A DNA stretch of 64,000 bases from Spirochaetia bacterium (GTDB lineage Bacteria; Spirochaetota; Spirochaetia; SZUA-6; Bin103). Positions 1-64,000 of this stretch are shown in pieces. The notes beneath the pieces were generated by a model, which had not been told where the DNA came from, did not search any database, and saw only the letters and a list, made by a program, of their open reading frames with translations. A program made the translations under genes and the position numbers. The stretch covers positions 2,240,001-2,304,000 of the forward strand of contig CBDAOI010000004.1 of the NCBI GenBank assembly GCA_965198005.1. The letters are read 5' to 3'. Position 1 is the first letter of the stretch. The number at the start of each line of letters is the position of its first letter.

Positions 1-115
1 CCGCCTGGTGGACGCCGCTAGACGGGTGGCGCTGATTATCCGGCCCACCCACGTGTACGGGACGTTCTTCAGCACCAGCTGGCCCGGCAGGCGCATCGCA
101 CCCGGCGGACAGTAG
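1..115 (+). CDS. 3' end of PPOX-class (F420-dependent-like) oxidoreductase, partial at window edge
   Basis: Near-identical to 19189-19303, the 3' end of the PPOX gene; stop TAG at 113-115. Confidence 0.8.
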   Translation, partial: RLVDAARRVALIIRPTHVYGTFFSTSWPGRRIAPGGQ

Positions 116-126
116 GAGCTGGGGGA

Positions 127-387
127 GTGACAACGAACGTGCATGCGGTCGGCTCACCGCCTCGTGATCGCGCTGAGTTCGAACGACGCCTTGGCACGAT
201 AGTCGCGCGCTACCGCACCGAATGTCTCTGGGATCTGAAGGCCAGTCTGGATCTTGAGCAAGAGCAGGTCGCACGCATGGTGCTGCGACGGGTCATCTCA
301 TGCGCTGACCGCAACGGTTACATCGAAGCCAGGGGACTTCTGGAGTGGCTCTTACAGACTTCCAACGCAGCGTCTGCCGGCGTCTAG
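127..387 (+). CDS. Small protein upstream of AbiEii-like nucleotidyltransferase (putative antitoxin)
   Basis: 86 aa ORF overlapping the downstream gene; conserved in the duplicate. Confidence 0.65.
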   Translation: MTTNVHAVGSPPRDRAEFERRLGTIVARYRTECLWDLKASLDLEQEQVARMVLRRVISCADRNGYIEARGLLEWLLQTSNAASAGV

Positions 388-1157
388 CGGACCACCGCAA
401 ACGTGAGGGAGTAAGCTACATTGCCGGCGCGCTGGCTCTAAACCTGCTCCTCGAGTTGCCGCGCGTCTCCCGAGACATCGACATTTTTCACGACGCCGAG
501 GAGGCGGTCCACTCGTCGTTCGACGCCGACCGGCAGCATTTACAGGCCAACGGCTGCTCGATCACCATGCTGAGGGAGCTGCCCGGCTTCGTGCAGGTGG
601 TGGTCAGCAAAGCCGACGACGAGGTGCGTATGGAATGGACCCGCGACAGCGCGTTTCGTTTCTTCCCGCTGGTGGAGCACGAAGACCTGGGCCTGACGAT
701 GCACCCGTTCGACTTGGCGACCAACAAAGTGCTCGCGCTGGTAGGCCGGCTCGAGGTGCGCGATTGGGTCGATGTGATCAACTCCCACGCCAAGCTGCAG
801 CCGCTGGGCTACCTCATGTGGGCGGCTTGTGGTAAAGATCCCGGCTTCAGCCCGGGATCGCTGCTCGCGCACGCGCGCCGGACGGGACGCTACTCCGCCT
901 TGGAACTCGCGCAGTTGCAGTTCGAAGGCGACCCGCCGGACGCCGCCGCGCTGGCCGGCAACTGGCACGCAATGCTGACCCAGGCGGGTGAGATCATAGA
1001 CACGTTACCCGCCGAGCAGTCTGGCAACTGCGTCCTTGATGACCGCAGAAATCTGTTCACGGGTAATCGCACCCAGCTAAAACACGCCCGCGACGCAGCG
1101 GCGCTGCGATTTCATGCCGGCACTCTCGGTGGTGCACTCCCCCAGGTCGTCGAGTAA
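345..1157 (+). CDS. Nucleotidyltransferase, AbiEii/AbiGii-like toxin
   Basis: YIAGALAL...RVSRDIDIF motif, later K and RDWVD motifs. Confidence 0.75.
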   Translation: MALTDFQRSVCRRLADHRKREGVSYIAGALALNLLLELPRVSRDIDIFHDAEEAVHSSFDADRQHLQANGCSITMLRELPGFVQVVVSKADDEVRMEWTRDSAFRFFPLVEHEDLGLTMHPFDLATNKVLALVGRLEVRDWVDVINSHAKLQPLGYLMWAACGKDPGFSPGSLLAHARRTGRYSALELAQLQFEGDPPDAAALAGNWHAMLTQAGEIIDTLPAEQSGNCVLDDRRNLFTGNRTQLKHARDAAALRFHAGTLGGALPQVVE

Positions 1158-1217
1158 TCACGCACCAAGCCCACGCCACTCGCGCCAGTCCGCGCTAGTC
1201 TGGCGCCACCTTGACCA

Positions 1218-1542
1218 CCGGAGGAGTTGCGCGGGGAGTTGCTCGGTCGCATCGCGCAACTGGCGATGATGGCGGCGTACCGGGCGAGTTGGCCGGTGTT
1301 GCAGCGGCTGGTGCCGCTGCTGGCGGAGTTGGCGCAGGTGGGCGGCGACGAAGACCTGCGGCGGATCGTGGTGTACATTGCGACTACGACGCGGGAACGG
1401 GAGCGCTGGCAGGGAGGTGGAGAACTGATGAACAAGACCGAGGAGATGATCGAGATCTACGGCGATATGAGGGAGCGTGAAGGCCGTCAGGAAGGTGAGT
1501 TACGCGGCAAGGTGCAAACCATCGAGCGGCTGGTGGGACGCG
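1218..1542 (+). pseudogene. Rpn-family C-terminal fragment with internal deletion
   Basis: Matches ~26300-26680 but lacks HRFAEAVRRQVP; keeps internal RBS and ATG at 1428. Confidence 0.9.
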
Positions 1543-1628
1543 AACAGGGACTGCACCGAGAACGAGCGGGCACGTGCGTTCCTGGCGGACTGCCGGGCCA
1601 TAACCGGTAGCTGCGTTCGCTGGCCGCG

Positions 1629-3887
1629 GTGGCGGAGCCGGCGCCCTACGGCAGGGGCGAGCAGACGCTGGTGGACAGTTCCGTTCGTGCGTGCCGGCAG
1701 ATCGACGCGGCGCGGGTGCGCGTCACCGGCGGCGCGTGGCGCGACACGCTGGCCCAGGTCGTCGCACAGGCGGCAGCGGGACTCGGCTGCCCTCCCGAGC
1801 ATACTTCCGCGCAACTGTACAAGCTGTTGGTGTACGAGCCGGGCGGGTTCTTCGCTCCGCACCGGGATACCGAGAAGGTGGACGGCATGGTCGCGACGCT
1901 GGTGGTGTCGCTGCCGGTGGCGGGCGCCGGCGGCGAACTGGTCATCCGTCACGGCGAGCGCGAGGCCGTCGTCGACCTGTGCACCACCGAGCCCTCCGAG
2001 CTTGCCTTCGCCGCCTTCTACGCGGATTGCGTCCACGAAATCCGGCCAGTGACCGCCGGCTACCGTATCGTCCTCGTCTACCATCTGGTAGTGCGCGGCG
2101 CGGCTGCCCTCGTGCTCCGGGCGGCGCCCGACTACGCCGCGCAGGAGGACCAGCTTGCGGCCCAACTGCGAAGTTGGGAAGCGGCGTCGGCGGCGGGCGA
2201 CAAGTTGGTCTGGCTGCTTGAGCACCGATACAGCGAAGCGGGTCTGTCGTTCGACGGGCTGAAGAACGCCGACGCGGCGCTCGGACGCGTTTTCGCCCGA
2301 GCAGCGCAGCGGGTGGATCACGCGCTGTACGCGGCCATCCTCAGCATTTACGAGTGGGGCACCGTGGACGAATCGGGCGACTTTCCCGATTGGGACGATC
2401 CCGAGGACTACGACTGGGACGACGAAGATTGGGACGAAGAGCAGATCGTCTCCACCCGCGAGCTGCTGGGATTGGTCGCTCCGGACGGCTCGCGGCCCGA
2501 CTATGGCGCGCTGCCGCTGCTGCCGGGGGAACTGCTTCCGGCCGGGGCGCTGGACGACGTGAAACCGGACCACGAGGACAGCCGGGTGACGGGCAACGAA
2601 GGCGTCGAGCTAGCGCGCAGCTATCGCCGCGCGGCCCTGGTGCTGTGGCCGCGGGGGAGGACCTTGGGGACCGTGGCCCGCGGCGGAATCGAGCGCGCCG
2701 TCGCCTGGTTTGGCGACGATCTGGCGCGGCTGGAACAGGATCCGGGCGAACGATCCGAGCTGTGCGGCCTCGCTGCGCAGCTCATTGACGCTTGGCCGGC
2801 GCCGGACCCCGCTCGGTTCTATCGTCGCCATGACCCGGATGGGGCGCAGCAGGGCTGCCGGGAGGTGTTGCGCCTGCTGCGCCGTCTCGGGGATGAGGCC
2901 ACGACCGGGCGCTTCCTCCGCGAGGTTGCCACCCGGCACTACAGCGGTGGGGAGAATGACGAGTTGCTGGCGACGGCGGCAGTGATCACCCCGGATACCC
3001 TGCAAGCCTGGCTGCCGGAGTTCACGGCGAACAACCTCGCGGACTTCCCGGAGGGCGTTCTCGATCTGCTCTGGCGCCTGTGCCCGCGAGCAGAATCGCC
3101 GGACGGACGGGAGCAGCGCCGGCAACCCGCGCTGGCCGCCGCGGCACGCTCTGTCTGCCGGATGTTGCCGGCGGTGGTCGGCGCGGCACCCGCCACCGAG
3201 CCTGCCGCAGGCTTCCGGCCGACGTCGTCGCGCGTCCAACCGCTGAGCGCGCAGGCGATCCGCGCCCTGTTGGGGCTCATCTGGGACTACGCACCGGCCG
3301 CAGTGGCCGACGAGGCGGTTGCCCTGCTGGTGCAGCAGACGGCAGCGCCGCCGCCGGATCGCGCCTTGCCGCAGGCACTGGCGGAACTGGCGCAACCCGG
3401 CGGCGTCACCGGTGCCGCGTCCGAGCCCGCCGGGTTCGCAACCCTGTGGCGGCACGCGGCAAGCTCTCTGCTGACGCGCACCGCGGCGCCGCCGGAGGAA
3501 CCGCGCGACTGGGTCATCGAGACCCGGCTTGCGTGCGACTGCGCGAATTGCGCACGGCTGCAGGCGTTCTGCGCCGACCCGGAGGCCACCACGGTGCGGT
3601 TCAGGATGCGGCAGGATCTGCGCGCGCACGTCGAGTCGACCATCAGGATTCGGCAACTGGACATCGACTGCGAGACCGAGCGCAAGGGCAGTCCGCACAC
3701 CCTGATCTGCACCAAGAACCGAGCCACCTACGAGCGCCGCTGCGCAGAGTACGCCGAGGACATCGCCAACATGCGGCTCCTGGCAGCCGCGGCCCCACGT
3801 AGTGAAAAGGATGCCCTCGGTCCGGCGGATCTGCGTCGCCTGCGCGCGGCGATTGCGCGCGCAGGCGACGCCGCGAACGGCGGCTGA
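1629..3887 (+). CDS. 2OG-Fe(II) oxygenase superfamily protein, probably 5'-truncated
   Basis: PHRD, DCVHE and YRIVLVY motifs; frame opens abruptly at LRSLAAVAEPAPYG right after patchwork DNA. Confidence 0.8.
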   Translation: MAEPAPYGRGEQTLVDSSVRACRQIDAARVRVTGGAWRDTLAQVVAQAAAGLGCPPEHTSAQLYKLLVYEPGGFFAPHRDTEKVDGMVATLVVSLPVAGAGGELVIRHGEREAVVDLCTTEPSELAFAAFYADCVHEIRPVTAGYRIVLVYHLVVRGAAALVLRAAPDYAAQEDQLAAQLRSWEAASAAGDKLVWLLEHRYSEAGLSFDGLKNADAALGRVFARAAQRVDHALYAAILSIYEWGTVDESGDFPDWDDPEDYDWDDEDWDEEQIVSTRELLGLVAPDGSRPDYGALPLLPGELLPAGALDDVKPDHEDSRVTGNEGVELARSYRRAALVLWPRGRTLGTVARGGIERAVAWFGDDLARLEQDPGERSELCGLAAQLIDAWPAPDPARFYRRHDPDGAQQGCREVLRLLRRLGDEATTGRFLREVATRHYSGGENDELLATAAVITPDTLQAWLPEFTANNLADFPEGVLDLLWRLCPRAESPDGREQRRQPALAAAARSVCRMLPAVVGAAPATEPAAGFRPTSSRVQPLSAQAIRALLGLIWDYAPAAVADEAVALLVQQTAAPPPDRALPQALAELAQPGGVTGAASEPAGFATLWRHAASSLLTRTAAPPEEPRDWVIETRLACDCANCARLQAFCADPEATTVRFRMRQDLRAHVESTIRIRQLDIDCETERKGSPHTLICTKNRATYERRCAEYAEDIANMRLLAAAAPRSEKDALGPADLRRLRAAIARAGDAANGG

Positions 3888-3895
3888 GGCTGCTC

Positions 3896-4158
3896 TGCTG
3901 ATCCTGGTGACGGTGATGTCGGTGGTCGGCCAAGGAGTACTGCAGATCATCGTGGTGCGGGGGGTGCTGGGCGGCATCGGCGGCTCGCGGGTGGTCCGGG
4001 GCGCGGTGACCGTCACGCGGCCGCGGTCTCGATAGTATGTTGCGATGCGCAGCTGGTGGCTCATCGGATAGATTCCGGTCCTGCGGTACCAGGCGACGGG
4101 CCGTGACCATGGAGAACATCTTCAACCTGCCGGGGCTCGGTCGCCTCTTGGTGACTGC
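3896..4158. pseudogene. Patchwork: dppC-like piece (3896-4013,+), PhtC-like piece (~4050-4096,-), dppB-like piece (~4101-4158,+)
   Basis: Similar to ~9911-10029, ~27240-27287 and the MENIFNLPGLGRL segment of the dppB genes. Confidence 0.8.
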
Positions 4159-4241
4159 TGCCATGCCTACCAGTGTAGCATGATACACTCCACCGAAAGG
4201 TGCAGGGCCACCCGCCAGGCGTCGTCAACGAGGGTCGAAAC

Positions 4242-5818
4242 ATGCGTTCGTTCAACACCGCTGGTCCCGTCAAGCCCGACAAGCACTATTGCGTCCCGCC
4301 GCTTGAGCGCATCGACCTGGACGACGTCCTTCGGCTGGTGCGAGACGAGCAGTACTTCGTGCTGCACGCGCCGCGGCAGACCGGCAAGACGTCGGCGCTG
4401 CTGGCGCTGGCCGAGGTGCTGAACGGGCGCGGCTACCGGTGCGTGTACGTTACCGTCGAAACCGCCCGCACCGCGCGCGACGACGTGCAGCGGGCGATGC
4501 GCACGGTGCTCGCCACGCTGGCGTCGCAGGCGCGGGCGACGCTGGATGACGGCTTTCTGGACGACATCTGGCCGGACCTTCTGGCGCGAGTCGGTCCGGA
4601 CTTGGCGCTAGGCGTAGCTCTGGGGCGCTGGGCGCAGGCATCGCCGGGACCGCTGGTGCTGCTGATCGACGAGATCGACACGCTGGTGGGCGATTCGTTG
4701 CTGTCGGTGCTCCAGCAACTCCGCGCCGCTATCCCGGCCGCCCGGAGCGCTTCCCGCACAGCGTGGTGCTGTCCGGCATGCGCGACCTGCGCGACTACCG
4801 CATGGGCGCCGCCGGCAGCCCGTTCAACATCGCCGCGAAGTCGCTGCGGCTGGGCGACTTCTCGCGCGAGCAGACACAAGCGCTGCTGGGCCAGCACACC
4901 GAGCAGACCGGCCAGGCGTTCGCGCCCGAGGCGCTGGAGGCGGTGTGGATGCAGACCCGCGGCCAGCCCTGGCTGGTGAACGCACTGGCGTACGGCGCCT
5001 GCTTCGAGAACAAGACGCTGCGCGAAGACCGTTCCCGCACGGTGACCGCCGACGACGTCGCCGCGGTGCGCGAGGACCTGATCGTGAACCGGGTGACCCA
5101 CCTGGACTACCTGGCGGACAAGCTGCGCGAGGATCGCGTACGGCGGGTGATCGAGCCGATGCTGAGCGGCGCGGAGCGGCACGCCTTCACGGACCGCGAT
5201 GTCGCGTACGTGCGCGACCTGGGGCTGGTGGCCCGCGACGCGCCGTTGCGGGTGGCCAACCCGATCTACGCCGAAGTGCTGCCGCGCGAACTCGCGTGGG
5301 TGGTGCAGGAGACGCTGGAGCTGTCGCCGCCGCGGTACCTGAGAACGGACGGCAGCCTGGACGCGGAGTTGCTGATGGCGGAGTTCCAGAGCTTCTTCCG
5401 CCGCCACTCCGAGCACTGGAGGGACCGCTTCGCCTACGCGGAGGCGTGGCCGCAGTTGCTCCTGCAGGCGTTCTTGCAGCGCGTCGTGAACGGCGGCGGC
5501 CGCATCGAGCGGGAGTACGCGCTGGGCAGCGGGCGGGTGGACCTGCTGATCGTGTGGCCGCTGGCGGACCGGGTGCAGGAGTTGGTGGTGGAGTGCAAGG
5601 TGGTGCGCGACCACGACGGGCTGGAGAGCGTCGTAGACGAGGGCGTGGAGCAGACGGCGCGGTACGTGGACCGCAGCGGGGCAGAGGCGGGGCACCTGGT
5701 CGTGATCGACCAGCGGGAGCACCGGAGCTGGGAGGAGAAGATCTACCGCATCCGGCGCCGCTCCGCGCATCTGCGCCGCGGCGGCGGTGCCGTGCCGGTG
5801 GCAGTGTGGGGGATGTGA
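4242..5818 (+). CDS. AAA-family ATPase with C-terminal PD-(D/E)xK-like domain; 1-bp frameshift near 4728
   Basis: APRQTGKT Walker A, LLIDEID Walker B, REY...GRVDL...VECK; adding one G restores RAGYPGRPERFPHSVVL. Confidence 0.85.
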
Positions 5819-5920
5819 GCGGACTCGCGGACCGTGATCGCACAGGTAGATCAGGAGATGGGGCCGAAGCGGTGCTCATGGACACATGGACAGATGTTTG
5901 ATCACGGTCTACGGTGGCAC

Positions 5921-5954
5921 CCATGGGCACGTTGAGATTCGGCTGGCATATGCC
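5921..5954 (+). repeat. 34-bp exact inverted copy of the LLM gene start (12700-12733)
   Basis: ccatgggcacgttgagattcggctggcatatgcc is the reverse complement of 12700-12733. Confidence 0.95.
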
Positions 5955-6143
5955 GAGCGGGCCGAGCGGTTGACAGTTTGCCGCCCGCGTGCCACCGCCA
6001 GCGCTGAAGTGCACGTCCTGGCGGAACGCGCGAGGCGCCGCCGGAAAAAAAGTGAAAAATGATGCAATGAGCGCTAATGAGCGCTTGACCGCTCTGGCGG
6101 GGATGTGCGATGGTATCGGGGTTGGGGACTCGAACGGATACGG

Positions 6144-6521
6144 ATGATGCTTGACTACGCACTGCAGCCCTGCCATCGGCCCACGCTACTCGCGCCCGAG
6201 CACCGCCGCCCGGCGTGCCGCTTTGGCCCATCCCGTCCCGTCTACCCCCCCCCCCCGGCGAGATCCAAGCACCTCGTAGGGCCTAGCCGCTCACCGCGGC
6301 GCGTCCACACCTACTGCGCCGCCAGCGGCGGCCTAGCTCCCGTAGACACCCACACCCAGCGCACCACGCCCGCGCGCAGCGGCGGTCGCGGCGCCGTCAG
6401 CCCCACGCCGTGGGGCGACCATCTGCACCATGCGAAACGGCCGGAGTTTCCGGCCACACAACAAACAACACGGGTACCGGGATCCATCCCGAGCCCGAAA
6501 CCGAGGAGGAGTACGCTATGA
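6144..6521 (+). promoter_or_regulatory. Leader ORF with poly-C tract (C12 at 6245-6256), stop overlapping the SBP start (ATGA)
   Basis: Homologous without indels to 30915-31191; TGA 6519-6521 overlaps ATG 6518. Confidence 0.7.
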
Positions 6522-8290
6522 CTCCAAAACTCATTGGGCTGACGCTGGCGTTCGCGCTGGCGGCTACCGTTACGTTCGCCAGCCCCGCCGGCGAGGACGC
6601 GGGCGCGGCAACCGACCGCGAGATGGTGATGGACCCATCCACCGGCGAGATGATAAGCGCGCCGGAGTACGGCGGCACGTTCACCTATGCACTCAAGGAA
6701 GAGCCGGGGGGCATCGACGCCGTGCTCGCCGGTGGTTGGGGATCCATCATCTACAATCTCGTCGTCGAGAATCTGACGATCCAGGACTGGTCAACGCCAA
6801 GAGACGAGCACGACTTTGCGACGGCCCTCCCGCCGACGCACACCATCGGGCTCCTGGCCGAGAGCTGGTCGCAGCCCGACCCTCTTACCTACGTCCTCAA
6901 CATCCGCCAGGGCGTTCGCTTTCATGACAAGGCACCGGTGAACGGTCGCCTGTTTACCGCCGAGGATGTCGAGTTCAACTTCCACCGGTTGTTTGGCATC
7001 GGCAGCGGCTACACCGAACGCAGCGAGTTTATTAATGCCGGCGAGTACACCGGCGTCGAGCTCGAATCGGTAACCGCCACCGACAGCTCGACGGTGGTGA
7101 TCAAGCTGCCAGCGCCAAACAGCGGTGCTCTTGTGGCGATCATCCAAGGGGGCATGAACATCATGTACGCCCCCGAGGTCATCCGGGCAAAGGGGAACGC
7201 GAGTGATTGGCGGGATCTGGTCGGCACCGGGCCCTATACACTCACCGACTGGACCAAGGGCAGCTCCGTTACCTATGACAAGAATCCCGACTACTGGCGC
7301 TTCGACGAGAAGTTCCCGGAGAACCGGCTCCCCTATTTCGACCAGATACGCGCGCTGGTCATGCCCGAGGTGGCGACGTACGTCTCAGCGCTGCGCAGCG
7401 GTCAGCTCGATTACATAGGTGCAGCAGGTGGCACTACCACGTTGCGGGGTGTCGACCAGTTAGAGAGCCTGCAGCGCACCAACCCTGAGCTGAAGGTCTA
7501 TTCGTTTGCGTTACGGTCGGACCAAGATGTCGGCATGAACATTAAGGTCAAGCCCTTTGACGACATCCGGGTACGCAAGGCGATGCAGATGGCCCTCAAC
7601 CTCGACGAGATCGACCAAGGATACTATAAAGGCTTGGCGGATGCCATCCCCCAGGGGCAGATAAGCCGCTTCAATACTGCCGTCGCGACCCCGTTCGAAG
7701 ATTGGCCGGCAGATGTCAGGAAGGCGTTCGAGTATGACCCAGCCGGTGCCGAGGCGCTGCTCGACGAGGCGGGGTATCCGCGCGGCGCCGACGGCGTCAG
7801 ATTCGAGACCGAGATCGTACACCAACCGCGCTACGATCTGAACTACACCGAGCTCCTGATCAGTTATTGGGACGCCATCGGCGTCAAGGCAGAGGTCGTC
7901 ATTCTGCCACTGGCTGAGCACGTGGCCGCAAGAACAGAGGGAAACTATGAGCTCATCACGGCGGAAGGGGCTTACAAGGGCTCCGCAGCGGCTATTTTGG
8001 GGAAATTCCTCTCGACATCATGGAACACCTCCGAGGTCGACGACGAGTGGTACAGGGCCAAGTTCGAAGAGTACCAAGCCGCGACCACGCTTGACGAACA
8101 AAACGGGGCGCTCCGCGAGCTGGAGATGTACTCGATCGAGCAGTTCTGGCAGCTGGCCGGGGCGGTGGGGCCAGAATTCTCGGTGACCCAGCCGTGGGTC
8201 GCGGGATACAACGGCGAGTCGACTTTGACGAAGTCCGGCCAATATCTGGCTTTCGCGCGCCTGTGGTTCGATAGCAGTCTGAAGCCGTAG
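6518..8290 (+). CDS. ABC transporter substrate-binding protein, family 5 (SBP1)
   Basis: GAGGAG RBS, signal peptide ending VTFA, LAESW, GVRFHD, GTGPY, DIRVRKAM motifs. Confidence 0.92.
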   Translation: MTPKLIGLTLAFALAATVTFASPAGEDAGAATDREMVMDPSTGEMISAPEYGGTFTYALKEEPGGIDAVLAGGWGSIIYNLVVENLTIQDWSTPRDEHDFATALPPTHTIGLLAESWSQPDPLTYVLNIRQGVRFHDKAPVNGRLFTAEDVEFNFHRLFGIGSGYTERSEFINAGEYTGVELESVTATDSSTVVIKLPAPNSGALVAIIQGGMNIMYAPEVIRAKGNASDWRDLVGTGPYTLTDWTKGSSVTYDKNPDYWRFDEKFPENRLPYFDQIRALVMPEVATYVSALRSGQLDYIGAAGGTTTLRGVDQLESLQRTNPELKVYSFALRSDQDVGMNIKVKPFDDIRVRKAMQMALNLDEIDQGYYKGLADAIPQGQISRFNTAVATPFEDWPADVRKAFEYDPAGAEALLDEAGYPRGADGVRFETEIVHQPRYDLNYTELLISYWDAIGVKAEVVILPLAEHVAARTEGNYELITAEGAYKGSAAAILGKFLSTSWNTSEVDDEWYRAKFEEYQAATTLDEQNGALRELEMYSIEQFWQLAGAVGPEFSVTQPWVAGYNGESTLTKSGQYLAFARLWFDSSLKP

Positions 8291-8558
8291 GGCGCGGCGC
8301 GCTTGTAGCTGGGGGGTGGGGCCGCCGCACGGCCGGCGGCCGGCCCTGCTTCCCGGCGCTAGCAGCCCGTGGTGGACCCCGGCGTCGCACCGAGAGCGGC
8401 GAGGCGCTCGGCTGGCAAGGCGCGACGAACGAGCATATCGGGCGTATGTGAGCGAGGAGCAACGCAGCCAGCCGGGGATGCATTCGCCGCTCGAATGCAG
8501 CCGGAGTTGCACCACGGGCTGCTCGGTCCTCCCCCCAGCAAATGATGGAGCGTAGTGC

Positions 8559-9524
8559 ATGAGGGCGTATGCCGTCCGGCGGCTGTTGATGGTCATTCCG
8601 ACCCTGTTCCTCGTCACCGTCCTGGTGTTTCTGTCGGTCCGCTTCCTCCCGGGGGATGTGATCGATGTGATGGAAGCGCGCTTACAAGCCACGCAAGGTG
8701 CGACGGGGGGGATCGACCGCGGCGCCCTCGAGCGCCGGCTCGGATTGGATGTGCCGGTCTACGTCCAGTATGGGCGCTGGGTGGGCGGGATCTTCCTCCG
8801 CGGCACCCTCGGCCCATCACTGACGGGCAGCGACACCGTGGAGCAGAGCATCGCCGAGCGGCTGCCGGTGACCGTTCAGCTCGGCCTGATGGCGATCGTC
8901 ATCGGGCTGGTGATCGCCGTGCCGGTGGGCATCTATTCGGCGATTCGCCAGGATACGGCCGGCGACTACGTGTGGCGGTCGCTGGCCATCCTCGGCCTGG
9001 CGACGCCCAACTTCTGGCTGGCCACCATGGTCATCGTGTTTCCGGCAATCTGGTGGGGGTGGTCGCCACCGCTGGTGCTGGTCTCCTTCGCGGAAGACCC
9101 GCTCGGGAGCCTGGCCGGATTCGCCATTCCCAGCCTGATCCTGGGGACCTATCTGTCCGCGGCCACCATGCGGATGACCCGGACCATGATGCTGGAGGTG
9201 CTCAGGCAGGACTACATCAGGACCGCCTGGTCCAAGGGACTGCTGGAGCGCGCGGTGATCCTGCGCCACGCCGTCAAGAACGCGCTCATCCCGGTGGTGA
9301 GCCTGGTTGCCCTGCAGGTGCCGATCCTGGTGGGCGGCTCGGTGATCATCGAGAACATCTTCAACCTGCCGGGGCTGGGGCGGCTGCTGGTGAATGCGCT
9401 TTCGATCAGAGACTACCCGATCGTGTCGGGCGTCAACCTGGTGTTCGCCATCGTGGTGGTGGCGGTCAATCTGGTCACCGACCTCTCGTACGCGCTGATC
9501 GACCCGCGCGTGCGCTACCGGTAG
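8559..9524 (+). CDS. Peptide/nickel ABC permease, DppB-like (B1)
   Basis: QDYIRTAWSKGL EAA motif, IENIFNLPGLG. Confidence 0.93.
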   Translation: MRAYAVRRLLMVIPTLFLVTVLVFLSVRFLPGDVIDVMEARLQATQGATGGIDRGALERRLGLDVPVYVQYGRWVGGIFLRGTLGPSLTGSDTVEQSIAERLPVTVQLGLMAIVIGLVIAVPVGIYSAIRQDTAGDYVWRSLAILGLATPNFWLATMVIVFPAIWWGWSPPLVLVSFAEDPLGSLAGFAIPSLILGTYLSAATMRMTRTMMLEVLRQDYIRTAWSKGLLERAVILRHAVKNALIPVVSLVALQVPILVGGSVIIENIFNLPGLGRLLVNALSIRDYPIVSGVNLVFAIVVVAVNLVTDLSYALIDPRVRYR

Positions 9525-9531
9525 GGCACCG

Positions 9532-10452
9532 ATGCGCACGTTCGCGGATTTCTTTGTCCGGCTGCGCCGGGAGAAGCCGCTGGCGGTGGTGCTCGGGATC
9601 GTGCTGCTGCTGTTGATCGGGGTGGCGCTGTTGGCCGACGTGCTGGCACCGTTCGGTCCCAACGAGGTGTTCCTGATGGACCGGCTGCAGGGCTCCTCGG
9701 TCCGCTATCCGCTGGGCACCGACCAGTTGGGCCGCGATTTCGCCAGCCGCCTCATCTATGGCGCTCGCCTCACCCTGGGCGTCGGCCTGGCCGCGACCGC
9801 GGTCAACGTGCTGGTGGCGCTGGTCGTGGGCGGCGTTTCCGGCTTCATCGGTGGCCGGCTCGACCTGACGGTGCAGCGCTTCGTTGATGCCTGGATGTCG
9901 ATTCCCGGCCTGCTGATCCTGCTGACGGTGATGTCGGTGGTCGGCCGCGGGGTGCTGCAGATCATCCTGGTGCTGGGGGTGCTGGGCGGCATCGGCGCCT
10001 CGCGGGTGGTCCGGGGCGCGGTGATCGTCGCCAAGGAGCACGTCTACTTCGAGGCGGCGCGGGCGGTCGGCAGCTCGCGCTGGCGCACCCTGCTGCGCCA
10101 CCTGCTGCCCAACATCGCGCCGGTGCTGATCGTCATCTACAGCATCAACATCGGCGCGGTGGTGATCAGCGAGGCATCCTTGAGCTTCCTGGGGTTCGGG
10201 CTGCCGACCACGGTGCCGAGCTGGGGCGGCATGCTGAGCCGGGAGGGGCGCCAGTACATGGAGATCGCGCCGCGGCTGGCGGTGTGGCCGGGCCTGTGCC
10301 TGACGGTGGTGGTGTACTGCCTGAACATGGTTGGCGACGCGGTGCGCGACCTGCTCGACCCGCGGCTGCGTGGCGGCGGCGGCCGGCTCGGCGCCTACGG
10401 CGCGCAGGCGGTCAGAAAAGCCGGATCCACTCCACCGCCCGCGCGGAAGTGA
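9532..10452 (+). CDS. Peptide/nickel ABC permease, DppC-like (C1)
   Basis: LGTDQLGRD, YFEAARAVG, EASLSFLGFG, PSWG. Confidence 0.93.
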   Translation: MRTFADFFVRLRREKPLAVVLGIVLLLLIGVALLADVLAPFGPNEVFLMDRLQGSSVRYPLGTDQLGRDFASRLIYGARLTLGVGLAATAVNVLVALVVGGVSGFIGGRLDLTVQRFVDAWMSIPGLLILLTVMSVVGRGVLQIILVLGVLGGIGASRVVRGAVIVAKEHVYFEAARAVGSSRWRTLLRHLLPNIAPVLIVIYSINIGAVVISEASLSFLGFGLPTTVPSWGGMLSREGRQYMEIAPRLAVWPGLCLTVVVYCLNMVGDAVRDLLDPRLRGGGGRLGAYGAQAVRKAGSTPPPARK

Positions 10453-10500
10453 GACCCCCGACCGTGGTCGGGCTGCAAGCGGCGTGCAGCGGGCCGGACC

Positions 10501-10645
10501 CTATTCGGTCGACGTTGGCCGAGTGGTTGTAGCCAAACGACGAGCCGGATATCGCACATAAGTGCGACCGCTGGACCGTTGCCGGGCTCTAACGTCCTCG
10601 AGAATGGCTTTGACGTCGTAGCCGAACCGGGCAGCCTCGCGCGCG
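10501..10645 (-). pseudogene. 3' fragment of a small antitoxin-like protein
   Basis: AARFGYDVKAILEDVRARQRSSGRTYVRYPARR resembles small proteins usually paired with PIN toxins; no own start. Confidence 0.45.
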
Positions 10646-10728
10646 ACGTTCCGGCCCCGTAGCGGCCCGCGTCCCTGCACGAGTTGCCGCAGGTGATCCT
10701 TCACAGGGCCCGCCCGCTGCGCGTCCAG

Positions 10729-11142
10729 CGGCCTGATGGCGATCGTCATCGGGCTGGTGATCGCCGTGCCGGTCGGTATCTACTCGGCGATCCGCCAGAC
10801 ACGGCCGCCGACTACGTGGGGCGGTCGCTGGCCATCCTCGGCCTGGCCACGCCCAACTTCTGGCTGGCCACCATGGTGATCGTGTTTCCGGCAATCTGGT
10901 GGCGCTGGTCGCCGCCGCTGGTGCTGGTCTCCTTCGCTGACGACCCGCTAGGGAGCCTGGCTGGATTTGCCATTCCCAGCCTGATCCTGGGGACCTATCT
11001 GTCCGCGGCCACCATGCGGGTGACGCGCACCATGATGCTGGAGGTGCTCAGCCAGGACTACATCAGGACCGCGTGGTCCAAGGGGCTGCTGGAGCGATCG
11101 GTGATCCTGCGCCACGCCGTCAAGAACGCGCTCATCCCGGTG
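10729..11142 (+). pseudogene. Internal fragment of dppB-like B1
   Basis: Copy of ~8884-9296 with mostly synonymous changes. Confidence 0.92.
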
Positions 11143-11200
11143 GATTTCTTCGACTCAGCTGGACTGGCTTGGTTCCAACGTCTACCATACACGCGGGGAG

Positions 11201-11512
11201 TTGTTGGAGGCGATCCGGCAGAAGATCAAAGCCCGTCAATACGAGTATTCCAAACACGCGGTTGGTCAGAGCATCATCCGTCACATCGGTGTGCCGGATC
11301 TTGAGCATGCACTCTTGAGCCGAAGCGAGGTTGTCGAGGACTATCCAGCTGACAAGTACGGAGCCAGTTGTCTCATCTTGGGATTCACGAACACCGGTCG
11401 ACCGTTGCACGTTCAGTGCAGCCATCCGTCCAGGTCGCTGATCAAGATAATAACCGTGTATGAGCCCAGCGCCGAGCATTGGCTCGACTACCGGTTGCGG
11501 CGAGACCCATAA
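11201..11512 (+). CDS. DUF4258 domain putative toxin
   Basis: SKHA...EDYP.DKYG.SCLILG...RPLHV...IITVYEP pattern. Confidence 0.85.
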   Translation: MLEAIRQKIKARQYEYSKHAVGQSIIRHIGVPDLEHALLSRSEVVEDYPADKYGASCLILGFTNTGRPLHVQCSHPSRSLIKIITVYEPSAEHWLDYRLRRDP

Positions 11513-11526
11513 GCGGGGTGAACCAT

Positions 11527-11736
11527 ATGAAAGAAACCATGATCGAAACCGAGGTGACATACACTCTGGAATACGAAGGGAAGCTATATGTCGTCGAGCA
11601 CGTACCTGCGCGAGTCTCAATGGAAACAGGCGAGCAATACTTCTCTCCAGAGACGGTCGAGCATCTTCAGTCTATCGTCAGGAGTGGAAGAAAACCTGAC
11701 AAGACCATTGAAACGGCAATGTACGAGTACGTCTGA
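11527..11736 (+). CDS. YgiT-type zinc finger / MqsA-like antitoxin
   Basis: VEHVPARV..ETGEQYFSPETV; directly follows DUF4258. Confidence 0.8.
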   Translation: MKETMIETEVTYTLEYEGKLYVVEHVPARVSMETGEQYFSPETVEHLQSIVRSGRKPDKTIETAMYEYV

Positions 11737-11789
11737 GCCCGCCGTCACCGCGGAGGCTCCAGGAGTCCAGGTGGCGGCAACAGATCCGG

Positions 11790-12731
11790 TCAGCGCGGGA
11801 GCGACAGGCGCGGCATTACCTCCTGCGCGAACAGCTCGATGCCCTCGGTGCTCGGGAAGTCGATGGCGCGCACGATGACGTACTGGACGCCCGCATCAAT
11901 GTAGGCCTGCACCCGTTCGGCGACCTGCTTCGGGGTGCCGACGATCGGATCACTCTTGTGGGGCGAGGCCTCGGCGATGCGCCGCGCCTGCTTCTCGGTG
12001 GCGGCCACGGCCAGTGCCTCCGCCGCCCAGGTCTTGACGATCTGGTGGTAGTCGCGGCCGACCGCGTCACAGTGGCGGCGCAGCACCTCGAGCTTGTGGG
12101 CGTAAGATGCGGGCGTGCCCGCGGTGACGTTCCACCAGTCGGCGTACTTGGCCACCACCCGCAGGGTAAGCTGTTCACCGCCACCGCCGATCAGCAGTGG
12201 CGGTGCGGGGTCCGGCCGCGGCTCGCAGTAGGCGTCGGTGACCCGGTAGTAGGTGCCGTGGAAGGTGGCGGGCGCTTCGGTCCAGAGCTTTCTGACGATC
12301 TGCACGGCCTCCTCCAACTGGGCGATACGCACGGCCGGCTTCGGGAACGCGTAGTCGTAGGCGTGGTACTCGCGCTCGACCCAGCCGGCACCGATGCCGA
12401 ACACGTAGCGGCCGCCGGTCAGCAACTGCAGGTTGGCCGCCGTCTTCGCCAGCACGGCTGGGGTGCGGTAGCTCTGACAGAACACGAACGATCCGAAGGT
12501 GAGGTCCCGATAGACGGTGGCGAAGTGGGCTATGGTGCTGACGCACTCGAGGAACGGCGTGTCCGCAGGCTGCCAACTGGCCCACGGCCACAGGTGGTCG
12601 TCGACCCAGACCGATTCGAAGTGCGGATACAGCCGGTCCAGGGAGGCGCGAACCTGCTCCACGAACAGCCGCCCGCTGCTGCCGTCGACCGGGAACGAGG
12701 GCATATGCCAGCCGAATCTCAACGTGCCCAT
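11790..12731 (-). CDS. LLM-class flavin/F420-dependent oxidoreductase
   Basis: SVWVDDH, GIGAGW..EY, IGGGGEQLTLR. Confidence 0.9.
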   Translation of the reverse strand: MGTLRFGWHMPSFPVDGSSGRLFVEQVRASLDRLYPHFESVWVDDHLWPWASWQPADTPFLECVSTIAHFATVYRDLTFGSFVFCQSYRTPAVLAKTAANLQLLTGGRYVFGIGAGWVEREYHAYDYAFPKPAVRIAQLEEAVQIVRKLWTEAPATFHGTYYRVTDAYCEPRPDPAPPLLIGGGGEQLTLRVVAKYADWWNVTAGTPASYAHKLEVLRRHCDAVGRDYHQIVKTWAAEALAVAATEKQARRIAEASPHKSDPIVGTPKQVAERVQAYIDAGVQYVIVRAIDFPSTEGIELFAQEVMPRLSLPR

Positions 12732-12838
12732 GGCCGATTATCCCCAGCGCCCGGACGCTGATCAAGCACCCTGGCTGATATCGAGAACGGGAAAGACCAG
12801 GTTTCATCGGGGAGTCGTCGCGCTACAGCCGCAGCCGA

Positions 12839-12994
12839 ATGCCGAAGACCACGGAAACGGTCCTTGCGGAGGCGCTTCGCCTGGATCTGAAGGGACGGGC
12901 CCAGCTTGTCGGGGAACTCCTCGCAAGTCTTGACGGCCCAGCAGATCCGGATGTTGCTTCTGCCTGGTCCGCGGAGATAAAGCGGCGCGTCGCA
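12839..12994 (+). pseudogene. Addiction-module antitoxin (TIGR02574-like), 3'-truncated
   Basis: EALRL...RAQL...LLASLD...AWSAEIKRR, then fused to a 2OG-oxygenase fragment. Confidence 0.7.
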
Positions 12995-13280
12995 GGGCGG
13001 GTTCTTCGCTCCGCACCGGAATACCGAGAAGGTGGACGGCATGGTCGCCACGCTGGTGGTGTCGCTGCCGGTGGCGGGCGCCGGCGGTGAACTGGTAATC
13101 CGTCACGGCGAACGCGAGGCCGTCGTCGACCTGTGCACCAGCGGGTGGATCACGCGCTGTACGCGGCCATCCTCAGCACTTACGAGTGGGGCACCGTGGA
13201 CGAATCGGGCGACTTTCCCGATTGGGACGATCCCGAGGACTACGACTGGGACGACGAAGATTGGGACGACGAGCAGATCG
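12995..13280 (+). pseudogene. Two joined fragments of the 2OG-Fe(II) oxygenase gene
   Basis: Copies of ~1841-1987 and ~2307-2447 joined at 'ca'. Confidence 0.92.
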
Positions 13281-13307
13281 CGCGCAGGGCGTCACTTGAC
13301 CCGTCGC

Positions 13308-14055
13308 TTACGTTGCGGCGCGCCGGCTGCCCACTGCGCTCAGGTTGAGCACCTGCATCGCCTCGTCTCCCATCGCCAGCGCGTAGATTCCGCGCCGTGT
13401 CAGATAGGTCACCAATATCCGCCGGAATACTCAGTGACGAGAACGCCGGCACGATCGGCAGCTCCCGGTACTGCGGAAAGTACAGTGCGAACTCGTCGGT
13501 GCGCAGAAACTCGGCGAACTCTCGCGCGTCACTGGTGCGGGGTGAGGACTTGGTCTCGTTGAGCAGCACAGCCCGGGTGCCCACGTAGAGAGCGTCGAAC
13601 TCGCGCTCACGGGAGGAATCATCGCTGCGTTTGAGGGATACACGGGTGCCGAAGTACTGCATGTCGCCACAGTTGAATACCTCACGGGCCAAGCGGCGGA
13701 CACTGGGTGCGACGATGTCCTCGACGACGGTACCCATCTTGTTGGCCAACTCGCCCCAGCGCTTGTTCATCTCCCGTCGTTCGCGGGCTGCTGCCTCGCG
13801 GTCGCGCTCTGCTGCCTCGCGGTTGCGGGCTGCTGCCTCGCGGTTGCGGGCTGCTGCCTCGCGGTCGCGCTCTGCTGCCTCGCGGTCGCGGGCGCCCTCC
13901 TGCTCCATGCGCTCGATGATGCGCTCGAGGTGCCGGATAGAGCCATCGGTCCGCGCCATCCATTGTTCGGTACGCGCCATGAAGCTGGCCAGGATGGTCT
14001 CCAGACGGTCGGTTTTCTCCTCGACGTCCTGTGTCCGTTGTGCGAGTGTGGCCAC
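13308..14055 (-). CDS. Coiled-coil protein with C-terminal PD-(D/E)xK-like (DUF3782-like) domain; 1-bp frameshift near 13414
   Basis: WGELANKMGTVVEDIVAP...EFD...NETK; removing one base gives MVTYLTRRGIYALAMG...TAA; promoter TTGCAA-17-TATCGT upstream. Confidence 0.7.
13785..13889 (-). repeat. Five 21-bp tandem repeats encoding heptads (REAAARN/REAAERD)
   Basis: Units of type gggctgctgcctcgcggttgc. Confidence 0.92.
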
Positions 14056-14197
14056 GGTGCTCGTTCCCTTGTCTGCCGTACGATAGTCCCCGCGCCGCCG
14101 AATTGCAAGCTCGCACCTTCAGGCTCCTAGTGATCGGACGGGATGGGCCAAAAGCGACGCCCCGGGCGGCGGTTTTGGGGCGCTAGCGCCATGCCCG

Positions 14198-15043
14198 TCA
14201 GGATGACGAGCTGGGTGGGTTGTTCTCCTGGACGATATTCTGAGCCCGGGCCATAACCGCTTCTCCGACATCCTGACCCGTTTCCCGGAAGCCCTGGACG
14301 CCGATGTACAGTTGGTCGCGCGCCAGGCCGTCGAACAGGATCTGGGCCAACTGGTCGGTCGTGATTCCTGCGGTCAGCCACCCGCGCCAAGTCTCCCGGT
14401 GCTCGTCAGTCACCTCGGTCGTTTCCCCTTTGAAACGCTCGGGACGTGATTGATCCACGCGGTAAAACTCGGTCGCCACCCAACCCGGGCAGAGCACCGA
14501 CACCTTGACGTGGGGCGCCGACTCGGCCAAATCTTGATAGAGCGACTCGGTCAGGACCAACACGGCATGTTTCGAGACCCCATACGACCCGCCCCCCGGG
14601 AGCACGCCGGAAAGGGATGAGACATTCACCACATGGCTGGGCTGCTTCCGCTTGATCATGCCGGGGACGAATGCACGCAGGCAATAGAGCACTCCGTAGA
14701 AGTTGACCCCCATTACCCAATTCCAGTCGTCCAGTGTGATCTCCAGTGACTTGCCCGGCTGCGCGACCCCGGCGTTGTTCACCAGCAGGTCGACCTGCCC
14801 AAAGGCTTCGATCGTGGCTGCCGCCAGATTCTCCACCTGTTCCGCCTGGGAAACATCCGTCTGGACGATCAGCGTCTCGGCCCCCAGCGCCTCCAGGTCG
14901 GCGGCGGTCTTGGTGAGCGATTCCATCCCGAATCCGGCCAGAACGACCTTCATCCCCTCCTTGGCACAGCGGAGGGCGATCCCGCGGCCGATGCCGCGCC
15001 CTGCACCGGTGATCACCGCGACCTTGTCTCGATAGTCTTTCAT
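14198..15043 (-). CDS. Short-chain dehydrogenase/reductase
   Basis: TGAGRGIG, NNAG, YGVSK. Confidence 0.93.
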   Translation of the reverse strand: MKDYRDKVAVITGAGRGIGRGIALRCAKEGMKVVLAGFGMESLTKTAADLEALGAETLIVQTDVSQAEQVENLAAATIEAFGQVDLLVNNAGVAQPGKSLEITLDDWNWVMGVNFYGVLYCLRAFVPGMIKRKQPSHVVNVSSLSGVLPGGGSYGVSKHAVLVLTESLYQDLAESAPHVKVSVLCPGWVATEFYRVDQSRPERFKGETTEVTDEHRETWRGWLTAGITTDQLAQILFDGLARDQLYIGVQGFRETGQDVGEAVMARAQNIVQENNPPSSSS

Positions 15044-15188
15044 AGCGCCGCCAGGGTGCCCGCATCCCAGTTGTGGGTCAACCCACAGAATTGAGCGCGA
15101 TGCGCGTGGGGCGGGTGGGGCGCGTCGGGCGGGTCGGGCGGAAGCCCATCACGATCAAGATCGCCCAATGGTTTACACTCATGGGCCC

Positions 15189-16604
15189 ATGAGCGAAGAC
15201 CTTCACTTCAGCACCATCGTCGAGATCGCACCACTCATCAGGTCGCAACGGCTGTCGCCGGTCGAGCTGACCAGGAGTGTGCTTGGCCGCGTCGACCGGC
15301 TCGATGGCGGTCTGCACAGCTACGCGACGGTAATGGAGGAGCAGGCGCTGGCAGCCGCAGCACGAGCCGAGGTGGAGATCGCTTCCGGCAGCTATCGCGG
15401 ACCACTGCACGGGGTCCCGGTTGCGGTAAAGGACCTGTGCTTCACCAGGGGGGTGCGCACGATGGGCGGCGCGCAGGTGCTGGCCGATCACGTACCGGAG
15501 TTCGATGCCACCGTGGTCACGCGGCTGACAGCGGCCGGTGCGGTGCTGCTGGGCAAGCTCAACCTCACCGAAGGCGCCATGGGCGGTTACCACCCGGAGT
15601 TCCCGATCCCCCGGAACCCCTGGGATTCCGGGCGGTGGGCGGGGGCATCCTCCAGCGGCTCCGGCGTGGCGACCGCGGCCGGGCTGTGCTTCGGCTCCCT
15701 CGGCAGCGATACGGGCGGCTCGATTCGCTTCCCGGCCGCGTGCAACGGGACGGTGGGTCTCAAGCCCACCTGGGGCCGCGTGAGCCGCTACGGCGTGCTG
15801 GCCCTGGCCGAGTCGCTGGACCACGTCGGCCCCCTGACCCGAAGCAGCGCCGATGCCGGCATCATGCTGCAGGCGATCGCGGGACCGGACCCCAACGATC
15901 CCACCGCGCTACCCGCTCCGGTGCCGGATATGCTCGAACGGCCTGATCGGAGTATCGAGCGGATCGAGGGTGTCCGCATCGGCTTCGACGAGCGCTACGC
16001 GGTGCGGGACGTCGATCCGCAGGTTTCCGCGGCGGTGGTAAACGCGGTCGAGGTGCTCGACGGGCTCGGAGCCGAAGTCGTCGAAGTGCGGCTCCCCGAG
16101 GTCGATGAGTACGTCGCCGCGTGGGCCGTGTTGTGCACGGCCGAGGCGGTGGCCGCTCACTGCGCTACCTACCCGGCGCGCCGGGACGAGTATGGCCCCT
16201 GGTTCCGCGGCTGGCTGGATCTGGGGGCGCAGGTGAGCGGCGCCGAGTACGCCAGAGCGAACAACGCACGGGCCGCCTGTACGGGGCACCTGCGACGGGC
16301 ATTCGAGCAGATCGATGCCCTTGCCTGCCCCGCTATGCCGGACCTCCCATTCCCGGTCACATCGGAAGCGCAGCGTTCCTCGTCACCGGTCGTCGACGAG
16401 ACATCCTATCGGTTGCAGCGGTTCACAGTGCCGTTCGATTACAACGGCGCGCCGACGCTCACCCTGCCTTGCGGAAGAAGCAGCGAGGGATTGCCCCTGT
16501 CGCTGCAACTGGCAGGCAAATCGCTCGGCGAACCGTTACTGTGCCGGCTTGGCGCCGCCTACGAAGCGGCCACCGAGTGGCACAACCTGCACCCGGACCT
16601 CTGA
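15189..16604 (+). CDS. Amidase signature family protein
   Basis: GVPVAVKD, GASSSGS, GSDTGGSIRFPA. Confidence 0.93.
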   Translation: MSEDLHFSTIVEIAPLIRSQRLSPVELTRSVLGRVDRLDGGLHSYATVMEEQALAAAARAEVEIASGSYRGPLHGVPVAVKDLCFTRGVRTMGGAQVLADHVPEFDATVVTRLTAAGAVLLGKLNLTEGAMGGYHPEFPIPRNPWDSGRWAGASSSGSGVATAAGLCFGSLGSDTGGSIRFPAACNGTVGLKPTWGRVSRYGVLALAESLDHVGPLTRSSADAGIMLQAIAGPDPNDPTALPAPVPDMLERPDRSIERIEGVRIGFDERYAVRDVDPQVSAAVVNAVEVLDGLGAEVVEVRLPEVDEYVAAWAVLCTAEAVAAHCATYPARRDEYGPWFRGWLDLGAQVSGAEYARANNARAACTGHLRRAFEQIDALACPAMPDLPFPVTSEAQRSSSPVVDETSYRLQRFTVPFDYNGAPTLTLPCGRSSEGLPLSLQLAGKSLGEPLLCRLGAAYEAATEWHNLHPDL

Positions 16605-16619
16605 GTGCCCGCTGGCAGG

Positions 16620-16953
16620 GCCTCCTTCTCTCTCAAAAAACTTAGTTCTACGCGTTGGAAGATCAAATAAGACCAGCGCTGGCAGCAAGCTGGGAAAACC
16701 CTGATCCCAACACGTATATCTTCCACATCCGCCAGGGTGTTCACTGGCACCAGAAGGCCCCAATGAATGGCCGGGAATTAACGGCCGAAGATGTCGTCTT
16801 CAATTATCACCGGTTGACGGAGATGGGCAGTGGCTTCAGCAAACCCGAGGGCATAGGCAGTACAATCGTGTCACTGGAATTCGAATCGATCTCAGCGAGC
16901 GACGAGTATACGGAAGTCGTCAAGTTGACAAAACCCCGCATTGATGCGCTCTG
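16620..16953 (+). pseudogene. Fragment of a further family-5 SBP paralogue not intact in this window
   Basis: LAASWENPDP..YIFHIRQGVHWH..APMNGRELTAEDV; visibly lower GC. Confidence 0.85.
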
Positions 16954-17433
16954 ACGATCATGTCGCTGGTCGGACAGGGCCTGCTGCAGCTCATCCTGGT
17001 GCTGGGCGTCACGGGCGGCGTGGTGGCCTCGCGGCTGGTCCGAGGCGCGGTAATCGCGGTCAAGGAGAACGACTATCTGCAGGCGGCCACGGTCCTGGGT
17101 TCACGAAGGCGCCATGGGCGGTTACCACCCGGAGTTCCCGATCCCCCGGTGGGGAGCCTGGTTGCCCTGCAGGTGCCGATCCTGGTGGGCGGCTCGGTCA
17201 TCATCGAGAACATCTTCAACTTGCCGAGGCATCCTTGAGCTTCCTGGGGTTCGGGCTGCCGACCACGGTGCCGAGCTGGGGCGGCATGCCCAGCCGCGAG
17301 GGGCGCCAGTACATGGAGATCGCGCCGCGGCTGGCGGTGTGGCCGGGCCTGTGCCTGACGGTGGTGGTGTACTGCCTGAACATGGTCGGCGACGCGGTGC
17401 GCGACCTGCTCGACCCGCGCCTGCGCGGCGGCC
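16951..17433 (+). pseudogene. Patchwork of dppC (C2-type), amidase, dppB1 and dppC1 fragments
   Basis: 16951-17092~25185-25326; 17104-17149=15569-15614; 17145-17226~9290-9371; 17226-17433~10170-10377. Confidence 0.92.
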
Positions 17434-17510
17434 GCAACTTAATTGCGGATAAATGGAATCTTTCCGCAGAAGAGTTGCGATATTCCGAAGGAGAGCATAA
17501 GCTCGGGAAC

Positions 17511-18674
17511 ATGACCGTACCGACCGTACCTCGTCGTCTTGATTTGGCTCACGACCTTCGCTCGCGGTCCGTGTTTCTATTCGGCCCGCGGCAAACTGGA
17601 AAAACTACCTATCTGAGCGCGCTGTTTCCGCGCGCTCCGGTCTTCAATTTGCTCCGAGGCGAGGTATTCCTCCGGCTTTCACGCGACCCTGGGCGGTTAC
17701 GGCAGGAGTTGGCCACCGTCGCTCGTTCCTCGGACCCGGTGATCATCGACGAGATTCAGAAGCTGCCCAGCCTGCTCGATGAGGTGCACGATCTTATCGA
17801 ATCTCGCGGACTGCGGTTCGTACTCGCAGCCAGCAGCCCCGCCAAGCTGCGCCGTGGTGGGGTCAACCTGCTTGGCGGCCGCGCCCGGACCCGCCGCCTG
17901 TTCCCATTCGTTTCGGCTGAAGTCCCGCACTGGGACCTGATGCGGGCCATCAATATCGGCGGTATCCCTTCCATCTACTTTTCCGACGACCCGATCGAGG
18001 ATCTGCGTGCCTACTGCGGCAGCTATCTGCAACTGGAAATCCAGGCAGAGGGATTGGTGCGCCGTGTGGAGCGGTTCTCGCGCTTTCTGGCCGCCGCTGC
18101 GCTCGCCTGCGGTCAGCAGGTGGTGTTCGAGCGGCTGGCCTCCGATGCCGCCGTGCCTGCGCGTACGGTCCGCGAGTACTTCCAGGTGCTGGAAGACACG
18201 CTGCTGGGGGAGCTGGTGCAGCCGTTCACACCGCAACGAGCGAGCCGCAAGCCGGTGTCTCACGCCAAGTTTTATCTGTTCGACGTCGGGGTCGCTAACG
18301 TCCTGGCCGGGATAACTCAAATCGAGGCGGGCAGCGCGGCATTCGGGCGCGCCCTCGAGAACCTCATCTTCTGTGAGCTGCGCTCCCGGCTCGGATATGG
18401 TCGTGACGCCCGGCCGCTGACGTTTTGGCGCACGACCGACGGCTCGGAGGTTGACTTCGTCGTCGGTGACAGCTTGGCGATCGAGGTGAAAGCCAGCGCC
18501 GCCGTCGCATCGCGCGATCTGACCGGACTCCGACGGCTGGCCGAGGAAGTGCCGTTGCGCAGGTGCATCGTGGTGTGTAGCGAGTCAGCACCCCGGCTCA
18601 TCGATGGCATCGAAGTGCTCCCGGTGAGGGAATTCCTTGCGGCCCTGTGGGATGGTGCGATTCTCGACGAGTAG
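17511..18674 (+). CDS. AAA_14 ATPase with DUF4143 C-terminal domain
   Basis: GPRQTGKT, IIDEIQK, KFYLFDVG, FWRT..EVDF..IEVK. Confidence 0.88.
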   Translation: MTVPTVPRRLDLAHDLRSRSVFLFGPRQTGKTTYLSALFPRAPVFNLLRGEVFLRLSRDPGRLRQELATVARSSDPVIIDEIQKLPSLLDEVHDLIESRGLRFVLAASSPAKLRRGGVNLLGGRARTRRLFPFVSAEVPHWDLMRAINIGGIPSIYFSDDPIEDLRAYCGSYLQLEIQAEGLVRRVERFSRFLAAAALACGQQVVFERLASDAAVPARTVREYFQVLEDTLLGELVQPFTPQRASRKPVSHAKFYLFDVGVANVLAGITQIEAGSAAFGRALENLIFCELRSRLGYGRDARPLTFWRTTDGSEVDFVVGDSLAIEVKASAAVASRDLTGLRRLAEEVPLRRCIVVCSESAPRLIDGIEVLPVREFLAALWDGAILDE

Positions 18675-18808
18675 TATACATGCGCTTGCTGAGTCGCCGC
18701 ACACTTCGATCTTGATGGCGCCTGAGCGAGATCGCGTGTGGTGTACGGGCAGTGCGTGGCGCGGGTGCGTGGCTTGACGCCGGCGGTGCGGGCACTTACC
18801 GTTGCGCC

Positions 18809-19303
18809 GTGCCGCTCCACTCACTCGACCCACTCGACCCACTCGATCCGAAGGTGACGCAATTCATCCAGGACAACCCCCAAGGGGTGCTGACCACCTA
18901 CCGTCGGAACGGCAAGGCGCAGATGAGCATCGTCACCGTCCGTCCGCACCGTGGGGTGATCGGTGTGTCGATTACCGAGAGCCGGGCGAAGTTCAACAAC
19001 CTGGTGCACAACCCGGCCTGCTCGATCCTGGTATCAACCGCCGACTGGTGGTCGGGCTTCATCGTGTTCGATGGCACCGCCGAGCTGGTCTGGTCGGGCA
19101 ACGCCGACGCGGAGACCGTACGGCTCGCCAGACGCGAGGTCTACAGCGCAACTACGCGGCGCCGGTCGGCGGATTGGGATGACTACGACCGCCTGGTGGA
19201 CGCCGATAGACGAGTGGCGCTGATTATCCGGCCCACCCACGTGTACGGGACATTCTTTAATACCAGTTGGCCCGGCAGGCGCATCGCACCCGGCGGACAG
19301 TAG
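18809..19303 (+). CDS. PPOX-class (F420-dependent-like) oxidoreductase
   Basis: GVLTTYRRNGKAQMS, RAKFNNL, DRRV..IRP; promoter TTGACG-17-TACCGT just before GTG; start uncertain. Confidence 0.8.
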   Translation: MPLHSLDPLDPLDPKVTQFIQDNPQGVLTTYRRNGKAQMSIVTVRPHRGVIGVSITESRAKFNNLVHNPACSILVSTADWWSGFIVFDGTAELVWSGNADAETVRLARREVYSATTRRRSADWDDYDRLVDADRRVALIIRPTHVYGTFFNTSWPGRRIAPGGQ

Positions 19304-19314
19304 GCGCTGGGGGA

Positions 19315-19575
19315 GTGACAATGAACGTGAATGCGGTCGGCTCACCGCCGCGTGATCGCGCTGAGTTCAAACTACGCCTTGGCACGATGGTCGCGCGCTA
19401 CCGCACCGAATGTCTCTGGGATCTGAAGGCCAGTCTGGATCTTGAGCAGGAGCAGGTCGCACGCATGGTGCTGCGACGGGTCATCTCATGCGCTGACCGC
19501 AACGGTTACATCGAAGCCCGGGGACTTCTGGAGTGGCTCTTACAGACTTCCAACGCACCGTCTGCCGGCTCCTAG
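19315..19575 (+). CDS. Putative antitoxin partner, copy 2
   Basis: Duplicate of 127-387. Confidence 0.65.
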   Translation: MTMNVNAVGSPPRDRAEFKLRLGTMVARYRTECLWDLKASLDLEQEQVARMVLRRVISCADRNGYIEARGLLEWLLQTSNAPSAGS

Positions 19576-20345
19576 CGGACCACCGCAAACGTGAGGGAGT
19601 CAGCTACATTGCCGGCGCGCTGGCTCTAAACCTGCTCCTCGAGTTGCCGCGCGTCTCCCGAGACATCGACATTTTTCACGACGCCGAGGAGGCGGTTCAC
19701 TCGTCGTTCGACGCCGACCGGCAGCATTTGCAGGCCAACGGCTGCTCGATCACCATGCTGAGGGAGCTGCCCGGCTTCGTACAGGTGGTGGTCAGCAAAG
19801 CCGGCGACGAGGTACGTATGGAATGGACCCGCGACAGCGCGTTTCGTTTCTTCCCGCTGGTGGAGCACGAAGACCTGGGCCTGACGATGCACCCGTTCGA
19901 CTTGGCAACCAACAAAGTGCTCGCGCTGGTAGGGCGGCTCGAGGTGCGCGATTGGGTCGACGTGATCAACTCCCACGCCAAGCTGCAGCCGCTGGGCTAC
20001 CTCATGTGGGCAGCTTGCGGTAAAGATCCCGGCTTCAGCCCGGGATCGCTGCTCGCGCACGCGCGCCGGACGGCACGCTACTCCGCCTTGGAAATCGCGC
20101 AGTTGCAGTTCGAAGGCGACCCGCCGGACGCCGCCGCGCTGGCCGGCAACTGGCACGCAATGCTGACCCAGGCGGGTGAGATCATAGACACGTTACCCGC
20201 CGAGCAATCTGGCACCTGCGTCCTCAATGACCGCAGAAATCTGTTCACGGGTAATCGCACCCAGCTAAAACACGCACTCGACGCAGCGGCGCTGCGATTT
20301 CATGCCGGCACTCTTGGTGGTGCACTCCCCCAGGTCGTCGAGTAA
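19533..20345 (+). CDS. AbiEii-like nucleotidyltransferase, copy 2
   Basis: Duplicate of 345-1157. Confidence 0.75.
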   Translation: MALTDFQRTVCRLLADHRKREGVSYIAGALALNLLLELPRVSRDIDIFHDAEEAVHSSFDADRQHLQANGCSITMLRELPGFVQVVVSKAGDEVRMEWTRDSAFRFFPLVEHEDLGLTMHPFDLATNKVLALVGRLEVRDWVDVINSHAKLQPLGYLMWAACGKDPGFSPGSLLAHARRTARYSALEIAQLQFEGDPPDAAALAGNWHAMLTQAGEIIDTLPAEQSGTCVLNDRRNLFTGNRTQLKHALDAAALRFHAGTLGGALPQVVE

Positions 20346-20346
20346 T

Positions 20347-20623
20347 GCCGCACACTTCGATCTTGATGGCGCCTGAGCGAGATCGCGTGTGGTGTACGGG
20401 CGGTGCGTGGCGCGGGTGCGTGGCTTGACGCCGGCGGTGCGGGCACTTACCGTTGCGCCGTGCCGCTCCACTCACTCGACCCACTCGATCCGAAGGTGAC
20501 GCAATTCATCCAGGACAACCCCCAAGGGGTGCTGACCACCTACCGTCGGAACGGCAAGGCGCAGATGAGCATCGTCACCGTCCGTCCGCACCGTGGGGTG
20601 ATCGGCGTGTCGATTGCCGAGAG
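20347..20623 (+). repeat. Direct repeat of PPOX promoter and 5' end (18696-18981)
   Basis: Near-identical, with one 9-bp unit fewer. Confidence 0.95.
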
Positions 20624-20660
20624 TCTTCCGGCTGGGCCGCAAGGCTGGTGATTGCTGGTG

Positions 20661-21866
20661 ATGGTTGACGCGGCACTCCGAAAACGCGCCGAGCGCGTGA
20701 TCCCCGGCGGCATGTACGGCCACATGTCAGTTTATCGGAAGATGCCGGCGGGCTATCCCCAGTTCTATCACCGGGCCGACGGCTGCCGCCTCTGGGACGT
20801 GGACGGCAACGAGTACATCGACTTCATGTGCGCCTTTGGCCCGATGATCGCCGGCTACGGCAACCCGCGGATCGCCGCGGCTGCCGGCGCGCAGCGGGAC
20901 CTGCTGGACATCGCCAACGGCCCGCCGCCGGCCATGGTCGACCTGGCTGAACGCTTCGTGCGCCAGGTAAGCCACGCCGACTGGGCAATCTTCGCGAAGA
21001 ACGGCAACGATGCCACCACCGTGTGCAACATGGTGGCCCGCGCCAGGAGTGAGAAGCGAAACATCCTGGTCGCGACCGGCGCGTACCACGGCGCACAGCC
21101 GTGGGCGAATCGGATGTCGCGCGGAACGCCGGAAGAGGACCACGCGTTGTTTCCGCAGTACACCTACAACGACGTCGACAGCCTGACCGCGGCTGCCGCG
21201 GCGGTCTCGGGAGACCTCGCGGGCATCGTGGTCTCGGCGTTCAAGCACGACGCCGGCTACCACCAGGAGCTCCCCGACCCCGCCTTCGCCCGCCAGGCGC
21301 GCGCGATCTGCGACGCCGAGGGTGCAGCGCTCATCCTGGATGATGTCCGCGCCGGACTGCGCCTGTCCCTGGATGCAAGCTGGTCGTTGCTGGGAATCCA
21401 GCCTGACCTCTCGGCCTGGGGGAAGGCGATCGCCAACGGCGAGCCGCTGGCGGCCATCCTCGGCAGCGAGCCCTACCGCGAAGTGGCCGCGTCCATCTTC
21501 GTGACGGGATCGCTCTGGTACCAGGGGGCGCCGCTGGCGGCGGCCAGCGAGACGCTCGAGCTGCTTGCCGAGGTGGACGCTCCGGCCCTGCTGGAGCGCA
21601 GGGGTCAACTGTTCCGCGACGGCCTCGCGGAGCAGTCCACCCGTTACGGCCACGCGCTCCGCCAGACCGGCCCCCCGCAGATGCCCACCGTCATGTTCGA
21701 GGACGACCCGAAGCGGGAGAAGGGCATGGCGTTCTGCACCCACGCCCTGAACAACGGCGTCTACCTGCACCCGTGGCACAACATGTTCCTGTCGATCGCG
21801 CACACCGAAGCCGACCTCGAGCAGGCGCTGACCGCAACCGCGAAGGCGTTCCAGGCTCTCGGATAG
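20661..21866 (+). CDS. Class III PLP aminotransferase (glutamate-1-semialdehyde aminomutase-like)
   Basis: LWDVDGNEYIDF, KNG.DA, YHG, LILDDV..G.R, WGKAIANG. Confidence 0.88.
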   Translation: MVDAALRKRAERVIPGGMYGHMSVYRKMPAGYPQFYHRADGCRLWDVDGNEYIDFMCAFGPMIAGYGNPRIAAAAGAQRDLLDIANGPPPAMVDLAERFVRQVSHADWAIFAKNGNDATTVCNMVARARSEKRNILVATGAYHGAQPWANRMSRGTPEEDHALFPQYTYNDVDSLTAAAAAVSGDLAGIVVSAFKHDAGYHQELPDPAFARQARAICDAEGAALILDDVRAGLRLSLDASWSLLGIQPDLSAWGKAIANGEPLAAILGSEPYREVAASIFVTGSLWYQGAPLAAASETLELLAEVDAPALLERRGQLFRDGLAEQSTRYGHALRQTGPPQMPTVMFEDDPKREKGMAFCTHALNNGVYLHPWHNMFLSIAHTEADLEQALTATAKAFQALG

Positions 21867-21873
21867 CTCTTGC

Positions 21874-21976
21874 GACCGTAACGCCGGTCGGCCAACGGCG
21901 CGGCTGGTCAGCCCAGGGACAGGGTCTCCGGCACGAACAGTTCCTCCGCGGCAACCGCCTGCGGTATCGCGTTCTG
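21874..21976 (-). pseudogene. 3' end fragment of a PhtC-like (4,5-dihydroxyphthalate decarboxylase-like) gene
   Basis: QNAIPQAVAAEELFVPETLSLG*; paralogous to ~29100-29206. Confidence 0.55.
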
Positions 21977-22040
21977 CGAAGGTTCCACACGCCGCTTGAC
22001 GGCTGTTGCGGCGTCGGCTATGGAGCAGCCGGCCGCGGCC

Positions 22041-23741
22041 ATGGAGAAGGAGATGGTGCTCGACCCGACCACCGGCGAGATGGTCACCGCCCCGGAGTAC
22101 GGCGGGACAATAACCTTCGTCGTCAAGCTGGAGCCGCCGAGTGCCGACCCCTTGTTCGGCAGCGGGGCGTCACGGGGACCCGATGGCGTCACCGAGAAGC
22201 TGGGCATCGTCAACTGGGGAATCGACCGGGAGGTGTACGACCTCACCGGTGCGTTCTTCTACTTCCGGCTGTCGGTCCTGACCGGCCGGCTGGCGGAAAG
22301 CTGGGAAACGCCTGACGCCACCACCGCCATCTTCAACATTCGCCGGGGCGTTCACTGGCACGACAAGGCGCCGATGAACGGTCGCGAGTTGACGGCCGGG
22401 GACGTCGAATTCAACTTTCACCGCATGTCGGGCAGTGGCAGCGGCTTCACCGAGCCTCCCGGAGGCTACGCCGCCATTTTTGCCACCCTGCCGTTCGCAT
22501 CAATCGAAGCCACCGACGACCACACGGTCGTAATGACCCTGTCGGAACCAAGGCTCGGGTGGGTATCGTCGGTCCTGGTCGACTGGGCGGCGCACGTCAT
22601 GCCCCCGGAGGTGATCAGGGAACACGGCGACGTGAAGGACTGGAGGAACCTGGTGGGTACCGGGCCTTTCATGATGACGGACTGGGTGGACGGCAGCTCG
22701 CAGACCTGGGTCAGAAGTCCGGACTACTGGGGCTTCGACGAGAAATTCCCCGAGAACCGCTTGCCCTATTTCGATGAAGTGCACGGCCTGATCATGAAGG
22801 AAGACGCTACCATTCTGGCCGCACTGCGTTCGGGCACGTTGGACTACGTCGGTTTGGTTGGCGCCGCCGAGATGATCTATACGGCCCAGAAAGAGAGTCT
22901 CGAGCAGTCCAACCCCGACATGCTGTTTTACCCGTACGCGGGTCGCTCGGAGAATGCCATGACGTACAACATGGGCGATGACCAGCCGTACGCCACGGAC
23001 GTCCGGGTGCGCCGGGCGTTGCAGATGGCGCTCGACCTCGAGACGATGCACGATACCTACTTCAAAGGAGCATCCTTCTGGGTACCTCAGGGCACGGTCG
23101 GCAACGCCATCGGCGGGGTCCCATTTGACGAGTGGCCCGAAGAGGTCCGGAAGGGATACATGTATGACCCGGAAGGGGCCGAGGCGCTGCTTGACGAGGC
23201 GGGGTTGCCGCGCGGCGCCGACGGCACCAGATTCGAAATCGCGCTGCAACACTACGAGTTCTTCGACGTGGACTACGCGCAATTGGCCGTCGCCTACTGG
23301 AAGGAGATCGGCGTTGACGTACAGATCGACGTGACGGAACGCAGTGAACACTTGGCCCGTATCCGGGAACGTGGGTTCGAGGGAATGGTCAGCGCGATTT
23401 CCGCCATTTCGTATCTGTCCCCGCTGGTGGCGATCGGCTCCAATTATTCGCAGTCGGCATGGAACCCTCCCGGCCTCGACGACCCGGAGTTCGACCGCCT
23501 GTATGAAGCCGCCCGCGACGCCGCCACCGAGGAGGAGCAGATACGGATGGCCAACCTGGCAGACATGTGGCTGACGGAGAATCACATACGCGTATGGGGG
23601 CCTACCGCTCCCAAGTTCAACGCGGTCCAGCCGTGGCTCAAGGGGTACAACGGTGAATCAATGCTGGGGGGCGATGACCGGTTGGTTCTGTTCTCTCGCC
23701 TCTGGTTCGACCATGCCCTGATGGAGGAAATGGGTCAGTAG
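22041..23741 (+). CDS. Family-5 SBP (SBP2) lacking leader and signal peptide
   Basis: Promoter remnant at 21996 joined directly to post-signal codons; rest of SBP open. Confidence 0.85.
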   Translation: MEKEMVLDPTTGEMVTAPEYGGTITFVVKLEPPSADPLFGSGASRGPDGVTEKLGIVNWGIDREVYDLTGAFFYFRLSVLTGRLAESWETPDATTAIFNIRRGVHWHDKAPMNGRELTAGDVEFNFHRMSGSGSGFTEPPGGYAAIFATLPFASIEATDDHTVVMTLSEPRLGWVSSVLVDWAAHVMPPEVIREHGDVKDWRNLVGTGPFMMTDWVDGSSQTWVRSPDYWGFDEKFPENRLPYFDEVHGLIMKEDATILAALRSGTLDYVGLVGAAEMIYTAQKESLEQSNPDMLFYPYAGRSENAMTYNMGDDQPYATDVRVRRALQMALDLETMHDTYFKGASFWVPQGTVGNAIGGVPFDEWPEEVRKGYMYDPEGAEALLDEAGLPRGADGTRFEIALQHYEFFDVDYAQLAVAYWKEIGVDVQIDVTERSEHLARIRERGFEGMVSAISAISYLSPLVAIGSNYSQSAWNPPGLDDPEFDRLYEAARDAATEEEQIRMANLADMWLTENHIRVWGPTAPKFNAVQPWLKGYNGESMLGGDDRLVLFSRLWFDHALMEEMGQ

Positions 23742-23793
23742 GGACTACGCAGAGTCGGGAGGCTCAGCTTCCCGGCTCTCTTGGTTGCATCAC

Positions 23794-24749
23794 ATGAGAG
23801 CGTACGTCGTCAGGCGGATACTGCTCATCATTCCCACCCTGTTCCTGCTGAGCATCCTGGTCTTCCTGTCGGCGCGCTTCATTCCCGGCGACATCGTGGA
23901 CACCATGATGGCGTCTGACCAGAACGCCATGTTCGGCGTGGACCGTGAGGCGTTGCTGCGTGCGCTGGGGCTGGACGTGCCGGTCCACGTGCAGTACGGA
24001 CGCTGGCTGGAGGGGATTCTGCTGCGCGGTACCCTCGGCAACTCGCTGCTCGGCGATTGGCCGGTGGAGGAGAAGATCGCGGGCAGGCTCCCGGTCACGC
24101 TCGAGCTCGGCTTCCTGGCGCTCGTGATCGGGCTGGTGCTGGGGGTGCCGATCGGCATCTGGTCGGCGATTCACCAGGATACCACCGTCGACTACGCGGG
24201 CCGTTCGGTCGCCATCCTCGGCTTGGCCACGCCCAACTTCTGGCTCGGAATCATGGTTATGACCTATCCGGTGATCTGGTGGGGTTGGACGCCACGGATG
24301 CAGCTCATTCCGTTCGCCGAGAATCCGCTGGAGAATCTCGAGATGTTCATCATTCCCGGCCTGATTCTCGGTACGGCCCTGTCGGCCGCCACCATGCGGA
24401 TGACGCGCACGATGATGCTGGAGGTGCTGCGCCAGGACTATATCAGGACCGCCTGGTCCAAGGGATTGCGGGAGCGGGTCGTGGTCATCCGGCACGCCGT
24501 CAAGAACGCCCTCATTCCGTCGTGACCCTGATCGGCCTGCAGTTGCCGATCCTGGTCGGCGGCGCCGTCATCATGGAGAATATCTTCAACCTGCCGGGCC
24601 TCGGGCGTCTCATGCTGACCGCGCTCACCGACCGCGACTACCCGGTGATCTCGGGCATCAACCTGTTCTTCGGGACGGTGGTGATCGGGATCAATCTGAT
24701 GATCGACCTGATCTACGGCTACCTGGATCCCCGGGTCCGCTACACCTAG
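23794..24749 (+). CDS. DppB-like permease (B2), 1-bp frameshift near 24519
   Basis: ccgtcgtg versus ccggtcgtg in B3. Confidence 0.88.
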
Positions 24750-24770
24750 CCAGGTATGGGGACCGAGCGT

Positions 24771-25712
24771 ATGGGGGACGCCGCAAGGACACCATCAGCG
24801 GGGCTGGTTCACTTTCTGGTCCGGCTGTGGCGCGAGAAGCCGCTCGGCACCGCCGGCGGCGTGGTCGTGTTGGGCTTGATTCTGGTGGCGATCTTCGCCG
24901 ACGTGCTGGCCCCCTATCCGTTCGATGAAGTGCACCTGAGAGCGCTGCTGAAACCGCCGTCGGCCGAGCATCTGATGGGTACCGACCAGTTGGGGCGCGA
25001 CTTCCTGAGCCGCAACATCCACGGGGCTCGGGTTTCCATGCTCGTGGGCGTGGTCGCGACCAGCCTCAACGTGCTGGTTGCGGTGCTGATCGGCGGCACG
25101 GCCGGATTCTTCGGCGGCAAACTGGACCTGGTGGTGCAGCGGTTTGTCGACGCCTGGATGGCGTTTCCGGGTCTGCTGCTGTTGCTGACGATCATGTCGC
25201 TGGTCGGACAGGGCCTGCTGCAGCTCATCCTGGTGCTGGGCGTCACGGGCGGCGTGGTGGCTTCGCGGCTGGTCCGAAGCGCCGTGATCGCGGTCAAGGA
25301 GAACGACTACCTGCAGGCGGCCACGGCCACCGGCAGCACCCGAATGGGAGCGCTGGTGCGCCACGTGCTGCCCAACGTGGCGGCGCCGATCATCGTCGTG
25401 TTCAGCATCAACATCGGCGCGGTGATCATCAGCGAGGCGTCGCTGAGTTTCCTGGGGTTCGGTCTGTCGCCCGAGATTCCGAGCTGGGGGACGCTGCTGA
25501 GCCGGGACGGCCGCAAGTACATGGAGCAGGCGCCGTGGCTGGCGCTGTGGCCCGGCCTGTGCCTGACCCTCACCGTCTACAGTCTCAACATGTTCGGCGA
25601 CGCGCTGCGCGACCTGCTGGACCCGCGCCTGCGGGGCGGCGGCGGCCGTCTCGGAACCCACCGCGGCCGGCGGTCGCGGCCCAAACCCGGTCGCAGCCGG
25701 TCACGCGGGTGA
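24771..25712 (+). CDS. DppC-like permease (C2)
   Basis: MGTDQLGRD, EASLSFLGFG; near-identical to 34052-34993. Confidence 0.92.
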   Translation: MGDAARTPSAGLVHFLVRLWREKPLGTAGGVVVLGLILVAIFADVLAPYPFDEVHLRALLKPPSAEHLMGTDQLGRDFLSRNIHGARVSMLVGVVATSLNVLVAVLIGGTAGFFGGKLDLVVQRFVDAWMAFPGLLLLLTIMSLVGQGLLQLILVLGVTGGVVASRLVRSAVIAVKENDYLQAATATGSTRMGALVRHVLPNVAAPIIVVFSINIGAVIISEASLSFLGFGLSPEIPSWGTLLSRDGRKYMEQAPWLALWPGLCLTLTVYSLNMFGDALRDLLDPRLRGGGGRLGTHRGRRSRPKPGRSRSRG

Positions 25713-25756
25713 GAGCACCTGGTCGATCCCGACGACGCTAACCAGTCTATCAGCCG

Positions 25757-25785
25757 TTGACATCGACTGACGTGACACATACCAT
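25757..25785 (+). promoter_or_regulatory. Sigma70 promoter of rpn
   Basis: TTGACA-17 bp-TACCAT. Confidence 0.7.
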
Positions 25786-25795
25786 GGCCCAAGCC

Positions 25796-26791
25796 ATGGC
25801 CGGCGAGGTCTCCAAGCCCCACGATCACCTGTTCCGTTCCGTGTTCGGACAGGAAAAGGAAACCGAGGCCGTCAGCTTGCTGCAAGCATACCTGCCGCAG
25901 GCGGTCAGCCGCGAATTGCTGTGGTCGAGCCTCAAGTGGCAGTCGGTGAGCTTCATCGACGACCGCCTGCGCGACAGCGAATCGGACCTGCTGTACGCGA
26001 TCCGGCGCAAGGCCGACGGCGCCGCGGCGTGGCTGTACGTGCTGCTGGAGCACCAGTCGACCCCGGACCCGTGGTTGCGGCTGCGGCTGCTGAAGTACAG
26101 CATCCGGATCTGGGAACGCGATCGGCAGCGGCATCCGAAGGAGGACCGGTTGCGCCCGATCGTGCCGCTGGTTCTGTATCAGGGCGGGCGCGTCTGGCGC
26201 GAAGCGCGCGAGTTTGCGGAACTGTTTGCCGAGGCGGTGCGGGGTTGGCCGGGAGTGCCGCGCTACGCGCATCTGTTGATCGACCAGACGCAGGTGGGAC
26301 CGGAGGAGTTGCGCGGGGAGCTGCTTGGTCGCATCGCGCAACTGGCGATGATGGCGGCGTTCCGGGCGAGTTGGCCGGTGTTGCAGCGGCTGGTGCCGCT
26401 GCTGGCGGAGTTGGCGCAGGTGGGCGGCAGCGAAGACCTGCGGCGGATCGTGGTGTACATTGCGACCACGACGCGGGAACCGGAGCGCTGGCACAGATTC
26501 GCGGAGGCAGTACGGCGACAGGTGCCGGGAGGTGGAGAACTGATGAACAAGACCGAGGAGATGATCGAGATCTACGGCGACATGAGGGAACGTGAAGGAC
26601 GTCAGGAAGGACGTCAGGAAGGACATCAGGAAGGTGAGTTACGCGGCAAGGTGCAAACCATCGACGGACTCGTGGCACGGGATGTCCCCTGGTCCATCAT
26701 CGAAGCGGCCACCGGAATCGACGAGGCCACCTTCGACCGGCTCAAGCACCAACTCGACGCCGCTGACGGCGGCGCCACCCACTCCAACTGA
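25796..26791 (+). CDS. Rpn family recombination-promoting nuclease / YhgA-like protein
   Basis: HDHLFR, SDLLY, LLEHQS, PIVPLVLYQG, C-terminal EGRQEG repeats. Confidence 0.92.
   Translation: MAGEVSKPHDHLFRSVFGQEKETEAVSLLQAYLPQAVSRELLWSSLKWQSVSFIDDRLRDSESDLLYAIRRKADGAAAWLYVLLEHQSTPDPWLRLRLLKYSIRIWERDRQRHPKEDRLRPIVPLVLYQGGRVWREAREFAELFAEAVRGWPGVPRYAHLLIDQTQVGPEELRGELLGRIAQLAMMAAFRASWPVLQRLVPLLAELAQVGGSEDLRRIVVYIATTTREPERWHRFAEAVRRQVPGGGELMNKTEEMIEIYGDMREREGRQEGRQEGHQEGELRGKVQTIDGLVARDVPWSIIEAATGIDEATFDRLKHQLDAADGGATHSN
26543..26791 (+). CDS. Putative internally initiated RpnS antitoxin (82 aa)
   Basis: GGAGGTGGAG RBS just before in-frame ATG. Confidence 0.65.
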   Translation: MNKTEEMIEIYGDMREREGRQEGRQEGHQEGELRGKVQTIDGLVARDVPWSIIEAATGIDEATFDRLKHQLDAADGGATHSN

Positions 26792-26813
26792 ACCACGCCC
26801 CTCGGCGCCCGGT

Positions 26814-26849
26814 GGGCGCGCCCTCGATCACCTCATCTTCTGTGAGCTG
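26814..26849 (+). repeat. 36-bp copy from the AAA_14 gene (18345-18380)
   Basis: 34/36 identical. Confidence 0.85.
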
Positions 26850-27017
26850 GGCCTCACTCTATGGCACACGACCGTGGAAGCGGCACGACGCTGCACTTTC
26901 TCCGGCCCCGCCACGAATGCCCGTTGACCGCACGCCCGGACGCGGTCGGTGGGGATGGGACGAAAGCGGCGCCGACAGGCGATGGTTTCGGGGGCGCTTG
27001 CACGTCAGGAGGCGCCG

Positions 27018-27305
27018 TGAACCGTATGAAGGTCTCCGGAGTGTTGCGCGAACGCTCGATGCCGTAGGGCAAGGGGTCGTCGCCCACGGTCTCCGCCATC
27101 GTCCGCAGCGACCGATCCCCGGCGTCATCGGCGGCGCCGGACCGCAGGCGAGGCAGGTATTGAGACTTGGCTTCGTTGAACAGGCGGAACAGCTCGGTTG
27201 CGAGACCCTCGTTCGACGCCAGCGCGGCGTCCTTCGCCACCAGCAAGTGGCTTATGGGATAGACCCCGGTCTGGCGGTGCCAGGCGTCGTCGGCCTGTTT
27301 GTTGC
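27018..27305 (-). pseudogene. Internal fragment of PhtC-like gene
   Basis: WHRQTGVYPISHLLV...GDDPLPYGIE..R. Confidence 0.6.
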
Positions 27306-27699
27306 GCGACGACACCACATTGGCCGGCGCGACGCCCGCGCGCTCCGTACCGTCTCGGACCGGTTACTCTCCGTGGCCTGCGCGATGCTGCGAGATCGAA
27401 CCCAGTTTGATCCACAGCACCGGTCTGCCCGACCGATTCCAGCCTGATCGCAGGTAGTGCGCCGGGCGAAAGATGGTCGGCGGCGCGGCCGACGCGAAGC
27501 CAGCGGCGCTGGGAATCGGCTCTGACGGGAGTTTCAGGGGGTGCCGGCACCGGAGACGATTGCGAACACCTGCTTCCAGGGTATGGCCGATCCGACGCCG
27601 CGTTGATTACGGACGATCTGTGAGCGCTTGACGCACTGATGGCGCGAGACCGACCGCGCGAGGCGGCTGGAGCGGGGAGGTAACTGGTGCGTGCGCCGG

Positions 27700-28270
27700 T
27701 CCCGCCGTCGGTTATGGAACGCGCAGCGGAGACGCAAGTTGACGATCTCGTCACTGCCGCCCTGCGCCACCGGCACGATGTGGTCGATCTGCAACAGGTG
27801 GGTAGAGCCGCAGGTCACGCCGGTGAGCGGGTCCTGGTAGCAGCAAGCCCCGCCGTCCCTCCGCCACACCGCGCGCCGTACCGCCGCCGGAATGTGCCGC
27901 CGCCTCCAGCGCGCGCGGATTCGGGTGCTGCGGCCCGCGTTGCCGCGCCGCCTCCGGGCAGCCGTGCTCGCACCCCCAGGTGCTGCTCCGCCTGGGTCCG
28001 CGAACCAACGCCGCCTGCCTGCGGCGGCGGCTGGTTCTGCGCCGAACCAGTGATGTCGCGCCGACCCTGCTCGCGGCCCAGGGCCGCTACCCGCTGCGCT
28101 CCCCGGTTCGGCGCCGAACCGACGCCGCGTGTGTCGCCGAGGCCGGCGGCGGCCGGTCCGCCTGCGGGCAAGCCGCCATCGACCGAGCCGGGGGCAGCAG
28201 TACCGGCTGCGGGGGCACCGGCATCCGGACCCGTGGCGACTGAACCGCGGGCAGCCCCGGTCGCGGGCAT
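27700..28270 (-). pseudogene. HNH endonuclease C-terminal remnant
   Basis: VWRRDGGACC..C...QIDHIVPVAQGG...NLRLRC..HN; 5' end replaced by a dppB fragment; boundaries approximate. Confidence 0.75.
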
Positions 28271-28283
28271 ACCCTCGCCAAGC

Positions 28284-28370
28284 TCAGAGACTACCCGATC
28301 GTGTCCGGCGTCAACCTGGTGTTCGCCACCGTGGTGGTGGCGGTCAATCTGGGCACCGACCAGTTGGGCC
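28284..28370 (+). pseudogene. dppB1 3' piece joined to dppC1 piece
   Basis: ~9406-9475 joined to ~9712-9733 at ctgg(t/g)caccgacc. Confidence 0.88.
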
Positions 28371-28461
28371 TCAGACGCCTCAGACGATTGACGTACCAGC
28401 CCACGTACGTACAATACCATGTGCGGAGGTGCAACACTTGCACGTCAGGAGGCGTAAGGGC

Positions 28462-28743
28462 GTGGCGAATGAGCGGATAACGAACTACACGGCGGCGCGT
28501 CAAAACCTCAAGTCGCTGATGGACGCCGTGATCGAAGATCGAGTGCCGGTGATCATCACGCGGACAACGGGCGATCCGGTCGTCATGATGGCCAAGTCCG
28601 AGTACGACGCAACGATGGAGACCTTCCATCTGCTGCGCTCCCCGCGCAACGCGGAGCGTCTGCGCGAGGCAATCGCCGAGGTCGAAGCCGGCAAGGTCGT
28701 CCAGGCCGACGTCGTCGATGGGGCAATCGTAGAGCGCGCGTGA
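28462..28743 (+). CDS. yefM: Phd/YefM antitoxin
   Basis: NYTAARQNLK...ETFHLLRSPRNAERL; promoter TTGACG..TACAAT with GTAC palindromes at ~28388-28416. Confidence 0.9.
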   Translation: MANERITNYTAARQNLKSLMDAVIEDRVPVIITRTTGDPVVMMAKSEYDATMETFHLLRSPRNAERLREAIAEVEAGKVVQADVVDGAIVERA

Positions 28744-29015
28744 AACGGCCAGCCCGCCCGGCGGTCATCGCTTTCTCACGGCAGGCATGGGAAGATTACC
28801 AAGCTTGGGTCCAGCACGACCGAACGGTGGCACGGCGAATCGCACGTCTGATCGAGGAGTGCCTGCGCGACCCGTTCCACGGGATCGGAACCCCGGAGCC
28901 TCTGAAGCATGAGCTCGCCGGCTATTGGTCGCGCCGGATCACGCGGGAACACCGGCTCGTGTACCGAGTCGCGGGCGGTCGGTGCCTGGTCGTCCAGGGT
29001 CGCTACCACTACTGA
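28740..29015 (+). CDS. yoeB: Txe/YoeB toxin
   Basis: AWEDY..W, GIG.PEPLKH.L.GYWSRRI..EHRLVY, RYHY terminus. Confidence 0.92.
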   Translation: MKRPARPAVIAFSRQAWEDYQAWVQHDRTVARRIARLIEECLRDPFHGIGTPEPLKHELAGYWSRRITREHRLVYRVAGGRCLVVQGRYHY

Positions 29016-29026
29016 TGCTGAGACAC

Positions 29027-29390
29027 GAGCCTCGCTGAGCTTCCTCGGGTTCGGGCTGCCTACCACCGTGCCGAGCTGGGGCGGCATGCTCAGAAGCGTG
29101 ACCGCCGCAACGCCGGGCGGCCAAGGGCGTGGGTGGTCAGCCCAGGGACAGGGTCTCCGGCGCGAACAGGTCAGCCGGGGCTATTGCCTGCGGTAGCACG
29201 TTCTGCTCGACGTTGAAGCGTATGAAGGTCCAGAGTCTTGCGCGAACTCTCGACTCCGTAGGGCAAGGGGTCGTCGCCGACCGTCTCCGCCATCTTCCGC
29301 AGCGACCGATCCCAAGCGTCGGCGGCGTCGCCGGACCGCAAGCGGGGCAGGTATCGCGACTTGGCTTCGTCGAACAGGCGGAACAGCTCG
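29027..29390. pseudogene. dppC1 piece (29027-29092,+) followed by PhtC-like 3' fragment (~29100-29390,-)
   Basis: Similar to 10171-10236, and to 21874-21976 plus ~27020-27197. Confidence 0.8.
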
Positions 29391-29435
29391 GCACGCTTGG
29401 TTGCACGCCGTACGCCAATTGGCTATAAACAAGGC

Positions 29436-29759
29436 ATGGCGATCACGCAACTCGTGCGCGAGGCGCGCCGGCGCGCCGGGCTCAGTCAGGCCGAGTTGGC
29501 GCGGCGTGCCGGAGTCGCACAGTCGACGGTGGGGCGGATCGAAAGTGGTCTGCGTGCACCTTCCACCGACCTCGCGGAGCGGCTGGTGCAGGCGGCCGGC
29601 TTCGAAATCAGGGTGGCGCTCGGCGAGCCGGACCCACAGACCGACGCGCTGTTCGAGCGCGCGCTGCGCCGCACCCCCGCCCAGCGGCTGGCGGACGCCA
29701 CCCGCGCGGCCCGCTTCGTGCTGCGCGGACGCCGCGCGCTGAAACGCGAGAGGCGGTGA
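29436..29759 (+). CDS. XRE-family HTH protein (putative antitoxin)
   Basis: GLSQAELARRAGVAQSTVGRIESG; TTGCAC-17-TATAAA 6 bp before ATG. Confidence 0.88.
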   Translation: MAITQLVREARRRAGLSQAELARRAGVAQSTVGRIESGLRAPSTDLAERLVQAAGFEIRVALGEPDPQTDALFERALRRTPAQRLADATRAARFVLRGRRALKRERR

Positions 29760-30268
29760 CGGGCGGCGAATTCGACCCGGTGCGGATGCTCGCCGCGTTG
29801 CGCGAGGCGGGCGTCCAATTCGTGCTGGTCGGCGGCATGGCGGCCATCCTGCACGGCGACGTGGGTGTGACGGTCGATCTGGACGTGGTGCCGGCGCGGG
29901 CCGCGCGCAACCTGGACCGGTTGGCCGCGGCCCTGCGCACGCTCGGGGCGCGCATTCGGGCTGCCGACGTGCCCGCGGGGTTGCCGTTCGACTGCTCCGG
30001 CGGTTTTTTCCGGAATTTCGCGGAGGACGCGATCCTGAACCTCAGCACGCGGGCCGGAGACCTCGACCTCATGTTCCGCCCGAGCGGCACGCAAGGCTAC
30101 GCCGATCTGAAGCGGGCTGCGGTGGAAATCGAAGCGGCGGAGGGCGTGCGCATCCTCGTTGCCTCGCTGGCGGATATCGTTCGTTCCAAGGAAGCCGCCA
30201 ATCGGGAGAAGGATCGCCTCGCCGTGCCGCGGCTCCGCCGACTACGCGACCGGCTGGGACGGGAGTAA
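29756..30268 (+). CDS. Nucleotidyltransferase (putative toxin)
   Basis: VLVGGMAA..HG...TVDLD; SKEAANREKD; GTGA overlap with XRE gene. Confidence 0.8.
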   Translation: MTGGEFDPVRMLAALREAGVQFVLVGGMAAILHGDVGVTVDLDVVPARAARNLDRLAAALRTLGARIRAADVPAGLPFDCSGGFFRNFAEDAILNLSTRAGDLDLMFRPSGTQGYADLKRAAVEIEAAEGVRILVASLADIVRSKEAANREKDRLAVPRLRRLRDRLGRE

Positions 30269-30459
30269 GGCGTCCCCGGCCGGCTGACCGGGGCGACCGC
30301 GCCCGACCAACTGCGCCGTGGGTGCGCCGCAGCCGGCCACGGGGCGATGTGGCACAAGCCGTGGGCCGGCCTGTGCTATACTGGCGAGGGTCGGATGGCA
30401 CCCCCACATCTACTGGTCAAGCATTTTAGTGACAGGACACTAGGTTCTCCCATACCGGC

Positions 30460-30580
30460 GAAGCCTGAGCGACCTCAGGTTCGAGAAGGCACAGGCCGCA
30501 CTCGAGGATGCCCGCGCGAACTTGGAACAGGACCGCCTCGGCACCTCGGTGAACCGCAGCTACCATGCGGCGCTCAACGC
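30460..30580 (+). pseudogene. HEPN-domain N-terminal fragment
   Basis: Manual translation FEKAQAALEDARANLEQDRLGTSVNRSYHAALNA. Confidence 0.55.
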
Positions 30581-30695
30581 TAGCGGCGGTCGACGCGCTG
30601 CGAAGCCGACTTGTCGCGGAGCTATGAGAACCAAAGCTACGCGACCGTAGTGGAGGAGCAGGCGCTGACCCCTGGAACCTCGACGACACGCGCGC

Positions 30696-30818
30696 TTGAC
30701 GGCTGTTGCGGCGTCGCCTATGATGACCGCCTTGGGGTTCCGGCGGATGCAGATGATGCATGTGTGCGTGACTGCATGACGACACGCGCTTGACGGCTGT
30801 TGCCGCTTCGCCTATGAT
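30696..30818 (+). promoter_or_regulatory. Tandemly duplicated sigma70 promoter
   Basis: TTGACG-17-TATGAT at 30696-30724 and 30790-30818; truncated third copy at 21996. Confidence 0.8.
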
Positions 30819-30840
30819 GAGGGCCTTGGAATCGCGACCG

Positions 30841-31191
30841 ATGGGAATGCATGACCACACGTCCCCGCGCAGCCACCCGTTAGCCTCAATGCCGCCGGTA
30901 CGTCTACCGCTCTACCCCCCCCCCCCCCCGAGATCCAAGCATCCGGTAGGGCCTGACCGCTCACCGCGCCGCCTCCACGTCTCCGGCGCCGCCGGCGGCG
31001 GCGCGGCTCCCGTAGACAGCCACGTCCATCGCACCACGCCCGCCCGCGGCGGCGGTCGCGGCACCGTCAGCCCCACGCCCCGGGGCGACCACCTGCACCA
31101 TGCGAACCAGCCGGAGTTTCCGGCCAAGGAACAACAAACACGGGTACCGGGATGCATCCCGAGCCCGAAACCGAGGAGGAGTACACTATGA
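30841..31191 (+). promoter_or_regulatory. Leader ORF with poly-C tract (C15 at 30915-30929), stop overlapping SBP3 start
   Basis: Homologue of 6144-6521; TGA 31189-31191 overlaps ATG 31188. Confidence 0.7.
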
Positions 31192-32960
31192 CTCCAAGAC
31201 TCATTGTGCTGCCACTGGCGCTCGCGCTGGTGGCTACCGTTACGTTTGCCAGCCCCGCCGGCGAAGACGCGGCCGAGGGGATGGAGAAGGAGATGGTGCT
31301 CGCGCCACAGTATGGCGGGACCATGACCTTTGCCGTCCAGCGGGAGCCTCCGACGACCGACCCCATGTTCGGCGGCGGGGCGTCACGGGGCGTCGATGGC
31401 GTTGCCGAGAAGCTGGGAATGGTCGACTGGGGAATCGACCGGGAGGTGTACGACCTCACCGGTGCTTTCTTCTACTTCCCGCTGTCGGTCCTGACCGGTC
31501 GACTGGCGGAAAGCTGGGAAACGCCGGACCCCACCACGACCATCTTCAACATCCGCCAGGGCGTTCACTGGCACGACAAGGAACCGATGAACGGGCGGGA
31601 GCTGACGGCCCAAGATATCGAATACAACTTTCACCGGGTATGGGGCTTGGGCAGCGGCTTCACCGCACCTCATGAGATCTATACCGGCCCACTCGCCAAC
31701 ATACTCGTCGAATCGGTAACGGCGACCGACGAATACACGGTTGCAATTGAGCTGAAGCAGCCACAGCTCGGGGCGTTGCAGGTTATCCTCATCGACTGGG
31801 GTGGGTTCATTCTGCCCCCCGAGGTCATTGAGCAACACGGTGACGTGAAGGAATGGAGCAACCTGGTGGGCACCGGGCCCTTCATGCTGACGGACTGGGT
31901 CGACGGCAGCTCGACTACCTGGACCAGGAATCCGGACTACTGGGGCTACGACGAGAAATTTCCGGAGAACCGTCTGCCCTATTTTGACGGAGTAAGAGCC
32001 CTGATCATGAAAGACCCCGCCACCATTCTGGCGGCCCTGCGCTCGGCTCAGGTGGACTACGTAGGCTGGATCGGCGTCGCTGAAATGCTCTATACCGGCG
32101 AGAAAGAGAGTATCGAGCGGACCAACCCGGAAATCTCCTTCTACCCGTGGTCGATTCGGTCGGAGAATGCTTTCAATTTCAACATGGCCACGGACAATCC
32201 GTTCTCGAAAGACGTCAGGGTGCGCCGGGCGATGCAGATGGCACTGGACCTCGAGACGATGAACGACACCTACTTCAAGGGGACTGCCAGATGGAAACCT
32301 CGGGGGGTGCTCGGGGATGCCATCGTAGGGTATACGACGCCATTTGAAGAGTGGTCTGAAGAGGTCCGGAAGGGCTATACGTACGACCCGGAAGGGGCCG
32401 AGAAACTCCTGGATGAGGCTGGCTATCCGCGCGCCGCCGACGGTATTCGAATCAAGGCTACGGAGCACCATTTCGAACATGCCGATTTCGACTATGCGCA
32501 ATTGGCGGTCTCCTACTGGAAGGCCATTGGCGTCAATGTGGAGATTATCACATCGGAAGCTGCTACTCATGGAGCTCGTCAACGCGAATACACCTACGGC
32601 GACATGATCTCCTGGATATCTGGCATGGACTTTCTTGACCCTGTCGTAGCGCTTGGCCTAGCTTACTCGAAGGGAGGATTCAACCCCTCGGGGTACAACG
32701 ACCCGGAGTTTGACCGCCTGTATGAAGCCGCCCGAGACGCGGCCACCATCGAGGAGCAGCAGAGGGCGGTCAAAGCGGCAGATATGTACTTTACAAGCAA
32801 CCACGTCTACGTATGGGGTCCTAACGCTCCCAAGTTCAACGCGGTCCAGCCATGGGTCAGAGGTTATGCGGGCGAACAATCCCTGGGATCCGATGACCGC
32901 ATGGCCATCTTGGCCCGCCTCTGGTTTGATCATGGGATGAAGACAGAAATGGGGCAGTAG
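31188..32960 (+). CDS. Family-5 SBP (SBP3)
   Basis: RBS, signal peptide, LAESW, GTGPF, DVRVRRAM. Confidence 0.92.
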   Translation: MTPRLIVLPLALALVATVTFASPAGEDAAEGMEKEMVLAPQYGGTMTFAVQREPPTTDPMFGGGASRGVDGVAEKLGMVDWGIDREVYDLTGAFFYFPLSVLTGRLAESWETPDPTTTIFNIRQGVHWHDKEPMNGRELTAQDIEYNFHRVWGLGSGFTAPHEIYTGPLANILVESVTATDEYTVAIELKQPQLGALQVILIDWGGFILPPEVIEQHGDVKEWSNLVGTGPFMLTDWVDGSSTTWTRNPDYWGYDEKFPENRLPYFDGVRALIMKDPATILAALRSAQVDYVGWIGVAEMLYTGEKESIERTNPEISFYPWSIRSENAFNFNMATDNPFSKDVRVRRAMQMALDLETMNDTYFKGTARWKPRGVLGDAIVGYTTPFEEWSEEVRKGYTYDPEGAEKLLDEAGYPRAADGIRIKATEHHFEHADFDYAQLAVSYWKAIGVNVEIITSEAATHGARQREYTYGDMISWISGMDFLDPVVALGLAYSKGGFNPSGYNDPEFDRLYEAARDAATIEEQQRAVKAADMYFTSNHVYVWGPNAPKFNAVQPWVRGYAGEQSLGSDDRMAILARLWFDHGMKTEMGQ

Positions 32961-33071
32961 GGACCTCGCCCCCTATTGGTTTCCGCAGGGAGAGCGGAGA
33001 GGCTCACGCGTGAGCGCGCTTCTCGGCTCTCCCCACCCATTGCGACGGAAACGCTCCGCCTTTGACTGCCA

Positions 33072-34028
33072 ATGCGAGCTTATATTGTCCGGCGGCTGCT
33101 GCTCATCATCCCTACGCTCATAGTATTGAGCATCCTGGTCTTCCTGTCGGCGCGCTTCATCCCGGGCGATATCATCGACACCATGATAGCCGCTGACCAC
33201 AATGCCATGACTGGCCTGAACCGTGAGGTTCTGCTGCATGCCCTGGGGCTGGACGTACCGGTCCACGTGCAGTATGGACGCTGGCTGGAAGGGATTCTGC
33301 TGCGCGGCACCCTCGGCAACTCGCTGCTCGGAGATTGGCCGGTAGAGAAGAAGATCGCGGGCAGACTCCCCGTCACCCTGGAGCTCGGTTTGCTGGCGAT
33401 CTTGATCGGGCTGCTGATCGGCGTGCCGATCGGCATCTACTCGGCGATTCGCCAGGATACAGCCGCTGACTACGTGGGGCGCACGGTCGCCATCTTCGGC
33501 CTGGCTACGCCGAACTTCTGGCTCGGGGTGATGGTCATGACCTACCCGTCGATCTGGTGGGGCTGGGCGCCGCCGATGCGGCTGGTTCCTGTCACCGAAG
33601 ACCTGCTGGGGAATCTGGAGGTGTTTCTCCTTCCCAGCCTGATTCTCGGCACGGCGCTGTCGGCAGCCACCATGCGCATGACGCGCACGATGATGCTGGA
33701 GGTGCTGCGCCAGGACTACATCAGGACCGCTTGGTCGAAGGGACTGCGGGAGCGGGTCGTCGTCATCCGGCACGCCATCAAGAACGCCCTCATCCCGGTC
33801 GTGACCCTGATCGGCCTGCAGTTGCCGATTCTGGTCGGCGGCGCCGTCATCATGGAGAACATCTTCAACCTGCCGGGCCTGGGGCGTCTCATGCTCACGG
33901 CACTCTCTGACCGAGACTACCCGGTCATCTCGGGCATAAACATGTTCTTCGCGACGGTGGTGGTGGCGATCAATCTGATGATCGACTTGATCTACGGCTA
34001 CCTGGATCCCCGGGTCCGCTACACGTAG
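33072..34028 (+). CDS. DppB-like permease (B3)
   Basis: EAA motif QDYIRTAWSKGL. Confidence 0.93.
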   Translation: MRAYIVRRLLLIIPTLIVLSILVFLSARFIPGDIIDTMIAADHNAMTGLNREVLLHALGLDVPVHVQYGRWLEGILLRGTLGNSLLGDWPVEKKIAGRLPVTLELGLLAILIGLLIGVPIGIYSAIRQDTAADYVGRTVAIFGLATPNFWLGVMVMTYPSIWWGWAPPMRLVPVTEDLLGNLEVFLLPSLILGTALSAATMRMTRTMMLEVLRQDYIRTAWSKGLRERVVVIRHAIKNALIPVVTLIGLQLPILVGGAVIMENIFNLPGLGRLMLTALSDRDYPVISGINMFFATVVVAINLMIDLIYGYLDPRVRYT

Positions 34029-34051
34029 AGGCACTTGGAGGAATACAGCGT

Positions 34052-34993
34052 ATGGGGGACGCCGCACGGACACCATCAGCGGGGCTGGCTCACTTTCTGG
34101 TCCGGCTGTGGCGCGAGAAGCCGCTCGGCACCGCCGGCGGCGTGGTCGTGTTGGGCTTGATTCTGGTGGCGATCTTCGCCGACGTGCTGGCCCCCTACCC
34201 GTTCGATGAAGTGCACCTGAGAGCGCTGTTGAAGCCCCCGTCGGCCGAGCATCTGATGGGTACCGATCAGTTGGGGCGCGACTTCTTGAGCCGCAATATC
34301 CACGGGGCTCGAGTTTCCATGCTCGTGGGCGTGGTCGCGACCAGCCTCAACGTCCTGGTTGCGGTGTTGATCGGCGGCACGGCCGGATTCTTCGGTGGCA
34401 AGCTGGACCTGGTGGTGCAGCGGTTGGTCGATGCCTGGATGGCGTTTCCGGGGCTGCTGCTGTTGCTGACGATCATGTCGCTGGTCGGACAGGGCCTGCT
34501 GCAACTGATCCTGGTGCTGGGCATCTCCGGCGGCGTGGTGGCCTCGCGGCTGGTCAGAGGCGCGGTGATCGCGGTCAAGGAGAACGACTACCTGCAGGCG
34601 GCCACGGCCACCGGCAGCACCCGGATGGGAGCGCTGGTGCGCCACGTGCTGCCCAACGTGGCGGCTCCCATCATCGTCGTGTTCAGCATCAACATCGGCG
34701 CGGTGATCATCAGCGAGGCGTCGCTGAGCTTCCTGGGATTCGGTCTGTCGCCCGAGATTCCGAGCTGGGGGACGTTGCTGAGCCGGGACGGCCGCAAGTA
34801 CATGGAGCAGGCGCCGTGGCTGGCGCTGTGGCCCGGTCTGTGCCTGACCCTCACCGTATACAGTCTCAACATGTTCGGCGACGCGCTGCGGGACCTGCTG
34901 GACCCGCGCCTTCGGGGCGGCGGCGGCCGTCTCGGAACCCACCGCGGCCGGGTGCCGCAACCCAAACCCGGTCGCAGCCGGTCACGCGGGTGA
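34052..34993 (+). CDS. DppC-like permease (C3)
   Basis: Near-identical to C2. Confidence 0.93.
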   Translation: MGDAARTPSAGLAHFLVRLWREKPLGTAGGVVVLGLILVAIFADVLAPYPFDEVHLRALLKPPSAEHLMGTDQLGRDFLSRNIHGARVSMLVGVVATSLNVLVAVLIGGTAGFFGGKLDLVVQRLVDAWMAFPGLLLLLTIMSLVGQGLLQLILVLGISGGVVASRLVRGAVIAVKENDYLQAATATGSTRMGALVRHVLPNVAAPIIVVFSINIGAVIISEASLSFLGFGLSPEIPSWGTLLSRDGRKYMEQAPWLALWPGLCLTLTVYSLNMFGDALRDLLDPRLRGGGGRLGTHRGRVPQPKPGRSRSRG

Positions 34994-35037
34994 GAGCACC
35001 TGGTCGATCCCGACGACGCTAACCAGTCTATCAGCCG

Positions 35038-35550
35038 TTGCCGCGCTACGCGCATCTGTTGATCGACCAGACGCAGGTGGGACCGGAGGAGTTGCGCGGG
35101 GAGCTGCTTGGTCGCATCGCGCAACTGGCGATGATGGCGGCGTTCCGGGCGAGTTGGCCGGTGTTGCAGCGGCTGGTGCCGCTGCTGGCGGAGTTGGCGC
35201 AGGTGGGCGGCAGCGAAGACCTGCGGCGGATCGTGGTGTACATTGCGACCACGACGCGGGAACCGGAGCGCTGGCACAGATTCGCGGAGGCAGTACGGCG
35301 ACAGGTGCCGGGAGGTGGAGAACTGATGAACAAGACCGAAGAGATGATCGAAATCTACGGCGATATGAGGGAGCGTGAAGGCCGTCAGGAAGGTGAGTTA
35401 CGCGGCAAGGTGCAAACCATCGGGGGACTCGTGAGACGCGATGTCCCCTGGTCCATCATCGAAGCGGCCACCGGGATCGACGAGGCCACCTTCGACGGGC
35501 TCAAGCACCAACTCGACGCCGCTGACGGCGACGCCACCCACGCCAACTGA
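35038..35550 (+). pseudogene. Rpn copy lacking promoter and nuclease domain; retains intact RpnS-like ORF 35326-35550
   Basis: Equivalent of ~25760-26256 deleted at a 'tg' microhomology. Confidence 0.9.
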
Positions 35551-35556
35551 ACCGCG

Positions 35557-37066
35557 CCCCCCCCCCCCCCCGAGATCCAAGCACCTCGTAGGGCCTGACC
35601 GCTCACAGCGCCGCGTCCACAACTCCTGCACCGCCGGCGGCGGCGTAACTCCAAAACTCATTGTGCTGACACTGGCGCTCGCGCTGGTGGCTACCGTTAC
35701 GTTTGCCAGCGGCGACGACGAGGAGCCGGCCGCGGCGATGGAAAAGGAGATGGTGCTCGACCCCACGACCGGCGAGATGGTCACCGCCCCCGAGTACGGC
35801 GGGACACTGACCTTCGTCGTCAAGCTGGAGCCGCCGAGTGCCGACCCCTTGTTCGGCAGCGGGGCGTCACGGGGACCCGATGGCGTCACCGAGAAACTGG
35901 GCATGGTCGACTGGGGAATCGACCGGGACGTGTACGACCTCACCGGCGCTTTCTCTTACTTCCCGGTGTCGGTCCTGACCGGTCGACCGAAGAGGTCCGG
36001 AAGAGCTACATGTATGACCCGGAAGCGGCCGAGGCGCTGCTTGACGAGGCCGGGTTACCGCGCGGCGCCGACGGCACCAAATTCGAAATCGCGCTGCAAC
36101 ACTACGAGTTTTTCGACGTGGACTACGTGCAGTTGGCCGCCGCCTACTGGAAGGAGATCGGCGTGGACGTAGACATCGACGTGACGGAACGAAGCGCACA
36201 CGGAGAGCTGGGAGGCTCAGCTTCCCGGCTCTCTTCTTCAATCGCAGCGATTGGTTGCAACGGCCCGCTGGGGAATCTCGAGATGTTCATCATTCCCGGC
36301 CTGATCCTGGGTACGGCGCTGTCGGCAGCCACCATGCGCATGACGCGCACCATGATGCTGGAGGTGCTGCGCCAGGACTACATCAGGACCGCTTGGTCCA
36401 AGGGACTGCGGGAGCGGGTCGTCGTCATCCGGCACGCCATCAAGAACGCCCTCATCCCAGTGGTGACCCTGATCGGCCTGCAGTTGCCGATTCTGGTCGG
36501 CGGCGCCGTCATCATGGAGAACATCTTCAACCTGCCGGGCCTCGGTCGTCTCATGCTGACCGCGCTGACCGACCGCGACTAGCCGGTCATCTCGGGCATC
36601 AACCTGTTCTTGATGGGTACCGACCAGTTGGGGCGCGACCTCCTGAGCCGCAATATCCACGGGGCGCGTATTTCCATGCTCGTGGGGGTGGTCGCGACCA
36701 GCCTCAACCTCCTGGTTGCGGTGCTGATCGGCGACACGGCCGGATTCTTCGGTGGCAAGCTGGACCTTGCAGTGCAGCGGGTTGTCGACGCCTGGATGGC
36801 GTTTCCGGGGCTGCTGTTGTTGCTGACGATCATGTCGCTGGTCGGACAGGGGCTGCTGCAACTCATCCTGGTGCTGGGCGTCTCCGGCGGCGTGGTGGCC
36901 TCGCGGCTGGTCCGAGGCGCGGTGATCGCGGTTAAGGAGAACGACTACCTGCAGGCTCGGCGCGGTGATCATCAGCGAGGCGTCGCTGAGTTTCCTGGGA
37001 TTCGGACTGTCGCCCGAGATTCCGAGCTGGGGGACGCTGCTGCGCCGGGACGGGCGCAAGTACATG
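35557..37066 (+). pseudogene. Multiply deleted fourth copy of leader-SBP-dppB-dppC module
   Basis: C15 leader, ATG-less signal peptide, two SBP pieces, spacer, dppB piece with TAC>TAG, two dppC pieces, all colinear. Confidence 0.9.
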
Positions 37067-37345
37067 CAACGTCTTGCTGCATCGGGACTCGTAACTCTTC
37101 CAGTGGTGAACCCGTCTCCCGACAGCCCCCAGCCACCGCGAATCGGAGGTGCACCGCTTTCAGACATCGTGAGCGACGATCGCCGTTGATCGCATTCTTC
37201 GACACGAGTGCTCTCGTAAAACGCTATGCCGCGGAACAGGGTACGGCACAGGTCGCGACTCTGTGGGCTGAGGCTCAACACCGTGCCGCGTCGCGGCTTG
37301 CCTACGCGGAGACACTCTCCGCTCTCCACCGAAAGGAACGCGAAG
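37064..37345 (+). pseudogene. Central remnant of an antitoxin/PIN (VapC-like) pair
   Basis: ...PLSDIVSDDRR* overlapping TTG-IAFFDTSALVKRY...AETLSALHRK at 37186. Confidence 0.7.
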
Positions 37346-37425
37346 CTGCTGAACAGACGGCGCCGGCGCGCCGGCGGAACACGCTCGGCGCCGGTGCGGC
37401 GAGCGTGTTATGGTGAGCACGCTTC

Positions 37426-38955
37426 ATGGCCAACTCCGCACGGCGTGCTGTCGCGTACGATGTCGCGATTGTCGGGTCCGGCTCGGCCGGCGCGGTGCTC
37501 GCCGCCCGCCTGACCGAGGACCGCGGGCGCTCGGTCCTGCTGCTGGAGGCGGGTCCCGACTACCCCACCGTCGCCAGCCTCGCGCCCGACCTGGCCGACA
37601 TCTGGCGGCCGTCGATCAAGGACCACGACTGGGGATTCCACGCCGACACCGATCCCGACGGGCGGGACATTCATCTGGCGCGCGGCAGGGTGATCGGCGG
37701 CTCTTCGTCGGTGAACACCGGCATCGCGATTCGCGGCGCGCCGGCCGACTACGACCGCTGGGCGGAGCTGGGAAACCCGGAGTGGAGCTGGCGGCACTGC
37801 CTCCCCTGGTTTCGCAAGCTGGAGGATGACCGCGACTGCACCGGCGAGTTCCACGGCGCCGGCGGCCCGATACCGGTGGTGCGCTGGACCCGCGCCGAGC
37901 TGTCTCCGCTGCAGGAAGCGTTCCTGCAGGCGTGTCTCGACGCCGGCTATCCGCTGGCGGCGGACCAGAACCACCCGGCCGGCACCGGCGTCAATCTGAT
38001 GGCCATGAACCGCCGCGGGCGGGTGCGCTGGTCGACCAACCTCGGCTACCTTGGCCCGGCCCGCGGCCGGCCCAACCTCACGATCCGTAGCGGCTGTCTG
38101 GTGGACCGCGTGCTGCTCGAGCGGGGCCGCGCGGTGGGGCTGCGCGTGGCGGGCAACGGGTCGGCGCCGGCGGAGACGATCGGCGCGGGAGAAGTGATCG
38201 TGGCCGCGGGGGCGATTCAGAGCCCGCCGATCCTGCTCCGGTCCGGCATCGGTCCGGCCGCCGAGCTGCGCGCCCACGGCATCGAGCCGATGCTCGACCT
38301 GCCCGGCGTGGGCCGCCACCTGATGGACCATCCAGCCAGCTTCGTGCGCTGCCGGCATGCGGGGGAGCCGGCCGACTTCGACCCCCCGGTGTTGCAGGTC
38401 CTGCTGCGCTACACCACGGTCGGAGGCGAGTTCAACGACATGCAGGTGAACCTGCACCCGCCCGGCAGCTACGGGGCCGCTGTTTTCGGCGTGGCCCCCG
38501 GCCTGCAACTCTCCCGCTCATTGGGGCAGGTACGGCTGCGCTCCCGCGACCCGCGCGCCCACCCGGTAATCGAACTCAACTTCCTGGACCACGCGGAGGA
38601 TCGGCGCCGGTTGCGCGACGGCATCCGCCTGAGCTGGCGCCTGGCCCACGGCGCGGCGATCGCCCGGTTCCATACCGGAGTGGAGGGGCTCACGGCCGAG
38701 ACGGTCGCGGACGACGCAGCGCTCGACGCCTACCTCAAGGCCACGGTGATCAACTGGCACCACCCGTGCTGCACCTGCCGCATGGGCCCGCGCACCGATC
38801 CCGGCGCGGTGGTGGATCAGCAGGGACGGGTGCACGGCATCGACCGCCTGCGGGTGGTGGACGCGTCGATCACCCCCACCATCATCCGCGCCAACACCAA
38901 CCTCACCGCCATCATGATCGGCGAGAAGATCGCCGACGCCATGCGCCGGCCCTGA
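37426..38955 (+). CDS. GMC oxidoreductase (choline dehydrogenase-like)
   Basis: GSGSAG, GRVIGGSSSVN, HPCCTCRMG, VVDASI, NTN. Confidence 0.92.
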   Translation: MANSARRAVAYDVAIVGSGSAGAVLAARLTEDRGRSVLLLEAGPDYPTVASLAPDLADIWRPSIKDHDWGFHADTDPDGRDIHLARGRVIGGSSSVNTGIAIRGAPADYDRWAELGNPEWSWRHCLPWFRKLEDDRDCTGEFHGAGGPIPVVRWTRAELSPLQEAFLQACLDAGYPLAADQNHPAGTGVNLMAMNRRGRVRWSTNLGYLGPARGRPNLTIRSGCLVDRVLLERGRAVGLRVAGNGSAPAETIGAGEVIVAAGAIQSPPILLRSGIGPAAELRAHGIEPMLDLPGVGRHLMDHPASFVRCRHAGEPADFDPPVLQVLLRYTTVGGEFNDMQVNLHPPGSYGAAVFGVAPGLQLSRSLGQVRLRSRDPRAHPVIELNFLDHAEDRRRLRDGIRLSWRLAHGAAIARFHTGVEGLTAETVADDAALDAYLKATVINWHHPCCTCRMGPRTDPGAVVDQQGRVHGIDRLRVVDASITPTIIRANTNLTAIMIGEKIADAMRRP

Positions 38956-38972
38956 ACGCACTTGGTCGGCGC

Positions 38973-39902
38973 TCAGTCGAACGCCGCGACGATCTGCTCC
39001 TCGACCTGCTGGACGGTTTCCGGGTCGTTGCGGTTGCTGAACGTGTGCAGCCCGAACACGATCTCGTGCACCCCGGCCGCCGCGAATTCCCCGATGCGGT
39101 CGATCAGGTAGGTGCGGGGGCCGGCCATGCTGCCGGGACCGAGCAGGTCGACGAACCGCTGCGCCGCCGCCGCGTCGCCGGTGATCAGCAGCGGCATGGT
39201 CAGCGTGTGCCTGATCTCGGACGGGTCGCGCCCCACGTCCGCGCAGTGGCGCTCCAGCACGCCGACCTTGTGGCGGTACAGATCGAGCGTCATGCCCGCG
39301 CCGCTCCAGCCGTCGAGGTTCATCATGTCGCCGTACATCGCCAGCGTGCGCAGGGTGCGCTTCTCGCCGGTGCCGCCGACCAGGATCGGCAGGTGCGGTT
39401 GCTGATGGCAGCGCGGCGCGAACGGCGCGTTGTCCAGGCGATACCAAGTGCCCTCGTAAGTCACCGGCCCGTCCGCGGTGAACAGCGTCCGGATCAGCCC
39501 CAGCGCCTCCTGAAACCGGTCCTGGCGCTCGCGCATGGTCGGGAACGTCCAACCGTACGCCTCGTGCTCGCGCTTGAACCACGCCGCTCCGAGGCCGAGC
39601 GTGATGCGGCCCTGCGACACGTGGTCCAGGGTGGCGGCCATCTTCGCCACCAGCGCCGGGTTGCGGTAGGTATTGCCCAGCACCAGATGGCCGATGCGCA
39701 CCTTGCGGGTCGTGGCCGCCGCCGCCGCGGCCAGGGTCCATCCCTCGAACGCGTCGGCGTGCTCCGGCCGCCCGCGTCCGGGCGGAACGAAGTGATCCGA
39801 AAACCAGACGCTGTTCCAGCGCCCCGCATCGAGCGCCTCCACACACCGGCGGAGGTCGTCCCACGTGGTCAGGTAGTTGCTGAGTTGAACCCCAAACTTC
39901 AT
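38973..39902 (-). CDS. LLM-class (F420-dependent-like) oxidoreductase
   Basis: [30 protein letters not shown]. Confidence 0.9.
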
Positions 39903-40047
39903 AGTGCGTGCGAGTATAGCACCCACGGGGCCGGCTGCCGCAGCCTCACGAGCCCGGTTGCCCGGTCAGCCCGGTTGCAGCCTGCCGCAACGCACTGCTT
40001 GTCCCGCCCCGGTCGCGCCGGTATCGTCGTGGCCAGGAGCTTGGATC

Positions 40048-40521
40048 GTGTGCAGGCATGATGAATCGCTGCGCGACCACTTGGCGAATCTGCTCCGTGG
40101 GCGCGGCGCTCACGTCCCGTTCGAACGGGCGGTGGCCGGCGTGCCGGAGGACCGGCGCGGGGTGATTCCGGAGGGGGCGGCCGCCTCCCTGTGGCAGCAG
40201 CTCGAGCATCTGCGACTGGCGCAGTGGGACATCCTGGAGTTCAGCCGCGATCCCGGTCACGTGTCGCCGGACTGGCCGGACGGCTACTGGCCGCAGCCGG
40301 CGCCGCCCTCGCCGGACACCTGGCAACGCAGCATCGACTCGTTCCTCGCCGACCGCACGGCAATGATCACTCTGGTGTCCGACCCCGGCGCCGACCTGTA
40401 CCGGCCGTTCCCGCACGGCACCGGCCAGACCCTCCTGCGCGAAGCATTGCTGGTCGCCGACCACAACGCCTACCACGTCGGCCAGATCGTGCTCCTGCGC
40501 CGCCTGCTGGGGTGCTGGTAA
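40048..40521 (+). CDS. DinB family protein
   Basis: [27 protein letters not shown]. Confidence 0.85.
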
Positions 40522-40570
40522 GTCTGTCTTTGCAGGTTCTCGGTCTCCCGACGGCAAGCGGTCGTACGGC

Positions 40571-41029
40571 CTATGACGGCGCTCCTGCGTCAGATGCAGC
40601 GCCCGGCGCCGCGAGGGCGCCCCACGCGTTCACCCGGCCGATCCGCAGCGCGATGACCGGCAGCGGTTCGATCCGCATCGCGCGGTACTGCGGATACCGT
40701 TCACGCAACGCCGCCTGCGCGCGATCGTGCTCGTCGCCGCGATCGAGGATCTCGGCGCGGCCCCGCAGCATCACCCACGCGAGCCGGGACCAGTCTTCGT
40801 CGTACCGATCGACGACCACTGCGATATGTGGGTTCTCCGCAATGTTGCGCAGCCGCCGCAGCGCACGCACGTCCGAGCGCTTGGGCTTCTCGTCGACGGT
40901 CACGTAGAGGTTGTCGCCGAGCAGCGCGTAGCACACCGGCACCACGTGCGGAGCACCGTTCGCGTCCGCCGTCGCCAGCCGGGCCACGCGCATCGACGCG
41001 ACGAACCGCCGTGCCACACCGCTCAGCAC
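40571..41029 (-). CDS. PPOX-class F420-dependent enzyme (TIGR03668-like)
   Basis: VARLATAD..G.PHVVPVC, DEKPK, LRRLRNI, DRYDEDWSRLAWV. Confidence 0.88.
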   Translation of the reverse strand: MLSGVARRFVASMRVARLATADANGAPHVVPVCYALLGDNLYVTVDEKPKRSDVRALRRLRNIAENPHIAVVVDRYDEDWSRLAWVMLRGRAEILDRGDEHDRAQAALRERYPQYRAMRIEPLPVIALRIGRVNAWGALAAPGAASDAGAPS

Positions 41030-41057
41030 GGCAGTCGATGGTCCAGTTCCAGACGAA

Positions 41058-42176
41058 TCAGGGGTATCCCCCGAGCAGATTCTTCTTCCAGAGCTGTCCC
41101 GCAGAGAACTCGTCGAGCCATTGCCGATGGTCGGCAGAGTCGAGTTTGCGACACTCGGTGCGTCCGTCAATCAGGTCCAGCACGACAATCGTATCAAGCT
41201 CGAAAGCGTCGACCAGCAGCGGCGACTGCGTTGCGACGATCACCTGCCGATCTACGGCAACCTGCTTGATCATGGCTGCGATAAAGTCGATCGCGGACGG
41301 GTGAAGCCCCAGTTCAGGTTCGTCCAGCAACAGGATGTCGGGGAGCATATCGGCCGGGAGATTCAATAACGTGACCAGAGCAAAGAAGCGCAATGACCCG
41401 TCGGACGTAAGGTGTGCGCCGAACGTCTTGTCCGTACCTTTGGCTTTCCACCTCAGTGAGACCTTTCCGTACCGCTCGCTGATCCGAAAACGGTCGAATA
41501 CCGGCAATACACGACCTATTTGATAACAGATCAGGTCGAATCGCTTTCTATCGTCAAGCTCCAACGCGTGCAGAACGGCGGCCAGGTTGCCGCCATGTCC
41601 ACGGAGTGGGCAGATGTCGTCCGCGTCCCATTTCTGCTTCATGGGTGAGTGATCGGAGGTGTCATGGAATTGATACACTTCAACCCGCAGCATCATTCTC
41701 GCGATCGCCTTGGCCGACTCGCTGGCTTCGTCGCGCGACTGTTTCGCTTCCGGTATCTGCGCTTCCCGATGACCGCTTCCCAGATGATGCCAGTCTCGCT
41801 CAGCGTCGCTCGGGTCTTCGCCAAAGCGATATGCCTCTTCGGCGAACATGAAGCGGTCCGGTTGTGCGTGTTCGAGTGCGAATCGATAGTCCTTACGGCC
41901 TACTATGGTACGGAACGTCAGGGTTGCGTTCAGGCGCGGCGTGATCTTTGCCCCGCCGAACAGTTGATCGTCGGCGCCGCCATGACGTTCGACGAACTCG
42001 GCGAGCCCATGGGCGTGCAGCATCCGACTGATCATCTCGAAGAAGCGGATCAGATTGGACTTTCCCGAGCCGTTCGCTCCGATCAATACGGCGACGTCGG
42101 GAAGATCCTCGATCTCGACATCCGCGAGGGAGCGGAAGCCTCTGATTCGAAGGGATTCGAGCCTCCCCAAGCGCAT
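41058..42176 (-). CDS. ABC-like AAA_21 ATPase (defence/TA-associated type)
   Basis: IGANGSGKSN, SDGSLR, LLDEPELGLHP, ATQSP. Confidence 0.88.
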   Translation of the reverse strand: MRLGRLESLRIRGFRSLADVEIEDLPDVAVLIGANGSGKSNLIRFFEMISRMLHAHGLAEFVERHGGADDQLFGGAKITPRLNATLTFRTIVGRKDYRFALEHAQPDRFMFAEEAYRFGEDPSDAERDWHHLGSGHREAQIPEAKQSRDEASESAKAIARMMLRVEVYQFHDTSDHSPMKQKWDADDICPLRGHGGNLAAVLHALELDDRKRFDLICYQIGRVLPVFDRFRISERYGKVSLRWKAKGTDKTFGAHLTSDGSLRFFALVTLLNLPADMLPDILLLDEPELGLHPSAIDFIAAMIKQVAVDRQVIVATQSPLLVDAFELDTIVVLDLIDGRTECRKLDSADHRQWLDEFSAGQLWKKNLLGGYP

Positions 42177-42311
42177 TCAGCATGCTCCCGGCACAAGTAC
42201 GGCTCCGTTCCAGGTTGCAATAGCCATGAGCGCACGATAGCCCGGATCGCGCGGTGCAGTGAACCGCTTGGGGCGGCACTGGCCGCAACGCTGGCGGTGA
42301 CCCGCGGGCGG

Positions 42312-45300
42312 TTACCAGCGCAGGGAGCCGCCCAGGGTGACGCCGTGGCTGGGGGTGGCGCCGTCGGTTTCGCGGCGTTGGCCCTCGAGGCTGAGGCTGA
42401 ACGACGGTGCGACGGTGAAGCGGCTGCCTAGACGGTAGGCGCGGCTGCCCGCGTCCCCCAGCGCCAGGCCGGCGTAGGGAGTGACCAGTGCCGTGCCGCC
42501 GAAGGCGCTCAGGCCGTAGCCCAACTGCGCGTCGAAGCGGTGGGCAGGGGCCGCGGGATCGGCTACCGCCAGGTTCGCCGCGGCGCCCTGCGACCAGAGC
42601 CGTTGCACGCCGCTCGCGTTGCTCCCCAGCACAGAGTTGAGGGCCAGCGACAGGCCGAGCCCCGACGGGTCGGGGTTCAGCAGGAGGGAGCCGCCCGCGC
42701 CCCACTCCCGGGCGTCAAGGTCCTGATGCGCGAGCAGCACGCGCGCGTTGGCCGCCACCGTCAGGCCCCACGCCGGGTAGGCGTAGCGCAGGCGGCCGCC
42801 CAGCTCCGCGCCGAACCCGGTTTCCGCGTCGCCGAAGTCGTAGCGAACGCCGGTCTCCAGGACGGGCGTCAGCACGCCGCCGGGCCCGAAGTCCAGCTGG
42901 TAGGAACCCTCGGCCACCAGCCGCGCGCGATGCGCGTCCGCCTGCGCCGCCGATACGTCGCTCGCGTTGGTGCGCGTCAGAAAGCCGTCCGTCTTCACCG
43001 CCAGACCGAAGCGGTCGGTATCCGGCGCCGCGATCTCGGCGCGCGCGCCCAGTCCGGCCATCATCATCCTGATGTCGGTCGGGTCGCTCCGTTTGCGCTC
43101 CTGCATCGTCAACCCGCCGAGCCCGTAGCCGAGCACGCCCCAGGCCTGCACCTCGTCGGTCACGTGCACCCGCGCGTAGGGATGGGCGCTGATCATCCAG
43201 CTCCCCGCTCGGCCCGTGCGCGCTGCTGCTCCGGTTACGCTGTAGTCGGCTTCGCCGCCGGTGTAGGCCAGCGCCAGGCCGGCCAGCACGCGATCCCAAT
43301 CGTAGTCGACGCCGATGGTCGCGGTGCCGACCTCACCGCCCACGGATACGTCGCCAAGTCGTCGCGGCCCGCCAGTTCCGTCACCGCGCCGCGGCCCCAG
43401 ACCGTCCATGCCTCGCCGGGGGCGGACTCGTCCCCGCCCGCGGCCGCCGCCAGCAGGAACGAGCTGCCGCTCAGCAGGTCCTGGGGATCGAGAGTGCGGT
43501 ACGGGATCACGGCGTATGCCTGCGGCTCCACCCCTACAGCCGGGGTGGGCGCCGGCACCCGCCGACCGGCGACCGTGGCCTGCGAGGTCTGCCCGATCTG
43601 CCCGGTCAGCCGCTCCTCGATCGCGTCGGTGACGTGGGTGGCCACCGTGCGCCCGAAGCGCGCCAGCCACGCCTTCGCCACCGGCGCATCGTCGTCGATG
43701 ATCTTGCCGGTGGCTCGCAGCTTGCTCCCGGCCGCGGCCGATCCGTCCAGCTCGACTGTGAAGGTCTCGGTGTTCTCGGGCAGCGCGTCGTTCACCACCT
43801 CAATCGTGATCACCCCGGTGGTCTGCCCTGCTGGCACGGTCAGGACCCCATCTACTGCGGCTTTGTAGTCCTCCGGCGCCGTGGCCGAGCCTTCCTGGGT
43901 GCGATACGTTACCTCCGCCGGCATCATGCCTGGGCGGACCAAGGTCACCTGGAACTCGATTACGCCGGCGCTCTCACTGACGGTGACGGTCTTGTCCGTG
44001 AATGTGGGTTCGAAGTCGTTGTCCATCATCATCGCGGTGGCGCTTTCGACATCGACGGTATAGTCGGTGCCGCCCATGATCTTGGCCGTCACCGTGCCGT
44101 CGGGTTCGTCGATGTCGTCATCCACCGTCTCGACGATCAGCGTCGCCGTGTCCGAATGCGGCGGGAACTCCAAGTGGACCACTCTCGGCGACTCCCCTTT
44201 GAGGAATTGGCCGATCTCGCTGACTTCCACCTCTACCATGAGCGGTCGGCTTGGATTGTTGCGGCCGCTTACGGTCACGTTGAACCCTACGCTCTCGCCT
44301 TCTACGAAGCCACTACTCCCGTCCCCCGTAACGTTGGCGTTGCCGCCGTTTCCGTTGCCGCGGTCGACGCCGATGCTCACGGAGGGCAGGTCGACGATGG
44401 TGACGGTGAGCGACGGTAGCGTCAGGCCGGCGTAGTCGGCGTCGGCCTGGTGGCTGATGGTGACCTGGGAGTCGGCCCGCGCGTTGGCGTCGGCGGTGAC
44501 CTCGATGGACTGCTGCGTGACCCAGTTGTCTGGCGTGAACGTCAGGGTCTGCGGCGACGTCGATACGTATGCGTTGCTGCGACTCAAGGTGATGGTCACG
44601 TCGCCGGTCGGTTCGGTGTTCAGACGCACCGTGTAGTCGGCGCTGCGGCCCTGCACCACCTCCAGCTCGGTCTCCGACAGCGTCACGCCGGGGACGTCAT
44701 CATCCTCGATCGTCCCCGTGGCGGTGGCGTCGGCCTCGTTCAGCACCACGCCGTCCGGCAGGCTGTCGGCGCTCAGCGTGACCGCGAAGTACTCGGTCGT
44801 CTCCGCTACCGCGTCCTCCAGGGTGGTCACCGTGAGGGTCCGGGTCAGCGGGTCGCCGAGACTGAAGGTCAGCGTGCCCGTTCTCTACCTTGGTGTAGTC
44901 CTCTCCCGCCAGCGCGGTGTCGTCCGCGGTGGCCCAGTCCAGCTCCACGTCCGCCGCCACCGCGCCGGACAGCGTCACGGTGAAGGTCACGTCGTCGCCC
45001 TCGGATGCCGCCGCCCCAGCCGCGACCGCCAGCGTGACCTCATCGGTGTCGTTGATCGTGGTCGTGGCAGGCGTGGCATCCACCTGCACGCCGCCGGCGG
45101 TGGTGGTCCCGGTGTCGAGCGTCACCGCCAGGGTCTCGCCCGGATCCAGCACGTCGTCGTCGGCTTTGGTCGCAACCGTGATCGATCCGCTCGCAACTCC
45201 CGCGCTGATCGTGAGCTCGCCGCTCGGGGCCGTATAGTCGGTGCCCGCGGTCGCCGTACCGCCGACCGTATAGCCCAGCACTACGGCTGCCGTGGTCGTG

Positions 45301-48300
45301 CCGCCGGTCAGGGTCACCGTGAAAGTCGCGGGGTCGCCCTCCGCTACCGTCGGGGCGTCGGCCTCGACCGCAGCCAGCACGTCGTCGTCCGTGATCGTGA
45401 GCGTCTGTGCGTCCGGCGCCGCCACCTCGACGTCGTCGCTGGGCGTGCCGGTCACCGTTACGCTCTTGTCGGCCTCGTCGACGGTATTGTCCACCGCCGT
45501 GATGGTCACCGCGCCGGTGCTCTGCGTGGCGTTCGCGGCGAAGGTCAGCGTCGCGTTCTCGCTGAGCGTGAAGTCTCCCGCCTGCGCCGGGGTCACCGCC
45601 GCCGCCGCCACCGTTACCTCGAACGGCAGCACCGACGCCGGCTCCACCGTCGCCGTTACCGTGCTCTCGCCGTTTTCGGCGATCTCGTCCGGAGTCAGCA
45701 CCAGCGTCACGACCGGGACGTCGGGAGTGGCGCCGAGGCCGGACCGGGACCAGCCGCTGGAGCCCTCGGCGTTGTTCGCCTGCACCTGCACCTCGTACGC
45801 GGTGTCGGTGTTCAGACTCATGATGACTACCTCGGTCGCCGCGAGATCGTCGTCGAGCGTCACCTCAGTCCAGGTGCCGGAGGGAGGCACCTGCAGCTTG
45901 CGGTAGCGGTAGTCGTAGTCGGTGACGTCCGGCCGCCCGTCGTTCGCCGGAGCGTCCCAGGTTGCGCGCAGGCGGGTCGGTGAGGCCGCGGCGACGGTGG
46001 GCGCGTCCGGCTTGGCAGGCGGCTCGTCCGCGTTCTCTACGGTTATCGTGATGGTCTGCTTCGCGGTCTTCTCGCGCTCGTCGGTGCCGCTGATCGCCAT
46101 CACCACGACCACGTACTGGTTGTTGCGCGCGGCATTGGGCGGAATGCTGCTGAGCTCGTCCAGCGGCGCCTCGAAGTTCGGCGCGGCGTTGAAGGTCAGC
46201 ACGCCGGAATTCGCAATCGAGAAATGCTTCATGTCGACGCCGCCGGCGATCGCGTAGCCCTGGATGGGATCGGCCGGCTGGTTGCTGTCGGTGAGGTCGT
46301 CGTCGACCGCGACCACTTGGCCGGCCGTGGTGCCGTTCTCCACGATTTCGAACGCGGCCGCACTGGTGAACCGCGGCGCCGCGTTGGGGCCGGTCTCGCC
46401 AATGCCCGGCTCCGACCAATCCCCGTCGCCTTCATCGTTGTTGGCGCGCACCTGCACTTCGTACTCGGTATTCTCCTGCAGATTGGTGATGGTCACCTCG
46501 GTCTGCGTGTTCAGGTGGTCGGTGAACGTCGCCCACGCGCCCCGTGGCGTCTTGACCCGGTACTGGTAGTCGTAGTCGGTGATCTCCGGCCCGGCGTTCG
46601 CCGGCGCCACCCAGTGCACCCGTACGCTGGTGAGCGACACCGTTTCCACCTCCGGCGCCGCCGGCGTGCCGGGCTGCTCCTCGTCGTCGTCGGTCACCGT
46701 CACCGTGAGCGTCTGCTCGGCCCGCTTCAGCCGCTCGCCCGTGCCGCTGCTCACCTCCACCACCACCAGGTACTCGTTGTTGCCCGCAGCATTCGCCGGA
46801 TCAGTGCTCTCAACGTCCTGCGCGTCCTCGAAGTTCGGCGCCGCCTGGAACGTCAGCGCGCCCGTGCCCGCGTCGATCCCGAACCGCAACCGGTCCGCTC
46901 CGCCGGTCACCGCGTAGCTCTCGATGCTGTCGTCGTCGTCGCTCGCCGTCCACCGTCACCACCGCAGTCGTGTTCTCCGCCACCTCGACCGCCGCCACGC
47001 TGGTGATCGCCGGCGCCGCGTTCGCGCTGGTCTCGCCATCCCCCGAATCCGACCACGCGCCGGTGCCCTCGTCGCTCTCCGCCCGTACCTGCACCTCGTA
47101 CTCGGTGTCTTCCGCCAAATCCGGGATCGTCACCTCGGTCGCCGTGGACGTCGCGTCGTCCACCACCGTCCAGTCGCCCGACCGCGGGTCCTTCAACTCA
47201 CGGTACTGGTAGTCGTAGTCCTCGATCACCGGCCCCGCGTTGTCCGGCGCGCTCCACACCACCTTCAGCTTGCTCACCGACACCGTCGTCACCGTCGGCG
47301 CCGCCGGCGTGCCCGGCTGCTCCTCGTCGTCGTCGGTGACCGTCACCGTGAGCGTCTGCTCGGCCCGCTTCAGCCGCTCGCCCCTGCCGCTGCTCACCTC
47401 CACCACCACCAGGTACTCGTTGTTGCCCGCAGCATTCGCCGGATCAGTGCTCTCAACGTCCTGCGCGTCCTCGAAGTTCGGCGCCGCCTTGAACGTCAAA
47501 GCTCCCGTGCCCGCGTCGATCCCGAACCGCAACCGGTCCGCTCCGCCGGTCACCGCGTAGCTCTCGAGGCTGTCGTCCGTGTCCTCCGCCTCCACCGTCA
47601 GCACCGCAGTCGTGTTCTCCGCCACCTCGACCGCCGCCACGCTGGTGATCGCCGGCGCCGCGTTCGCGCTGGTCTCGCCATCCCCCGAATCCGACCACGC
47701 GCCGGTGCCCTCGTCACTCTCCGCTCGTACCTGCACCTCGTACTCGGTGTCTTCCGCCAAATCCGCGATCGTCACCTCGGTCGCCGTGGACGTCGCGTCG
47801 TCCACCACCGTCCAGTCGCCCGACCGCGGGTCCTTCAACTCCCGGTACTGGTAGTCGTAGTCCTCGATCACCGGCCCCGCGTTGTCCGGCGCGCTCCACA
47901 CCACCTTCAGCTTGCTCACCGACACCGTCGTCACCGTCGGCGCCGCCGGCGTGCCGGGCTGCTCCGTATCGTCGTCGGTGACCGTCACCGTGAGCGTCTG
48001 CTCGGCCCGCTTCAGCCGCTCGCCCGTGCCGCTGCTCACCTCCACCACCACCAGGTACTCGTTGTTGCCCGCAGCATTCGCCGGATCAGTGCTCTCAACG
48101 TCCTGCGCGTCCTCGAAGTTCGGCGCCGCCTTGAACGTCAGCGCGCCCGTGCCCGCGTCGATCCCGAACCGCAACCGGTCCGCTCCGCCGCTCACCGCGT
48201 AGCTCTCGAGGCTGTCGTCGTCGTCGCTCGCCGTCACCGTCAGCACCGCAGTCGTGTTCTCCGCCACCTCGACCGCCGCCACGCTGGTGATCGCCGGCGC

Positions 48301-51300
48301 CGCGTTCGCGCTGGTCTCGCCATCCCCCGAATCCGACCACGCGCCGCTGCCCTCGTCACTCTCCGCTCGTACCTGCACCTCGTACTCGGCGTCTTCCGCC
48401 AAATCCGCGATCGTCACCTCGGTCGCCGTCGACGTCGCGTCGTCCACCACCGTCCAGTCGCCCGACCGCGGGTCCTTCAACTCCCGGTACTGGTAGTCGT
48501 AGTCCTCGATCACCGGCCCCGCGTTGTCCGGCGCGCTCCACACCACCTTCAGCTTGCTCACCGACACCGTCGTCACCGTCGGCGCCGCCGGCGTGCCGGG
48601 CTGCTCCGTATCGTCGTCGGTGACCGTCACCGTGAGCGTCTGCTCGGCCCGCTTCAGCCGCTCGCCCGTGCCGCTGCTCACCTCCACCACCACCAGGTAC
48701 TCGTTGTTCCCAGCAGCATTCGCCGGATCAGCGCTCAACTCGTCCTGCGCGTCCTCGAAGTTCGGCGCCGCCTTGAACGTCAGCGCGCCCGTGCCCGCGT
48801 CGATCCCGAACCGCAACCGGTCCGCTCCGCCGCTCACCGCGTAGCTCTCGAGGCTGTCGTCGTCGTCGCTCGCCGTCACCGTCAGCACCGCAGTCGTGTT
48901 CTCCGCCACCTCGACCGCCGCCACGCTGGTGATCGCCGGCGCCGCGTTCGCGCTGGTCTCGCCATCCCCCGAATCCGACCACGCGCCGGTGCCCTCGTCA
49001 CTCTCCGCTCGTACCTGCACCTCGTACTCGGTGTCTTCCGCCAAATCCGCGATCGTCACCTCGGTCGCCGTCGACGTCGCGTCGTCCACCACCGTCCAGT
49101 CGCCCGACCGCGGGTCCTTCAACTCCCGGTACTGGTAGTCGTAGTCCTCGATCACCGGCCCCGCGTTGTCCGGCGCGCTCCACACCACCTTCAGCTTGCT
49201 CACCGACACCGTCGTCACCGTCGGCGCCGCCGGCGTGCCCGGCTGCTCCGTATCGTCGTCGGTGACCGTCACCGTGAGCGTCTGCTCGGCCCGCTTCAGC
49301 CGCTCGCCCGTGCCGCTGCTCACCTCCACCACCACCAGGTACTCGTTGTTGCCCAGCAGCATTCACCGGATCAGTGCTCTCAACGTCCTGCGCGTCCTCG
49401 AAGTTCGGCGCCGCCTTGAACGTCAGCGCGCCCGTGCCCGCGTCGATCCCGAACCGCAACCGGTCCGCTCCGCCGCTCACCGCGTAGCTCTCGAGGCTGT
49501 CGTCGTCGTCGCTCGCCGTCACCGTCAGCACCGCAGTCGTGTTCTCCGCCACCTCGACCGCCGCCACGCTGGTGATCGCCGGCGCCGCGTTCGCGCTGGT
49601 CTCGCCATCCCCCGAATCCGACCACGCGCCGGTGCCCTCGTCACTCTCCGCTCGTACCTGCACCTCGTACTCGGTGTCTTCCGCCAAATCCGGGATCGTC
49701 ACCTCGGTCGCCGTGGACGTCGCATCGTCCACCACCGTCCAGTCGCCCGACCGCGGGTCCTTCAACTCCCGGTACTGGTAGTCGTAGTCCTCGATCACCG
49801 GCCCCGCGTTGTCCGGCGCGCTCCACACCACCTTCAGCTTGCTCACCGACACCGTCGTCACCGTCGGCGCCGCCGGCGTGCCCGGCTGCTCCTCGTCGTC
49901 GTCGGTGACCGTCACCGTGAGCGTCTGCTCGGCCCGCTTCAGCCGCTCGCCCCTGCCGCTGCTCACCTCCACCACCACCAGGTACTCGTTGTTGCCCGCA
50001 GCATTCACCGGATCAGTGCTCTCAACGTCCTGCGCGTCCTCGAAGTTCGGCGCCGCCTTGAAGGTCAGCGCCCCCGTGCCCGCGTCGATCCCGAACCGCA
50101 ACCGTCCGCTCCGCCGGTCACCGCGTAGCTCTCGATGCTGTCGTCGTCGTCGCTCGCCGTCACCGTCACCACCGCAGTCGTGTTCTCCGCCACCTCGACC
50201 GCCGCCACGCTGGTGATCGCCGGCGCCGCGTTCGCGCTGGTCTCGCCATCCCCCGAATCCGACCACGCGCCGGTGCCCTCGTCGCTCTCCGCCCGTACCT
50301 GCACCTCGTACTCGGTGTCTTCCGCCAAATCCGGGATCGTCACCTCGGTCGCCGTGGACGTCGCATCGTCCACCACCGTCCAGTCGCCCGACCGCGGGTC
50401 CTTCAACTCACGGTACTGGTAGTCGTAGTCCTCGATCACCGGCCCCGCGTTCTCCGGCGCGCTCCACACCACCTTCAGCTTGCTCACCGACACCGTCGTC
50501 ACCGTCGGCGCCGCCGGCGTGCCCGGCTGCTCCTCGTCGTCGTCGGTGACCGTCACCGTGAGCGTCTGCTCGGCCCGCTTCAGCCGCTCGCCCCTGCCGC
50601 TGCTCACCTCCACCACCACCAGGTACTCGTTGTTGCCCGCAGCATTCACCGGATCACTGCTCTCAACGTCCTGCGCGTCCTCGAAGTTCGGCGCCGCCTT
50701 GAACGTCAGCGCCCCCGTGCCCGCGTCGATCCCGAACCGCAACCGGTCCGCTCCGCCGGTCACCGCGTAGCTCTCGAGGCTGTCGTCGTCGTCGCTCGCC
50801 GTCACCGTCAGCACCGCAGTCGTGTTCTCCGCCACCTCGACCGCCGCCACGCTGGTGATCGCCGGCGCCGCGTTCGCGCTGGTCTCGCCATCCCCCGAAT
50901 CCGACCACGCGCCGGTGCCCTCGTCGCTCTCCGCTCGTACCTGCACCTCGTACTCGGTGTCTTCCGCCAAATCCGCGATCGTCACCTCGGTCGCCGTGGA
51001 CGTCGCGTCGTCCACCACCGTCCAGTCGCCCGACCGCGGGTCCTTCAACTCCCGGTACTGGTAGTCGTAGTCCTCGATCACCGGCCCCGCGTTGTCCGGC
51101 GCGCTCCACACCACCTTCAGCTTGCTCACCGACACCGTCGTCACCGTCGGCGCCGCCGGCGTGCCGGGCTGCTCCTCGTCGTCGTCGGTCACCGTCACCG
51201 TGAGCGTCTGCTCGGCCCGCTTCAGCCGCTCGCCCCTGCCGCTGCTCACCTCCACCACCACCAGGTACTCGTTGTTGCCCGCAGCATTCACTCGTTGTTG

Positions 51301-54300
51301 CCCCGGATCAGTGCTCTCAACGTCCTGCGCGTCCTCGAAGTTCGGCGCCGCCTGGAACGTCAAAGCGCCCGTGCCCGCGTCGATCCCGAACCGCAACCGG
51401 TCCGCTCCGCCGCTCACCGCGTAGCTCTCGAGGCTGTCGTCGTCGTCGCTCGCCGTCACCGTCAGCACCGCGGTCGTGTTCTCCGCCACCTCGACCGCCG
51501 CCACGCTGGTGATCGCCGGCGCCGCGTTCGCGCTGGTCTCGCCATCCCCCGAATCCGACCACGCGCCGGTGCCCTCGTCGCTCTCCGCCCGTACCTGCAC
51601 CTCGTATTCGGTGTCTTCCGCCAAATCCGGGATCGTCACCTCGGTCGCCGTGGACGTCGCGTCGTCCACCACCGTCCAGTCGCCCGACCGCGGGTCCTTC
51701 AACTCACGGTACTGGTAGTCGTAGTCCTCGATCGCCGGCCCCGCGTTGTCCGGCGCGCTCCACACCACCTTCAGCTTGCTCACCGACACCGTCGTCACCG
51801 TCGGCGCCGCCGGCGTGCCCGGCTGCTCCTCGTCGTCGTCGGTCACCGTCACCGTGAGCGTCTGCTCGGCTCGCTTCAGCCGCTCGCCCCTGCCGCTGCT
51901 CACCTCCACCACCACCAGGTACTCGTTGTTGCCCGCAGCATTCACCGGATCACTGCTCTCAACGTCCTGCGCGTCCTCGAAGTTCGGCGCCGCCTGGAAC
52001 GTCAAAGCTCCCGTGCCCGCGTCGATCCCGAACCGCAACCGGTCCGCTCCGCCGGTCACCGCATAGCTCTCGATGCTGTCGTCCGTGTCCTCCGCCTCCA
52101 CCGTCAGCACCGCAGTCGTGTTCTCCGCCACCTCGACCGCCGCCACGCTGGTGATCGCCGGCGCCGCGTTCGCGCTGGTCTCGCCATCCCCCGAATCCGA
52201 CCACGCGCCGCTGCCCTCGTCACTCTCCGCTCGTACCTGCACCTCGTATTCGGTGTCTTCCGCCAAATCCGCGATCGTCACCTCGGTCGCCGTCGACGTC
52301 GCGTCGTCCACCACCGTCCAGTCGCCCGACCGCGGGTCCTTCAACTCCCGGTACTGATAGTCGTAGTCCTCGATCACCGGCCCCGCGTTGTCCGGCGCGC
52401 TCCATACCACCTTCAGCTTGCTCACCGACTCCGTCGTCACCGTCGGCGCTGCCGGCGTGCCGGGCTGCTCCCCGCCAACGTCCGTCACCGTCACCGTGAG
52501 CGCCTGCTCGGCTCGCTTCAGCCGCTCGCCCGTGCCGCTGGTCACCTCCACCACCACCAGGTACTCGTTGTTCCCAGCAGCGTTCGCCGGGTCCGTGCTC
52601 TCAACGTCCTGCGCGTCCTCGAAGTTCGGCGCCGCCTTGAAGGTCAGCGCGCCCGTGCCCGCGTCGATCCCGAACCGCAGCTCGTCCGCTCCGCCGGTCA
52701 CCGCGTAGCTCTCGATGCTGTCGTCCGCGTCCTCCGCCTCCACCGTCACCACCGCAGTCGTGTTCTCCGCCACCTCGACCGCCGCCACGCTGGTGATCGC
52801 CGGCACCGCGTTCGCGCTGGTCTCGCCATCCCCCGAATCCGACCACGCGCCGCTGCCCTCGTCGCTCTCCGCACGTACCTGCACCTCGTACTCGGTGTCT
52901 TCCGCCAAATCCGCGATCGTCACCTCGGTCGCCGTGGACGTCGCGTCGTCCACCACCGTCCAGTCGCCCGACCGCGGGTCCTTCAACTCCCGGTACTGGT
53001 AGTCGTAGTCCTCGATCACCGGCCCCGCGTTGTCCGGCGCGCTCCACACCACCTTCAGCTTGCTCACCGTCACCGTCGTCACCGTCGGCGCTGCCGGCGT
53101 GCCGGGCTGCTCCGTATCGTCGTCGGTGACCGTCACCGTGAGCGTCTGCTCGGCCCGCTTCAGCCGCTCGCCCGTGCCGCTGCTCACCTCCACCACCACC
53201 AGGTACTCGTTGTTGCCAGCAGCGTTCGCCGGATCACTGCTCTCAACGTCCTGCGCGTCCTCGAAGTTCGGCGCCGCCTTGAACGTCAGCGCGCCCGTGC
53301 CCGCGTCGATCCCGAATCGCAACCGGTCCGCTCCGCCGCTCACCGCGTAGCTCTCGAGGCTGTCTTGGGCGTTGTCGTCGGTGGCGGCGACGGTCAGCAC
53401 CGCGGTCGTGTTCTCCGCCACTTGCGGATCGTTGGCGGTGGTAAACCTCGGGGCGGTGTTCACCGCCGGGGTCGCGCTGTCCTCGGCGGCCGCTCCCGGT
53501 CCGGCGTCACTTACGGCCCGCAATGTGAACGTGTACTCGGTGCCGTTGGTCAGATTGGATACCGTGACCGTGGTGGCGGATTCCTCACCGGGAACGGCGG
53601 TCCAGGTCGCGGGATAGTCGTCGGTACCACTCTTGGAACGGTATTCGTAACCGGTAACCGGGTGAGTGCCGGTGGTCGGGGCCGTCCAGGTGAGCGTCAC
53701 CTTGGTGTCGCCAGCCACCGCAGTCAAGCCCGGGGCACCCGGCACTTCGTCGTTGTCGGTGATCGTGATGGTCTGCTGCGTGCCCACGTCGCTGCCGTCG
53801 TGGGTCGCCGTGACCAGGATCGTCTCATCGTCGTCATCGTCGTCATCGTTCACGGGGCTCACCGTCGCGGTTACCGAGTGTTCACTCAAGCCAAGGGTCA
53901 GCGACTCCAGCGATACGGTATAGTCGGTCCCCTTCACCGCGGTGCCGTCGAAGGAAAGGGTGATGGTCTGATCGTCGGCGAAGGTGGTCGTGCCGGTGCT
54001 AACGGTGATCATGGCCGCGGCGGTGGTGTCGGCCTCGGCGATCGTGGCCGGGCTGACGGTCAGGCTGAGCTGCGGCGCCGCGTCGTCGTCGGTGATCCTC
54101 AGCGTGGCGCCGGAAGCACGCAAGGACGCTCCAACGACTTCGCCCGCTACCGTCACCGTCTTGTGGGGCGCGTCCACATCGTTGTCGTTCGCGGTGATGG
54201 TCACGGCGCCGCTGCTCTCGGTGGCGTTGGCGACGAAGGTCAGCACCGGGTTCGCGCCCAGCGTGAAGTCGCCGTCCACTGCCGGAGCGTCCGGCGCGGC

Positions 54301-56187
54301 CGACACGGTGACCGTGAACGGTGTGCTGGAAGCGCGCGACACGGTGGCGGTGACGGTGCTGGTTTCGTCGTTCTCGGAGATCGATGCCGGGTCCAGCTTC
54401 AGCGTCACGCCGGGGCTGGAGTCGACCAGGCAGACCGTCACTCGGTCGTATATCTTGTAGGGGAAGGTGCCCTCGTACTGGTTTCCAGCCCACCGGTAGG
54501 ACTCGCCGTAATCCTGCGGACTGTGGGCGGTGACGCTGGAGAACGGCAGCGCCATCGCGCCGACGTGCAACGTCAGATCGTCAATCTCGGCGTCCGAAAA
54601 AGCAGACGCGACGGCAAAATGATAGGCTGGCGGAAAGCCATAAAACTCACTCGGCTGACCGAAATATACCTGGTTCACTTCAAAGGTCCTGGTACCGAGA
54701 TCGAATTCTTTGTCCGAGATCAAGCCAGGAAAGAGATGTTCGGGCGTGGTTTGAAGGTCAACTTCCGTGTTATTGTCTTTGTACCCGAGGTCGTCGTACG
54801 CTCCGTGTCTGGCCAGGGTGATTTCCGCCGACCAGAACGCGCCGGCGCATGCCGGCACGGGCACCATCGCGTCGGTGGTCGCATAATTGGGGGGCGACCC
54901 GTCGCGTTCCGTCGACCACGGGCCTTCGACCCCATTGCCGGTACGCGCCTTGACGCGGTAGTGGCGGGTGCTGCCCGGCTCGAGCCACTTGTGGATGTAC
55001 TTGTTACTTTGTGGGTACGTAGAGGCAGGGTGGTAGAGGTCGTCACCCTGTTCATCGTACCCCAGCAGATTCGTCCAGGTGTTGCCACCATCTGCGGAGA
55101 CTTGGACCAGGTAGTTCGCGATATCGGCGTTATCCTCCCTGCTCCAACTCAGGTTGAAGCGAGACTGCCCCGCCGGCCGCGGAGTATAGAAGAGTGGAGC
55201 GCCCGGCGTGCCGGTTGCGGCGGCGGGCACGTAGTCGTGCTCGATCGAAACCGCGGGCGCGTTCGGCAGCGGCTCGGAGGCGCGCGCCGTGAGCGCGGAT
55301 GAAATCGGGTTACGGCCGACCACACCGGGCGTGCGCTCGGCAAGCTGCAGTCGACCTTCCAGCGTGAACCCCCGGGGCCGCTCCTTGGCCGCGGCCCGCG
55401 CCGCCGCTAGTTCCGGGTCGTAGCTCGGCAGCGGGGTGACGATGCGTGTGGCCGTGCCGGTCGCCGCGATCGTTGCGGGGCCGGCGGTCGCTGCGTCGAC
55501 GGGGCCGGCGGCATCGGCGAGCGCGGGCCAAGTGGACACTATGTTTTGTGGGCCGGCCGCCGCCGGGGCGTGGGCCAAGTCCGCGGCCAGCGAGAAGTCG
55601 AGGTTGCTGATGGCGGCGCCGTGCAGCCGGAGTGCATTCGCGCCGATGGCGGGGTCACTGAAGTCCTGGTTCCAGTCCAGGGCGAGATAGCGGAAGGTCA
55701 GCTTGGACGATCCGGAACCACTCGCATAGATGCTCGCATAGCCGGTCTGGCGGAGCGGGGGGCGTCCCATTTCCAGATCGATTCGCGGGGTGCCGCGCCT
55801 GGTGTCCACCCACACCGGCTGGTCGAACTTCACTGTCACTTCGATCACGCGGCGCGGCGGATACCAGCGCTCGGCGCCCGCATCCGTACTGAAACGTACG
55901 TCCAGAATGCGCGGTACGCCCGTAGGAGACGCTGCAACGCGGCCCTCGCCCGGGCGCGGAGCAGTGCTCTGCACGCGCGTTTCCTGCCCGGTTTCCGCCC
56001 CCGGCTGCGCGTGCGCGACATCGCGCGCGCCCATGACGGCAACTGCCATGAGCAGGGCAAACAGCAGCCGACGCGCCGGAACCTGGCGCCGGCGCAGGCA
56101 AGCGCCCACACGCCCCAGCCGTGCAGTCAGCGATGCGCGCGGGTGAAGTGGAAGATCGCAGGTTCCTGGATTCACCGGGTTGTCCAT
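42312..56187 (-). CDS. Giant autotransporter-type adhesin (FN3, cadherin-like, Calx-beta-like domains, C-terminal beta-barrel), ~4600 aa, split by five 1-bp frameshifts
   Basis: Consecutive ORFs 50065-56187, 48998-50266, 46810-49362, 44700-46910, 43235-44830 and 42312-43670 join by single-base changes; WLARFGRTVA linker; ends LRW. Confidence 0.85.
46655..53420 (-). repeat. Tandem array of ten 642-bp (214 aa) cadherin-like + FN3 units plus an extra cadherin-like copy
   Basis: Anchor ctcgatc at 47221, 47863, 48505, 49147, 49790, 50431, 51073, 51727, 52369, 53011. Confidence 0.95.
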
Positions 56188-56676
56188 GTTCCTTTTCGAC
56201 CGAAGTGGTGGCTTCCTTGAACCGCGAATTGATGCCGGTTGGGTGGGGCAACGCAGCCAGACCGGCCGCCGAAACCGCCGGAACGGGCGGTACCTGGAGC
56301 CTCAGACGATGCCGAGCAGTCGCTCACCCACCGATCCGGTGGCTGAGCGCACGCTCATACAGGCACTGGGCGCTACCTTGGCAAGCATGGGCAGTCAGGG
56401 GGCATTCGGGGCCTATACCGAGTGTCCGCTCAGAGCAACCTCCGGACGGGTCGCCGGCAACCCCGCCCCCGGTCGGCTGGCGGTACCGAGGACCGGGCGG
56501 GCGGCAGCGGCGCGACCGCGGTACGCGGCAGCACGCACTGCGGCGGCGCGGCGCGGCGGGGCGACGCGCACGCCCAATACCGCTACGATGTGGCAACCGG
56601 AGACAGCGACCGGTCAGGTGAATCCGCACTCGGTCCGCACCGTAACCGGCAACCGGACACCTGGGAGACACCGTCA

Positions 56677-58305
56677 ATGCGCACCACTGAACCGACCGAG
56701 AAGAGTCACGGCAGGGCCGCCGCGTTCGACGTGCTGATCGTTGGCGCCGGGGCGTCGGGTCTGTACATGCTGCACCGGATCCGGCTGCTGGGGTTGACCG
56801 TGCGCGTGCTGGAGGCGGGCGCCGGCGTGGGCGGCACCTGGTACTGGAACCGCTATCCCGGCGCCCGCTGCGACACCGACACCATGGAGTACTCCTACAG
56901 TTTCTGCGAGCAACTCCAGCAGGAGTGGGAGTGGCCCGAGCGCTACCCTACCCAGCCCGAAATCCTGCGCTACCTGGAGCACGTCGCCGACCGGTTCCGG
57001 CTGCGCTCCGACGTCTCGTTCGACACGCGGGTGGCGGCCGCGACCTTCGACGAAACCGCGCGCCGCTGGCGGCTGCGCACCGACCGCGGCGACCAGCTTT
57101 CGGCGCAGTTTCTGATCTTGGCGACCGGCTGCCTGTCGGTCCCGATCACGCCCAGGATGGACGGCGTCGACTCGTTCACCGGCCCGATCCATCACACCGG
57201 CCGCTGGCCGCACGCCGGCGTGGACTTCAGCGGGCAACGGGTCGGAATCATCGGCACCGGCTCGTCGGCGGTGCAGTCGATCCCGGTGATCGCCGAGCAG
57301 GCGCGCCGGCTGGTCGTATTCCAGCGCACCGCCCAGTACTCGGTGCCGGCCCGCAACCAGCCGGTGGACGCCGAGCTGGTGGCCCGCATCAAGGCCGACT
57401 ACGCCGGATTCCGAGCGCGCAACCGGCTGCAACAGAGCGCGCAGCTATCCCACCGCCCGGCCAACGACGTCTCGGCCCTCGCGGTGGATGCCGCCGCGCG
57501 CGAACGCATCTACGAGGAACGCTGGCAAGAAGGAGGATTCCCGTTCTTCGGCAGCTTCAACGACCTCATGCTGGACCAAGCAGCGAACGCGACCGCGGCG
57601 GAGTTCGTGCGCGGCAAGATTCAGGCGACCGTGCATGACCCGGGGGTGGCCGAACTGCTGTGCCCGTCGCACACCATCGCCTGCAAGCGGCCGGTGCTGG
57701 ACAGCGGCTACTTCGAGACCTTCAACCGCCCCAACGTGCTGCTGGTCGACATTCGCTCGGCGCCGATTCGGGAGATCACGCCGACCGGGGTGCGCACGGT
57801 GAGCGCGCACTATGAACTGGACTGCCTGATCTTCGCTACCGGGTTCGACGGCATGACCGGGGCGCTGCTGGGGATCGACCTGCGCGGCCGTGGCGGCCTG
57901 ACGCTGCGCGCCAAGTGGTCGGCCGGGCCGCGCAACTACCTCGGCCTGTCGGTGGCGGGGTTTCCCAACCTGTTCACCATCACCGGCCCCGGCAGCCCGT
58001 CGGTGCTGACCAACATGATGGTGGCGATCGAGCAGCACGTGGAGTGGGTGGCCGACTGCATCGGCTACCTGCGGCAGCAGGGGCACGCCTGCATCGAAGC
58101 CACGGTGGCGGCGGAAGATGCGTGGGTGGAGCACGTCAACCAGGTCGCCGGGCGTACCCTCTACCCTACCTGCAGCTCGTGGTACCTGGGCGCCAACGTG
58201 CCGGGCAAGCCACGGGTCTTCATGCCGCTGCCCGGCTTCCCCCGGTACGTCGAGAAGTGCAAGGAGGTGGTTGCCAACGGCTACGAGGGGTTCGTGCTGA
58301 CCTGA
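56677..58305 (+). CDS. Baeyer-Villiger monooxygenase (cyclohexanone monooxygenase-like)
   Basis: GAGASG, GGTWYWNRYPG, FTGPIHHTGRW fingerprint, GTGSS. Confidence 0.93.
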   Translation: MRTTEPTEKSHGRAAAFDVLIVGAGASGLYMLHRIRLLGLTVRVLEAGAGVGGTWYWNRYPGARCDTDTMEYSYSFCEQLQQEWEWPERYPTQPEILRYLEHVADRFRLRSDVSFDTRVAAATFDETARRWRLRTDRGDQLSAQFLILATGCLSVPITPRMDGVDSFTGPIHHTGRWPHAGVDFSGQRVGIIGTGSSAVQSIPVIAEQARRLVVFQRTAQYSVPARNQPVDAELVARIKADYAGFRARNRLQQSAQLSHRPANDVSALAVDAAARERIYEERWQEGGFPFFGSFNDLMLDQAANATAAEFVRGKIQATVHDPGVAELLCPSHTIACKRPVLDSGYFETFNRPNVLLVDIRSAPIREITPTGVRTVSAHYELDCLIFATGFDGMTGALLGIDLRGRGGLTLRAKWSAGPRNYLGLSVAGFPNLFTITGPGSPSVLTNMMVAIEQHVEWVADCIGYLRQQGHACIEATVAAEDAWVEHVNQVAGRTLYPTCSSWYLGANVPGKPRVFMPLPGFPRYVEKCKEVVANGYEGFVLT

Positions 58306-59318
58306 GCGAGGCGCTCCAGGGCGGCGCCGGCTTCGGCCACCACGTCGCCCACCACCTGCCCGGCCGGCTTGACCCGATGGATCAGGCCGGAGCTCTGGCC
58401 CGCGGGCAGCACGCCGTGGTCGGTGTCGCCGCGGTGACGGCCGAGTTCGGAGGCGGCGTGCCCGACGTGCAGCGCCTGCAGCGGATAGGGCTCGATCTGG
58501 TCCTGACGTGCCTCCCATGAATCGGTGAACCGGTTGCGGATCAGGCGGCACGGCTTGCCGCTGTGGGCGCGGGTGACCACGGTCCCCGCCTCGGAGGTCC
58601 GCACGATCTTGCTCTTGTAGTTGCGGTGGGCGTGCGCCTCCTCGGTGGCGACGAACCGGGTGCCCATCCAGATGCCCTGCGCCCCGAGCGCCAGCGCCGC
58701 CACCAGCGCGCGGCCGTCAGCCAGCCCGCCGCCGGCCACCACCGGCACCTCGACCGCGTCCGCGACCGCCGGAATCAGCACCGCGGTGCCGATCGTGCCG
58801 ACGTGGCCGCCGCCGTCGCTGCCGGAAGCGATCACGGCGTCCACCCCGTCCGCCACCGCCTTCACCGCATGGCGTACCGCGCCCACCACCGACATCACGT
58901 AGATGCCGCGCGCATGCGCCTCCGGCACGGCCGCGGCCGGGCTGCCCAGGCCGGAGATCAGCACCGGCACCCGCTCCTCCAGGACCACCCCCACCAACTC
59001 CTGCACCGCGTCGGTGTAGCGCGTCACCTCGCTGCCCGCCGCGCGCACGGTTGCAAACAGAATGTCCACCCCGAACGGCTTGTCGGTCAGGCTCCGGGTC
59101 GCCTCGATCTGGCGCCGCAGCTCGTCCGCCGTCATGTCCGTCCCCGCGCCGATCACGCCCAGCCCGCCGGCCTCCGACACCGCGGCCGCCAGCTCGGCCC
59201 GCGCCACCCACCCCATCCCGGCCTGAAACACCGGATACTCGATCCCGAGCCGCGCGCAGATCGGCGTGCGCAACGCGCGGGCTGTGGGCGTGGAGGTGAT
59301 GTCCGAGAGCACACTCAT
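58281..59318 (-). CDS. Nitronate monooxygenase / FabK-like flavoprotein
   Basis: PVFQAGM, AGGLG, GGHVG, AGGLADG, MGTRF; start uncertain. Confidence 0.88.
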   Translation of the reverse strand: MSVLSDITSTPTARALRTPICARLGIEYPVFQAGMGWVARAELAAAVSEAGGLGVIGAGTDMTADELRRQIEATRSLTDKPFGVDILFATVRAAGSEVTRYTDAVQELVGVVLEERVPVLISGLGSPAAAVPEAHARGIYVMSVVGAVRHAVKAVADGVDAVIASGSDGGGHVGTIGTAVLIPAVADAVEVPVVAGGGLADGRALVAALALGAQGIWMGTRFVATEEAHAHRNYKSKIVRTSEAGTVVTRAHSGKPCRLIRNRFTDSWEARQDQIEPYPLQALHVGHAASELGRHRGDTDHGVLPAGQSSGLIHRVKPAGQVVGDVVAEAGAALERLAQVSTNPS

Positions 59319-59839
59319 TGGTCCGCACGCTTTGCAGCGTATAACGGATCGGCTACCCTTGTCGTATGAGTATGGCATGCCGCGCCCGCCGCGACGCTCT
59401 CGGTTGTTGATGCCCCGCCGCAGCGGATCGGCGCAACCGGCGCGGTTCAGTCGACGGGATCTTCGGCGTCGGAGCCGCACGGAAACGTGATCAGGATGGC
59501 AACATCCCAAGCCGCTCGCAGACCCGGGTGCGTAGCGCGCTCGCTGCCGGCGTGGCGCATGACCCCTCGGAACGCCCGAGCGGTCACTGCAGCTCGTTGT
59601 GAACCGAGAGGATAACCGCGTCCACGCCGCGACCGGACCAGTGCCGCTTGGCCCACCGTCCGGCGCCGACGCCGACCAGGAACGCGGCCGTGCCGCCACG
59701 TCGTTGCAGCGTGCGTCGATGGCGCCTGACCAGTGCGGGCTCGTGGTCGTTCGCAACGTTGGGGCGAACGGTCAGGCATTGGTCGATGCAGAACGGACGG
59801 TCCCATAGATTCCCGCTGCCGCCTCGCCGCTGCCGTCAC

Positions 59840-60067
59840 TTACTTGTCGGCCGCTTGGTAGCGTTCGCCACGCTCCGCGATGGCCCCAGCATCCGCCGGG
59901 AGCCGCGACGGGTACGGCGCGGATAGCGCGCCCTCAATCCGCGCCACCCTCTCACCAAGCGACAGCAACCGGCCGTTGATCGACAAGAGGATAGGCACCA
60001 GCGCCCCGAGCATCACGCCTAGCAGGGTTACGCCCACGGCCAGGATGGCTATTAGCTCCCCGCTCAA
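59840..60067 (-). CDS. Small membrane-anchored coiled-coil hypothetical protein
   Basis: N-terminal TM helix followed by LGERVARIEG. Confidence 0.6.
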   Translation of the reverse strand: MSGELIAILAVGVTLLGVMLGALVPILLSINGRLLSLGERVARIEGALSAPYPSRLPADAGAIAERGERYQAADK

Positions 60068-60441
60068 CCCGTCGCCCGCTTGCGTCGGCCGTGCCCGCCG
60101 GCGTCCATAGGACGCTCGACCGAGCGCACCCCCTCGACCAGCGCCGCTCGTACTACCGCTCCCTCACTCACGCCGTGCCCCGCGCGCTTCGCCAAGCGCC
60201 GTCACCTCCGCCCGCGTCGGTGCCAGAAATACCGTTACTCGCTCGATCGGCGGTGTTTGATCAAACAACATATCGGACAGCGTAGCATACGTACGCGCAT
60301 ACGTCAACGCTTCAACGGTCGGCCCGGTCGGCCGGTCGGCCCGGTCGGCCGGTAGGCCGCCTCCCGCGCCGAACAGCTTCTCGAACTGGGCGAACCACAC
60401 GAAGTTCCACTGGAGGTCCGCGTCCATGCCGGTAAAGGAAA

Positions 60442-62601
60442 GGGTGTAAGTCTCAAATTGACCAGTCAGGCGGCCCGACCGTGTGCCAACTCGATCTCGT
60501 TATCCGGCACCAAGACCTCGGTCCGGTAGGTCCCCGAGAGCAACGACCACGCCGCGTCGAAGCGATCACTCTGCACCCATCCCCGTAACGTCAGAATCGC
60601 TTGCCCGCCGGCCTCTCGCCAGCGCATCCCCGAGCGCTTCATCCGTTCGGTGACCAGCGTCTTGCACGCTGCCTCCATTACGCCAGAACCAATCGGCAGG
60701 CCGCGCGCTGCCGCGCCCGCGTAGTCCATCCGCTTCCGGTTGCGCCGAAAGTAGCCCAGCACTTCCTGGATCCGCTTCCGCCGCGGGTGCTTGCGGCCCA
60801 GATACCGCAGCCGGCGGATCACCAGCTCCACACCTCCCTGCTCATGCCGCAACACGTGTCGATACTTCTCGTACTGCGTTCGTCCCCGTTCGTCGTGCTC
60901 GCCGTAGGCCGTATCCGTCGCCGCCTTGAGCTGCTCGGCGGCATGGTAGAAATCCACCAGTTGCTCGCTGCTCACCGCCTGTGGCGCCAATTCAACCAGA
61001 AAGCTCCAGTTGTCGTGCGCCCCGTCCGCCAGCTTGACCACCTCCAGCCCGGGCCGTTGCTCCAGCGCTGCCTCCACCTCCGCGCTCAACATCTCTTTCA
61101 AGGTCGCCTTCTTGGTCTCCGGCATCCGCCCCATACGCAGCGTACCCAACCGCTCTCCGTCGCAGTCGTAGAACGACACCGTGCCACAGCCGACCTCTCG
61201 GAAGCCGGCCGGTCCCTTGGTCGGCCGCCCCTCAGCCCGCGCCGCGGCGCGCTTGGCTTGCCGCTTCCCATCCTTCATCGGTGCCATCACCCCGTCCAGG
61301 GACACCGCCATTATCGTCGCCTCATCCGGTACCAGGAGGTCCGCCCGCAGCACCTCCTCGAACGCTGCCCGCCGCTCCTCCCAGCGCCTGCTCAACTGCT
61401 TCGGCAGTCGCTCCAGGCTGCTCGCCGAGGGACTCATGTTGCCCAACCCGTCCAGAATCTCGGCTCCCTCCCGCGGCGTCACCTGGGCCACCAGAAAGCT
61501 CGCTTGGTGCGCCGCCCGCGGCGTCCAGTGACCGCCGATGATGCCCGCCCGCAACTCCAGCGGCACCACTGCCGGCTCCTTGCCGGCGCGGTACAAGGTC
61601 CGCAGCACGGTAATCGGACCGACCCCGCTGGTGTAGGTCTCGGTGGCGCGTAGCACGCGTCGGTGGCGACGGCCCTCGATGCTCACCTCCGGTCGGTCTA
61701 CGTCGAACCGCTCCAGCTCATGCTCCAGCGTAGCCCGCTCAGCGGCGACGAAGCGCTGGTGCAGTTCGCCCTCCAAGCGCTCAAAGTCTTGCTCCGCCGG
61801 TGGGCACTGGCAGAGCCGGCCCAGTTCCGTCCCCAGGTCGCTGACAATCCGATCCAGCTGGTCGCTGCCACTGGTGGCGCCAGCGCTGCCGGTATCCGCG
61901 GGCGCCGGCAGCGGACCACTCCTTGGAGCCGGCCCCTGGCCCGCGCACTGGGCCAGATGGTACTCGCCGACGGCTGTCTGCCCGAACTCGATTCCCAACA
62001 GTTCATCCGGCGGCACCCACAGCTCGCCGCTACCGCTGGCGTAGTAGGCGCGCAGCACCGTCACCGGCCCATACCGCCCGTGCACCGTCTTCGGGCGATT
62101 CCCCTTGAACCGAAACACCACCTTGCCCCGCTTCAGCCGCGGCCCCAGGTAGCCGCTGTCTGCCTCCGTCGCCAAGTCCTGCACTACCTGCCGCTCTGTC
62201 TTCATCAGGCTCTCGTGCACGAGCTGTTCCACCTGCAGCATCCCAGCCGGGCTGCTGACAGCGCCGTTGTCGGCGCCAGCGCGGTTGCGCAACTCCAGCT
62301 TGACATGCGCAACGATATGAGCGACCAATTCTTATCCATAGTTGACCTCCCAGTCATAGCCATTGTGCTATTGACTGGGAGGTCTTTGCTACCCCCCTGC
62401 CCCAAACGGCCCAAACCGGGGCAAACCTCGCACCCATTTCCCCGCCTGCCATCACGCCGACCGCTGCCTCCGGGACAGCCGCAGTACCGGTGCTGGGATC
62501 CGCTACCTCCCGGCGCGTGACACTTTGTCACCGTCGCGCGTCCAACCTGTCCTGGAGTCGCACCAGACCCCCTCTAATCGCTCAATTCGAGACTTACACC
62601 C
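60442..62601 (-). mobile_element. ISKra4-like insertion sequence (Mutator-like DDE)
   Basis: 20-bp TIRs gggtgtaagtctc(a/g)aattga at 60442-60461 and 62582-62601; TSD aaaggaaa at 60434-60441 and 62602-62609. Confidence 0.92.
60466..62328 (-). CDS. ISKra4-like transposase with an extra N-terminal part from a second transposase
   Basis: SLDG, ADGA..NW, DFYHA, PIGSGVMEAACK...RMKRSGMRW. Confidence 0.85.
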   Translation of the reverse strand: MVAHIVAHVKLELRNRAGADNGAVSSPAGMLQVEQLVHESLMKTERQVVQDLATEADSGYLGPRLKRGKVVFRFKGNRPKTVHGRYGPVTVLRAYYASGSGELWVPPDELLGIEFGQTAVGEYHLAQCAGQGPAPRSGPLPAPADTGSAGATSGSDQLDRIVSDLGTELGRLCQCPPAEQDFERLEGELHQRFVAAERATLEHELERFDVDRPEVSIEGRRHRRVLRATETYTSGVGPITVLRTLYRAGKEPAVVPLELRAGIIGGHWTPRAAHQASFLVAQVTPREGAEILDGLGNMSPSASSLERLPKQLSRRWEERRAAFEEVLRADLLVPDEATIMAVSLDGVMAPMKDGKRQAKRAAARAEGRPTKGPAGFREVGCGTVSFYDCDGERLGTLRMGRMPETKKATLKEMLSAEVEAALEQRPGLEVVKLADGAHDNWSFLVELAPQAVSSEQLVDFYHAAEQLKAATDTAYGEHDERGRTQYEKYRHVLRHEQGGVELVIRRLRYLGRKHPRRKRIQEVLGYFRRNRKRMDYAGAAARGLPIGSGVMEAACKTLVTERMKRSGMRWREAGGQAILTLRGWVQSDRFDAAWSLLSGTYRTEVLVPDNEIELAHGRAA

Positions 62602-63108
62602 AAAGGAAATGACCGCGGTCAGGACCACCGGCGCAAAGAAGAACGCCGTGACCAGCAGCAGAAACAGTGTACTCCATCATCGCGGTCATCTCGGCGATGA
62701 ACATCGCGGCCCATCCCCAACTCCCGTAGAGCCGGAACAGGGCGTCCCCGTTCAGGAATCGCTCCGAGATGACCCGCCAGTCGATCGACGTCATGCCGCG
62801 GGCGTCACGTTATTCATGTCAGCTTCCGAGCGGAACGGGCTGCCATGATACCATAGATATAGATAGATCCGAAACTTCGTATGTGCGACGATTTCCGTGG
62901 GTTTCATAGCCTCTCTCGGTGGTGCAAGCCCGCCTGCCGCGGTGCGCGCGCACGATGCGCACGATACACGCTTTGGCGCTTTGGGGCCACGATTGACGTC
63001 CCGTTGCGGCGGACCATAGGGTTGGTTTGGGCGAACGGTTGCAGGTGCTGCAGGTGTTTGTGTTTGCCCGTCCCACGGCGCTGATAGTATGGTCGAGCAG
63101 GGGGTGTG

Positions 63109-64000
63109 ATGGGACATTCAACGGCGTTCGACGTGCTGATCGTTGGCGCCGGGGCGTCGGGTCTGTACATGCTGCACCGGATCCGGCTGCTGGGGTTGAC
63201 CGTGCGCGTGCTGGAGGCGGGCGCCGGCGTGGGCGGCACCTGGTACTGGAACCGCTATCCCGGCGCCCGCTGCGACACCGACACCATGGAGTACTCCTAC
63301 AGTTTCTGCGAGCAACTCCAGCAGGAGTGGGAGTGGCCCGAGCGCTACCCTACCCAGCCCGAAATCCTGCGCTACCTGGAGCACGTCGCCGACCGGTTCC
63401 GGCTGCGCTCCGACGTCTCGTTCGACACGCGGGTGGCGGCCGCGACCTTCGACGAAACCGCGCGCCGCTGGCGGCTGCGCACCGACCGCGGCGACCAGCT
63501 TTCGGCGCAGTTTCTGATCTTGGCGACCGGCTGCCTGTCGGTCCCGATCACGCCCAGGATGGACGGCGTCGACTCGTTCACCGGCCCGATCCATCACACC
63601 GGCCGCTGGCCGCACGCCGGCGTGGACTTCAGCGGGCAACGGGTCGGAATCATCGGCACCGGCTCGTCGGCGGTGCAGTCGATCCCGGTGGACGCCGAGC
63701 TGGTGGCCCGCATCAAGGCCGACTACGCCGGATTCCGAGCGCGCAACCGGCTGCAACAGAGCGCGCAGCTATCCCACCGCCCGGCCAACGACGTCTCGGC
63801 CCTCGCGGTGGATGCCGCCGCGCGCGAACGCATCTACGAAGAACGCTGGCAAGAAGGAGGATTCCCGTTCTTCGGCAGCTTCAACGACCTCATGCTGGAC
63901 CAAGCAGCGAACGCGACCGCGGCGGAGTTCGTGCGCGGCAAGATTCGGACGACCGTGCATGACCCGGGAGTGGCCGAGTTGCTGTGCCCGTCGCACACTA
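63109..64000 (+). pseudogene. Second BVMO copy with new 5' end and in-frame 78-bp deletion; runs off window
   Basis: 63124 onward matches 56722 onward; equivalent of 57289-57366 missing. Confidence 0.88.

Follow-up and report, generated by a model that had tools for sequence, protein, structure and literature searches.

Why should the gene of a nutrient-binding protein be preceded by a short open reading frame (ORF) that contains a long run of cytosines? The window analysed here, a stretch of 64,000 nucleotides of contig CBDAOI010000004.1 (positions 2,240,001 to 2,304,000), contains three such leaders in front of genes or gene remnants of family 5 solute-binding proteins (SBPs). A first-pass annotation of the sequence proposed that slippage in the C tract ends translation of the leader early and thereby switches off the ABC importer operon behind it. 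The stretch comes from a 4.89 Mb assembly (66 % G+C, 4 contigs), and sponge metatranscriptomes are among the sequencing runs that contain it, the host of the tracts being a sponge-symbiont or sponge-associated spirochaete lineage.

At the first locus the leader ORF (uORF) occupies 6144..6521 on the + strand, from ATG 6144 to TGA 6519-6521 (125 codons), and opens with the family D peptide MMLDYALQPCHRP. Reading of the sequence places a promoter-like site of the upstream module at 6085..6114 (+; TTGACC, 18 nt spacer, GATGGT); a strict promoter scan gave no call for this site, and a 98 % identical paralogue has TATGGT in place of GATGGT. The uORF crosses a C12 tract (SSR) at 6245..6256 (+), which is followed by GGC up to 6259, in the frame that reads through the leader, hereafter the long frame. 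Two off-frame stops follow at 6277..6286 (+; TAG 6277-6279 and TAG 6284-6286). Further downstream on the + strand lie a conserved RNA hairpin within the long frame (hairpin 1, 6439..6455, GGCCGGA-GUU-UCCGGCC), a second one immediately 5' of the SBP1 ribosome-binding site (hairpin 2, 6471..6497) and the SBP1 Shine-Dalgarno sequence GAGGAGGAG (6503..6511). The TGA of the uORF overlaps the ATG (6518) of SBP1, a family 5 solute-binding protein encoded at 6518..8290 (+; PF00496, 1.3e-61), and a permease gene is found 3' of it at 8559-9524 (PF00528 match for 8559-9521).

The second locus repeats this layout on the + strand. Two tandem promoter-like sites (30696-30724 and 30790-30818, each TTGACG-17-TATGAT; two found compared to a shuffle mean of 0.1) precede a leader ORF beginning MGMHDHTSPRSHPLA at 30841..31191 (ATG 30841 to TGA 31189-31191, 116 codons), which contains a C15 tract (30915..30929) followed by off-frame stops at 30947..30956 (TAG 30947, TGA 30954). 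This ORF, too, follows the long frame and ends in a TGA that overlaps the ATG (31188) of SBP3, which extends over 31188..32960 (PF00496, 8.5e-64) and is followed by permease genes at 33072-34028 and 34052-34993. The third copy had been described as decayed, and it is: its C15 tract (35557..35571, +) lies 6 nt past the stop of an ORF at 35038-35550, and its truncated leader (35572..36000, +; off-frame stops TAG 35589 and TGA 35596) is cut about 75 nt past the tract and fused to the remnant of an SBP signal peptide and N terminus. A fragmentary SBP/permease ORF of the same decayed operon follows at 36010-36579. In all three copies GAGATCCAAGCA follows the tract, and the off-frame stops lie at +20/+27 in the SBP1 copy and at +17/+24 in the copies at 30915 and 35557.

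Re-reading of the sequence confirmed where the tracts and the pairs of off-frame stops lie, and that both full leader ORFs close with an ATGA at the start of their SBP gene. Over the 262 nt that begin at GAGATCC and end with the TGA, 34 substitutions separate the two full copies, which are free of indels relative to each other as had been stated, and the leader RNA is indeed rich in C (C 40.6/41.1 %, G 29.5/30.6 %), with C/G ratios of 1.38 and 1.34 compared to a 95th percentile of 1.32 for random 400-nt windows. The further argument that the leader ORF stays open despite the substitutions is correct for both full copies, but the openness there does not go beyond chance (dinucleotide shuffle P 0.42 and 0.56). 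Beyond about +90 after the tract all three frames are free of stops in the window copies. As stops are scarce in every frame of C-rich leaders, single copies are not significant.

C tracts, upstream modules and leader start codons

Homopolymer runs of C or G number 95 in the genome at lengths of 10-28 nt, and 121 if the threshold is lowered to 9 nt. Downstream of 75 of the 95 C runs (>=10 nt) an SBP_bac_5 homologue starts on the same strand within 1300 nt (median 425 nt), while reading the same 95 runs in the poly-G orientation gives an SBP_bac_5 homologue downstream of none (0/95). SBP1-like HSPs longer than 300 residues number about 146 in the genome. The sense-strand link thus demonstrates that the tract is a general, strand-specific leader feature of one large paralogue family and not an oddity of three sites. 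As a rule, the earlier statement that the tracts are 15 nt each and in the same frame does not hold: the 95 genomic tracts of at least 10 nt split 25/40/30 over the length classes 0/1/2 modulo 3, and lengths of 9-28 C occur with no 3-periodicity. Some tracts in this genome are adjoined by (AC)n runs. Repeat units at the junction are all non-multiples of three; a 12-nt repeat, seen once, is followed by C15. Counts of C12 windows from fragmented metagenome-assembled genomes (MAGs) were left out, since runs at contig ends may be sequencing artefacts.

Every tract is preceded by one of a few repeated modules, whose homology stops exactly at the tract, and one of these upstream modules occurs with different leaders. 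The modules carry a promoter-like site, for example TTGACN-17/18-TAnnnT besides the TTGACG-17-TATGAT of the second window copy, and 20-40 nt past this site lies a start codon from which a short ORF enters the tract. A role of the tract as promoter spacer was considered and rejected, as some 90 nt separate it from the promoter-like sites upstream and it is strictly strand-specific.

The commonest module, module B, was analysed from 92 copies kept from 132 BLAST hits, often arranged as tandem units of about 126 nt. Its start ATG is conserved in 90 to 91 of the 92 copies, and between start and tract third codon positions make up 8 of the 11 most variable sites, with synonymous pairs such as CGC/CGT, CAT/CAC, GAT/GAC, GTG/GTC and ACG/ACC; an insertion of +12 nt keeps the frame. 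Family A modules have GGAGGG and an in-frame GTG in 17 of 18 cases, and those of families B, C and D show just a weak Shine-Dalgarno-like GGA or GGGG ahead of the start. Taken together, the conserved start, the third-position variation and the GGAGGG/GTG arrangement form the signature of a translated N-terminal peptide, a predicted one, and weaker in families B, C and D.

Reading frames beyond the repeat

The presence of two out-of-frame stops, noted in the window, extends to the genome. Of 84 leaders, 65 have stops in exactly two frames within 60 nt past the tract; 14 have a single frame closed, 4 have none and 1 has all three. In 39 of the 65 the frame left open is also the longest-running one after +60 (1/3 expected). 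All 21 SBP-type leaders (12 from this genome, 9 from congeners) keep the third frame free of stops up to the SBP start, compared to 8.0 expected from dinucleotide shuffles. How it ends there varies: the conserved ATGA overlap that had been put forward is found in 7 of the 12 own copies, but 4 enter the SBP gene in frame and 1 has two frames open. The major leader family comprises 38 copies and is more than 500 nt long. A mini-ORF, MILKEPHARAA, with a strong Shine-Dalgarno sequence is found in 26 leaders, at distances of 185-525 nt from the tract; in 20 of the 26 the long frame is in phase with this mini-ORF, and in 19 it terminates at the mini-ORF stop. An invariant block of 30 nt in the leaders contains both hidden stops.

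What is conserved after the tract is nucleotide sequence and RNA structure, not protein. The possibility that the post-tract ORF is a conserved protein was rejected on the basis of its codon-position diversity (0.304/0.342/0.330 across 38 copies), of the even distribution of substitutions over codon positions between the two full window copies (12/11/11) and of the lack of a Pfam family for the SBP1 or SBP3 leader ORF. These two copies differ in 6 synonymous and 20 non-synonymous codons, and the other frames do no worse. The two hairpins before the SBP ribosome-binding site show compensatory changes in 3 of 14 pairs among 21 sequences, namely in 2 of 6 pairs of hairpin 1 and in one pair of hairpin 2, which changes from AU to UA in 4 sequences. 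The Rfam search of the whole window gave no match at gathering score, and at E up to 1 the interval 5950-6600 yielded just a chance-level snoRNA match (16.4 bits, cut-off 50). Because paralogues and congeners are kin, all of these counts overstate independence.

Relatives provide what we regard as the strongest argument for the putative frame-switch design. In four congeners a tandem repeat of 10 nt, (CTCCGKCCTG)n, takes the position of poly-C between the homologous flanks; 4 to 8 places per genome carry it, with unit numbers from 1 to 19 or more. The frame pattern past this repeat is unchanged: stops occur at about 24, 28 and 260-278 nt, the last one being the ATGA at the SBP start. Another relative has, ahead of the major leader, 10 units of the 8-nt repeat GGCACTCC where the tract would be, and poly-C of 6-15 nt at 16 of 18 places. 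The core of the first-pass proposal, a slippage-prone tract in a leader ORF of which two frames stop at once and one reaches the SBP start, is thus strongly backed by paralogues and relatives, as far as sequence comparison can tell. The architecture is not universal in the genus or family, as seven C13 tracts in the genomes G009, G010 and G011 lie in unrelated contexts (one of them in a CRISPR array), none with an SBP downstream, and G009 and G010 are without an SBP-type leader. Flank BLAST for orthologous tracts in relatives returned matches of 85-91 % only, with no clear orthology, and JGI metagenome contigs contained no match to the end of the family A module followed by C8, nor to the conserved post-tract motif.

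The proposed frame switch and competing explanations

We propose that a hypermutable repeat within a translated uORF toggles between early and late termination of translation and in this way sets expression downstream, probably via Rho polarity, and we assign this reading a probability of roughly 0.55. A sigma-70-like promoter module would provide the start codon and a conserved N-terminal peptide of 20-35 residues that reads into the repeat. Past the repeat, two of the three frames would hit conserved stops within about 20-45 nt, and the third would continue without a stop to one of two set end points, namely the start codon of the SBP gene (overlapped in an ATGA or entered in frame) or the stop codon that closes the conserved mini-ORF. 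Slippage in steps not divisible by three, the units seen being 1 nt here and 2, 8 or 10 nt in other cases, would then shift the uORF between an immediate stop and reading through the leader. When ribosomes exit early, the long pyrimidine-rich leader would be left naked and transcription would end prematurely, with Rho as the most likely agent, and/or the structured region ahead of the ribosome-binding site of the SBP gene would remain folded; in either case the operon would be low. When the long frame is read, ribosomes would cover the leader and bring translation to the SBP start, and the operon would be on.

Of 78 leaders in which the uORF could be assigned from its conserved peptide, 40 have it in the long frame (binomial P 0.0008 compared to 1/3, for loci that are not independent). 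Both full window copies have it in the long frame. The share is 20/34 for tracts of C9-11, 7/17 for C12-15 and 13/27 for C16-30; it is 9/12 for the leaders of relatives with C6-C11 tracts and 4/10 for the 10-mer leaders of congeners. This excess of the long frame, greatest at short tracts, fits selection for the long frame combined with frequent slippage out of it, with homopolymer assembly errors as a possible contribution. The short-frame state that about half of the uORFs show in the assembly fits switching, but would equally fit irrelevance of the frame or long-read homopolymer errors. RNA polymerase slippage on such long runs could, in addition, blur the frame encoded in the DNA.

A hint of lability in the population comes from the tract at 30915, for which one contig of one metagenome (X1) carries an additional C (C16) and one contig of another (X9) lacks one (C14), a comparison of contigs only, from two metagenomes. 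Among paralogue pairs with near-identical flanks, 2 of the 3 pairs that a strict criterion yielded differ in tract length (28 vs 16 and 18 vs 9). In one RNA run (X8) no contig covers 30806-31106 and the gene body of SBP3 is covered, a pattern of contig data that is not readable as attenuation.

The candidate effector, Rho, is encoded in the genome (698 bits, over the cut-off). Terminator-like sites were absent from the + strand in 5900-6600 and 30600-31300 (0 found), and the C over G bias is modest, with a mean of 1.2 over 84 leaders and 14 % of them above the random 95th percentile; the tract itself consists of C alone. The presence of Rho, the lack of an intrinsic terminator and the surplus of C over G would be compatible with Rho polarity. 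A classical amino-acid attenuator was rejected, there being no terminator hairpin with a U run in these two intervals; the sequence 3' of both conserved hairpins is A-rich.

A possible involvement of Rho could also be understood in terms of length and not of frame. The pyrimidine-rich repeat, be it poly-C, (CUCCGUCCUG)n or (GGCACUCC)n, would then be an RNA rheostat, acting as a Rho loading site or as an anti-Shine-Dalgarno-like sequestrator whose length tunes attenuation gradually, with the ORF being incidental or masking. Poly(C) is a strong Rho activator, every kind of repeat is rich in C or U and on the sense strand only (75 vs 0 of 95), CUCC occurs within both the 8-mer and the 10-mer, and the genome-encoded Rho and the tract lengths lacking 3-periodicity are consistent with this explanation as well. 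Left unexplained, however, are the two post-repeat stops in different frames (65/84 leaders, all three frames closed in 1), the third frame open to a fixed end (21/21 and 19/26), the conserved start codon together with the third-position variation upstream, and the lack of 3n units at the junction itself. We consider gradual tuning unlikely.

Next in rank, and likewise doubtful, comes the explanation that the C runs are insertion targets or recombination joints between promoter cassettes and leaders, a by-product of mobile or recombining modules in which the ORF features reflect composition and descent and nothing is switched. An IS4-type element (DDE_Tnp_1, 2.1e-16; 27-nt inverted repeats) indeed lies between two C10 runs, and its end motif has at least 6 C within the next 14 nt in 14 of 16 occurrences. 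Its right end consists of three repeated, outward-facing promoter-like units; the 'family E' modules represent the end of this element, and family A has its last 40 nt in common. The position of IS4-type ends next to C runs indicates that the tracts are also insertion targets, and insertion there explains the sharp module boundaries, as would suit the ending of module homology at the tract, the pairing of one module with different leaders and the foreign ORF that abuts the tract in the third window copy. It leaves the frame logic unexplained. A by-product accounts neither for the strand-specific link to SBP genes nor for off-frame stops and an open third frame that are conserved across leader families and species; nor does it explain why poly-C is swapped for other frame-shifting repeats between homologous flanks, or the excess of long-frame states. 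A functional repeat and an insertion hot spot can, moreover, be compatible with each other.

Least probable is the alternative named in the first-pass annotation, a leader sensing proline supply or EF-P activity by ribosome stalling on proline codons that sets read-through, comparable to the proline-rich leaders of the Salmonella mgt operons (mgtL, mgtP), for although poly-C encodes 3 to 9 prolines whatever the frame, EF-P is encoded (205 bits) and the regulated genes are peptide-type SBPs, the 10-nt and 8-nt repeats at the same site in relatives give no proline run (the 10-mer encodes, for example, APSCSVLLRP repeats), tracts of relatives go down to C6 or 2 prolines, the number varies from 3 to 9 among near-identical modules, and a conserved proline-codon element was not seen. 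The earlier interpretation as a whole is partly supported, with the frame switch as the reading that we retain.

Comparison with known systems

Frame switching by repeats is known from contingency loci such as Neisseria opa, with pentamer repeats in the signal-peptide region, and Haemophilus lic1, with CAAT repeats at its 5' end. Common to these loci and to the leaders described here is a slippage-prone repeat of non-3n length that sets the frame past the start codon, at many loci per genome. In contrast to opa and lic1, however, the repeat here resides in a separate upstream ORF, which spares the SBP coding sequence any frameshift; its bearer is a symbiont of sponges, and nutrient-binding proteins take the place of surface antigens as targets. 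Homopolymers upstream of genes are known as well, namely poly-G in the promoters of Treponema pallidum tpr genes and poly-C in those of Bordetella fim genes. A Haemophilus SSR paper mentions G repeats in 5' UTRs as targets of small RNAs (PMC12721329). As in these cases, a variable homopolymer is located here upstream of the regulated gene, and tpr provides an example from a spirochaete too. The known homopolymers act by promoter spacing or by pairing with a small RNA, while the tract described here is part of an ORF, about 90 nt into the transcript, and is followed by frame-specific stops.

The proposed output resembles uORF-dependent Rho attenuation, for which a 2025 review on Rho (PMC12360218) lists tnaC, speFL, cruR and others. 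Like these, the SBP leaders combine a short, putatively translated ORF in a long leader with the lack of an intrinsic terminator and an encoded Rho, and the position of the ribosome would decide whether RNA behind it or ahead of it is exposed. The input differs: tnaC, speFL and cruR sense a ligand or a stall, whereas here it would be a heritable change of frame in the repeat, with Rho as the presumed effector. The same review describes Rho-mediated phase variation by invertible DNA at E. coli fim and C. difficile flgB (PMC12360218). With fim and flgB the proposed switch would have in common a stochastic, heritable ON/OFF decision by premature termination in the leader; there a rut site becomes exposed when a recombinase inverts DNA, and here slippage of the repeat inside the uORF would be the switch.

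In the open full text that was searched no report of a slippage repeat inside a uORF was found. The 'phase-variable uORF' may represent a new class of contingency locus, a tentative claim that we place somewhat below even odds. About 80 ABC importer operons, set against roughly 146 family 5 SBP paralogues, would each be gated in this manner; the kind of repeat (1, 2, 8 or 10 nt) would have been exchanged in evolution and the three-frame logic kept, with an insertion sequence bearing outward promoters targeting the same tracts. A clonal population could then hold a vast combinatorial set of uptake states with its transporter genes unmutated. If this is true, metabolic bet-hedging or a division of labour within the host would gain a testable mechanism, and uORF-mediated polarity some 80 natural parallel 'experiments'. 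The practical consequence for long-read MAGs of such organisms is a cautionary one: their homopolymer lengths would carry regulatory information, and errors in them matter.

Overall, the design appears to be a variant of known mechanisms at an unusual scale, for which the comparative support from sequence is strong. To our knowledge, nearly all described phase variation driven by repeats concerns pathogens and surface structures, and it breaks the regulated gene or its promoter. Here a symbiont seems to use it across an entire family of paralogous nutrient-binding proteins, with the mutational device wired into a leader ORF, which would amount to a uORF attenuator with a heritable, stochastic input.

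Binding-protein paralogues and Rho in the source genome

The solute-binding proteins of family 5 (SBP_bac_5) encoded downstream of the C-tract leaders belong to a single binding-protein family that is very strongly expanded in the source genome (G000, contigs C1 to C4). Counting tblastn HSPs longer than 300 residues, we find approximately 146 SBP_bac_5 paralogues in 4.9 Mb. The Rho match of the same genome (C3:1094517-1095761) falls within a 583-residue open frame. As this much exceeds the 415 positions of the family model, the frame suggests that Rho carries an N-terminal extension or an insertion.

Tandem upstream modules and serial C tracts

The commonest repeated module upstream of these genes, module B, has 92 copies in the source genome; its units combine a promoter-like site with the beginning of one shared leader peptide. 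Units of about 126 nt are arranged in tandem arrays of up to approximately six, e.g. at C4:372796-373212, C4:745457-745990 and C4:2049049-2049808, and the C tract terminates only the last unit of each array. Some leaders contain two C tracts in series (C4:339777-339861 and five similar places), in one example a C16 and a C18 separated by 51 nt. Such an arrangement may constitute a double switch, or a single tract split into halves by an inserted module.

Outside this genome, the conserved post-tract motif together with one module B unit is found on the short contig L070 (4.1 kb), binned as Chloroflexota under the title 'Chloroflexota bacterium'; this assignment probably reflects a binning error rather than an occurrence in a second phylum. 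A C13 run is also present at the start of a CRISPR array spacer in a congener (L078, G009:C1:1166716).

An IS4-type element at C runs

Outside the window, an IS4-type insertion sequence is flanked by two C10 runs (C4:2039858-2041516; positions 569-2208 of the extracted stretch L084). The element encodes a DDE_Tnp_1 transposase of 390 amino acids, is bounded by inverted repeats of 27 nt and harbours three tandem, outward-facing promoter-like units (TTGACC-17-TACGGT) at its right end. Genome-wide, 14 of the 16 occurrences of its end motif are followed by at least six C within 14 nt. The sequence context suggests that the element targets C runs and carries promoters along.

Window copies and a second leader element

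In window copy 1 the -10-like hexamer (6109-6114) reads GATGGT, while a 98 % identical paralogue in the C1:215702 region has TATGGT, and the copy 1 promoter may therefore be weakened. Upstream of this copy, ORF 4763-5818 gives a weak, below cut-off match to a PD-(D/E)XK nuclease (PF08011, E 8e-4). The operon downstream of copy 3 (35038-36600) is decayed and its SBP truncated. In ORF 36010-36582 an SBP_bac_5 piece is fused to a permease piece. ORF 35038-35550, which terminates 6 nt upstream of the copy 3 C tract, matches no Pfam family.

A conserved mini-ORF, MILKEPHARAA, preceded by a strong Shine-Dalgarno sequence, is present in 26 leaders of the source genome (e.g. in the C3:282317 region). 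At 110-180 nt upstream of the SBP start there is a long G+C-rich hairpin, whose 5' arm consists of the 3' half of this mini-ORF. The combination of mini-ORF and hairpin resembles an attenuator and may add a second level of control.
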